A stretch of 64,000 nt of DNA, from assembly GCA_965649765.1 (NCBI GenBank), contig OZ287751.1, positions 68,882,001 to 68,946,000 of the forward strand. Direction: 5' to 3'. The stretch is from Bispira polyomma. Lineage: Eukaryota. Position 1 is the stretch's first letter. Every line of letters starts with the position of its first letter. Positions 1 through 64,000 of this stretch are shown here, piece after piece. A program made the translations under genes and the position numbers. The notes below the pieces were generated by a model. That model searched no databases, was not told the DNA's origin, and saw nothing but the letters and a program-made list of their open reading frames with translations.

Positions 1-670
1 TTAACTCTCCTTAAAATCAGAAAATCTTCAAAAGATTGAAGGATTTTACTACTTCAATAACTGTCCTACACTTTAACTTCCGTTGTTAAATTCTTCATTG
101 AATGACCTATCAAATCACCTCGCCAAGAGTAACCTAAAGTAAAATGGGGTTTTTTAAAGCAATTGTACAGTCTCTCAATATAAACTATAGATAATGTTAA
201 GGCTGTTTTAGTTGCCAAGATAGAGAGAGATCTAGCTTGTTTTTTTGGGTCTATAGGAATAATATTAAGAAGGGAAGTGACCCCATAGTGGTGTTTTTTT
301 GTTTTGTTTGTTTTTATAGTTTCCATACTAAGTGAGTTTGGGAAATTTGCATCCAATACCATTCAGGAAATATTAGTTTTTATTACATTAAGTCATGATG
401 AGGGGCATAACTGATCGTAATGACACTAATATTTCCTTTATTAAGCAAGAAAAACTGTGATTGTCATACTATGTTTTACTTTACGATTGTTTTTTTTTTG
501 GGGGGGAAGAAATCCTCCATAAATGATTTTTCTAGATTTAATGTCAGTAAGAGATTCGATGTAACAATTCTATGTTATGAAGGGCAATAATAAAAGATAT
601 TTTTAGCTGGATGTTAAGGGGAAAGGTTATATATAACCAAATCTTCATCTTTCCTGACATTTTTTTACCA

Positions 671-926
671 TTGTAATTGTAATTAGACTTTTATTGCGCT
701 TAATCTCCCCTTAACAAAGGGGACTCTAAGGCGCACCAACACAAAAGACAGTTATCCAATTTCCAAAATCAAGGGACAGAAAAAGGGTCAGCAACATAGA
801 GCGCGCCGGGGGATGATTGAGACTAAGGTGGATATGCTTTAGTGTACAAGTGGGTTTTAAGCTTCTTTCTAAAACAGGCTAGTGAGGGGGAAGCATGAAT
901 CACATCAGGAAGACCATTCCAAACAA
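671..926 (-). mobile_element. 5'-truncated L2/CR1-group LINE 3' end
   Basis: The minus strand translates to VWNGLPDVIHASPSLACFRKKLKTHLYTKAYPP*, a typical L2 ORF2 C-terminus, followed by a 3'UTR and an (AATTAC)n tail. The same 3' end recurs at about 46633-46702. Confidence 0.85.
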
Positions 927-1422
927 TGATTTAATGAACTTTATTGCTTTAATGAGGACAAACGCTAAGCAATAAAAGTTTCTCTAGAAGATCTAGGATT
1001 TTTCAACTCATTTTACAGTGTTTAAAAGTAGAAAGGAGGTCATTATTGGAATAAATTAGAATGTCTATTAAGAAACATCTGGGGAAAACTATATACATTT
1101 CATCAGTAATGACTGGCAATCAGGGGCCGTATTCAGTACTAGTCACAATTTTTCTCAAAATATTTTCAGTCTCAGCCAGTCAGGTTCTTCGAAAAAAATA
1201 TTCTCAGCCAATCAAATTGCATGAGATAAAAATTTAAGACTGTAAATCTTTGTGATTGTGAAAATCAAGCCCAAATCCCAAAATAATTGTACAGTTGAAC
1301 CCCTTTAAGTTGAACCTCACAGGACACAGAGTAGAAATCAATCTATTTTAGTAGGATTTCCACTTAACAGGGTAGATTACAAAAGAAAACGCCTTAAGTG
1401 GGCCCACAGATTTCTTTTCACA

Positions 1423-2185
1423 TAATAATAATAATAGAAGCATCAAAATTGATAAAAAAATCCTCTAATGTGCTGAATTCCAAAAAGGGATTGTCCTTTA
1501 TCAAGCGAAGGTCGTTACCAAGTGAGCGCCAACCAGCGAGTAACTAAGGTGGGAGATATGCCAGTCTGAACAAGTGAGTCTTCATCTGGCTTCGTAAACC
1601 AGATAGTGTCTGTTGGGATCTGACATTTTGTGGCAGCCTGTTCCATTCTGCCGGTGCAGCGACAGCAAAGCTGCGCCTTCTGATTTTTCATTTAGGGCGA
1701 AGTGAAACAGATAGTCTATTTCCACGTGTGATACTGCTGGACTTGATTAAGGAAGATAGGTAGGGAGGTTGGGAATAGTTAATAGCCTTTTAAACTAGCA
1801 GGTCGTACTTAAAAAGGATGCGATGTTCAATGGTAAGCCAGCGGGGATTTATAGGTAAAGGGTGACATGACTGAATCTGTCAAGCCTGTAAACAATGCGA
1901 CAGGGAGCATTTTGGACTCTCTGGAGTTTGGCAATATTAGCCTTACTGACCCTGTAAAGAGTTGCAGTAGTCCAAGCGACTACTGACCATAGCATTTGCC
2001 ACCAGAACTGCAGTATCAGCGCTAAGGAATCTACGAATTTACCACAAGTCAAGTAGATAATAGTAACAGGCACGGCAAACCTGGGCAATATGGTTGTTAA
2101 AGGAGTTGTCTGAGTCAAAGATGAAAAACACCCAGATTTTTTACCTCTGCTGCCGGAGTGATATTGTTCTGGAGGAATGAAATAG
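1423..2185 (-). mobile_element. degenerate L2-type LINE ORF2 C-terminal fragment plus 3'UTR
   Basis: Frameshifted peptides EVKNLGVF..., IAKLQRVQNAPCRIVYRLDRFSHVT, and RRSFAVAAPAEWNRLPQNVRSQQTLSGLRSQMKTHLFRLAYLPP*, with a (TTA)n tail. A related short 3'UTR piece lies at about 2265-2400. Confidence 0.9.
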
Positions 2186-2689
2186 GAAATCAGCTACACT
2201 CACACAAAGTATTGTTAAAAATATTAGAGACATACATAATTATATACAAACAAAAAAAAAGTATATTTCAAGCATTTATAGAGCACCCAAATTGATGACA
2301 ACATCCTCTAAGGCGCTGATATCCAAAAAGGGAAGGTCGTTACCGAAAGCATCCATCAGGGAAGAGACTAAGGGGAGAAACGGTAAGTTTTAAGATGGCT
2401 TTTGAAACCAGTGAATGTATCCTGTGATCTGACTGTCTGTGAAAACTAGTAAACATGAGCCATGACAGGAAAGCAATTCTGTACAGCATTAGTAGTGTGA
2501 ATATAATGAGGCTCCCAAGAGTCCAAAATGCCCTCGGCTGTATCGTGTTCAAAGCTTTACAAATTCAGCCATATTTTACAGTAACTTACTTCATGTGACG
2601 GCTGCTTTACTTTTAGTTAAATACAAATATTTAGATTGGTTGGTGTAAAATGATGCATCGTAAACACTGACACACAACATGTAGACTTT

Positions 2690-2891
2690 GAATTTAGTTT
2701 GCTTTTATATCGCTTTCAACAGCTTAGATCATATCAAGACGACCAGATTCAATGTTGGCAGAAACCACGACCTATGTTGAGTACCTGACAAACTTTCCTA
2801 CATATAGGAATGAACACGATTCGAACCCACATTCGTGGGAGGCCAGTGATGGTGAAGCGAGTACCTTCTAATGACTAGGCCACCATGGCCC
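2690..2891 (-). mobile_element. tRNA-derived SINE (family S1)
   Basis: Head GGGCCATGGTGGCCTAGT (A box) ... GGGTTCGAATC (B box). Tail CTGTTGAAAGCGATATAAAAGCAAACTAAATTC is shared with the copies at 34003, 48480 and 61032. Confidence 0.75.
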
Positions 2892-4322
2892 CACACACAC
2901 ACACAACAATGCAATAGTGGATCTGAACAATGGGGCCATAGTAATAATTACAAGTTTAGAATGGATCTTTTTCTGATTTCCAGAAAAATTTCTTGACTCA
3001 CAAAAAGTAAAAGTAATAACATAACTTTATGTGTACCCATGATACAGACAGATTCACTGCACAAAACGAACTGATGAGGTGATAAAATTTTGCGAATGGC
3101 TTTTAAAGCAACGCATCAGTATATTCAGCTGACTATAAATAAATTAGGTTCAATTAGTATTTAGCTTATCAGTCAGAGAGCAAGCCCAAAAAATGCTTTA
3201 AAGCCTATACTTCCACGAAGCCGACATTGAATTTTTGTCACTTGCCATATTTTTTTACACACTAAGTGTTTCTAGATATCAGATGCCGAAGGCAACAATG
3301 ACCAACACAGACCAATCCTATTGCTGTTGATAGGAAAACGGAAAAATGTCAGCGACTTTTAACATCTGCCTCACATAACAAGATTAGTCTGTCAACACCC
3401 AGTTGCTACCCATTCAGACCATGGTCATGTGATAGCAACACCAGATGATGTCATTACATGATGTCATTTGGGGTAAAAATGCCCCAGCGTTGGCTATATT
3501 GATGTAACATGCAGAAATCGCCTTTTATTATTACAAAATGTGTTCTACCATTAACTATGCATCTAAAATCTGCCCCATGCAAACATTGACTGCTGGCTAA
3601 AAAGCAAATCGGCCATAGGCTGAATTCGGCAAGTGGCCATCAGCTATATGGAGACAAAGCCTAAAATACAAACCATGCAGATTATGAGAAGTGCCTTTAG
3701 GCCCCTCCTGCTTCACAATCATCAATGCCATAAAATCTACAGCTGGGCCCCTTGTTTTAAAACCACTCACCATCCCCACCCCCACCCCACCAGCCCAAAA
3801 AAAACAAAACATGGGACAGTTAAAGGGCCAATTGACTAAAGGGACTAGGACAGGAAATCTAGAAATGGATAATTCCAATCCAGCTAATGGGCCAGGCTAC
3901 AAGCTGGGACCTGTTTCCTGACATCAGATGCTCATTTGGTGCTCATTTCCCACACAGATACACACAATATCATTTATTGATTGCAACACAATAAACACTA
4001 CTCCATACTTTAATACCACTTGGCCACATTTGTCCAAGTGCCAGTTGTTGTTTTTTTGTTGTTGTGTTTTGTCTATCCCCTCTTTAGTTTTGCCCTTTTC
4101 TCTGTGGGTTTTTAATGTGGTGTACGAGTTTTAAGGTTGCGGGGGACAGTTTGGAATAAATGTTTTAACAGAGTGAAAAAGTGCAGGTTTTAAATAACTC
4201 ACAGACCTATTATTAGTTATTTATTTAAATATTTAGGTATACAGCACCACAGTAATTTTTTTTGTTCAGGGTACCTTTATTTTAAAGACTCTGCAACTAA
4301 GTTTTGTGACTTACAATTAATA

Positions 4323-4500
4323 TTCTACAACCTCTATCATCCAAACATGTTGGGAGAGCCAAATTTTGTCTGGACAAGGTTTATCAAATAGAAGAGGCAT
4401 TTGGGAAAACAATGGGAAAAATCTAAATCTGGGAGAGTGGAAATGAGTTCATAAAATTGAATATTCAGAAAACAGAAGTTCGGATCACAGAGGTTCTACT
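4323..4500. mobile_element. MITE family A (diverged)
   Basis: AACCTCTATCATCCAAAC ... GTTCGGATCACAGAGGTTCTACT, with internal GGAGAGTGGAAATGAGTTCATAAAAT. Confidence 0.7.
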
Positions 4501-5584
4501 TTTTTATGTAGCACATTAAATATGGAGCACATTTTAGATACATTACTATCTGCATGTAAATACACTATAGTACTAGAGGAATCTTAATGGGTTTTTAATC
4601 CAGGGGTGGGAAATGATCATGAGTAGAAAAGCTATAAAGAGAAAACACTGAGCTAACACTTAATGGGGGTATTATAATAAGAACAGGCAATGCCTCTCTA
4701 AAACGCCTAGCATTGTAAAAAATACCATTGCATGCCCCTAATCCCCGGGCCGAGTCCTTTCTGCCAACAGTTGGTTTTACTCCCACAGACAAAATCATTA
4801 TTAATGAACTGAATCATGAATTCTGAGTGAGTGTTGACACAAGTCAAACAGCAAGAGAGCAACAGTAACCCAAACAAAACTCGCCACAAATCAAAAATTT
4901 TGCCAAAAGCTTGATATTTCTCGTCGTTGTGGGGTTTTTCTAGTTCTTTAATATTGAATTAGGACTTAATGAAATAATGTGTACATATATCATGACTATA
5001 TCACTCGGTCAGGAAAGTTCCTTCTATATTATTACATCTTTCTATGTTTTAAAAGAAACATTTTTACTGAGCTCAATTTTATGTTAGTGGCAAATGTTTA
5101 GTAGTTTACTGTATACCCACAAAAGGAGAAATGATGGAAAAGGACCGAGGGGGAGGTGGGGAGAGGGAGGGGATACATGGGGCTTTGTGGGGGGTGTGTA
5201 TGCGTGACTGATAGGAGAAGGGCGATGATGAATCAATCGGTACAGTCAGAGAATGATAGTTTTGGCTGTTTTTGCAGAACTATTATGTTGCGTATTAGAC
5301 AACACACAAGGATTACATACCGGTATATGTATAATTACATGGGGCATGTAATATTTGTGGGTGTTTTTTCACTGACATTTAATGAAGAGTTCCATTTAAG
5401 CAAATTAGAAGGTACAGGCAATGCAGTAGGTTGAAAGGCAATGTCCCTGATATGGCAGAAAATGGTATCAAGCTTTGCCAGTGACCTTGTAAACACTGCC
5501 CTCTTTTGATGGATATAAAATTTCAACAGCTTATTGCCTATGAATCTGGCACAATTACCCATCAAAATCATCTCTACATGGAAA

Positions 5585-5779
5585 TACAGTAGAACCGTCA
5601 TTAAGCCCGAACATATTAGGTGAACAAAGTTTTGTTCAGATAAATAAGGTTCATAAAATAGAAGGGGTATTATAGTGTAAAAGAGTAGGAATAATGCAAC
5701 TATAGGAGAGTGGAAATGAGTTCATAAAATCTAATTATGTTTGGATACTACAAGTTTGGGTAAAAGAGGTTTTACTATA
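5585..5779. mobile_element. MITE family A (diverged)
   Basis: TA-CAGTAGAACC ... AGAGGTTTTACTATA, with internal GGAGAGTGGAAATGAGTTCATAAAAT. Confidence 0.7.
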
Positions 5780-7688
5780 CTACACAAAATGACAACCAAC
5801 AGCCATCACATACAGGCTGCATGTAAACTTGACATATGACAACAATGCCTAGTCTTCCTTAAAGGCTTTTCTCTACACTGTAGTTACTACAAATTTTAGC
5901 CCCTACCCTTCTTAAATGATTCTCCTCATCATTAAACACAAAAAAAACAAAAACAACCCTTCTTCCCTGTAAACTCGCTCCCAAATGATGACAATCTCTC
6001 TATGTGTGGGATACAAGCCAGACCCAGAGCCTGTCAGTCATCTGTGTTCCTGATATTTAGTTATCTTTGCCATTATCTCCCAGTTTGTCTCTTCTTGTGT
6101 GTGTGACTTAGACGTTATGCCCAAAATCAGGCCCAAATCATATTCCACCGAATATGAATAGAGCTCAACCACTTTCAGTCAAATCTTAAGTGACCAGGAA
6201 TAATAGTTCTACTTATTAAGATTTCCACTTAAATTGGTTAATTTTTAAAACGTAAGCTCTGCAAGGCTCTACCTTGTTATTTCTCCACAAAAAAAGAAAT
6301 TGACTTTCAACTTTAAAAGGATTTATTCAGATTGATACAAGTTTTCACTTCTGAGAAATAGAGGTTTCATGTTGTACAAGGTATGGAGAATAAAATTCGA
6401 ATGTCCATCTTTGAAAGAAGTCAAAAAATATACAGGCTTCTACTTATTACACATGGCGGACTTTTAAAAAATTAACATTTTTGACCCTTAGGTTGACAGC
6501 ATTTGTTACTCCAAGAACCAATAGCTGTCGACAAGCAGTCATCGTAACACCCCAAAAATATTAATCTATTTTCCTCGCAATACAAATTCCACATTTAAAA
6601 AAATGTAGGAAGTAGTAGTTTGTAGTGTGTGTTTTGGTGACTTCAGCTATCTTTAACCTATTACCCCCAAAAAGTCCTTCAGTTCCACGGCGATAGTTTT
6701 CTCTTGGTGTGAAAAGAGTTTTATTGCATTCGTCTTAAACAGAATCCACATAACAGAGTTCTACTTGTGGGTTTACTACCAAGTACTTGGTCATCCATCA
6801 TTCAGATCCTGTGTTTATATCCTCTTACATTGAGCAAAACACTGCCATAGTCTTTTCTGCATTATTCCATGTGAATAAAACATGTTCAATCTAATTTCTT
6901 ATACAGCAAACCTCTCCTTTTCATTACCTCCAATCACAAGAACCTGCATATGCAACAAATCACAGTAAGCCTGGATTTTCTTTCTTTCTTTTTTTTTTTC
7001 AAATTAAAGAAGGTGGCTTTGTCACTAAACTTTCCTTCAAACTTAAGTGTTGTTTTTGCCTTCTTGTAACTTATGAACAACCGTCACTTGCAACAACGAC
7101 ATATCAAGTTAAACCTCTTTTCCATCCACTTTTTTCTCCTTGTAGTCAGTAAAGGGACATACATAACAATCTCCATTATCCAAACACTATTGAGGGAATT
7201 GATTCATTTAATCAGTATTAATCAAAATTTGGACAAGTGAAGAATGTTCTGTATTAATTGTATACATTTAGCATTAATCATTAGAATGCTCTTTCAGGTT
7301 TTCTTAATTACTTATTCAATTGTTTTCCTTTGCAAAAACAAACTAGTTGGTACATTTCATACTCCTTTTCAACACATGTTCAATAAGTGTTAACCAGATG
7401 AGAAGATTTATTGATATTGTTAGTGTTAGTAATCATGTGACACTTAAGTTTTCTACAACAAAATGTCCCAATAGTTCTAACATTTTGCAAATAATGTTAA
7501 TTTTCCAAGCCTATTTATCACACAACACTCATTGACTGTTCTATTGTTTCTCACATTCATAACTGTTCAAAAATATTCTCCATTTAACAATGCATAGAAC
7601 CATTTTTTTTTTCAAATGCCCGAGTTGCAAAGAGCATATTCATCGGATAGAAATGCCCAGCAAACACTAGATTAACATGACATAATAA

Positions 7689-7895
7689 GGGCCTCAGTGG
7701 TGTAGAGGTAACACTCTTGCCTCTGCAGTCGTGGGTTCAAAACTCGGCCACGACACGTGTATATAGGGAAGTTGGCAGTAGACATGTTGAAGGTTGGTGG
7801 TTTGCAGTTTAGTAATCTTGGCCAAATACTCTGTCCTGCTTTCCTGCACAATTTAAAAAGTCCATTGCAATATAATACTTAGTTGTTAACAACTC
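7689..7895 (+). mobile_element. tRNA-derived SINE (second family)
   Basis: A box GGGCCTCAGTGGTGTAGAGG and B box GGGTTCAAAAC, followed by a core-like GTTGGTGGTTT...TTCCTGCAC. A similar head lies at 55465-55614 (-). Confidence 0.6.
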
Positions 7896-8320
7896 AAAAT
7901 TGAGTATGTGTGGGGTGTTGCCTGCAGTCTTTGACTAAGTACTCCTCTTTTATACTGTTTAATAATGCATTTACAAATTACATTCTCAAAAGTGGAAAGC
8001 GACACATAGTTTACCATTCGTTTTATATGGCAGCCATTTGATAGAATTCTAAAACATTAAAATTTTGCTATTTTTAGCCTTAGTTTGAAGAAGGCAAAAT
8101 TCAATATCATATTTATAAATTCATTTTAATTCATTTATTTAAATTAGTGTTGATTTTTCATTCTCTTTCGTCAGCTATAGAGAATCCCTGTCTGAGTGTC
8201 TAACATCTAATACTGTACTATTTATAGCACTTAATCCACAATCTACTAACACCCTGTACGGAGGGGGGGGTTTGTGTACCGGGTGTGGTCTCTCTGACAG
8301 CACATGCTATAGACGTTTGA

Positions 8321-8403
8321 CTCAAGTGGAAACTGATTTCAAATGGTGCTAGATAGTGACAACTTAAACTCTACCCACCATGTGAAAACAGCTACCCTTT
8401 GAA
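8321..8403 (-). ncRNA. mir-29: pre-miRNA hairpin, mir-29 family (paralog 1); mature 3p UAGCACCAUUUGAAAUCAGUUU at 8330-8351
   Basis: The minus strand reads ...UUCAAAGGGUAGCUGUUUUCACAUGGUGGGUAGAG-loop-UCUAGCACCAUUUGAAAUCAGUUUCCACUUGAG. The 3p arm has the miR-29 seed AGCACCA, and its first 20 nt match miR-29b. The 5p arm (8371-8393) pairs with it and resembles vertebrate miR-29b-5p. The lower stem is extended, and a CNNC motif (CGUC) lies about 15 nt 3' of the mature end. Confidence 0.95.
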
Positions 8404-11400
8404 TGTTTTAGTAGCATTCAATGTGTGTTTTAGTAAGCTCCTCACTCAATCCGAAATATTGCCATGCCATTATAATCATGCAAAATTCATGAAATATTTT
8501 TTTCTTATATTTATGGTTTGTTTTCCTTTAAATCTACATGCAATAAATATAGTAGAAAGACTGTGTATCAGTCAAATATCTAAAATTTCTACTTGCGGCT
8601 AAACTTCGACCTAATCAATTTAATATTAGTATTGCTTAATTTAAGCACAAAACAACTGCTTCAAGTTCTTAATAAATGAGACTTCTATACCCATTCTAGT
8701 TACAGACCGTCTACTGTGGTATCATAAACGATCATCAAATTGACCAAAAAAAGGTTTCTTATATATATTTCACTCAGCAAACTAACAGATTTTGCTTGTG
8801 TTGAATAAGTTGCTCTTTCAATTCACATGAAGCTGATTCCACAAGAGGTTAATTTCAAGCATTTCCGTTGATACTATGAATTCAATTCATAATATGTGTT
8901 CAGTATCTGCCAACTAAATTTCTTTTTCAATCTAGCTGCGTTCAATAATTCTAGTAGGCTAAGAGCAGGTGCAAGCCATATACAAAATTGTTAGTAGAAA
9001 TTTTAGTAATGATATGGATATTTTATAAGTGATAAGTAGAAATAACTAAGAATTGAAATTGAAAATTACATTTTGTATTTAATACAAACCGAAGAAGTTG
9101 TGCAGTTAATGTAAATTACTTCACTCCATCACCTCTTTATCTGTAAAAAACTCAAATTAGAAACCTTTTCTTTTTCAATTAACACTTATTTGCAAATTAA
9201 ACTATCAATCATAGACCAGTATATCCACAAAAATAGAAACACGATTCATATATTTACCCAATTATACATTATTGTCCACGCAATTGTACATTATTACCTC
9301 CTCTACACAAAAATCGTTAGTATATGTATTGGGATGTTCCCATACACAAATATTATATCAAGTCTCTGTTCTGATAAGCGATAAAGATAGCTATATATAT
9401 ACATTGTATATGTACAAGACAAATACCCTTAAATACATAGACATGTACTGCCTCCCCAATACTTTCTACTTCTTATTGTACATTAAAGACACCCCTGATA
9501 GTCACTGCTAGCCTTGTCATTTTGTACCCCCAGCACAGAGACACATTAGAACTGTGTAGCTCATATTTCAAACTGCTGCTATTAATTAAAGACATCTCAC
9601 TCTGCACTTTGGTTTCACAACTCAATACACACCATTGCGACACACACACAACACACATACTATGGAATATATAGATCCCACTATTATATGCTAGCCTCAT
9701 TTTCATACACACAGAAAAAAGAAAAGAAATGCCTCGCCTGCACACAGTATTTTGATTTCAAACATGCATAACTCAAATAACCTGATCAATAATTCACATT
9801 TGCCACATAATAGATGCTGCCAGCAAATGAGCTCTGTATGTACACGTTTGATCTGCCAGTTCTCTCTCCCCCAACTGGTCAATACATTCCATAGAAGTAT
9901 CATTCACTTGGGGAGGAGAAAAGTAAGGGAGAAGGGGTGATGGGGGGCGAGCTGTGGGGGTAAAAATTCATCCTCGGAGGTGCTTAAAACTACACCACTG
10001 CTAATGTACATAATTATTCTGCCAAGAAAAAAAAAATTGTGGGGGTTTTGTTTCCATATTGATGGTTTTAGACAATTTTTTGGTTTGAAAAACCATCGGT
10101 GGGAAGTAGTTCTATATGCTATATTTTACAAATGACTTGCACTGTACAAATATACGGAGTAGCGGTATAGTAGTAGTAGTGACATGTGTGTGTGTTTGTG
10201 TCCTCCCCCAATGATTGATTGTGTTGCAGGTTAAACAGGTACATCGATACTAAAGGAAGGGAGAAAAACAACAACAAAAAAAGCATTCAATATAATGACA
10301 GCCAGTTTCATCATGATAATGATGATTAGGATGAACACAAAATGCTGCCACACAGTTTAATTTTATCCCCCATCACTGCTGGTATTTTTCTTTATATGTA
10401 TTTTCCTTATATGGGTATAAATTTCACGGACTGCTTTTTGAAAAGTAAAAATTGTAGAGAATCTCATTATCTGAATTTTGTATCATTCCAAATGCATTTA
10501 ATTTTATAAATTCATCTCCACTGTTCAAATTATTGTTGTGTTTCTGTTCTATTATACTAAAAAAACGCTTTTATTTGAGCGAAAGAAAATATCGTCGAGA
10601 ACTGAAAGAAATATTTCGGTAAAAGGTTACGGATATCTGGATCGTGGAGTTACTAAAACACAGACTACTTCGGGCATTTATTAACAGCCTCACGTATAAC
10701 TTTTTAAATGGGTAAGTCTGCTGCCCTATAACAACTTCCTATTACTAATTAAGAAGAAGCATTTCATGATACCACATATCACTTGCTGTTGGTAAACCTA
10801 CATAGCCAAAAGAGTTGTTAAATGTAAACATAATCTATATACACTTTTAAATTTGAAAGTTTTACTAGTGACAACAAATACAAATGTAATTGTTGTAAAT
10901 TAACATCAGTCCACTAGTCTACTGTATTTTCTTGGTAACAGTTATAACAAATATTGTTACAATGATCAAATGCTATAGTCCAAGACATACAAACCATTAT
11001 AATACTCACATATTTAACATTTGTTTTATGAATATCTATAGTAAATATTGTTATCTCGCTGCAAGTTACTGCTCTGACAGTGTTTTCAATAGCTTGTCAT
11101 CTATATTTCAACAACCAACAGATGTTGCAGTAAATTAACTAAACTCAAACGTTGATCTTTAACAGGAGGAGGATAATAAGAGAATTATAACCGTGTCTCA
11201 AAGTCAACACTTCAGGCCATCTTGAAATAGATATAGACAAAAGCGCTTGAAAAAAAAAACCCTCATTAAATCAATACAAGTAGAAGTATCTGCTTATTTG
11301 ATTTTACTTGAAAGATATTTACCATTCAGTGTCAAAGTTATACTATTATTTAATCAAAAAAAAAATACTATTCTTTAAAATTCATCATTTTTAAATGTCT

Positions 11401-12054
11401 ACATAACACATTTAAGTACTTCTGCTGTAGTCATCGATAACCGAATAATAAGAATAAGCTTTTAATAAATTTACATAATTAAGAAAGTTTACCTTAACTT
11501 TTGTCCTTCTCCATCACTTTTAAACCACTATTTTTATTATTGAAAATTGTATTTTGCATTTTTAACGCACCTTATTTATGTTGGGCATCTTCTAAATCGC
11601 ACAACAGAATCAACATTATTAAAAGAATATGTCAGGGAGAAAACTCGGATATTTGACCCACAAACTCGCCCCAACATGTTTTAGCATTCACAAGATCATC
11701 AAAATACATTCTTTAATGCACTCAGGCAATGGCAATATTTACGTTTTCGCTACCAGAAGCCTTGCACATGGACACAGATACACATGTAGTTTATAAGTCG
11801 AAGAATTTGATCAAATTACAGTCGGCCTCGCCTCAGAAAATTGCCCGCATGGAAATATCCACCAATAGTTTAACTTCCAACATTGCTGTCTCTCACTCTC
11901 CACATGAGCCACATCCACAGAAATACTAAAAGTGACATACTATATAAAACCCACCATGATCCAGCACACCCCCTCAAAAATGCTCTCCACTGCTCACTAT
12001 AAACATGCAAAAAAGAACCCACTAAAATATTGTTCCCGGCAAAATACTACTCAC

Positions 12055-12181
12055 CAGCAATAAATTCCACACTGTACTACTGCACCAAAGGGCAAGAACA
12101 TTCTAAAAGGCCACTACAGATGTGGGTGGGGTATATACACTAGGCTAGGGTTGTTCCCAGTATTACACAACTTCGAAGAGC
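12055..12181 (-). other. candidate internal exon (127 nt), probably non-coding, lying between the two mir-29 hairpins
   Basis: Acceptor CTTTCTGTCTCTGTATTCCTTAATATAG| and consensus donor CTG|GTGAGT (GT at 12054-12053). All three frames hit a stop when read from the acceptor. One internal ATG (12101) stays open to the donor (MFLPFGAVVQCGIYC, phase 2). Confidence 0.45.
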
Positions 12182-12216
12182 CTATATTAAGGAATACAGA
12201 GACAGAAAGCTTGGCA

Positions 12217-12272
12217 GGGGGTGGGGGTGGGGGTGGGGGGGGGTGGGGGTGGGGGGGGTGGGGGTGGGGGGG
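12217..12272 (+). repeat. (GGGGGT)n G-tract array with G-quadruplex potential
   Basis: Eight runs of at least 5 G separated by single T. Similar shorter arrays at about 18885-18915 (+) and 3772-3792 (-). Confidence 0.8.
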
Positions 12273-15200
12273 TCCCTCTCTACATAAAACATTCTAATAC
12301 ACATTCCCTGCCCTATTCCTTAGATAGAGAGGGGGGGACTGAGCGATGGGGGGGGGAGCAAGTATTGATCTTCCCAAATCGTGAATACGAAGCTCGGAAT
12401 GATTCATCTTAAGCTCCCGCTCCGTTCTCTACACCCCTTTTAGAGAAGCCCCCCCCTCTGTAACCTCCCCCCCCCCCCCTCATCTTGGTCCCAAACTGTT
12501 GCTCGGTTTGTTTTATTACTCACTATACCCAGCCAGAGATGCCATCTCTTTGAGCTTATTGCTTTTGAGAGAATGAAATAGGAACATTTTTTTTAACTAC
12601 TAAATTCCTCTCGGTAGATTATATGGCTTTTGATACATATGAAATTTTTGACAAATGAGGAGTTTCGCTTTTTCTTTTGCTCTTTTTTTAACAGCCCTTT
12701 GTAAATAAAAGAAACATGAAAAAACTCAAACGACTCACATATTATAAGCAAGGCGAACTACACTTGCAAATTTACTGAAAATTTTCTCATTTCTGACGGA
12801 CAATCGTATATATCAATCTAAGAATGGTAAAGTACGGAGCCAATTAAGTCATAGAAAACTAAAAAACACCCAAGAATCAAGTAAAATTGCTTTTATTCAA
12901 GTAATACACGCACACTTTAAATCTTAACCATGTATTTCGTTTGCAAACTCGCTCTTTTCTAGTACTCATATCTTTGTAAATATGAGGGAGATTATCGCCA
13001 TTTCAAATAGGAGTGTAAAATACTGGATACTCTAGCCCATCTGTAGCCTTGTGTCGCAATTGTTACCAACGCAATAGTGTGAAGCAATCAAGGGTTTTTA
13101 AATAGCACCAGTATGGCTAGTCACAAATAAATTACCACCATATCATACAAAACAATCATATCAACATGCAATCGCATTGCTTCATATGTGCTTACATGTA
13201 ACATCTGTGACTTTTTGTGATTTTTGATTACATTAAAGCATTAAAGCTTTGCAAAACAGTGATATTTAGAATTATACAAAGCAGAACACTAATGTTTAAC
13301 AGTGAGGCATCATAAAAATTTATTCATTTTTTGCAAAGCTTGTGTTATAGATTCCAAAACTGTGATCGTCAGAGTAAAATTTTACTTGTCAAACTACAAA
13401 CTGCAAAACACTAGGACCTTAAAAATCATTATTTTAATTAACGTGTGTAATTTTTCAATTCAACTAAACTATAAGCTGAAACTCGACAATGGCGCATTCA
13501 TGGTAATTTGTCTATTTAATGCCGACTTCAACTAGATGTTATTTCATAGGCATCTACTATAACATAAGCCATATTATAAAATACTTTGTTACAAAATTAC
13601 TGACACGACAGAGCCAACAATAATGTTTACAATGAATATCTTGTGGTAAAAATAAATACATGTACATCACAAACCAGAAATTAGACCCAGGCTAAAACGT
13701 GAATGCTGGAAAACTATTTGATTTTGAAAAGGAAAGGATACTTCGGCATTAAGACCCAGTGCATTAATGACCGTCTTTGACATATATGTAAAAAATAACA
13801 CTCAATAATTTTAACAAGTAATATATAGTATCTGAAATTTGCTCTTTAAATACTGGACAATATTTAATATGCAACTTCTTTGTAAATTTTAACAAAATAT
13901 TTGTTGTATGGATTTTTCTTTGCAAAAGCATCAGTTGCGACTGCAACTAAGGCTGTTTTGAGTATTTCTAACTAGAAAAAAATTGTTTACTTGAAAAATC
14001 ATAGCTGTGTTATTATTATAGGTGAAAATTCAATAAGTATTCTCTCCTGGAATGAAATAAATGAAATCGATAGCAAGTTTAAAAGGAAAGCAATGTAGCA
14101 GTGAAACATCTGTCCTCTTTTTCTTTTTATACAATCACTCGTTTCAAGTCCACTACCTTATGATGCTACTCATGTCCACAAAGATATTGTTCACAAATCT
14201 CCCTACAGTTATTGGTTCTTGCCTTTGACTGCCTCTTAAATTGATTTTTTTTCTCTCTCTTAATTCCTGTGCCCTGGCACTCCCAAAAATATGTAGCGAC
14301 TTTAAGGTTGCCCCTTAATTTAAGTAATATTATCCACTTAGACTACATCATTTACCTGCTATATTTCGATGACCTTATTACTTCATCATGCACAAGACGC
14401 AATGTACAATTGTAGATTTTTAGCATGCCAACCAAGTGTTTTTGCACTAGAAGAAAATAATACATGAAAAATATGCATATACATGTGCATACCGAACCTG
14501 GCTTTTTTCAAAGGATTTTAGTAAAGTACAATCTTAAGCTCTGTCTTCAGTTCTCCTTCAATTAGTAGTGGGCTGTCTTTAGAACTAATCAAATACAAGC
14601 TCCACATCACCAAGGAAAGGGTACTTCAGCTACCCAAGCCCTCACAGACCCTTCATGTACCTTCCCCTTCCCCTCAATAATCAACAGACCCCCTCTTTCT
14701 CACACACAACCTACAGCTTTTCTGGATATCTTACACAAATTCTGGCTGGTGACTCTTTATTCCATAAAATAATACACTAACGCACTATAATATGTCATAT
14801 TAAAAATATTGGACGATATATAACATGCACATGTAATCAGTTATTCAAATAAAATGAAGAACATTCAATCAAAAGTTAAAAATTTAAAAAAAAATTTGAA
14901 TTAAGGTTAGAGAAACACAGCGGATTTGGTCATATTTATACAACCGCTAATCATGAATTTTATTGCCAATTTTCCTATTTGCTATGCAATAAAACAATAT
15001 TAAAACTCAAGACCTTGTCAATAATTTTTAATTGCCTTTTTGTATGATTTCCCCATCATATAATTTTCAAAGTGATTTTATGTAATAAACACACTCGCTT
15101 TTATCTTTAAATCAAGACCATGGATATTTATAATTGTAAACAGCATGCCATAGTCCAGTTTTACACTCATGATCTTTAGTTGCGAGTACTTTAAACTTTA

Positions 15201-15332
15201 TTTTATATAGTTTAACCTCTTTAGGTAGAACTCTGTTAATTTGATTTCCCTGTTATGTAGACAGAAAAAAATGTATTCCCACAAAGGTCTTTCCTTTTAA
15301 AATTTACCTTGTTAAATGAAACTCCTGCTTTA

Positions 15333-15516
15333 AGGGCTTTACAGACAGTCCACGACACAGCACGACATTTTAAAGATTTCTCCAAGGCCAATTGCAGTGC
15401 CATGCTGTGCAGTGTAGTGCTGGGAGCAGTCTGAATGAACAATATACAGTATATTGTCTTATTATAAGTTTCTATTTTTATGTTGGTGTCGTGTCGTGGG
15501 AGGTCTGTAAAGCCCT
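15333..15516. mobile_element. PIF/Harbinger-like MITE with perfect TTA target duplication, nested in a family B MITE
   Basis: TTA|AGGGCTTTACAGAC...CCACGACAC ... GTGTCGTGG...GTCTGTAAAGCCCT|TTA. Confidence 0.8.
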
Positions 15517-18500
15517 TTAGTAGAGTTTTCTTCTTTTTTTTTTGTCCCTTGAGATTTTACTTAAAGCAGATCCACCTAAATTGTGCAAAACTAATATGAT
15601 ATATTACCAATAATATGACAAAAGAAAGACTCATTTCTGAACTGGACATCATACACACCCAATACAACCTCTTTTATCCAAACTTTTAGCATCCACATTT
15701 TTATTAAAAATTTATTAGGCTTAAAACCCACCATACTTGCATTCTCATAAAGGCATAGGCGTTTGTTTAAAACTTACCAGATACATACATTAAGTGATGA
15801 TACCCTATAACGAGTCTTTTGTTAATGTGACGTCACACAATAGAAATCTATTGCTGTACACACTGCATATAAAAGCCATGCTGTACCCTTATTACGCAAT
15901 GCAGTCCCTTCGATTTCAACACAACGCAAGGTGATTGACACAACACAAACGTTTTATTGTATACACGCAAATGCTTACGCTTACGAAAATCTGGAAGGCC
16001 TACTATACACAGCATTATTCTCTGCCACACAAATTGCAACCAATTCTTGCAGTTGCTATGCAGTTCATTGACCAATCTCTTCATTACCAACACCCGCCTT
16101 ATAACACACAGACAACCCCCCCCCCCCCCCCCCCCCCCGCCCGTCACCAACCCACAGTGTCTCCTCTCCCCTATATTTAGAAGTCTACTACCCCACCCTA
16201 CCTTTGTGACTAAAAAGTCCAGTATTACCCACAAACCTACAATTACATGATGACAATAGTCACAACAGCAAAACACACATTCATTACACAGCAGACTTAG
16301 CCTTGCACAAGACGTGTGTCCACACAAACTCTCATTTCAGATACTATGGAAACCCCTTTAAGTCAAACCTCAAAGGACCAAGAACACAATAATACCTCTA
16401 GCTAAGCAGGATTTGTACTTACAAGAGTGAATTTTAAAAGAGAATCCTTTTGGGAGATTACTAATTGTTCTCGATATTACAGAGAAATTGACTGGAAAGA
16501 GTTCTACTTAAATGGGTTTGATTGTTTAACAAAAATAATTTTTGGCCAAATTACTTTTTTACAAGTACATTAAGGTGTTAGTAACTGTTAGTTAGTATAA
16601 CCTTCATCCCTCCTGTTCTATAATATGACAACCTTCTTTTATTAAGATTACATTTATTCAGGTAATTGTAGCCTTTCGCAGGGCTACCAAGAGACCAATT
16701 GCTAGTTGAAGCCATCTACGACTACTAGTAGCTTTTTAATCACACACACCACTACCCATAACCCCACCACCACAGGGCGGTGTAGATCCACCATCCTTGC
16801 TGTTCTATAATATGACAAGCTTCTTTTCCCTATCACACAGTCTCCCTCTATGCTTGTCGACCTTCTACAAGTAAATATAATCCCCTTTGATTTTGTTGTC
16901 CCTTCATTATATATGCAGTCTAGATCACCATTAGTTCTCAAGGTTAAAACTCACACTCATCTTAAACTATAAGGCTTTATGGGGGAAGTGTAATTAAAAC
17001 TATGAACAGTGTAACACATATATTTGTGGCACTATATAATTTTTAATTTATTTTCCAATATTGATCTCTAATATAAAGTCACAGGTTTTTTATGTACACT
17101 ATTTTCTGTATTATTTAGACATAAGCAGTGTGGGTTTTTGAGTTTGAGTTTATTCCTAGAGTATACCGGCTACCCTAGGAGCCTTTCATTCCTAGCATGC
17201 CCTCTCTATTAGGGTGTCTCCTGTCCTAATCATCTCAACCCAGCCTTAATTTAGGTAATGGTCAATTCCTGTCTCTTTTTGTTTTGTAGATAGATTTTTT
17301 GTTTTTAGGGGAGGTGGGGGTTTTTTGAGAAGCATAAGGACTAGCCGCCAATCATCCTTGCTTTCTCATACTCCCTGGTTTTTATGTCCCCTCCCCCTAT
17401 TATAGTCTCCTCCCCAGAAGTCGTTTACTCAGCAAATGGCTTCTGGTCACATGATGAACTTAAAGCTCACATTAGGTTTCAGATCACATCTGATTATTTC
17501 CACTCTCCAACTGACGGAGGGGTTTGCCCCTAAAACTCACCGCTGTGCTATATTTATCCTTACAGAGGCCGCACTGGCTGAAGAAACATGTCCTCGCTTC
17601 ACTTTTAGTATTCCCCTTAAATGCCTTAATGCCCCCATATGAAATAATTCATGCTCTCAGCATGTACCATCTAAAAATATCACTTTTACCCCACAGCGGG
17701 GAAAAACATATTGCAAAATTCAGTAGAATTCTATTATTAATAAAAATGCTGAAGATGATAGATTTATCACATTTTATGACACTTAAAACTACAACCCTTT
17801 GCAATATTTGAGCCGTCACAGATCTGTTCCTGCGCCATCGAGCTCCCCTCTCCTTCCAGCCTTTTCTCTTTATTGGATCAATGGGTCCAGCACTTCTAAT
17901 GTAATTTATGCCTCCAAATCAACACACCCACCCCGCCACACAAGCTTTCTCTTTCACTGGCTAAACTCTCACAATTTGCCAGGCTTGCACGGAAAGGAAT
18001 AGCACAAAATGGAGACCATATTAGGAAAAATAGTAGAGGTTTAAGGATGATTTTGTTTTGTTTTATTAATTTAGTTAAATTTTAAGTAGATTTTTTTAGT
18101 TGTCTATAATAAATAGCAAATGGTGGTGTAAAAATATTAAAGAAAGACTTGTTTGTAAATTGTAAAACAAAATATGAATTGAGCATGCTGAGTATAAAGC
18201 AGGAAAAAAGAAATCCAGTAGGACTTCATATTACTCTACGTACTGCAAAAGGTGAAAATATTGCTTAGTTAATGCTTACCTAAAATTTCACTAAATCACT
18301 ATTTTACTTATCTTAATAATTAAGTTGGACTTATTCTAACTGTCGGTCAGATAATATAAATTCAACACTTGGGCTTAACTAATTTTTGAGTGCACAATTA
18401 AAAAAACAAAATCTTTCAACTCTATCTCGACAGTTTTGAACTCTGTTAAGATTTTTTTATGACAATACCATTAAAGGACATAAAAAAGTGAAAAGCAACA

Positions 18501-19064
18501 ACAAAATAAGACATCTAAAATGAAACCTCAACATGAAACAGATACAAACAAAATGACAAAGTGACGTGATAATGAAAATAAAAACTTAATGATAATGTGA
18601 TGTGACAGTTGATAATACAATATTTTTTATGAATAAAAAAGGAAGTGACAGTTCAGTTCAAAATTGGTACAAAAAAAAAAAGCTGGACAAATGCTAGGGT
18701 GTTTACTGTAATGATGACGGAATGGGGGGGAAACATTCTGACAGTGATAAAACAGGCTAAAAATCATCCTTCATGAGGTTATATATATAATTTTTTTTTT
18801 TTGTCTTTAAAACCAGAACCCCCATTACTACAACTGAATGCATTTACCAATTGATGGCTGTATTCTAACACAATCAAAAGTATTAGGGGGTGGGGTGGGG
18901 GTGGGGGGGGGGGTGTGACATGATAATTGGGCAAGGAGTCTGCTGGGGGTTTGACATGACTTTTACTGACTCATATTCAGACACCCTCTGAGGTTTCATA
19001 ACTGCATAGAAAAAAAAGTTAGGACCTCTGTAATAATAATCATAATAATAACTGAGGAGGGCAC

Positions 19065-19292
19065 TTGAGTTAAGTACATATACCTCCACCACCAGATGCC
19101 ACAGTCGCACCAAAAAAATAACCAGTTTATCGCTGTTTGGCCTCCGCCGCCTTGGGATGCGAGCTGAGTCTATCAAAATTTTATGGTGTCTTCCTCGGCC
19201 CATGCCCTAGCGATCCACCAAGTTTGTTTAAAATCAGGTGAGTAGTTTTTTCGTAATACTCGCGCATAAATAGACAGGTGCTAAAAACTAGT
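19065..19292. mobile_element. decayed HINE-like fragment
   Basis: CpG-rich piece CCTCGGCCATGCCCTAGCGATCCACCAAGTTTG ... AGGTGCTAAAAAC, resembling HINE cores and ends. Confidence 0.4.
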
Positions 19293-19546
19293 GGCAGTAA
19301 TAACAAGTTACAGGTTGGATTAAGGGAGTATGTGTACCACACAATTTAAGTGCATACGACAATTGTGAATTTTAAGTGACCATTTTAAGTGGTCATCCCA
19401 ATCACTATGCATCTACTTCACAGTACCTGGGAGTCTCTGACTGGGATTGAACACAGGTCATCTGTTTTTCAAAATCAAGTGTTTTATCTTCTAGGATACA
19501 GGGGCAGATTATTATTGTGAGTCACTGCAGTTAATAATAGTATTTA

Positions 19547-19636
19547 CAAACATTTTCAATAGCATTTAAACCCTCTATTGGCATTCAAGTCAAACATTTT
19601 CAATAGCATTTGAACCCTCTATTGGCATTCAAGTCA
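19547..19636. repeat. 44-bp tandem duplication
   Basis: CAAACATTTTCAATAGCATTT(A/G)AACCCTCTATTGGCATTCAAGT occurs twice. Confidence 0.9.
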
Positions 19637-20443
19637 GACATCCAGTTCACCAACAGTTATAAAGAGAGAACTACAGTATACTGAGCAGAATGCAATATTC
19701 ATGCAAATAGTAAAAGTCAATCATAAAATTATTAGAAAAAAACTTTGAAAAGTCTTAAACAACAATAAAAACTATTTTTTTCTTGCGTATCATCATATAC
19801 AGAAAAAATATCATGCATTTTATACAGGCAAAGCACAGGAACAGAACAACTCTTTTTTTTTTACAACATTTCACCCACAGAAACTAGAACCAAATGCCTT
19901 TGACTGCAATCACCTTTGCAAGAAGTTGGATCACCCATTTTGCGTTAAGTATCCTATCCAGGCATACGGCGGATAGAGTAAATGCCAAGTAAGTACTAAG
20001 TACCCATGGTATTCATTGCATCACATGACCATATTCTGTGTTCCAATGAAGGCATACACCTTCCAACTTGTCATACATACAATGCATAATGCAGCAGAGA
20101 TTCTATATTCCCTTTTTTTTGTTTGTGTTTTTTTGTTTTGTTTAAACATATTTTATTCACAATTATAACGGCAACAATCATACAAAGCCTTCTTGCAATG
20201 AGATATTTCCTATTGTATCGTAGTTTCCATCCATATTTTTTAATGCACCATTCTATACTACATATCTATCTATGAAGCCAGTTTAACATCATACACAAGG
20301 CGCCCATGTCCACTTGTCCAGTTAGTTTTTAATCCACTAAAACACTGATGTATATATACATGTATATATAGAGATGTTACTGTACACATTCCAGAAATAG
20401 AGAGATCATGCAATACACAGTAGTACGATGGCAGACAAGGCAA

Positions 20444-20528
20444 GACACGACAGCACTGATTTCAAATGGTGCTAGATCAAATGCATTCTGGGTAACTCTA
20501 GCGTCCACTTGAGACCAGTTTGTCGTCA
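20444..20528 (-). ncRNA. mir-29: pre-miRNA hairpin, mir-29 family (paralog 2, miR-29b/miR-285-like 3' end); mature 3p UAGCACCAUUUGAAAUCAGUGC at 20453-20474
   Basis: The minus strand reads GACGACAAACUGGUCUCAAGUGGACGCUAGAG-loop-UCUAGCACCAUUUGAAAUCAGUGCUGUCGU. The arms pair over about 30 bp, including the ACGACA/UGUCGU lower stem. The mature sequence differs by one base from Drosophila miR-285 (UAGCACCAUUCGAAAUCAGUGC). A CNNC motif (CUGC) lies about 19 nt downstream. Confidence 0.95.
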
Positions 20529-21225
20529 AGCAAGGTCGTCACTACGGTAACTATATAGTTGTCATGCATTACATGTTGAGTACAATATACACTACGTCAC
20601 AAAAAGAACCACCACAACACATGATTCAGAGTCCTGGTTCGTGGTAATATAAAGCAATAATTATGCACCGGATAGAAGCTTTAAAAATCCATCTTGTATC
20701 CAAAACCGAGCATTCTTGTACCCCATGTTAAAGATCTTTTTTTTTCTGTCCTGTGATGCCACTTGGTAAAATATATCCAGATATATGTCTTTCATGTATT
20801 TGTTTGTATATATGATAAAAATAACATTTACTACTGGTAAAGTTAAAGTCCGAAACATTAAAACAGACTAAACAGTAGCCTAATTTTCCAAATTTCTTTT
20901 GCAATCTTTGACGTTGAAGCAAGGAAATATTTAGCTAAGATCTGCATTTTAATGACAATACAAGATGTATGCCAGTATTTCATTGGCTAAATGATGATAT
21001 GGCTGCAATTAGTGCAATACCTTTTAAATTGATTCATACATGTTTTCTGTTTCTAATTCAATAAATGTCGACACTTCTGCTCTGAGCCGTCCTAATACTA
21101 GCCTTTGATGCCCCTCAATCTTCCAGATTTTTGGCTGTGTAGTAGCTTTCTACCACCAAACTAAAGCATAGAATTCAGCTGACCACTGACCCATTACTGA
21201 AAACCTAAATCGCACAGTCTTTTAA

Positions 21226-21515
21226 AGCCTAGGCTTCCATGTCGCCGATTTCAACGTCGGACGATTAATGGCGTTTCTATGTAGCCAAATAAAAATTTTT
21301 TTTTGTGCATCACGTCTCACCAGAATCATGTTATAATAATTACCTATTGCACAAAAACACCTAAAATTTCTCCCTGTGCCCAAAAAAAATCTGAAGCATC
21401 TGCCGACATCTGATCTTCATCTAATACATGGAAATGAATACACTGTACGTATTAGGGTAAAAAAAATCGGCCGATGTCCACGAATATATATATCTGATAC
21501 ATGGAAGCATAGGCT
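21226..21515. mobile_element. Harbinger-like TIR MITE (a related decayed copy may lie at about 3202-3663)
   Basis: Terminal inverted repeats AGCCTAGGCTTCCATGT ... ACATGGAAGCATAGGCT, with TAA/TAC flanks. Confidence 0.65.
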
Positions 21516-22181
21516 TACCATTTAAAGTTTAATGCCGTTTTAAACCACAAAAAGAGACATATTTATTGTGTATCAACCCCTTACAACCAGGAGGATATAA
21601 TACAAAATAATCATCAAACATTGAACTGATCAATTAAGAGTGGACAAAGTAAGATATTCTAATGCTCAGAGGAAGTATTCCACTACCTAAGTCTCTGGAT
21701 TTTACTGACTTGCTCCTTTAAAGAAGCCTCTAAAAATTGATTTTCAGAAGCACTTTAAGCTTTTCTATTTTCTAATATCGTCATGAATATAATTAATACA
21801 TTACAACCCACAGTAAAAGCCAACTGGTTTATACTGACACACATTCACTGGAAGACATTTTAATCTGCAACTGCCTGGCCTCTAAATACTAGCAATTATA
21901 TGATTTAATATAAATTACAATTTGATATATAAAAATGGGACACTATGAATTGTGTAGCACCATTTATTACCAACAGTTTGCTTAAGATAAAGAAAAAACA
22001 CACTAACTGATATTTACTATGATCAACACTATATTACTATATTGCTTAATATCTACACACTACTCCCATTACACCCCACACAGCAACTCACAAACACAAC
22101 AAAAAGGGTATGTACTGAATATAAAAGAAAAGAAGTCACTATAAAGCAGAGTTTCATAAGTAAACAATAACAGTCATTTAC

Positions 22182-22620
22182 CTTAAGGTCACATATTCCC
22201 CTGTTCTTTTTTCCAAATTATAAACTTTGCCGCCATGTCACCACTGCCCACATCTCTAGATAGGAAACCACGTAACAGGCCCGAATATTTTTAAAAAAAA
22301 CGATTCACAAAAAAAAAAAAAAAAAATGCCATTACATAAAAATCAGCTATTACAGCAGCTCAACCACTGCAATATCGTAATTCTTTCTTCCCCCTCGTAC
22401 ACACACACTGCACTGCAACTGCACACTGCGAAATGATGTCTAACTGCGGCATGTGGAGTCATTCTCGCTGCTTTTTGCTCCCGCAGATATCTGCCCTCCC
22501 CAACCCTCCCTCCCATCTCCCTACCATAGGCAGTGTAGTGTGTGTCTGGGGGGGGGGGGAAATCAATATTTCTTTCTGTGTGAGCCAAAGCTCTCACTTC
22601 CATATTTAGCCAAAACCATC
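22182..22620 (-). promoter_or_regulatory. candidate promoter plus first (leader) exon upstream of mir-29 paralog 2
   Basis: Local GC/CpG-richer island (about 22350-22620) with G-tracts and UG repeats. Donor AAG|GTAAAT at 22182/22181. No obvious upstream acceptor. Contains two short closed ORFs and lies 1.65 kb upstream of the hairpin. The TSS is not defined. Confidence 0.35.
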
Positions 22621-23383
22621 TCTACTGCTTAAACTGACACACAGCAAAAAAACCAAACCCACTATTCGCAAGCACAATTGTCAAGTAAATGTTCCTGCAG
22701 TAGAATCAAATTCCTGGCAGTAACTATACATATAATAATGAACACGCAAAACTGAAAGAATAAATTAATTGATATTTTTTTTAAGAGATTCTTACGGTGG
22801 GTAAAACCTTTTCTTTCATTTGGCACATGCTATGAATACTACTGCTATAAAAGTCAAACATAAGGGCAGCACTTAAAGGTAGAAATATTCTCTTAGCTGC
22901 ACACACACACATAGTCCTTTAAGTTGGGATACTGTGCTATATTTGCCAAGCACCAAGTAAACATACACATTGATAATCAATAACCTTCTTCCCTGACAGG
23001 CTTTTGTATTTGTATTTTTTTTTTTTTTTTTTTTTTAAAGAGAAGCTCAGGAATGCAGAGAAAATACAGTTTTATAACTTGTCAGCTGTTTAGTTTCTAT
23101 AGCAAAAATATGTTCACGCATTTGTTTTCCACAAAAGCAACCCCAAAAAGGTAGAATTGGGTGTTTTTCTTCAGTTTTTCCCCTTGAATGTCTACTAAGG
23201 CATTGTGTGAGATAAAACTATCAGTCAAAGATCTTTTAATTAGACCAGATGCTAACAATAAGTAAGAGTGTTGGGCAGCTGTGAATGTGTAGTATTAAAT
23301 AAAAAAGATTTCAATGCGAGCTCCACGGTATATATGGCTTATCACTAATTAAGGTTTCTTTTTCTATTTATTTTAAATACTAA

Positions 23384-24828
23384 AACTAGAAAACGGTTTT
23401 TGATAACAAAAATGAAGCGTCCCTAAAGTTGAAATAATAATAATGTTTAGTGTACAAGGTTTGATATTGTTTAAAAGTTCACATATAAGCAGAATCAGCA
23501 CTTTGGTCAATATAAGCTCGAAAAGGAGCATTATTTCCGAGATAACAGACGTTTTCTAAAAAGACACTCTATCTAAAAAGACGCTCTATCTAGCACCGTT
23601 TCCAAGATAACAGACATTTTCGTAAAAGTCCCAGAAATTCAAGATGGCCGCCAAAATCCAACATTTTTTCAAAAGTTTATATATATGCAAAATCAACCCG
23701 ATGGGTCGAAAATGAGCTCGAAATCGCTCTATCTAGCACCGTTTCCGAGATAACGGACATTTTCGAAAAAGACGAAGAAATTCAAGATGGCCGCTAAAAT
23801 TGAAAAAATTTTTAAAGTTTACATATAAGTAAAATCAACCCTGTGGGATGAAAATTAGCTCGAAATCGCTCTATCTAGCACCGTTTCAGAGATAATGGAC
23901 ATTTAAAAAAAAACCTTAATTTTTAAAATTTTTGAAATAAAATCGTTTTATATCAGTAACGATCGCAGATTTTTGGATGGGGTAAAAAATAAATAAAAAT
24001 TCAGGCTATTCTTTAAAAGTTACACGCTGCATGTACTGGTCTAAAATTAAAAATAAAAAAAATCCTCACACGCTCAAAAAAGCACCCATCAACACATTTT
24101 TTTCCCCATTTTGTATGATTGATCGACCCTGTCAATCAGTCAATTATCACCAGATTGATCTAAAAATTTACGGACATCTATGCTTTGGTATTTGCAATGT
24201 GCATGCTAAATTTCATTGAACTATGACAAGTAATTCAAAAGAAAAGTTGATAAAAGTGCAAGATAGAGCAAAATAGAGCAAAGTACTCATTTGAAGTACT
24301 CAGTACTCATTGAGTACTGGACTTAGAACTGTGAGATTTTTACATCATGCATAAAATCAAAAAGTAGATGAATAACTTATACCAAGAAAAAGCCGAAATC
24401 CCAGTAGTTTCTGAGATAGCAAAAAAGTACCGATTTTTCGCATTTCAATAAAAATCAATCAGTTGGCAATCGGTCAATTATCATCCGATTAATCTCATCA
24501 GCGTCTCCCGTCCTGAAAATTGCCTTACCAAGGTACATACCAAATTTCATTGAGCTATGATGAATATTTTCTGAGAAAATCTAGTGACAAGCACTTTTAC
24601 ACCCCCAGGGTCACCTGACATTTAAGTAGGCCAAAGTTCAAAGCCAAGAATATCAAAAAAATTTCCCACTCCTGGTTAAGAGAACTGCCAAAAATAATTT
24701 TGATGCAGATAATATTGAAGGAGATATTCAAGGAAGACCATGCGGCGGCGGCACAGGCGGCGGCATAGGCGGCAGCGAGGAAACCAGGGGTGAAACCAAA
24801 TAAGCGCCCTTTTCAAGGGACGCTTAAT
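23384..24828 (-). mobile_element. non-autonomous Helentron/HINE (DINE-1-like) element, copy 1, with 143-bp internal tandem repeats
   Basis: Highly similar to 49667-51168. Subterminal inverted repeats AAGCGTCCCT / AGGGACGCTT. Partial IR hairpin TAAGCGCCCTT-TTC-AAGGGACGCTTA. GGC microsatellite near one end. Short stem-loop followed by CTAGTT at the other end. AAGATGGCCG recurs at 23641 and 23784 (period 143). Confidence 0.8.
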
Positions 24829-26402
24829 AATACATGCGTCAACATAAATTAAGTTATATATGAAATTGATATTGAAAAGTGACAATTTCCTTCATGTAGA
24901 ATGATGAAAAACATGATAAATGGTTAAAACAGAGAATTTGGTATATGTAACTCAAAGGGGACAAATGTATGATGTCCGCCACATTTGAATGTTTCTTTTT
25001 TGGTGACATTACGACAAGTACTATCTTGGGTGTATTATTGAATTTTTTAGCTTCATCCAATCTTAATTTGACTAGTGTTTGACTCACAGAGGCCCCTACA
25101 TTATTACTATAAACATGTAGCAATTTTAATTCCGTTTTTTACACATTTTAACAATAACATAAATGAGCTATGTTACAGTGAATACTCCCAAGAATCTACT
25201 ATATATGATTATGGTTTGATTTAAATGCTACGATTCCTTGTATATTCTGTCAATATCTTGAGTTTTTAAGACATAGGGCCTCTCTGGGAGACCATCTTTT
25301 CTACTTTAGATTTTGATTTGTTGGAAGGGGTATACAGCTTTGATGAAGAAGAGGGGCAGGGAGGGCGGGGGAGGGGGGGATGGGTCCTCGTGTCACTGAT
25401 GCACTTTGCTACAAATGAAGTCAGAATCTCCTTGGCAAATTGCAACATTGCGAGATTTTGACAAATTCCTCCTAATGTTTTCTTCTCTTTCATTCAATTT
25501 CCCCAAGCGTTCCACTCAATCTTTTGAAATCAAAATGTTACTCAAAAGATTCTTTTTTTTTTGTAGCCAATATTTTTTGGGTGATAAAAATGTGACTTCT
25601 ACACAGATGTAGCGTATAGTTCTATATCACATTGTTGCAGTTATTTAACATGCGAGAAACAAACCACATTGTAGGTCATTTCTGAACTATTAATACCACA
25701 TTCTCCTAAATCTAGAGAAAGTCTCAACACAGGACTTTTTGTGAATAACGCCCCAGCTGTAACTAATTAATTTTATTAGTGGTTAAGGCTGCAATTTTAC
25801 AGTAGTGATTTTATTTGTACCTGGTACTTTCATAGTCTACAGCATCATAATGTTGATCATTAGTGTTATATTTTATAGTGCTTGGAGTCTACACTAAATG
25901 TCCCAAAAACTTTAACTTAAATCTGAAAAAAAAGTAAAACGGGTCAAACGTATGTTAAAATTTTTCAAAATACCATTTCTGTGGTAGAACATACACAATT
26001 TAAACACCTCTGTTTCTTATATATTTTCTAATAATTAACGGTAATACAGATGACAAACTATTGTGAATTCAATAAATATGCATATATATATATTACATGT
26101 ATACTAAATAGCTGACATTTACTCACAAGGGTATAACTTATCTATGTAAGTAACACATATTGCACTATAAAATTAACCAGCTATTTCTAGCAAACCAGTC
26201 TTGCATTTCTATAGAGCTAGATTACGAAAAAAAAAATCTTTTAGTAATAAAATATTTCAAATTGGCATCCATGTTGGTTATCTTTTTTAAATATCTCATG
26301 TAAAATTAAGGCATGTTACAACACAAAATATGTAATTGCAAGAAATCTAAAATTTTTAAAAATATCTAAAATAAGTCAGCAAAAAAGTAAAAACTTACAA
26401 AA

Positions 26403-26619
26403 TACAGTACAACCTCTATTATCCGAATATGTTGGCAGAGAAAGATTTAGTGTTTGGAAAATAAATGGTTGATAAACCAGAAGAGACACATTTCAGTATG
26501 ATATTATAAAATAATACAAAAACACAAATTTGAGAGAGTGGGAATTAGTTCATATTTAGTAGAATATTTGAATAAGCAAAGATTCTAAAGTTCCGATAAA
26601 ACATTAAGATTCTACTGTA
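26403..26619. mobile_element. MITE family A
   Basis: TA-CAGTACAACCTCTATTATCCGAA ... ATTCTACTG-TA, with the internal GAGAGTGGGAATTAGTTCAT motif shared with other copies. Confidence 0.75.
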
Positions 26620-26639
26620 TCATTACCAAAATAGGTGTA

Positions 26640-27158
26640 CCGGTTCCGCTCTCAATCTCGCCCATGTTCGCGTAAACGCCCATTCGCAACTTTTCAAATA
26701 TTACGGAAAACGGCCAGTTAATTTTGCAAAAAACATATCATATAACAACAAATACCATAAAGAAACTATTAAAAATCCATGTTTTTTATGCAAAACTTTG
26801 TAAAACATACTAGTTTAAGGTAACTTGGTCATATAAACAGCCATCATTTGCGCTTCCTGTGTACACTAACAATGGTGACATTTTCTCACCTAGGAGCACC
26901 TGTAATTTCTAGTACACAGTTGAAGATAAAAACAACAAAATGGGGCTGTTTTTCGCAAGAAATTTTATGGATTTGTTGATTTTTCTATATCACAGATGAA
27001 ATAGGTGATTGTTATGTACTTTATGTCATTTTATAGTGTTTATACGGATTAAAGCGAAAAACGAGTTCGCGTAACAACCCATTCTCGCAAACGCCCACCC
27101 CCAAATTCTTTGAATTTTCGTTGTTTTCACCCCTGGGCGCTTCCGAGAGCAGAACCGG
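26640..27158. mobile_element. TIR MITE with TA TSD
   Basis: TA|CCGGTTCCGCTCTC...CGCCCA ... TGGGCG...GAGAGCAGAACCGG|TA. Subterminal GTTCGCGTAA repeats and further internal inverted similarity. Confidence 0.75.
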
Positions 27159-28022
27159 TATTTTAAACCAGTGTTTCACTTGATTTTGACTCTGTCTAAC
27201 TCTCTCTCTCCTAAGGTTTTACATCACGTAGTTATTGAGAATTACAAACAGACACAATACCTACAAGAACCCTCAAGTATTGTTTCACTGATAAATCAAT
27301 ACACAAATGGCTGACTCCAAACTTACGACACAGTCATTTACTTTTTCCTTAAGGTTTCACACAAATACTTTAATAAAATTGAATCATAATTATCATATTA
27401 GTCATAATATGATTATGTGTTATTTTAAGACCATTACCCTCCTTCTTCAAAGAGAAACACCTTGAATCCTTCAATAACGCTGGATTACAGATATCAATAC
27501 CTTGAAGCTTTCAGATTATCAACTAACATTCATACCAGCCATAAAAGTTCATAAAAAATTTATGCACAACAATACAAATCAGTACAATATCATGGACGCA
27601 AGCTGAAACCTGGTTTAAATTGACGATACCATTCTCACGAGTGATTAAATATTACCTAGACATTGAGCAAATATTATTTCAAAGGCTTTATCGGTGATTT
27701 ATTAGCAGTTCTCGCAGGGTCCAGATCACTCCAGAAAACCAATTCCACAAATGCTATCACCAAAAAGGGACAAATAAACCTTTGTCCTTTTCCTGGTTTA
27801 CTATCAGAGACGATTGTTAGATAATCAAATAATTAATGCTCAAACAAGAGCCCATAGATGCCTTTATGTGCCAACAATCATTAGTAAAAAGACTATACCA
27901 GATCTTCTAGAATCTATCATCGGTTGGGGGTTTTTTTCTATACATTTTAAAAGCACTCTGAGATGATGCTGCAAGTATATATGCCATAGTATCTATAATA
28001 TACACACCACAGTAGATGGAAA

Positions 28023-28208
28023 TACAGTGGAACCTCTATTATCCAACCCTCTATTATCCAAATTTTCAATTTCAATTTCACTATCCCAAACTCTTTTTTT
28101 TTTTGCTATTGTTTTATTCTAAAATGGTCCTGTTATTTTACGGACCTTCTATTATCCAAACAAATTCTCACTCTCCCAATATGGTCAGATAATAGAGGTT
28201 CTACTGTA
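28023..28208. mobile_element. MITE family A
   Basis: TA-CAGTGGAACCTCTATTATC ... GATAATAGAGGTTCTACTG-TA. Confidence 0.8.
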
Positions 28209-29945
28209 TAACAAATCATTTTCATAGGTTATTGAGAGCTACAGTGCCCACACACATACTCATCTTTTCATACATCATTCGATGTTATTCTTCTCTTTTT
28301 TTCTTTTGTACATGTACTTCTTTCTGTCAGAAGGTTTTATTATAGTCACTTTTTCTATTTTGCCTGATCGCAAATATTGTTTATGAATATAACAATATAT
28401 CATCAGCTGATGTTCCCAAATAAACTAGAACATCTAAAATAGATTGATAACACAGTTACAACTACTTCATTGTCATGGATATATATATATATTTAAGGAG
28501 AAACTGATTTTCTCTGCTGAGGCCTTAAAAGCTGAGTCAAGTAAGCATAAAATAGGGTAGAAAATAATATCTGAAACGATACAAGCTAGCGCTATTGTGA
28601 GTGAACTTAGAGCCACTGGGGTATTTAGATTAGGCAAGGTTAAAATGTGTGACACTAAGCAAAAACATGGCACAGAGATCTCAAATAGGGCTTCCGAGTT
28701 CATTGTACACTCCGAGTGAGTCACTAAGTCGGTGTTTGTAATTTGGAAGAATGTAGAGCATGAATACCAATGGAAAATATAAACCAATTGAGTCTAAATC
28801 AAGCTTTAAACATATGATGCATGGGAAAAATGTGGGTTATTTTAACTTTGCATGTTAGCAATGATCAAAACCTGGAGATTCAATATTTTGGAACCTGATC
28901 ACCTTTATAAATACAGTGTCAAATTATCTGGATATTGGCAGAAAATTGGGAGATGCGTTAGCTATTAAATTGGGGTTTAATTCCATAGAATGTGGTATTA
29001 CATATACAAATATATGTCTACAAAAAACCTTTGTAATACAGTCTCTGTTTGACAGCAACTATGAGTATAATTCTTAAAAAAAAGTTTTACCAAGTATTCA
29101 ATTTTAGACAATTTATTGTCATTGGCTGAATGGAACTTGTAGCTTAATTTGGGTAGAATGAACAGATCATTACATCAAGGACTGGGTTGAATAATGAATT
29201 AAACAACAGTGTTTGTAAAACAAGTGTCAAGTATTTCTGACACAATGGTTGTTTGCAAATAAAAACTTGATAGAAAAACTTGTAGAGCAAAATGACATTG
29301 AATAGATATCCCTTCTCAAACAAAACACCACAGTTAAACAATTTTTTTTATGATTTGTCACAACCAAAACTACTAACCATATCTAAAATTACTTGCAATT
29401 ATTCAAGAAACATCATTTGTATTTTATAAACATCCATGTCAGAAATATTTCACATGATTTTGAAATGTTTCACTTAATTTTAAATGTAAATTGTGACTTT
29501 TAAATATGGACCGATACCTTTAAACCTCCCAGTGCCAAATTTTAATATTTGGTACTACACGGTTCTTTAAAACTTTTTTTTAAAATGATAGTAAAAATTT
29601 CAAAAAAGTTGAATATTCTAAGATAATATTGCTTAATTTTAAATACCCCAGCATGTCTAGGAACTCACTAAAAACGCTGTCTTGAGACTGTTTGAGAATC
29701 TTCATGTTTTTGTCAATGGCATAAAAATCTAAGATGGCCGCCAAAATCAAAGAATTCTACCTTTTTTAAAATCTTTTTACAAATCCAAAATGTCTGCTAT
29801 ACTTCGCTGTTTTAGAAATCAGACGCTTTTATTGATGACGTAATTATCAAACATATATCAATAGGTATTTTTTATCAATAGATACACATCTTAAATTAGC
29901 ACCTAATATTCAATTAGGGCCAGTCCAATGATTTATGTTGGAATA

Positions 29946-30265
29946 TACAGTATACAATCTATTTTATCCAAACTTCTATAAAACGAATATTCGATTTCAT
30001 GAACTCATTTCCACGCTCCCAAGTTTACATATTCATATTGTTTTCTACCAAAATACCTCCACTATTTTATGAACCTTCCGCTACTTAAACAAAAACTCTT
30101 GTTCTCCTTACATGTGTTTCTAGTGTATTACAGTGAAACCTCTATTATCCGAACATTTGGGGAGAGAAAGAGTTTGTGTTTTTTTTTGTTGTTGACATTG
30201 TCTGTCTTTGTTCTATTGTGAAGCCTATGTGTTTGTGTTATGTTTTATAATGTATATTATGTACC

Positions 30266-30296
<31 letters not shown>

Positions 30297-30459
30297 AAAA
30301 AAAAAAAATAACAAAAAATGGTTGGATAATAGAATGTTTGTAAAATAGAAGAGGCCTTTTAGCATAAATCTATAGCAAAAAGAAAATTTGGGAGAAGGAG
30401 AAACTGTCTTCATAGAATATTTGAATAATAGAAGTTAAGATAATAGAGGTTTTAATATA
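29946..30459. mobile_element. two adjacent, oppositely oriented MITE family A copies (about 29946-30115 and 30129-30459); the second carries a (TA)n-containing insertion
   Basis: The first copy has the reverse of the internal motif (ATGAACTCATTTCCACGCTCCC). The second runs from TA-CAGTGAAACCTCTATTATCCGAAC to GATAATAGAGGTTTTAATATA. Confidence 0.65.
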
Positions 30460-33299
30460 CTACAAGCAGTGCTTCTGTTGGTAAGCATGCTTCAAAATAC
30501 AAAGTATTGAGTATTGTAATACACTCAGAAACCTTAATCTTATGATCCCTGAATAAAATGTAACTTACAACAGCAGAGGAGGAATCCAGGCACAGCCAAA
30601 AGCACACACCATGATTCAACAAGATAATACGGTAAATAAAAAATATTCTCACCAGACTCATAATTAATGAAACTGAACCTTGGTCTACTTTTTTCCACTG
30701 CGGTAATGTGCAATCTTTACAACAATAAATGTGACAAAGCAATTTTTTTATTTTTTTTTTTGGGGGGGGGGAGTTCCTTTGACACTAAAACAGAGTCACT
30801 CAAAAAATCAACACTTTTATTAGTGTGAAAAAAAAACGACGGTAAATGTTATAAAATACACGACTTAGTGTTTATTTCATATATGAAACACATTTAAAGA
30901 TTCTTTTTTAAGTGATGCATCTTAGGCTGATTACATGAGAGCACTTGCTGTTTTACATAAATAAATAAAACTAGAAAACAAAAAATTGATCCAAATTTCT
31001 GAAGAAAAAAATCTAGGTGATAAATGGTCGTGAAAATGTGGACATATTTAATTAAGTTTGTTGGTACATGTAGCTGAGTCTCCCTCTGTGTTTGAGATAT
31101 GACAAAGTTTTGCAATTAATGCCAAAAACAATAAGGAATAAAGATGGTAAGACAATGGTAACTTTTAACTTGTTTTTCTGAAGTCTACCAGCACACTGTA
31201 CTATTCTTTGAAACAAATAATTACTAATACACTTTATTATAGATTTAAAATACATAGAAATTTTCACCAGGAAATGAACTTTTTACTATTTCAAACAATA
31301 CTACTAAAAGTGAAACTTAAATCAAGACCAAAACTGAAAATACTATATAATATATAAATATGTTAAGAGTGAAAGTGGTCAATAAATAAACTGCGAAAGT
31401 AACTTCAAATAAAATGTACTAATATAACATAATATTTATGTTCAAAAATATATTAATAATAACATTTACTACCAGCTAAAAACAGCAATTTTTACAGTAT
31501 TCACAGTAAACCATTGCTACAAAGACTTCACAGTGTCAGTGAGTCAATGTAACTAGATCTTCCCTAATGAATAAACCCAGCAAAGAAGAGAAGAAAGAAA
31601 GAAAAAACGGCATTAGAGCCCAGTAGAGCCTTTATATATGGGACACATTTACAATACACCAGGGAGCACCATGTCACAGCTAACGTGAAAAACGACAACA
31701 TTCCCTTAATCCCAAATATCCCCAAATATGCACCTAAAGAGACAAAAGGCTCACCTCGTCAAACTAGTTTACTCGTGTTGTGACAGGGGAAGGGGGGGGG
31801 GGGGGGGGTGGAAAAGGGTGAGGGCAGGGTGAACTTGACTAAAATATAACAGGCTTGTGTGTGTGCATCTTCTAAAATACAGACAACTTAAAGATACTGT
31901 TAGTTCTGGAAAGTAACTTCTTAAAAATTTGAAACTTTTTATTATTTATTACATTCAAATTTTAAGAATAATATAGATATTATTTGAAAAATAGGAACAA
32001 AATGAAACTAATAGCATGGTTTATCAGATAGTATATACGGTAATGAAAAACGGGTTTAAAAGTCTTTTCTGAGTTTAGCTCCATATTTAGCAAAAATACT
32101 CAAAACTGGAACGTTTGATGGGATTCCCACCACCTAAAAGACCACCTCAGGCAAGCACAGGACGGCTTTTAGAAACTCAAATACAATTTAAACAGGGCTA
32201 GAAGAAGCTGTGAAAAGATTGGGGTTCAGAAGAGCAGTCCATCAATTCCTGCAGCCTTAAGGCTTAATGGTTCCTTGAATAGCAAAGTGCCGACGGTTGT
32301 CCAGGTACTTTGGGCTGAGTTTGCTCAACTCAAACATTCTACTCAGTAAATAGAAAAATGAATACACAAAAATCTAATCAGAGTGACACTAAATTAATCT
32401 TATCCCATCTAATTAATAATTCATGGTTATTTCAATATGTAGACTAAATACATTTGGTCAAAGATTTGAAAAAGTTAAAAATTAGTGAAGACATAAAATG
32501 AAACGTTAGGCTTTTACAAGGGCAAGCCTAATGGTCGCCAGTAGTTAGCTACCTCTGCAACAGCTTTTTCACACAAGACGTGTGGAATCAATAAAATTGC
32601 TCTTAACTCTTGAGTGGCCTCTATTAGCCAGCCTCTTTTTGGGGAGACTTATTTCAGGCAACTAACAAAAAAAAAACGGATTTGTTATTCAACAATTTCT
32701 GACAGGATGGCTCATGCCCCAGTCTGCTCTGACACTCTCCAATCCCCCCCCCCCCCCCTCTCCCCCACAAATGACTTACAAAAAAAGACCAAGGCTATAC
32801 AAAGAGCACAAACATGACATAATCTAAATCAATTTGAACATTACATATTGTGATCTAAAGCCAAGTTAATCTAGTTTACATTTTTTCTGCTAATTGATTT
32901 TATGAATTTATGTATTAAGCTATCTAAAATTTACTGAAGTTAGCCACAATAGTTTTAATGAAATATTACTTGTTACTTTATCTGTGTGAATTCTAATTCA
33001 GTTATAGTTGGTTTGGTATTTTTTTCAACTAGTTGTTGGGTTTATAAAGCCAGCCAATAATCGATTATTGACAGGTTAAATTAACAATATTCAGAAATAT
33101 GTTTGACAAAAGTGTAAACAAAATCACAAGATCCTTTCTTATGTTAAATTTATACAATATTGATCGTCAGATTCTAAAACCAGAATTGGTTTTGAATAGT
33201 TGTACCTAATTTTAGTTTTAATCAAGAAAACCGAAATCGGTTTTTCTAATTACAACTTTATAAAATGTACACCAATTTTGAACCCCAAGATACAACAGA

Positions 33300-36240
33300 A
33301 ACAGGGAACACTTACAGGTGAATTTTATAGAGATATACGGCACGATTTGAGATTCTTTGTAAGACCATCCTGGACTAGCAGGCTACAAACATCATTTTCA
33401 GAGAGGGGCTATGAGAGTTATACAGCAAGCCAACTCTCTTTACTAGTAGTTACTACCTCGCCTCATGCTAAACGACCATAAAACTCTATATCAAAGAGGC
33501 TCTGGTTGCCATTGACAGTGGCCATGTTAACACTGACATCTTGGTGTCTCTTACTGACTTCCAATATGGCCAGTTCTCATCACAACTCACACTAAATCAC
33601 TGCCACATCTCTTGTACTGGCAAAACCGGCCTAGGCGCAACTTCGTCACAAAATGTCAGTGGATTTGGAATAAATTCAATGTCACAGTGTCTACACGTAC
33701 CAAATTTAGCCTCATGAAGTTTTACATAAGAAACCTAATCTTCCCTTGTCAAAAGTATATTTCTTCTCAGCTGCTCAGAACAGGTCTTTGTTGTATTTTT
33801 AAGATCACTGGAATGTTTACGATTAATTTTAAGGCCTGGTTTCACAGAAGTAAACAGTAAGGATTGGACCTGTGATTGCTTAGAATAGACTTTTGTTTGG
33901 TTATGGCTAAACTGTTATTGAAGTCCAAACGACATCCCAGGTTTTAAAACAAATTTTGCAAGTTTCACCAAGAATCTTTTTTTCTGATCTTCTAATTGGC
34001 TCGAGGCCATGGTTACCTAGTGGTCAGAAGCACCTTCTTTATGTTCACTGGCCTCTCATGAATGTGGATTCCAGTCCTGAATATTCCTTTGTGTGAGAAA
34101 GTGTGTCAGGTACATGCCATAGTTCGGTGGTTTACAGTGGTTTCAGCACTGGTTCCTTCCACCATCAAATCTGCCCCTTGTGATATGACTAGACCAGTGT
34201 TGAAAGTGACGTTAAAACACAAACTAAATTCCAATTAGCTCCGATTCTTGTATATGTGAGACCTACATATTGTGGAAAGCTGGAGTTCTGTGTAAAGTCT
34301 ATTGTAAAAGCATATAAATAGAACAAGGTTGCTTTCAGTCATTCTTTAGTCAAGTGATTTCAGAGATGTCAATATCCACTGTTTTGAGTTAACACACTAT
34401 GCTCATGATATTCTGTAGCAAGTACAATGTACTTAAAAACAGTCACAATAATCTGTCACATACATGTACTAGCTTTTTTAAAAAGATATCCGCATGAAAT
34501 ATCTGAAGAAAATTACAATACTGATATTTCCAGCCTGATATTCGTCTTCAAAGATGTAGATATCCATACAGACCCGAGTTAACCGTCGCCGAAACAGCCT
34601 TGTTTTACTGATGTGCGGCTGTTAGCGTCCCGTCCTGTGTGTACCATCAGTAAACTCATAGCTTCAGTGGACAGGGAACTCGGCCTAATATTTATAAAAT
34701 GCTTCTCAAGTATATCATCGTCTTCAGTTGAACTTGAACCAAAGGTTCAAAGGTCAGACACTCTTTTAAATAAACCAGGGCTATGGCTTTTGTTAGAAAT
34801 TTGTTCACAATTTAAATTTCTCCACTAAACAACATGAACAGTAGTACCCTGTAATCCATTCTGTCAAATTATTAACCTTTCTGTTGTTGTTCAGTATTTA
34901 AATAAATCTCATTGCCTCTATCAAGTCATCATGGAGCATTTAAAAGTAATCTACTAATTTAGCTGTAATTGAACAGCCATTGGCTCGGGGCTTTGTACTT
35001 TTTTTTCAAGACATCAACATCTTTTTAATGTCTATTAGGATAATACAGGGCCCCTACCATTATGTCAAAAATTTTGTCAATTAATACATAAAGTTCCAGG
35101 CTCTTCTACACAATAAGACTAATACATTCCACCATTTTTTTTACAAGCATAGTAGTTTGCCTTTTACAAGACAAATTACATTCATTCAGATCTCTAATAA
35201 ATTGACATAGATGTCGTTACTTATTTAATCTTTCAGACACCTCATAGAGGCTATTTAATAATCTGTTATTTAAAAAAACAATTCTGAACATATCCCAGCA
35301 AAGGGCCTATTGCAAGCCGGGTCCATTATAGAAAGCCAGGTGAGGGGGGTTACCTACTGAACACCTGACGATATAACCTCGTCATTGCATTCACTATATA
35401 TGTAAAACATGCCCAGTTTTATACAAACAAATTCTATATACACGTCCTACTTCTGTTTTACATGCTTTTCTCTCCTCTTTTTTTAAGGCTTCCAACAAAG
35501 GGGGTACCATTAAGTCTTATAATTCTATTCAGCTCCCAGAGTATGTAAAGAGAGCCTTTGGGGCATTGTAATCATGTCTGTAAAACCCCACCAATTCAAT
35601 AATCCATATACAGTGTATCTAAAGCCAGTTAAGCCACCGGCCAGTCTTTTTTCTGAAATGTCTGGTACTTAAGGTCGTCTAAATTTATTAGTCAAACCTT
35701 GCATATCTTATATTTTCTCTACTAGTTTTCTACATTTACCTGAAAGCTCACCTGTATATAACTATATATAACTAAATAGCCATAATGGCAATGCTCTTAG
35801 GTTTTACTCTATGTATATATGGAAGGGGCTTCCCTTACTCTGACATTAAGTATTAGCTTAGAAACTTAAAGTTACCAGTGGCGTTTAAAAGAAGACATAT
35901 AAAGCCACATGTTTTGCCATGTTTGTAACCACTTGTAGCGTTTATAAAAAAAAAGTCGGTTCTGCATATAAATTTTTTTTTGTACTCAGAGTTCATGAGA
36001 TTTATTACATAAATTCCTTTCTAAAAATTGAGTTGTTACTTCTATGTAGAGTGGCTGGATTCTTTGAAAAAGGTGTCGTCAGCCTTAGACATAAAATACG
36101 TCTCTTGAACTTAAATCCCCAATAGAAAAACATGCGTTTGCATTTCATGCTGTTTAAAATTCAAGAAATGTTTCTGTTGCGGCAATCTTGCACTTCAGTA
36201 TGAAAAGCTAAGTTCTTTTCCTTGTACATTCTTAGCTAAT
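33300..36240 (-). pseudogene. decayed coding relic of unknown origin, interrupted by SINE S1
   Basis: From about 34000 to 33490 one minus-strand frame runs about 170 codons with only 3 internal stops (SQLEDQKKRFLVKLAKFVLKPG...HEAKFGTCRHCDIEFIPNPLTFCDEVAPRPVLPVQEMWQ*...). More protein-like, frameshifted pieces lie upstream. Boundaries are approximate. Confidence 0.35.
34003..34231 (+). mobile_element. tRNA-derived SINE (family S1), full length with target-site duplication
   Basis: Homologous to 2690-2891. Flanked by TCTAATTGGCTC (33991-34002) and TCCAATTAGCTC (34230-34241). Confidence 0.75.
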
Positions 36241-36479
36241 ATCAAAAGAAGTTTAATGAAGAGAATTAAAGTCTGACCACAAAGAAAACAGATTTAACAC
36301 AGGCACAGACTTGCAAACTTACAACTATTTATACTGTCGAAAATTGTTTTTAAATTGTGTCAATCTGACTTAAAATTGATTAAACATTGAACTTAAAAGA
36401 TAAATTTAAACATACAATATAGTGTACATATTACAGGGTTGACCACATGTTGCTGTATATAAAATTTAAATGTACCATG

Positions 36480-36842
36480 TACCTACCTATCTTGCCTGAT
36501 TGCTGTCCTTTAGCAAGGTTACTAGGGAAAACAGAATCGGAGTGTCTAATATTAGAAACAATAAATGGATTGGATCTGATGCCTTTTCTGTTGCAGCACC
36601 TATGTTATGGAACAATTTACCAGGCAAAATCAGATGCCAGAGTACCCTCTTTGGTTTCAGAAGCAACCTTAAAACTCACCTCTTTAATTTTGCCTATGCT
36701 CCATATTAACTTTTCTCATCTATCACTGTTACCTCCATGCTCTTAAACTTTCTTTGGAAAAGGACTAAGATTTTTACCACTTTGTTAATGGTGTTGTGCG
36801 TTAGAAGATGTCTGGCATCAATTAGGTGCATTAAAAATCTAT
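36480..36842 (+). mobile_element. L2-type LINE 3' fragment
   Basis: ORF 36500..36709 contains AFSVAAPMLWNNLPGKIRCQSTLFGFRSNLKTHLFNFAY. The downstream 3'UTR resembles that of the 1423-2185 element. Confidence 0.85.
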
Positions 36843-37320
36843 AATTTGACCACACTTTTAAATCAATCAGAGTCATTGACACGCTGTGGTATATTTTGTT
36901 ACCGTCAGTTCGATTGGTAACATTTGAGTACTTGAAACCTCTACGAAAACTAATGTTACTTGTTTAACATGTTTTCTTCATCAAAACAAAAAGTTTAGTA
37001 TATTTTTGGCAGCTAATACAAGTTTTCCTCATAATTTCCAATATTACCCGACATATTTTCCACTGTTTGTTTGCCAGATTTTCTTTACATCAGCCACCAT
37101 ATTACTAGACTGGCTTGTGACATTAACTCATACTAAATGCGTGAATACCTGGGTTTGAGACGGTCAGACATTTGCGATTACTCAAGCCACATTTATTTTG
37201 TACCCGTACACACCTAATGTATGCATACGCCTATTTTCAAGTCTATTGAGTTTTAGGCTTAAGAATTTTTTTGCTAGAGACAATCTGTGATGAGAACACA
37301 TGCAGTCCCGCTCCTCTCAC

Positions 37321-37485
37321 CTTCTTGCGTTCCTCCTCTTCATGGATGACTTTGTTCTGGTAAGCCAGCTCCTGGGCCCTGATCAGGTTTAACTGTAAGT
37401 AGATCTTTTCCTTTAACTTCTCAGTATCCTCTTCCTTCAGTTCCTGCTTCACAAGCTCCCAGTACCTGAAGCTCTTCAAGTTTTT
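37321..37485 (-). CDS. internal coding exon (55 codons, phase 0-0) of an unidentified protein with a charged, helical or coiled-coil-like segment: KNLKSFRYWELVKQELKEEDTEKLKEKIYLQLNLIRAQELAYQNKVIHEEEERKK
   Basis: Acceptor TGTGTTTTATTTCAG| at 37487-37486 and donor AAG|GTGAGA at 37320-37319. The 165 nt are open and a multiple of 3, GC is raised over the flanks, and the peptide looks protein-like. It lies within ORF 37243..37587 of the track. Confidence 0.85.
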
Positions 37486-38053
37486 CTGAAATAAAACACA
37501 AATGACACATAATAAGTATATGCAGCTGGGATCACAAAAATTACCAAAAACAACCAGGTGATCCAATATCACCTCCCTGGAGACCACACACCAGCACCCC
37601 CAGGTAAACCCACACAGGTAACGTGGTCTAAATACTCACACAAGTTACCTTTGAGGCAAATCCCACCAGATCTAGTCCCATACCAACAGCCCCCTGTTAA
37701 TGGACGTCATCTTAAAACAGTGCTACCCCAAAAATACCAAAACCCATAAAAACCATTGTGGATTTACACTTATTACACCTTATCTGTGATGTCACAGCTA
37801 AGAGGGGTCACAATGAAATGATGTCATCACCCACCCAGGTAACACCAGGTGATGACAGTGTGCCACCTGAGATTTTAAATCTCATTTGCCGGGATTGATT
37901 ACAGTCTAGGTTACCAAAATTTTACTAAGACCAAGTCATTCAAACACGGTCACGTAGCAAGTGTAACATGTGAATCAGGAAGTTGTTCCGATTAATTAGC
38001 CTTGTTACAAGTTATCATTACATTACTTGTAGGTCTATATTATTTACTATTAC

Positions 38054-38161
38054 ATTACTTACAGCTCCATATTGTTTACTATTACTTACAGCTCTATATT
38101 GTTTACTATTTTTTACAGCTATATATTGTTTATTATTACTTACAGCTCCATATCGTTTACT
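38054..38161. repeat. 27-bp minisatellite, 4 copies (TTACAGCTCCATATTGTTTACTATTAC)
   Basis: TTACAGCT at 38059, 38086, 38113 and 38140. Confidence 0.9.
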
Positions 38162-41100
38162 GACTATCCTTTCAAGATCAGGATCGCAAACCAAATAACA
38201 CACACTTTAGCAGCAATTCAACATTAAACATCTATGTCACAAATAAACTTCTTCTGATTATTGTTATTTTTTGTGTGTATTTGCAGTATTCTGACATTAC
38301 TCTTGCAACTCACGATGTTAATTGATTAATACATCGAGATACACTCTCACGTATCATCATTACTTCAAACTATATAACTAAGATTCATAACCTATTCTAT
38401 ATTTCAATTACGGTACTTCTCCACCAGCTAATCATTAATTCATAACACTCCCCACCAAAAAAATATCCCTGTCTTTGTATCTGCAAAAAGGAAATCAGAA
38501 ATAAAAGTGTATCGTTTACTTTAATCTTTTTTCGCCAGTACTGTGAAACGTCTCCTAATAGAATTATAACCCCACGTCCCCCCCCCCCCCCCCCCCCCCA
38601 AAAAAAAACAAAAAAACACTACTACCATTATTATTTATTTAATTGGTAGAATACTATTATATCTGAAACACATCAAAAATCATTTAGGTACTATTTATGG
38701 TTTCAAATAGACATGCTATGTTATGACTATTCTACATTAACCTTTATCACATTTCTCAAACCTTTTCTTCTGGGTTTTTAATCAAGGTTGCCTGAAGCCC
38801 CATTTCCTATAATATATGCTACACACAACTGATAGCCCAGCCGAGTGACATTTGGAAATTTAAAAAAAACACGTACTACGAATCTACCGACCTGATAAGA
38901 AGAGAAAAGTCTATGGTCACATAAAAATATCAAAGTTTCTTGTGCAAGATGAGGTTTCATCCTGCTGGATTAAAATGCTATTTCGTAAAGTGACAGACTG
39001 GCTTATTGTGATAATAGAAACAAAGGCAAAAATGAATCAAAAAGTTGCCTTTAATTTACAAACACTAAAATCACACACAACCGTATGATGTGCATAAAAA
39101 ATGTTGTGTTCAGAAGCATTTATTTAATTAATTAGACTCACAACAATGCTACGTTTTTATATTTATGTCAAATTAATATACCAGAAACTACTGGTACTTG
39201 CAGTTTACTACAGATTCATGAGTTATATTTACATCACAGTAATGACTGAAATCAATAGTACCATGGATGTATATATGGTCGGTTTATAAATAGAAATGTT
39301 TTAAGTAATTAGACTCAGGTTGCTGACACAGAAACCATTTAATAATGTAAGAGAGAATGGATGAGACATCATATACCAGAATTTGTCACCAGACTGGTAA
39401 TTAGACTCCAATGGTGGCCTTCAGTGTTTTGCAATAAGACACCTTCTACTTGTTCCACAGTGATGCTGAAACATCCTGCAAGATACCAGTTGAAATCTGC
39501 TACTTGGTAACATCCAAAAGGTCATGTATGCATGCCCGCTTAATGATTAAAACAGTCACTTCTCTCCTTGTAAAGTGATCCAATGGTAATTTCTGACTAC
39601 GATGGTGAACTAAGTAAAATGCATACTTCTGCCAAGGCACCACAATAACCAACAATAACAAAATAAATTCTTGGAATCACCCTAACATCAAGATCCTGAC
39701 TCTACAGATTATTCCTTCGACCAAGCTCTATCCCTCCAATAAATTTTATGCAAATCGGTTCACTAGTTTTATGTAATCCTGATGTAATCCTGATGTAATC
39801 CTGAGGATAAAACAAAGATACCAAGACCTTTAAAGAACCTTCTGTTAACTGAACTTCATTCTCAACAGTAATTCTAGCGTGTTCCATATGCCGCAAAAAA
39901 ATGTCTATATTTCATATGTTATTAAACCATTTTTATTCCCCACAAATTGCATCTTCCAAATAGGAAGTTTCTGTCAAATTACATAGAATAGGTGATGATT
40001 TCCTCTTTGTGCAAGTACATTATTATATTTTATTACCCAACTGACTCCCAAGGTCAAGGTATTCATATTCCACTGGCTTTTTTCTACAGATAAAGTTATA
40101 AACTTCATAGCGTCAATAAAAAGCATTTTTCAAGATGCATGTACTTTGAGCTAGAATCTGAATAGTGACTATATTTACTGTCAGTTTTAAACAAGCATGA
40201 CTGAATTACATGTCTATTAACAGCAGTATACAACAATAATACAAGACACCTTATATAATTTATATTCTCTAAACTTTCAAAAATTAACCTTGTAGAAAAC
40301 AAAGACAATTAAACAGTACACATATAAGTACATATTTAATAGGCTAGGTTACCTTGTCGTCCCGAATTCTCTCTTTGTCTATCCAATACAAAAGTAACAA
40401 TATTTTCAAACACCCATTAACCTTCACAACTTGCCAGCTAAAACACTTGTGAATACATCAATAGGCCAAATAACTTCAATACTTACTTATACATTTGCTA
40501 TATACAACCCAAAAACCTCTCTTTGTGAAAAGGTCAGATCTTCAATTAAAAAGAACCCCACACCCCCTGGGTGTCATTATTGGGTACGGGACTATATGAT
40601 AAAATATGTATTAAACTCATTCATCTCATTAGTCAGTAAACACATCTCTTCACACCTTTCCATCTTATAATGCACGCCATGTTATTTGCTACACACCTCT
40701 ATTTAGGTTTTGTCAACAGGAAAATTTACAATTATAAAAGATTGATGAACAAAAAAACAACAAAAAAGAGAACTTCAAGGGGAAACTTGAAGAGATGGTC
40801 TGAGGTGTTGGGGAAACTTTATTTGGAGTCTTTTGGTCGACACAATAATAAAAAAGGGGAAAAGATGAAAAAGTCCAATAAAACAGTGTCCGCAATTACA
40901 TCCACTTAAGCCTGTTGTCTGTTCCATGTCATCTGAGGCACAGTGTTTTGTGGGGGTAAAATTATATTGGGAGGGATTTGTGGCCAAAAAAACCCACACC
41001 ATTTACTGCAACTCTCCTCTGCTGCTGTATTTGCATCCAAGAAGTGTGTGTTAAGACACAGATGTACACATGACATCGGATCACCCTGGAAACCATCAGC

Positions 41101-41292
41101 AATCGAAAAAGTTTAGAGACAAAGCCTTAAACTTAAAGCAAATTGTTTATGTGAAAGAAAACATTTCAAGTGTTCTCAATATACAGATCAAAACATTTAA
41201 CTTTCTAATTATAAGTCTTGACAAATTCTCCGGGAAAAACTTGTAGCTGACCGCCAAACTGTAATGTTCAAAATTGTCTATAAGATTTTTAT

Positions 41293-41838
41293 AGCCCAGT
41301 CACACCTACACATGCTAGAGCTACGTGTGTGTGATGTTTTTAACTTTTTAAAAACCTAGTATAAACGTAGTAGAAGGTAATGCCAAAGTGAGGATCCCTG
41401 GTGTATTCGTTCCGTGAAGTTGCTTAACGAATGATATAGTTCCGAAATGTCTCCTTTTGGTCTGCTGTCACGATTGTTTCAAACTGTTTGAAATAATCGT
41501 GACAGAGCTCTCCGTTTCTAGAGAACGTCTCCACTCGTCTGTATAAGTAGCATAATGTAGCCGTAAGTAGTAAGATTGTCTCAACTCGTCTATATTCGTT
41601 GTACAACATTTCACTAGGTAGCAAAACACAGCAGAACACACTATTATGTAGCAGTATATTAGCTCTACGTAATAGTAGGTAGTGATATCCTACCAGTAAA
41701 GTGATCGATTTTTGCCCGTGCTTTATGTGTACAAGTACCAACATTGTCACAAAAATGTCACACAATGTCACAATCGACTGCACCTTTGTCAAAATGACGT
41801 CACTTTGATACGTTAGCCCGTGTAGGTGTGACTGGGCT
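41293..41838. mobile_element. non-autonomous PIF/Harbinger-like DNA transposon
   Basis: Perfect 19-bp TIR AGCCCAGTCACACCTACAC / GTGTAGGTGTGACTGGGCT and a CpG-rich interior. ORF 41424..41792 has no transposase motifs. Confidence 0.8.
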
Positions 41839-42390
41839 ATTCGTACCCTTGTATGTCAATTTAAATATATATTTGGGTTCTACGTCACTTGCAACATCTT
41901 AGGCCATATTAGGATTTGGGACGGTAAGATTTATTTGTGGAGGAATCCAGTACTATTTTTTGAGAGGCGAATGCGATTAATGCAAACGCTTTAATGGTTC
42001 AAAAGTTTACTTGTTGATGATTGGTTCCCATCTCATGTATATTGAAAAGGGACAAACTTGAGGGTGCTGATCGCTTATTTACATTCAGCGGAATCCAAAC
42101 ATACAGTTTTGTTGCTTAAAATCCATCAGCCAATTTGATCATCTAATCAATTCACCCTGGTCTTTAAATGTGTCTATATCATGATATATAAGCCATGTTT
42201 ATGTTTACATCATGAGAATTGGCCGAGAAATCCATCTGCATATTCCCCCCTACAAAAAAAGATCCATGCATCTTTTATACGGCACAAATATTCAGATCCG
42301 TCTTATTGGATTTGTTTTATGGTAAATGCTTATGATACGTCATACGCTTCTTTATACCTATAGATTATTGATTCATCATCATAATATTTA

Positions 42391-42986
42391 TACACAAGTG
42401 ACCTATTTTCATGGGCTTAAGAGTGAGCTACTTAAAAATGAACAAAACTAGAACTTTGCTGCATAAAAATGAACAAAACTAGAACTTTGCTGCATAAAAA
42501 TTCATCAAAGACTTTCGACTAGTATTTTTTATTATCTGTCTACTTTATTTGTACATAATCAGTACTAAAAATTAAGAATCTCAATACTTTTTACTTTTTA
42601 AAATTTAGCTCCAATAAATTACATTTTTAAACAGCCTCAAATAGAAGATCCTATTTTCATGGGCATTTATAATAAGAGCCGTAAATATTATTTTAATAAG
42701 CTGATATTTTTAATGAAACCAAAACTAAACTATTTAACATGATTAATAATAGATATTTAACATACCCAAAAATAAAGTGGTTTTAGTCACAGGTATTAAC
42801 TTAATTTCGTTTCTTATTAATATACTGATACAAGAACCATTTTCAATTGTAAAAATGCAAACATTACTATTTTATGAGGACATTTTACACACACCCTCCA
42901 CTTTGACACAGCTCACTAGCTGATCAGTTTCAGAAACACTTATCCACGAAAATAGGACACCCACGAAAATAGGTCACCTGGCGATA
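42391..42986. mobile_element. TIR MITE with repeated CCTATTTTC(A/G)TGGG subterminal motifs and an internal 31-bp tandem duplication (42433-42500)
   Basis: AAGTGACCTATTTTCATGGG at the left end versus CCCACGAAAATAGGTCACCT at the right end. Confidence 0.65.
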
Positions 42987-43304
42987 AATTCTACAGAATG
43001 TCTTGTAGATTTGTAAATCTTAACTACCTTAACATTGCCAGGCATCTTATGAAGTGCAACATCAGGATCAATAAACCATTAATCATAATCCTTAGACATA
43101 GCCAATTGGTGGTCATCAGTAGAGAATGTTGTGTTCAGTCATCAGGGATAATGGCCACAATGAACAATAATTATGTTACAACTTGAACTGGGGCACGGTT
43201 TACTAGTGTTTAAATAGTGTTAGGCACTGTCCTTGACTACACTACATTACAACCAAGTAACACATAGTCTTTACATAACACTGTAGAATTTGTTATACTT
43301 GTAA

Positions 43305-43485
43305 TACAGTAGAACCTCTATTATCCAAACTCCTATTTTCCAAATATTTGATTCTATGAAGTGATTTCTACTCTCCCAACTTCATGTTTTCATATTTTTT
43401 AGAGCTTTCTATTATGAGCTTTCTATTATTATACAAACAAAATTTGGCTCCTTCAACAAGTTTGTATAACAGAGGTTCTACTGTA
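43305..43485. mobile_element. MITE family A
   Basis: TA-CAGTAGAACCTCTATTATCCAAAC ... GTTTGTATAACAGAGGTTCTACTG-TA. Confidence 0.8.
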
Positions 43486-45420
43486 TTTATATACTATACC
43501 TTTTTTTTAAATCTACTTTTCATGAATACAATACTTTGCAAGTACATGTACATCTTTAAAATTACCACAATTTCCCAAGGATCATTGTGTATAAAATTTT
43601 AACAGTTTCATATCGTTGTGATAATTAAATTATTAGATTTAGTACATGTGTATCTCATTTCAACGACTGTAACATAAGTTATTAAAATAAATATTACAAA
43701 TTTTATAGCAATACTTTTTAATTACATGTAATCATTTGTCAATAAAATATTTATATTTCTCACACGAAACAGTCTTGCACCCCTCCCTAAAGTCTACTAT
43801 CCACCATTCCTATGATACATAACCCATCCAAATTCTGGCCCCAGTGAAACGGTATTTTAAGCATGTAATTGCTTTTTAAATGTGTTTATATATTCACCAC
43901 TGAACCTACTATGACATGCTATGGATATGCATTACATTACATTCACTCTTCCTAACAAAGATATAAATATTCAAGAACTTTAAAAAAAAAATATTTGCTT
44001 TGCCCCATCAGAGTATATGTCTGGCATATACACCCTCTCTTAGTATATATATTATGTCATAAACTCATAAATTATACTTTAAAGAAAGGAACCAAGGGTG
44101 TTTCTCAAGTTGCATATAAATTATAAAGCTATAAGAGTCTAGGTTCAATTTCAAAGAACCTTACACATTTAATACAGTAATTTTAGTGAGTTTTTTTTTT
44201 TCGTAACCTTTTTTTTTTTAAAACAACCATGTCATCAACGAGAAAAATACATTGGACCTGTTTTAGTCTTTAATAATAAAAGAAAAAGTTTGTTTATTTA
44301 GATTCTCATTGAACTTTCCCTAAGCCTGCCATTTCAAGCAAACCTAATTTAATAAACTTTTATTCAATTTACAGAACATATACTAACAATGAATGTACAT
44401 TTTTAATGAATTTTAAACATTTATAAGATGTTTTAGTAGACTTAATAAATATTAGTTTGCTACTCTACTTTTCGATTTATCTTTAGCTATTTAAAAACTT
44501 TATTGAAGTTTTTCTGATATAACTACCGGTAGTTCCATATATAATGTATGTAGGAAAGAAAATCAAGTTCATACAAGGAGCTGAAATGTCTAAAACAAGG
44601 ACAACTTACGGTAATCAAGATCAATATTTTTTCTGAAACTATCTGTTACATGTTTAGAAATTGTACGTCAAAGTTTATAAAATTAAGTGTGGTAAGAGTT
44701 AACCCTGTTAAGTCCAATCTGAAGAGACGATAGAAATGTGTTCTACTCAACAAGAATTGTACTTAACAGGGTAAACATGAATTAGAAATGTAGCAATGGA
44801 ACATAAAACTAACTTGTAATTAACAGGTGATTCCACTTATCATAGTTCTACTTAAAGGGGGGGGGGGTGACTGTATATGGAATTAGCCGGCGTATGTCCG
44901 GAGGTCAAGTATTCACCCAATTTTCTAACTGTTCGAAAACTATCAAAAATGAAAATGTACTTTTAATTCAGTGGTAGACTCTAACAATTTCTTAAACTAG
45001 TTCATGTAAGAAGCTTACTAGCAATTGTACTGTAGCATATTCCTAATAAGTTCACACCTTCTAATGCATTAAAAAGTCCTACATTAACCTTTTTTTGAGA
45101 TGCAAATTTGTCAGAAACACTTCCATACGGTGAAGCTTAAATTTTTAATTATCTCTTCTATAAAAACTTTAGTAACTTTTAACTTTGTAATTGAAAAAAA
45201 ATGCCCTCTATTTTGAAGGAGTTTGCACTTATCTCGGTGAACGTATTGATCACGACTAATCCTTCTGTCAATCATAAAGGATTTTTTTGCCATTGCTTTG
45301 GGGTTTTTCTGGCCTTAAAATTCACTACAACAAAAATTATAAGCGCTAAAAAAGTTTTATATAACAAAAATAATTTGTGTCATTTCAACTAACCATAATA
45401 GGAAAGGAATATAACAAACG

Positions 45421-45599
45421 TACAGCAAACCCTGTTAAGTAGAATCTAAAGGGACCATAAAAAAATGGTTCTACTTGACAGAACTTCTACTTACCAAGGC
45501 AAATTTTACTTAGAAATATAGCAAGGGGATTTTGAAATAACTTCTACTTAACATGAAATTCCACTTATCAGCGTCCAACTTAAAGGGGTTTTGACGGTA
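45421..45599. mobile_element. MITE family B (TIR approximately CAGTNNAACCCNNTTAAGT, TA TSD); related copies at about 1290-1420, 6160-6375, 15225-15570, 16341-16525, 44695-44875 and 61525-61700
   Basis: TA-CAGCAAACCCTGTTAAGT ... ACTTAAAGGGGTTTTGACG-GTA. The internal TTC(T/C)ACTT(A/G) motifs recur in all listed copies. Confidence 0.65.
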
Positions 45600-46632
45600 T
45601 GTAGATAAAGAACTATTACGGGTGTAATTAAAATAGGTTATTTGTCTTTGGTACCTCAAACACTGTACTCTATTTTCACAAAGAGAACAGAACATTAACG
45701 TCCACCCTAACCTATAATTCAAATATGTACACATTTCATTGGTATACTACATAATCTACATACTTATCCAATTATCTAGAAATCTATCCAAACCAGAGTG
45801 TCAAGCTAAACAAAAAGTAGACACCAGGAATATTATAGCACATTCTGTTATTCAGGGTATTCACAAATAGAAAAAGGTCTCTGTATTTACTTAGTCTTAA
45901 GCTTCAGATTTTAGTCTTTGTTTTGTCTAAAAAGGTTAACATTTTGGTCTTTAGTCCCAGCAAGGGTAAGAAAAGATCTTTGGTTAGTGTTAACTTCACT
46001 CTCTTCTTAACACTAAGACTAACAGTAGGTACATGTAGTCTTAAATATGTAAGACCTAAAGCTTCAAACTTAAAGGACTAAGACTTAATGTAAATACGAC
46101 CCCAGCATACATTTAGATAGAAATAGTGTTAAAGAAACTGGAGCCATCTTCACAAACATTCTTAGAATGCAATTCTAAGCCAATAAGATTAAAAAAATAA
46201 AGACTAAAAATCTTGGTGAATACCAGCCCTAGAGCCTGAAGCAAGGCTAGACATATACAACAGTGTTCTGTGGCTTTTATTTCTGGCCTTGACAGATGGC
46301 TGTGAACACATCTAAAAGAGACACACACTACACTTGTGTATACTAAGCCAGGATTATTGATTCTAAAAGACCACAGCCAGATGTTTGAAACCTTAACTTT
46401 AGTGTTTACTACCTCAAGTGTAAAATGTAGTCAGTAAACAACCCAGGATTGCCATTATTAATGAAGTGTCTTTCAAAGACGAAAACTTATTAACAGTTTA
46501 AAAAGAACTTTAATAGTGAATACAATTATATTGGTGTTTCTTTGGAGGCTTTTTTAAAGAATTAGCATATGCAATCCTTAAATTTTTACCTGATACCACT
46601 ACTAAAATTTTGAACAGAAAAGTATGATTATT

Positions 46633-46702
46633 TTGTGCGCCTTAGAGTCCCCTTTGTTAAGTGGAGATTAAACGCGATAAAAGTCTAATTACATTACATT
46701 AT
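46633..46702 (+). mobile_element. extreme 3' tip of the same LINE family as 671-926
   Basis: GTGCGCCTTAGAGTCCCCTTTGTTAAGTGGAGATTAAACGCGATAAAAGTCTAATTACATTACA is nearly the reverse complement of 671-737. Confidence 0.75.
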
Positions 46703-47252
46703 TCATTATACTAAAAGTAACTAATAAGGAAATGCATTGTCTTTTTCACATAGAAGTTAACCTAGAACTGACTTAATTAGCTCATATAAAATATGTCGAT
46801 GACAAAACCTGTCCATTAATTTTCTTGCATCTTATGCTACATTTTTATTTATCAAAGATCAGCTTGTTTTGATATTATGAAGTTACAACTATAAATTTGT
46901 GTGCATACTCTGGTCCCTGGGTAACAGTTTTTTAATATATTTACCATGTCTAAGGCCAGTGATACAACAACGCATGAAAAAACTTACACTATTATATCAG
47001 TGAACTATATCTTATTTGCTATAAAGTTGTAAATGTGCAGACACCTATCAGTGAAAACAGGGTTGGAGCTAGGATTTTTTAAAGTGGGATTTTGGGGACC
47101 CCACCTCCCATAAAAAGTAGGGTCCCGGAGTAGCTTCCATGCATCTGATAGATAATTTTCATTTTTGTGACAAATATAATTTAAAAATAATAAAATTTAT
47201 ACTATTTTATTTCCACACTTATCAAAAAACAGAATATAATAACACAGAATAT

Positions 47253-47437
47253 GAAAATTTAAGTCAAACACTACAAATTTAATATTGATACTTCTACATC
47301 CAAATATATAATTTAACATCAAACAAACCAATGTAAGCCATAAGATATAAAAATTCAAGTCAAACATTACAAATATGATATTTCTACATCCAAATATATA
47401 ATTTAACACCAAACAAACAAATGTTACCCATGAAATT
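47253..47437. repeat. imperfect tandem duplication of about 95 bp
   Basis: AAGTCAAACA...TTCTACATCCAAATATATAATTTAACA(T/C)CAAACAAAC occurs twice. Confidence 0.8.
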
Positions 47438-48479
47438 ATACTAAACATCTAACAAATAAGCTGTAGCTTAAAAAAAAAAAAATCCCCCCAAAAATAAGCT
47501 GTGTCTCAGTGGTGTAATTGGATAAAACAAGTCGATTGTGAAGCCTTATTGACCATTAAGTTACATAATTATAATATAAAATAAAGTTTAGGTACTTCAA
47601 CTGTGAATTAAATAAAGTTGGGCAATTTTCGTATCACCTAGGCCCTAACAGAATTTTGAGATTTAGAAACTACCCATTCAAAATGCCACGACCGGAAGAA
47701 CCAAATCAAAACATCAAGATCTGCCATTTTTACTAGATCACTAGAAACTGTGATTAAACTTCAAAATATTTAAAAATTAAAAAGGGAAAATGGCAATTTC
47801 TTACTTTCAAATAAAGTCTGCGTCCTAATGGACGCATTGTATGTTTTAATTTGCATCCGCTGACAAAAATTTCACGTTTTTAGATACTCGGACGCTGTAA
47901 GCGCGAACCCTGGAAAAGCTTAAGACATTAATAGATTGCCATTTCATTTATAGTGACAATGACTTAAAATTATAAAGGTGCTGTATGAAACAGTGCTAAA
48001 ATTTGTGTGATTTCCATCAGATATTGCATCAGTGTCAGTGAAAAATCAACACAAATAGCTTCCTTTTTTTTAAAGTACATAAATAGCACACTTTGTATGG
48101 GAACTTGTGCAGGTGTATCTATGAAATTCAATTTCTGTGGACTGTACAAAAAAAGCGTACTGTGCGATATTGTGTAGGTGTATTTCATTACTTAGTATTT
48201 ACCCACACTTTGTAAATTGCTAACTTTGTTGTCGAGATTTGTATTACCTGAATAATCCAGTTTATCACCTCATAGCCATTTTTTCAATAACGTAGGGTAT
48301 ATCCTATTGCATTATACAAATATCTCTTTTTTTACATATTAAGTGTTTATTATCTGAACAAGATGTTTGGATAAGAAAAGGTCCATATAAAAATTATCCA
48401 GTATCATTGTCACATCTATCACAAAAACCATTAAACAATACTAGTAAACCAAAGTCCATGAAAATCTCATTGCATGCAA

Positions 48480-48734
48480 GAATTTAAATTCAGTTGGGGT
48501 TTTTAGTTTTTTACACATCTCTTCAACAGCTCAATAGGTTATATCACGACAGGCCAGATTAAACGGCAGGAGTAACCAGGGCTAAAGCACTGCGAACCAT
48601 TCTCCAATGTACAACAAAAACCTGACAAACCTTTCAACATGTGAAGGAACAAACCGGATTTAAATCCACATTAGTGAGAGGCCAGTGATGCTGAACCTAA
48701 TACTTCCAACTACCGGCACTAGGCTACCGTGGCC
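48480..48734 (-). mobile_element. tRNA-derived SINE (family S1)
   Basis: Shares CACTAGGC(C/T)ACC(A/G)TGGCC, GAGGCCAGTGATG, CCACATT and TTCAACAGCT with 2690-2891. Confidence 0.7.
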
Positions 48735-49666
48735 TAGTACCCTATTACTTGGAATAACTTATAGAGTAAATCTTTTAATGTACAAATACAAAATAGACGT
48801 TTAAATAATGGGTCCGTTTAATGACTGCACTAAATAGGCCACCAAATAACATCAAGATCAAATTCACTGAACACAACTAGTGACAAACTAAATATATTAT
48901 AAACATGTCAAATGTTTATATTAATTATGAATCCTACCTTCTTCTTAGAACACAATTCATATGTATATACTTCTATGTCTAAATATCCCATAACAATTAG
49001 TGTAAGTCTATATTATATATTGATATACAAGGCATTCATCCCTACAACTGACACATACAGAAACTCCCAATAAATAAAACGTGATGTCTCTCTTTTTTTT
49101 GTATCAACAAAGTTAGCACCAACAAGCTTCTCACCTTTACTTATATAGTCACCCCTTCATCTGCCCATTTTTTGAAACATAACAATGCCATAAAGAATGG
49201 CCTCAATGGCCCTTTCTTATAGATTCTGAAAGCTTCCACATTTCTTACAAATTTTGCCTGTAGATCTTTTAATGATGACCCATTGTGAATTGGGGCAGTG
49301 GTGTCTCCCCCCCCCCCCCTTTCTGTCTTTCTGTCAAAGGAATCACCAAGCCTTTCATTGGTCATCTGTCTTTTGAAAACAAGGGGGTCTCAGAGATGGA
49401 CTTATTTTTGTTAAGTGACAAAGTCCCTGCCACTAAGAAGGAATTCAAATGTCAATCATTGAAATGTCTTATTATTACACAGAGAGACAAGGACAAAGAG
49501 ACTCTGAAGATTCTACACAAATTAACATATTTTTAAGTTCTTACTTTTAACAAAAGAAAACAATTCCACTTCAATATATACTTGAACAAATTAAAGCAAA
49601 AGGCTGACATAATCCAGTAATTAGCACACTTTAATCTCGAACTCACTATTACTCAATATTCAACTT

Positions 49667-51168
49667 ACAAAAAAAAACGGTTTTTGATAACAAAAACGAA
49701 GCGTCCCTAAAGTTGAAATAATAATGAAATTGTTTAGTGTACAAGGTTTGATATTGTTTATAAGTTGACATATAAGCAGAATCAGCACTTTTGGTCAATG
49801 TAAGCTCGAAAAGGATCACCATTTCCGATATAACAGACGTTTTCTAAAAAGACACAGAAATTGAAGATGGTTGCCCAAATCAAAAATTACTATAAAAATT
49901 TACATAAAAGAAAAATCAGCCCTATGAGTCGAAAAGGAGCTTGAAATCGCTCTATCTAGCACCGTTTCTGAGATAAAGGACATTTTCGAAAAAGACACAG
50001 AAATTCAAGATGGCCGCCAAAATGTAACATTTTTTTAAAAGTTTAAATATAAGTAAAATCAACCCTGTGGATCGAAAATGAGCTCGAAATCGCTCTATCT
50101 AGCACCGTTTCCGAGATAAAGGACATTTTCGTAAAAGTCCCAGAAATTCAAGATGGCCGCCAAAATTAAAATTTTTTTGAAAGATTACATATACGTAAAA
50201 TCAACCCTGTGGATCAAAAATGAGCTCAAAATCGCTCTATCTAGCACTGTTTCAGAGATAATGGACATTTAAAAAAAAACCTTAATTTTTAAAATTTTTG
50301 AAATTAAAATCGTTTTATATCAGTAACGATCGCATATTTTTGGATGGGGTAAAAAATAAATAAAAATTCAGGCTATTCTTTAAAAGTTACGCGCTGCATG
50401 TACTGGTTTAAAATTAAAAATAAAAAAAATCCTCACACACTCAAAAAAGCACCCATCAACACATTTTTTTCCCCATTTTGTATGATTGATCGACCCTGTC
50501 AATCAGTCAATTATCACCAGATTGATCTAAAAATTTACGGACATCTATGCTTTGGTATTTGCAATGTGCATGCGAAATTTCATTGAACTATAACAAGTAC
50601 TTCAAAAGAAAAGTTGATAAAAGTGCAAGATAGAGCAAAATAGAGCAAAATACTCATTTGAAGTACTTAGTATTCATTGAGTACTGGACTTAGAACTGTC
50701 AGATTTTTACATCATACATAAAATCAAAAAGTAGATGAATAACTTATACCAAGAAAAAGCCGAAATAGCAATAGTTTCCGAGATAGCAAAAAAGTACCGA
50801 TTTTTCGCATTTCAATAAAAATCAATCGGTTGGCAATCGGTCAATTATCATCCGATTAATCTCATCAGGGTCTTCCGTCCTGAAACTTGCCTTACTAAGG
50901 TACATACCAAATTTCATTAAGCTATGATGAATATTTTTTGAGAAAACCTAGTGACAAGCACTTTTACACCCCCAGGGTCACATGACATTTAAGTAGGCCA
51001 AAGTTCAAAGCCAAGAATATCAAAAAAATTTCCCACTCCTGGTTAAGAGAACTGCCAAAAATAATTTTGATGCAGATAATATTGAAGGAGATATTCAAGG
51101 AAGACCACGCGGCGGCGAGGAAACCAGGGGTGAAACCAAATAAGCGCCCTTTTGAAGGGACGCTTAAT
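49667..51168 (-). mobile_element. non-autonomous Helentron/HINE element, copy 2
   Basis: Same termini and body as copy 1. AAGATGG occurs at 49864, 50007 and 50150 (period 143). The GGC tract is shorter. Confidence 0.8.
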
Positions 51169-51951
51169 TACTGTCAAATAGGATTAAGTTACTATTATTA
51201 CCAGTACTTAATATTTATGTCAGCTCTAGTAGATTATGACTGAAAAATAGAATTGTCACAGTTTTTCTTGAAATTATGTAATTTCAATATTTCTTCCCTC
51301 ATTATATGTCCTACATGTAGCTATCTACCTAGACAAAGTAATCTGCCGCATACTTAAGCATCATATATCCAAATCTGAGGCTATTATTTGGAATAATAAG
51401 TGAGAAATGACATTTTAATATATTTTGCCAAGTCAAATATTGTCAATGTACAATTATTGCAAAACTGAACTTATAATCGAGAAGCTCTCATCAAAACCTT
51501 TATTTAGACACCAAGGTTGCCTGTATTAATGATTTATATTAATTGTTTTAATTATTTCTGAAATTTGAAGTGGAAAGAAATTGCTGACATTTTGCGAGAT
51601 TTCTAAATCCTCTGTCGTTATCGCTTACATGTGCTTTTATTTATTCCGATGTGGACATGCGCACTCGAAATGCTGAATAGGCTTATTGGTGGCAGGCCAG
51701 TTATTGCCTGTGTACCAAACGATGCACACCCCTAATTGAAGCATATATGTTCTCAAAGGATTATTTATTTGAAATAAAAGTATTCTGCCGCTAAAAATGG
51801 CTGTTATTTATTGATGGCTAGCCGATTGGCAACCTATTTTTCAATTCTGCCATCAAAATATCAGCAAGGAATCTTGCTAAAGGGGACAGATTATTATTCT
51901 GTGTACTATTGCCCTGTGTACAGATTTGAGGGGGGAAAGCTAACAAAAAAC

Positions 51952-52036
51952 GTAAATTATTACGTAGGATGTGATGAACATGTAAATTATAACGATGGCT
52001 GTGATGAACACCTAAATTTTGATGTAGGCTGTGACA
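51952..52036. repeat. 30-bp tandem repeat, about 3 diverged copies
   Basis: Units of TAAATT...GG(A/C)TGTGA(TGAACA). Confidence 0.7.
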
Positions 52037-53794
52037 TATCACAGTAGGGGAATAGCAGTCTAGCAGAAGTCCAAGATCGTGATTTTTGAGTAAAGAAAGA
52101 TGCTTGTATTTGTCAATACTGTATTTATAAATTCAAAGTTTAAAAAATTAAGGCTACATTAATTATTACCAGAGTAGACAGCACTAGAAACCTATTATTG
52201 ACATTATTAAAATTAGTGGCTCAATTGACACCTACAACCACTTCAACCATACTGTAAAAGATACCGTACATAGAGTCAAAACTTCGAAAACTCCATGCGT
52301 CTTAAACATAGACTTATGCAAAACTAAGGGAATATTGGGTAATTATTGGGTAATTTTAATTGAGAATGTGGTCTCTCTTGGGTCAGATATACTGCATGTA
52401 TATAATATGGTGATATTTATACAAGGGAACAAGTAATTTTAATTTTAACTAAAAAAAAAAAAAACGATAAAAATACTAAAATATGACACCAAGGGACTTA
52501 GCCAAGTCTTTTGAGACTTAAATCTAGCACAAAAGTATACTAGTTTAAGCCTAAGACTTGGTTAAGTCTTTTACTGAATTTGGGCACAGGGACCATTCAA
52601 AAAAGGTCTTAGTCTTAACTTAGTCTTAAACTTGAGATTTGGGTGTTTGATTATAGTCCAAAAGGTTAGGATTGTGTTCATATAGTCCCAGTGACAATAA
52701 AAAAAATACCTTTGTTTGGTTATTGTTAACTTTGCACTTTACACTAAGCCTAACAGTTGGCAGTCTTAAATATTATAGACATAAATGTTAGGCTTGAGAC
52801 TAAGCTAAGATTAAAACCAAAAAGGCTGAAACAAAAAATATGTTATCTTTAAAAACATTAAAAAATACAAAAGGGCTAAGCCAAAACTTTGTCTTAGATC
52901 GAGTATACTTTTGTGCTAGATTTAAGACAATGTCTATACTTAATCTTTGTGAATATATGTATCACTCCCAGTATTGAAAACCAAACAGAAATAAAAAATT
53001 TGAAAGAAACAGTGTTTTGTTCATTGAAATATTACAAATTCAGAAAAATCAAAAGCATTTATAATCAAAGGCTTTAAATACCTAAGAGATTCTACATTAA
53101 AAGGGACAAGACTATACAGTTATTTCTAATGCTTTCCCACAGGTTAAATACAGAAGCGGACTGGGCTAAAAAAAATTACCGTCCTAATCCAAATTTTCAG
53201 TGACCAGACATTGGGAAAAAATATTTGCATCTTCACAAAAATCGATTGCTGCCAAGTTGCAGGCCTGACTCTGAAATCCTAGGGCCATTTACTAGATCTT
53301 GTTTTTTAAACTGTCCCAAAAGAAAAAACTACTGTTCCATAGCCATCAGGCCTATGTTTAATATTGTCCCCTGTAAATTAAAAAAAGAGAATTCCAATAT
53401 GCATGTCATATTTGTATGGCTACAAATTTTTTTTTGTTTTGTTTATTTTTTTCCAAGAAACTCCTCACAGTGACAATGTAAGTTTTGAATTAACAAAAAA
53501 TTTTAAAAAGAACAGGAAATTAAATGATGCCCTAAAGCAAAGACTACATGGTTTGTTTCCCTTTTGTTTCCATTTTTTGTTTTCCCTTTGAAAGAAAAAT
53601 CTAACGTGAAAAAATATCTTTGTAATTTCCTTGTAACAAGCAAGAAATGAATGTTTTCAATACACTTTAACTATAAAGATGGCTTATAATATTATTTCTG
53701 AAAACTGATAGAACTATTCAGTCCTAAAACATTCATCTGTGATAGAAAAAAAAAACTAATATAGGGGGCATTCAGTGGGGCGCATACCTCTAAC

Positions 53795-54010
53795 AATGTG
53801 CCACAAATTGACTAAATTCTTAGATACCCACTACCCAGCCGGATTTCCTCCAAAAAAATTGATGAATTCTTTCCTGGACCAATTGTGCTGTATGACCCTC
53901 CATCATGTATTTTATGTAGATCAGCACTGTAGATTTTATGTAATCCTGGTGACAAACAAACAAACCAACAGACACAGGTGAAAACATAATTTCCCAAGCG
54001 GAGGTAATAA
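53795..54010. mobile_element. short HINE-like element fragment
   Basis: An (ACAA)n/ACAG microsatellite is followed by GAAAACATAA...GCGGAGGTAAT, a terminus typical of HINE/DINE-like repeats. Confidence 0.55.
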
Positions 54011-54494
54011 TATAATATTGTATCGTACCTTCCACACGGCCGGAAAATACATTGTTTTGATGTGCAATACAGAGTGGGTTATAAAATGGACTTCGTGAAT
54101 AGTGTCTATGAACATAAAATGTTTTGTATGTCTTTAATAATTTTTTTTTTTGACCAATATAAGCATGATAATTATATGATAAGTGGATAATAAACGTAAA
54201 ACAACCCTTGTGAGGTGTTATATGACTAAGAAGATAAAATGCACAATACTCTTCCTACAAGGCTTGCATTTAACCTATTGTACTGTTTATCTTCTTTTGT
54301 CATATAATTTTTTAATATATACCAAACTAGGGTACTACGTTTTAATATTGTATTATTAACGATTTTTAACACTTAAATGCGAGACATCTTCTTCAGCGCA
54401 ACAACAGAATCAATTAACCAATAAAGAAGTCCCAAAAAACATATCCAGGTCATAAGGAAGGATGTTGCGGGTGTACAGAGAGTGAATTACTTAA

Positions 54495-54720
54495 GAGGTA
54501 AGCAAGTTTGAAGAAATACATTTTAAGTTTTCTCCAAAACTCAGAAAGTGTTTTTACTGATTTAAGCTCAACTGGGAGGTAAGGGCAGCGATTGAGAAAG
54601 CTGTGGGTCCAGCCATTTTGGTCCTTCGGTTTAACATAGGAAACAGAAAGTATCTTTCCTCTCTTTAGGTTACTGGAGGAAAGACGAGTAGAAAGGTAGA
54701 AGGCGTGGTAATAAACAAGG
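54495..54720 (-). mobile_element. highly decayed L2-type LINE 3' fragment
   Basis: The minus strand gives remnants AFSIAA.., LPVELKSVKTLSEFWRKLKMYFFKLAY. Confidence 0.55.
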
Positions 54721-55208
54721 TAGTAATAATCAGCAAAATAACTAACTGCAATTCATTAAATCTTGGGAGTAGATCTGGTTAGAGTAAAGTAGATTACCAA
54801 GATGGATCCAAGAATTTAGTTCTCTACTTTTTTGGAACTGTTGGACATTTAAGGAAGGTATGTACTCCACTGAGTGCTCCTCTAGATCACAATTCATACT
54901 TCTATTCAATAAACTTAGCACTGTCACAATATTATAAACAAATGCTGGTACATTTTTGTATTTGGAGCCGTCATTGTAGTGTCAAGTCTGTGACATATAA
55001 TGTTTACTGTGTCAGTCTGTGACAGATGCTGTACACATACTGGTTATTGTACTAAGTCCTCTGTAGTCACTGAGGATTACTGTGAAAATAATACCAGGCC
55101 TGTGTGAGCTGAACACTGACCTTTTGATCTGTTTACTATAACAATGGTTGCTGCATTACTGTAATGTATACTTGCTGTATTCTGTCTCTATCTCTTACAG
55201 GGTCTTTG

Positions 55209-55406
55209 TACAGTAGAACCTCTATTATCTGAACTTCCATAATGATTTGAATATTTCATTTTACAAACTCACTACCACTCTCCCAATTATACCGTTTTCC
55301 TATTATTTTTAACAAAACACTTCTTCTATTTTAGAAACCTTCTTTTATCCACACAAAATCATGCTCTTCCTCTCCCACATGTTCGGATAATAGAGGTTCC
55401 ACTGTA
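55209..55406. mobile_element. MITE family A (Tc1-mariner/pogo-like; TIR CAGTAGAACCTCTATTATCCGAAC, TA TSD), best-preserved copy
   Basis: TA-CAGTAGAACCTCTATTATCTGAAC ... GTTCGGATAATAGAGGTTCCACTG-TA. Confidence 0.85.
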
Positions 55407-55464
55407 TTAGGTGACCACAATACACAAGTAATCAGTCCATTTGAAGCCTTAGTACCATTTCCAC

Positions 55465-55614
55465 ACACACCCTAATAGCAAACAGCTGATGGTCAATTTT
55501 TAATAGTCTTTGAATGTGTAATCTACATACATATGGAGAATCGGGACATAGGTTCAAACCCATGATTGCACAGGTATAAGAGACAAGAGTATCACTGCTA
55601 CACGACAAAGGCCC
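55465..55614 (-). mobile_element. degenerate tRNA-derived SINE (second family)
   Basis: The minus strand reads GGGCCTTTGTCGTGTAGCAGTGATACTCTTGTCTC...GGGTTTGAACC, similar to the head at 7689. Confidence 0.5.
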
Positions 55615-58600
55615 ACTTAACACAAAAAGTCTCATATTGTACAAGTTCATGGTGTAATGTTTACCAATTTTAGATCCTATGTATGTAATTTATTGCATGT
55701 GGAACATACATAATTGCTACTTCGAAAAGTTTTATTTTACCTTATAAACTGATCGGTTTCTGACTAAGGTATTTAAGAAATTGGGAAAGTATGGCTTACC
55801 ATGTAAAATGTGCCTGAATGACCTCAAAAATGTTGATTATTTTGTAGTCAACAGATAGATACGAAGTAAATGTTATTTAGAATACAAAATAAAGGAAAAT
55901 AGAAGAACTATCATGTTTCCAAAACCAAAAAAGTTAATGAAATCTGACATAAAATCATAATTATAAACTAATCAAAAATGTTACGTTCAACAAATTAGGA
56001 AAAAGACATCAAGTAATTAGTGAAAACATTTACAAGAAAATTCCAGCAAAAGATTATTACAGTAACCTCTTTAACCTTGGTGTGAATGAACTTTACCCCC
56101 CAAAAAAAGTTTCACATCAATTTACCACAGAGAGACTGGTCGGGCTCTATCAAACACGGCAAGGCTTTAAAGTAATGGATATTTCCGTTACTGTAGGAAG
56201 CAGCTCCTTTTCACTGCCAAAGCCCCTCTAAATTATGTTCATTTTGGTCAGCTGGATGTGAAATGAATAGTAATAAAGGGCTGAAGGAAAGAGGGGGTTG
56301 GGAAAGCTGCACATTATATGGATATGACATGTTTTAGTTTGAGGCACCCGACTCTACTGATTGCCAATGTTTAAACACGGGGATGATATCTAATTTTATG
56401 ATTGCTCTTATCCCCAGAAAATGCAAATAGCACATGTATTGTAATTACACAACGGATTTGGCAAAATTGAGAAGAGTGAGTCCGGGGGATGGGGAGGGGG
56501 ATTCTGATATGGAAATGAATGACTTGACAAGTGCTGCCTCCTCCTCCTTCATAGGATGAAATGCAAACTCAGTTTTAGCACAAACTTAGATCCATGCCAT
56601 GTTACTCTGAATAACATTGTTAAGATTGTATTTTCTTCTGTCATTAGCTATTTCCCATCCTTAAAATTGAAGAAGCTATATATATTTAAGAGTAGTTTAA
56701 GATACCATACCATATCGTAAAATCGAAAAACTGTTTACTAAATACTAATAATAATTAACTAAAATAAATTTATGTTTTAAATGTACTACATTATCCCATT
56801 TAGGGAGAAACTACTCAAACAAACATGAAACATGAAAGACAAAAAAATAAAAAAAAAAATTAAACTTTCTGAAAATTGCTAGCACTCTGTTACTGTTGCT
56901 TCTAAAAAAATTCTACTGATAATTTTTTTTTTTCGTTTCTGTTTGACAAGCCTCTCAAATGAGAAATATGCAAGCAGTTTTTGTCAGCATTTCTCTCTTG
57001 GAATAAGGACATTGTGAAAAGCAAGTTAGCAAATGTGAACGGCCAGGAAAATAAAACAAACAAAATTTAAATATCGCTAGATATATGCAAGATTAGAAAA
57101 TGTCTCCTAAATACAATAGCTGAATGTTATTTAGGCAAATAAAGAACTCTACTGATGTATTTTGCATATTATATCATGTGTTGAGACAGTTTTAAGTGAT
57201 GGAGGAAAGCAGAAACAGATTAGTTGGTCAAGATTTCTGAACTGCAAACCACCAGCCTACTAAGAAAGTCTACCGCTAACTGTTTCATATAGTTTTTTTT
57301 TAACATAGACATGGTCAAGATTTAAGTTTTTTTCAGGGCAAGGTCATTACTCCATGGTCAAAGGTCAGATGTGGACGTTGTATGTACATCTCATGGTGAT
57401 TTTTTGTAGCAAAGATAAATATCTTCACATATACCAAAGATGAACTCCTGCGAATATGCTGAGATACAAGATGTTTCAGGTCAACTTCATGATTACAAGG
57501 TCAAAATGAGGTCAGATTGCACATGTACAGTTTCTCATGAATATTTGTACAAATTTTGAACTTCCTTTTACAGAGACCATATAATATTTTTAATAGAATT
57601 TATTAGTGACGTAACTTAATTATTACTGTTCAGTTAACAGTATTATATAATTAAGTCACTAATATATAAACAGAGTTAACCCTACAAAGTCTAATACAAC
57701 TGCTACACAATGCAGAAAGTCTTAGTTTTTAGCACAAACCTTAATGATCCAACCTTTATAACACATTACACCAACAATTACCATGTATTACAGTATTACC
57801 AGACTTCTACTATTCAGGAAAAAATTATTTTAAAGCGACTTTTAAAGATTAAATAAATTTTATTTATAAATTTTTTTAATAAAAATTCAACTGTTTGACC
57901 GTTATTGAACCATTGTGAAGGTTATATGATAAACTATTGATATGAAATAGGACCTTACCCTGCATTTGTATCCAACATCACAATATTCATGTTAACAGTT
58001 ATATTAACACTATGGGATACTACTGTGTCACCATTACATGTCCATAAAGTCAGCCAGTTATATGTTGAAATCTTCATACAAGTGTGTACTTTGTACGTCT
58101 CTTTGTGACAAAGTCTGATAAACAACGTCTTTAAAATGCATTCAACCATGAACACAAATTATTCCAAGCACCCAAAGTATCTTTTTTTTTTCCATTTCAG
58201 GCCTGATTTTAAACTCTTTGTACTAATTTTCCCCTCAAGTGTTGCAATACGCCTTAGTTCCTTTATTAACACCACTAGCACTCCTTGAAAATTTAAATAT
58301 CATTATAACCTTCCAACTGAATTCACCCTTTAACTTTTATGGCTCCCATTTCAAAACAACCACAATATGTTATACATACATATAAAATTGGCAAATAAAA
58401 AAAGTACTATACGACTGGTATAACACGGTGTACTGCAAATATCTTGGATGATTCAACTTCATAAATCTAATAAAGAGGTGACATTTTCACTGTGCCAAGA
58501 ATTAAAAGAACTCACTCATTTTACACCCAAAGTCTTTCCAAAGCAACCTATTTGAACAGAAGCCTATATATTATATATAATCAAAGATTATGTGACATAT

Positions 58601-59490
58601 TCCTTATTCCAGAGTAATTTGACTTACATTTGAGTATCTATAGTATTTACCTAATATATACATACCATAAATTCTGGAATTAGCACTCAAGTGGAAAATT
58701 CCTTTGACTGCACCCTCTCGTCTGGTAGAAAACATGTTTCTAATTTTTTTTATAGTTCAATAACAGAGGGGGTATATTAACTATATTTGTATCCTTCCAA
58801 AAGGTTTTCCTTATACCATGTATAATGTGAATAATGTAATTTCTGTAATACACGCCTGCAGGGATTTGTATTTTTTCCAAAAAAGGGGGACAGAGACTAT
58901 AATTAAAGAAAACAATGTTAAAAAAGGGTGCTGTAACATATTGGTACAAAATCATAGTCATATCTGACTATTGTAACTCTTGGGAAAATAGAGCAGTTTT
59001 TCGTATTATGTCAGTGTAGTAGAATCTATAGAATCTACCTGCTGAAATAGTGGCATTTGGTAATATAAAAATCTCTTCAAAGAGGAGGTGGGCTATTATT
59101 ATATAAGAGCCTTTATTATAGAAAATACGGTAGATTACATGTATGTCTAATAGATCCTATGAAATACTTAGCGCTTGCAGGCAACAAAAAGCTATATATA
59201 TAGTATGAGATACTAGAATATGGGTAATTAGTTGCGTATTACTCTTAAAACTGTGTCCTGGTACTAAAAATACAATAGGTTCTTGACCTTTAGTTCTAAA
59301 CAGCTTAAAAGGCGAGACACATACAGTAAATTCATAATTATCTACCAACTTTATTACTCCCCTTTTTATATATAATATATTCTTTAATAAAACAAGCAAC
59401 CAGTTACAAAATGTTCAAAACTAGTTGTTCGTTTTGAATGAAATTTGGGTATTTTTTGCACTATACACAACTCTTTTAATATTTAAAAAG

Positions 59491-59731
59491 CATTTTATAC
59501 TTCAAGATCTTTTATACTTCGGGATCTTTTATAGAGTCATTTTTTATTTCAGGGTCTTTTATTGGGTCATTTTATACTTCAGGATCTTTTAAAGGCTCAT
59601 TTTATACTTCAGGATCTTTTATACGGTCATTTTATACTTCAGGATCTTTTATATGGCCATTTTATACTTCAGGGTCTTTTATATGATCATTTTATACTTC
59701 AGGGTCATTTATAGGGTCATTTTACACTTCA
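59491..59731. repeat. 30-bp minisatellite, about 8 copies (CATTTTATACTTCAGG(A/G)TCTTTTATAGGGT)
   Basis: Read directly from the sequence. The unit is built from two TTTTATA sub-repeats. Confidence 0.9.
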
Positions 59732-59734
59732 GAT

Positions 59735-59979
59735 AGTCACAAAAAGTCTTAGTCATCACAGAGTCTTAAGCCTAACATTTTTCTCTTTGATTTTGGCCAA
59801 AAAGGTGAAGCTTTTGGTTTTGGTCTTAGTCCCAGTGACATTAAGAAAAAAATCTTTGCTTTAAGTGTTTACTTTCTCTTAATACTAAAACTAATAGTGG
59901 GAAGTATCAAATACTTTAGACAAAAATGTTAAGCTAAAGACTATGTTTAGACTATAAAAGCCTTTAGTGAATACGGCCC
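59735..59979. mobile_element. palindromic GGGCCGTATTCAC-type MITE; homologous copies at about 45855-46103 and 52588-52815, related ends at 1122-1272
   Basis: Shared blocks AAAAAGGT, TAGTCCCAG, ACTAA(G/A)(A/C)CTAA(C/T)AGT and GTCTTA/TAAGAC arms, ending in GTGAATACGGCCC. Confidence 0.6.
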
Positions 59980-61031
59980 CATTTTTATATTTTCCTTAAA
60001 ACCAGTTTTAGGGTTAGTTTTAAAAAAACTAACAACTCACTATAGAAAATCTAAACCAATTACAAACTCTATATAAAGTATACAAAAAAAAAAAAAGTTA
60101 AAATTTATATGGCAGCAAATTATCAAGGGTTTACTGTTGAGACTTCTGATTACATGGAATTACAGAGTTTCTATACAGAGAAGGAGGGAAAGAAATGTAA
60201 TTTGCCATTTTTGTATCATTGTAAGGCCTCAATGTTTGTGGTGTATCAGTAATGACATTGCACTGACACAGGTATAGTGTTTGCTAACCTGGCTCCATAT
60301 ATTTACCCACTAAAATACTCTTCTAGTCACCTATTGTTAATTGGTTCCCTTTTTTAGATTATATATTCACTTACCTAACTTAAATTGGGCCTTCAACTAT
60401 CTTATACAGAATGAGATAAAAAAAATGATACGTAAAAAGATAAAACTAGTACCAAATATTTATTTCAATTACTAATTAGAAATTTAAAACTTTAACTTAG
60501 TTTAGATAGACAGTAAATTTCTGATACAAGTGCATTACCACCGGTGACTTTATAAGATTGACTAAAAGCGTGAAATTTTAAGACTTTCGTAACACACAAG
60601 ACGTAAGTCGAATCTTAATCCTGTGAAATATATTTGACAATATCTTACACTTACAAAGAAACAATGTGCTGATGTCTCATTCTTTTCAACACAAAAATTG
60701 CCCATTTACCCATTGAAAAAAAATTAATATGTTTAAGGATTCATACATGTCATACGGTAATATACCCAAAAAAAGGTATTTCTTATATTTTATAGCTTAA
60801 ATTTCCAAAGAAAAGTATAAAAGTTATAAACAAAAGGTGGAAATTCCAAAGATAGATTCTCAAACTCACAATGTGTATGATTTACACTTTTTAGATACTT
60901 TACCAGATAAAAAAACGTCATTGATAAATTTTTATTATGCAAGCAGATAACTGAGGCTTGGTTTTTTTTGTGAATTATAAATAAATTGTATACTAGCTAT
61001 TGCCGATGCCACAGGCATATTTTTTGAAAAG

Positions 61032-61142
61032 GAATTTAAATTTAGTTGGGTTTTACGTCACCTTCAACAGCTTAGGTCATTGCATAACAATAAGATTGAC
61101 CGGTGAAAGAAAACAAGGTGTGAACCCACATTAGTGAGAGAC
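61032..61142 (-). mobile_element. internally deleted SINE S1 fragment
   Basis: Contains TTTTACGTCACCTTCAACAGCTTAGGTCAT and GAACCCACATTAGTGAGAG, shared with the other S1 copies. Confidence 0.55.
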
Positions 61143-63067
61143 CTTTTAGGGGAGAAAAGCTGAAGTCAAAAACACATAAATGATGACAGTGTTGTGACAT
61201 ATTACACCAGCAGAAGTCGAGGATGGCGGTTTTCTGTCACGAAAAATGCTTATATTTATAAATATTTGTAAATATGTTGTAGTATTGACAAAACAACTAA
61301 GTCGAGACATGGTTCTAAATCTAGTACAAAAGCATACTAGATCTAAGACAAAGTCTCGGCTCAGTTAATGTGTTATTTCGCCATTTGATAAAAATCACGA
61401 GAATGGCCACCAAAATATTCGAAATTTCAACATTGGCCCTCATTACAAACTTTTACCATTTCCAAGATTAAAGATGGCCGCCAACAATTAAAATTTTTTT
61501 TTTTTAATTTTCAACATTAGCCTGTATTACCCCCTTTCTACTCTAAAGTGGAACTTTGTCAAGTCATTTTCCCTGTTATGTGGAGACAAATTTTAAGTCC
61601 CATGAAGGCCTTTTCCTTTAAAATCTATCCTGTTAAGTGGAAATCCTGCTTAAGTAGAAGTAGCATTCCTGTTCCCTTGAGGGTCAACTTAAACTGTAGT
61701 AGTTTTCAAGTAGGTACATTCTATCAGTAAAAGATATCCAGAAGTGGATGTGAATTCTATGGATATTAGACATTTAACCTGTACAGACTACACAATCTCC
61801 TCACTCTACTGTATCTAAATACACGGTATCGCCTTACCACTTTCAGCCTTAGCTAGCAAATACTCCCCTTGTGATGATTTACATATAATTTCTTATGTAC
61901 TGTGGTATTTCAATGGCTGCATGTTTTAACATTTTTTTCTAGAAATAAATAAGTCAAAAATCTTTTAAAGGTTTCTCATTATACACCATTAATGTTTATA
62001 CAAAAGATCACAATTAGCTTCCTTTTTGTTACACTGGGTTGCTATGAAAGAACTAAGATTGTTATTAAATAAAATATTGCTGTATAGAAAAATCACCATA
62101 TTGTCAGGGGGGGGGATTCATTTACTGCAGATGTTAAAAGACCACAACAAACTTTTAATTAAACTCTAACCGAGATTTAATTGCATTTTTTTTGTGTGGT
62201 TTCTATAACAATTAGTTTGTACACAAATTTTCTCAAAATATATCTCAACTTTTCATCTTGCACTATCCCACCTAGCCAGTAAAAAATTTCAACTGCAAAA
62301 AAATATGTTAAAATCAAGCTTTTTTGGTGTACTGAAGATTAAAACTGATTCATATAACAACAATCCAGAACTAATACATGCAGGTTTTAGTTCATGATAC
62401 ACAAACTCAATTCTTCTAACAAAATGTCAAACTTTAATGGGTGAAGAATTTTACAAAATAAATATGGGAAACTCACACAGAAAAGGCCACATTCTCATTT
62501 TACAGCCTGCCCCTAGTTTTCTATTATTATTATATACAGTTCCAAATTTAAACCAAAAACCACATTTTCATGAGAGCCCAAAATAGGGAGAAAGTTGTTT
62601 TATTTAATTTAAATATTAAACATTTTTGGGATGGTTTCCCTGTACAGTGAAAATACACTTGCAGCCAGTAGGTGCCAGAATGTAAACTTCTTTTCTCAAA
62701 AGGCTCCATTGGCTACGTATCAAGTACTGCATTATCTTCATCTTCAAGACCAATGTCACTACACACAAAGCTGTCAACTTTTGTCAGCCCCCATATCTTG
62801 CCTCATTGCTGTCTTTCAGCAGATTTTGACAGAATTATCAGAATGCGGTTGGTATTTAGTAGCATAATATTGTAAATAATTATTATAAATAAAATAATTG
62901 ATTAATAGTTCATTTAGAAAAACAAATAAAATCAGACATTACTTTAGATAAGCTCATATTGTGTCCTTATGCCCATAATGCATACTACTTCTGTCATAAA
63001 TCAGCCACCAGACATTAATTCAACTGTGTCGGGACTTCAAATAAAACTTATTTCAGTACCAATACTG

Positions 63068-63292
63068 TACTGCTTGTGGTTAGAATTTGGCCGCCTGTTG
63101 TAAATCGGCCATTTATTTTGAGAGTCCGGAGATGAAATGGACCATAGGGTAAAAGTAAAACAATTATAGTACTGATATTAATTAATGTACAGTATTGTTA
63201 GGCAAAAAAAATAAATTTAAATCATGATACGACACATTTATTGTACAATGGCCGATTTATGATAGGCGGCCGAATTATAAGCACAGGCAGTA
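63068..63292. mobile_element. TIR MITE with TA TSD
   Basis: Imperfect TIR of about 44 bp: CTGCTTGTGGTTAGAATTTGGCCGCCTGTTGTAAATCGGCCATT versus AATGGCCGATTTATGATAGGCGGCCGAATTATAAGCACAGGCAG. Confidence 0.75.
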
Positions 63293-64000
63293 TTTTATTT
63301 AATATCAGTACTATAATTTACTTTAATCTTATGTCCATTTTGTACCTAGAGTCTTAATAATTACCATTTAAAACTGGACAACCGATTTATAAACACATAT
63401 TCCAAATAATTGTACTCGCCAGAAAATATTATTTTCTTTTATCCTTATATCTATATATTATTTTTTTTTTCAATTCCAAATACAATTATTCCATATTTAA
63501 TTCAATCAACCAGCAAATCTTTAAAAGGTGAAAAAAAAATGTTAATGTTTGAAAAAAAACAAAGACCATTAAAACACACCTTATCGTCCAAAGTAACGTT
63601 GCCCCTGCCCACACCCCAAAACTGGTCATATTTAACCCACACACACTGTCACACAGCCAACTACACTATCTTATGGTCTGTCAACTAAACTCTCTCAATA
63701 TGTACAGATATCAATTATTATATATATTTTGTTCCAATGACAGCCCCAGTACAGACACACGGACATTATTACCTACTTGGAAATTCACTTAATAGCCGTT
63801 AAAGTCAGCTAAAGTTTTCAAGACCTAAATGTATGACTGAGGCTCAAATTTCTTTCACCATATATATAATACACAATGTATGTACACATGTTTTTATAAT
63901 TTATTTATGGTATCAATGTTACTAGTCCATATAGTATATACATGAGCACAATTATTTGTAAAGAACAGAAATGATATAATTCTAGATTTACATAAAAAGG

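Follow-up and report, generated by a model that had tools for sequence, protein, structure and literature searches.

Two hairpins of the mir-29 family lie 12,123 nt apart, both on the minus strand, in the window (the whole 64,000-nucleotide stretch of Bispira polyomma DNA that was analysed). They raise the question of whether they are paralogues regulated apart, as a sequence-only reading had proposed, or one ordinary cluster, and of what such a cluster would regulate. Our preferred answer, to which we give slightly better than an even chance, is an ancestral two-copy cluster, likely made as one transcript in one predicted intron, both products of which would cut the message of a GATA4/5/6 gene.

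The window contains the 23-nt word on which the pair was first noticed in exactly two places, 8332-8354 and 20455-20477; two matches were found in 0 of 100 shuffles. Both copies had been read as 3p arms of minus-strand hairpins, and on this point the folds and our own model agree, as does the Rfam score of the downstream copy. Folding gives −26.7 kcal/mol for 8321-8402 and −32.6 kcal/mol for 20444-20528, with z-scores of −3.7 and −4.3. Against the Rfam mir-29 family (RF00074), the downstream copy (8327-8396) scores 59.4 bits, above the gathering score of 46.7, and the upstream copy (20450-20523) 33.7 bits (E 0.0027), below it; our own model, for which 21 outside hairpins were used, gives them 66.1 bits (E 6.5e-14) and 41.8 bits (E 6.7e-8), respectively. 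In each hairpin, 18 of the 22 mature bases are paired and a terminal loop is present, where at least 16 mature-arm pairs and such a loop were demanded. Further Rfam matches at the gathering score were absent from 150 kb of flanks.

The mature ends of both copies are predicted from the fold, which places the 5′ ends at 20474 (upstream copy) and 8351 (downstream copy). For the upstream copy, which has a b-type 3′ end, the predicted Drosha product is 67 nt long (20453..20519, minus strand; fold z-score, Rfam, own model and pairing table), with a predicted mature RNA of 22-23 nt at 20452..20474 that ends in AGUGC(U), an end also read in the outside hairpins L029, L030, L042, and L050. The downstream copy, with its a-type 3′ end, has a predicted Drosha product of 63 nt (8330..8392, minus strand; fold z-score, Rfam above gathering and own model) and a predicted mature RNA of 22 nt at 8330..8351 that ends in AGUUU, as in L028, L031, L043, and L051. 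With 2-nt overhangs assumed, the pairing table puts the predicted star arms at 20497..20519 and 8370..8392, both on the minus strand. CNNC motifs follow the predicted 3′ cuts at offsets of 14-15 and 18-19, which vary with mature length; the rule for this motif is 16-18 nt after the cut. The mature RNAs carry the seed AGCACCA at nt 2-8 of the 3p arm and are identical over nt 1-20, after which UU stands against GC(U), and the differences in star arms and loops that had been described can be seen in the pairing table. Judged on these features of the DNA, the microRNA calls for both hairpins are supported.

Seed, 3p mature arm and hairpin shape are those of the mir-29 family, and the upstream copy is identical over nt 1-21 to human miR-29b as given in a table of PMC2871053. 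The AGUG-type copy lies upstream of the a-type copy in all six outside pairs compared, with the same 3′-end types, and the vertebrate mir-29b/a and mir-29b/c clusters are likewise b-type upstream and a-type downstream; the 3′-end divergence is therefore old and general. In its star arm, the a-type copy in the window looks closer to vertebrate b stars. PMC4238352 reports a mir-29 duplicate for deuterostomes and for Capitella, and an ordinary, ancestral two-copy cluster is what one would expect the window to hold, as far as the comparison of hairpins goes. What sets the pair apart is its spacing: the outside pairs span 165-4,138 nt against 12,123 nt, the widest gap among the seven compared. That vertebrate pairs lie less than 1 kb apart holds for three of the four vertebrate-type pairs compared (165, 259, and 895 nt) but not for the fourth, at 1,148 nt.

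The wide gap is one argument for an internal promoter between the hairpins, with the copies regulated apart and their different 3′ ends leading to different localisation or stability, a model that we regard as improbable. Its 3′-end part is weakened by the fact that the split is common to all pairs compared. The proposal of different localisation is not supported: the hexamer AGUGUU is absent from both copies, and the generality of the motif finds no support in PMC2871053, according to which miR-29b isomiRs were nuclear to the same degree when the motif was shortened, and the motif gave no nuclear enrichment of another miRNA. Stability is a different matter, since the Nrep/libra transcript destroys miR-29b and not miR-29a/c (PMC10899785); such paralogue-selective decay speaks for the model, and different stability of the two window copies is, by analogy, possible. 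An Nrep/libra-like trigger for one copy was not found in the stretches examined.

The part that concerns regulation depends on what lies around the hairpins. A coding exon at 37321..37485 (minus strand), with AG/GT ends, an open 55-aa frame and homologues of 73% and 44% identity, belongs to a phase-consistent chain of six exons; the intron after it leaves the window, and the next exon is found 1,455 nt to the left of the window's first base. This predicted intron of a coding gene measures 38.8 kb and holds both hairpins on the same strand. The exon chain makes the placement likely, and it differs from that of the human mir-29 clusters, the host genes of which are non-coding RNAs. Searches of the atlas for the identity of the host gene gave no usable match. 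Co-transcription of the two hairpins would follow with good, slightly lower probability. The other predicted introns of the host gene measure 5-29 kb, so the 12-kb gap needs no special cause, and intron expansion in a 1-Gb genome is its likely origin.

Within the gap, the exon/promoter island that had been suspected survives only in part. One segment of 210 bp (15956..16165, no strand assigned) has the composition asked of an island here (GC at least 50%, CpG o/e at least 0.6) and is probably what had been noticed; this marginal, single-copy CpG-rich segment is the second argument for an internal promoter. However, it holds a long C-run, shows no promoter evidence and sits between repeats. One of these, at 15330..15520, is a high-copy interspersed repeat (about 75-80% identity among the best 40 of 2,204 candidates, which were scored), and the other, at 15760..15950, adjoins the segment (best 40 of 135 candidates scored); neither was assigned a strand. 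Of the exon candidates that the gap offers, the best, at 15430-15308, was rejected, as it overlaps the high-copy repeat, and no credible exon is left there. With a shared predicted intron and strand as well, separate regulation of the copies is not supported.

A promoter of their own inside the intron, upstream of 20528, would still have the two copies transcribed together, though no longer tied to the host gene. There is room for one in the 16.8 kb of intron upstream of the first hairpin, where CpG is mildly raised at 20.5-22.5 kb, and a specific expression pattern is on record in PMC3939940, in which Platynereis miR-29 is found in apical ciliated and putative mechanosensory cells. Still, no upstream segment reaches the island thresholds, and a same-strand host gene gives a transcript by default, so that we consider this arrangement unlikely, if clearly less so than an internal promoter. 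It would be compatible with the GATA target prediction.

Just downstream of the pair, two exons resemble TSGA13 (PF14994), in profile order: profile positions 80-122 and then 233-273, which score 16.9 and 24.4 bits when taken separately, against a cut-off of 27. The match to 233-273, weak and below the Pfam cut-off, is the only TSGA13-like match in the genome. The last of these exons gave no match as a protein query, no exon linking them to the host chain was found, and the top literature-search matches included no invertebrate TSGA13 study. Human and mouse have TSGA13 in the neighbourhood of mir-29 (PMC1865561), and in the human 7q32 block the order is TSGA13, KLF14, mir-29 and MKLN1; a TSGA13-like gene likewise adjoins the window pair, albeit below the Pfam cut-off, whereas the other neighbours there do not resemble COPG2 or MKLN1, and one looks like PARP. 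The linkage, if real, would be a synteny marker for the orthology of the annelid and human mir-29 clusters. From their translations, we take further neighbours of the pair to be Bicaudal-D and NAA10.

What such a cluster might regulate is suggested by a match elsewhere. Besides the two hairpins, nt 1-19 of miR-29 have one further exact copy genome-wide, at G000:C11:6782845-6782863, antisense to a GATA4/5/6 gene and 1.67 kb after its stop. This gene has two finger exons, with GATA-4 as the best solved-structure match (151 bits over 67 aa, vs 142 for GATA-3). Its predicted protein carries the marks of the GATA4/5/6 class, namely two GATA fingers and a basic region closest to GATA4/5/6; the first exon gave no match as a protein query. 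The site has no hairpin, is single-copy and lies in AT-rich unique DNA, and five AATAAA motifs follow 258-324 nt further on. Its position makes it probable that the site lies within the mRNA, in a likely 3′ UTR, although three AATAAA motifs precede it (986, 1342, and 1520 nt after the stop), so that a shorter GATA mRNA could omit it. It is unchanged in contigs of 3/3 sequencing runs, which may be the source data; since these contigs cover introns, they confirm the DNA only.

Pairing at the site is exact over nt 1-19, with an A opposite nt 1 and a G:U pair at nt 20, and is unbroken across the seed and nt 9-12. Since the copies agree at all of nt 1-20, they would have the same effect on any seed target and also on the GATA site, for which their duplex energies are −32.1 and −32.4 kcal/mol. 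In the proposed mechanism, the cluster would be made from one transcript inside the one predicted intron, and both miR-29 products would cut the GATA4/5/6 message through the perfect 19-base site. Exons of a miRNA-class Argonaute at C11:37.70 Mb carry all four D-E-D-H residues, which we assessed by the motifs that mark the tetrad. Taken over all its steps, slicing of the GATA site, as predicted from the pairing, falls a little short of an even chance.

The pair might instead be ordinary and the match a chance one, or a neutral pasted fragment of a hairpin, possibly outside the mRNA, with GATA genes reached only by plain seed sites; this is a real possibility, if the lesser one. Chance exact matches are expected at 0.014-0.032 per genome (Markov orders 0-6) or 0.008-0.029 (mismatch background and reversed control), and an expectation of 0.01-0.03, though small, still counts in a scan of large size. 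The downstream hairpin shares with the site 5/6 nt ahead of the mature 5′ end and 26/29 nt in all, among them bases on the loop side for which pairing has no use, and this is what a pasted fragment, perhaps a neutral one, would show. The three earlier AATAAA motifs and a one-mismatch site elsewhere without a gene point the same way. In contrast, the site is antisense, less than 2 kb from a stop, ahead of an AATAAA cluster and in a family with excess seed sites, and only about 2% of positions and strands are so placed, assuming 25,000 genes with 1.7-kb tails. Besides, a pasted fragment, if transcribed, would still be a slicing substrate.

Very improbable, in our view, is that the site triggers target-directed decay of miR-29 and is not a slicing target. 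An 8mer seed match with more than 6 bp of 3′ pairing would suit such a role, and triggers with central pairing work sometimes, as stated in PMC10899785. Validated triggers described there, however, typically have an unpaired centre of 3-11 nt that blocks pairing at nt 9-10, which the GATA site lacks, and the catalytic residues of Argonaute are kept. The Nrep/libra trigger for miR-29b resembles the site in its extensive pairing to miR-29, but the GATA site has no central loop and does not discriminate between the two copies.

For slicing by the cluster, the closest parallel is miR-196/HOXB8, in which the mRNA of a developmental transcription factor carries an almost complete complement to a conserved bilaterian microRNA (PMC7935066, PMC4206712); slicing of this kind is predicted here. 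MicroRNA, target and phylum are different, and for HOXB8 cleavage and conservation have been shown, whereas cleavage of the GATA message is a prediction. Slicing by bilaterian microRNAs is described as rare in the same two sources. More tentative than slicing of this one site is the wider proposal that miR-29 slices GATA4/5/6 mRNA in annelids as a plant- and cnidarian-style switch, with a site that may be a pasted piece of a microRNA gene and a cluster that may have stood beside TSGA13 since the bilaterian ancestor. If true, a microRNA that is present across Bilateria and belongs to ciliated and sensory cells would remove a gut and endomesoderm regulator (in two marine worms, GATA456 is a marker of both the midgut endoderm and the mesoderm; PMC2938726), a lophotrochozoan counterpart of miR-196/HOXB8. 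This predicted target, not the pair itself, carries the significance: it touches the question of whether bilaterians retained plant-like targeting or evolved it anew, and it offers an exact base at which slicing can be tested. A literature search, the coverage of which left out most subscription papers, found no work on miR-29 with GATA456, and a wider one found none, judged by title or abstract start, among the papers listed.

Plain seed sites are also frequent in this gene family. Within 2 kb after the stop, there are five in 4/6 GATA genes, the highest count of 140 letter permutations; when the discovery site is left out, four remain vs 0.54 expected (P 0.002; 2 kb after the stop, six GATA genes), the background being intronic and intergenic DNA and not other UTRs. 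An extended site (−25.1 kcal/mol) that follows the tandem GATA paralogue at a distance of 2.75 kb was rejected: it lies in a repeat, past an AATAAA cluster, and so does not support conservation of the long site in the paralogue. Seed figures for 3-5 kb include this extended site, which is why those for 2 kb are quoted.

Outside this genome, none of 31 metagenome loci with the 19-mer has a GATA finger beside it. The non-hairpin loci among them (8/31) were considered as a conserved target class and rejected as coding chance; the base at nt 20 is common to 6/8, in four, a long open frame reads LISNGAN (ankyrin-like and others), and the other four are in no frame of 80 aa. Within the genome, non-hairpin matches with one mismatch number three vs 0.5-1.7 expected. 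One of them, at C8:22837842, has no hairpin and no evident gene in the surrounding 50 kb, and the other two look like a single duplicated element.

The window contains exactly two copies (8332-8354 and 20455-20477) of the 23-nt word on which the sequence-only reading based its mir-29 pair, a count reached in none of 100 shuffles. On the minus strand, both copies form 3p hairpin arms, as had been claimed (fold z -3.7 and -4.3). The predicted precursors run from 20519 to 20453 for the upstream copy (mature 5' end at 20474) and from 8392 to 8330 for the downstream copy (mature 5' end at 8351), and both are identical in the contigs of two sequencing runs, which may be source data. The Rfam mir-29 model (gathering score 46.7) gives the downstream copy 59.4 bits and the upstream copy a sub-threshold 33.7 bits (E 0.0027), while our own covariance model, trained on 21 hairpins from other organisms, gives 66.1 and 41.8 bits, respectively. 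As judged by seed, arm and fold, the two are mir-29 family members. Elsewhere in the window is an element in two copies (23502-24580 and 49790-50950), with a 143-bp repeat arrayed in tandem in its interior; a stretch of 9-10 nt in every repeat unit matches the region of the miR-29 5' end, probably by coincidence.

A scan of metagenome contigs with the 19-nt core returned 31 loci, 23 with and 8 without a hairpin, among which are six pairs spaced by 4,138 (L030/L028), 2,598 (L034), 1,148 (L047), 895 (L033), 259 (L053) and 165 nt (L046). In all six, the copy ending in AGUG.. lies upstream of the other, the same order as in the window, and both mature ends of L030/L028 are identical to those of the window pair. 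Four of the six are labelled vertebrate-type, meaning that the upstream and downstream mature RNAs are identical in sequence to human miR-29b and miR-29c, respectively, as given in a passage of PMC2871053. A mir-29 duplicate is also reported in deuterostomes and Capitella (PMC4238352, in excerpt). The copies thus do differ in 3' end, star arm and loop, but this divergence is old and shared rather than peculiar to this pair. Their gap, though the widest among the seven pairs, is not disproportionate to its surroundings. The suggested divergence in localisation has no basis in the window sequence, since AGUGUU is present in neither mature copy. The relevant passages of PMC2871053 confirm nuclear enrichment of miR-29b, report the same for isomiRs whose motif is shortened, and describe another miRNA that bears the motif without being enriched. 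The two-copy pair itself is ordinary, and the interest lies in a predicted slicing target and a possible linkage to TSGA13.

A simple splice-site scan of the window and its flanks, with coordinates extended beyond the window, yielded a chain of six exons on the minus strand with successive reading phases that agree: 66771-66603, 37485-37321, -1455..-1527, -11515..-11798, -16911..-17039 and -25884..-26025. The second of these exons shares 73% and 44% identity with homologues and is followed by a 38.8-kb gap that contains both hairpins, the remaining gaps being 5-29 kb long. The minus strand shows a steady excess of G over C and T over A in window 8000-64000, which agrees with a long transcription unit on that strand. 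An exon between the hairpins, as formerly proposed, is not upheld, its top candidate overlapping a high-copy repeat. As to the promoter island, just one segment, 210 bp long, passes CpG-island criteria; it is single copy, so it may yet hold a promoter, but it contains a long C-run and has repeats on either side.

Further down the minus strand, 64-75 kb downstream of the pair and on its strand, lie two TSGA13-like exons in profile order (G000:C4:68815452-68815574, L106, and L012:4191-4349). Their matches (E 0.004 and 24.4 bits) are both below the cut-off of 27 bits, and the 24.4-bit match is the sole TSGA13-like one genome-wide. A search for an exon joining the host chain to them found none, so that chain and TSGA13-like exons may form a single gene or separate genes. 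TSGA13, KLF14, mir-29 and MKLN1 neighbour one another in the human and mouse genomes (PMC1865561, in a passage on this region), and the genes of the region are enumerated in part of PMC3441634. The sub-cut-off matches place the window pair near TSGA13-like exons, as mir-29 is near TSGA13 at human 7q32, and linkage of the pair to TSGA13 is possible. Upstream neighbours include PARP regulatory-domain exons (L019-L021, plus strand). Downstream are exons that we take to be Bicaudal-D-like and NAA10-like (L116, L122). The best non-hairpin miR-29 site in 448 kb, which may be a chance match, lies on the minus strand of L014, at position 2480 counted from the start of that strand, some 77 kb to the left of the window and about 11 kb beyond the TSGA13-like stop; it combines seed, a 4-nt gap and 10-bp 3' pairing in the shape of a decay trigger, with energies of -26.7 for the upstream and -21.3 for the downstream copy.

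The genome (1.035 Gb, 75 contigs) is likely that of an annelid, the 23 top hits of its COX1 all being annelid sequences at 73-76% identity. In it, miR-29 nt 1-19 has three exact copies, namely the two hairpins and C11:6782845-6782863 (L024:845-863), which has no hairpin fold and is not picked up by the covariance model. On the opposite strand, this C11 site lies 1.67 kb past the stop codon of a GATA gene with two fingers, whose top solved-structure match is GATA-4. For about 2 kb beyond the stop the sequence is AT-rich, with no repeat match within the 509 kb compared; the 200 bp that surround the site occur once in the genome, AATAAA occurs three times before it and five times after it (1935-2001 nt from the stop), and the site is unchanged in contigs of all three runs. 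It likely belongs to the 3' UTR of this GATA4/5/6 gene. Nucleotides 1-19 are paired, nt 1 facing an A, and nt 20 forms a G:U pair; the duplex energies for the two miR-29 copies are -32.1 and -32.4 kcal/mol. Since 26 of 29 nt are identical to the downstream hairpin, loop-side bases among them, the site may have originated as a copy of a mir-29 gene. Unlike the other GATA loci, the GATA4/5/6 gene has no intron between second finger and basic region (L024:3958-4210).

By chance, 0.014-0.032 exact nt 1-19 matches are expected genome-wide (Markov models, order 0-6), with a factor of about 0.02 for landing antisense in a 3' tail, assuming 25,000 genes with 1.7-kb tails. Allowing up to two mismatches gives 19 matches: three exact, three with one mismatch, slightly above the expected 0.5-1.7, and 13 with two. 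The two-mismatch background is 0.008 per variant (13 over 1,539), and that of a reversed control 0.029 (47 over 1,597). The one-mismatch site examined for a neighbouring gene had none nearby. Two inverted, near-identical stretches 2.7 kb apart (G000:C8:10877251 and 10880003; L090, L091), each with a one-mismatch match, are probably transposon ends.

Within 2 kb past the stops of the six GATA loci, the 7-nt seed match occurs five times, in four genes, the highest figures for both matches and genes among 140 letter permutations. Without the C11 site, four matches remain and the opposite strand has none, where a background of 448 kb of flanking DNA rather than UTR predicts 0.54 (P 0.002; 0.001-0.005 over the four window lengths tried). 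An extended site near a tandem GATA paralogue was dropped because it lies inside a repeat. Two GATA genes about 110 kb apart on C4 (55.32 and 55.43 Mb; L080, L083) face each other, each with a seed site past the stop; from the basic-region motif, we take both to be GATA1/2/3-type. The lophotrochozoans covered in passages of PMC2383905 have a single GATA123; their GATA456 genes number three or four, with linkage among some of them, as in this genome.

One primary transcript would yield two mature miR-29 RNAs with identical first 20 nt. Both would repress seed targets alike, several GATA genes included, and both would cleave the GATA4/5/6 mRNA across from nt 10-11 (C11:6782854/6782855). The miRNA-class Argonaute (C11:37.70 Mb) has all four catalytic residues. 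Slicing is favoured over miRNA decay at the C11 site because its centre is fully paired and validated decay triggers usually contain a loop of 3-11 nt (PMC10899785, in excerpt). In Platynereis, miR-29 marks apical ciliated cells (PMC3939940, in excerpt); GATA456, as studied in two marine worms, marks midgut endoderm and mesoderm (PMC2938726, in excerpt), domains that would fit a putative clearing role of miR-29. Titles and abstract openings contained no report on miR-29 with GATA456. The predicted pairing of miR-29 with its GATA target would work like miR-196/HOXB8, which portions of PMC4206712 and PMC7935066 count among the few cases of this type known from bilaterians. Among the 25 matches listed, the single miRNA-class Argonaute stands against five Piwi-type loci (G000:C8:13.66 Mb, C3:98.05 Mb, C8:17.05 Mb, C3:88.91 Mb and C6:76.66 Mb), which include two near-duplicate pairs.
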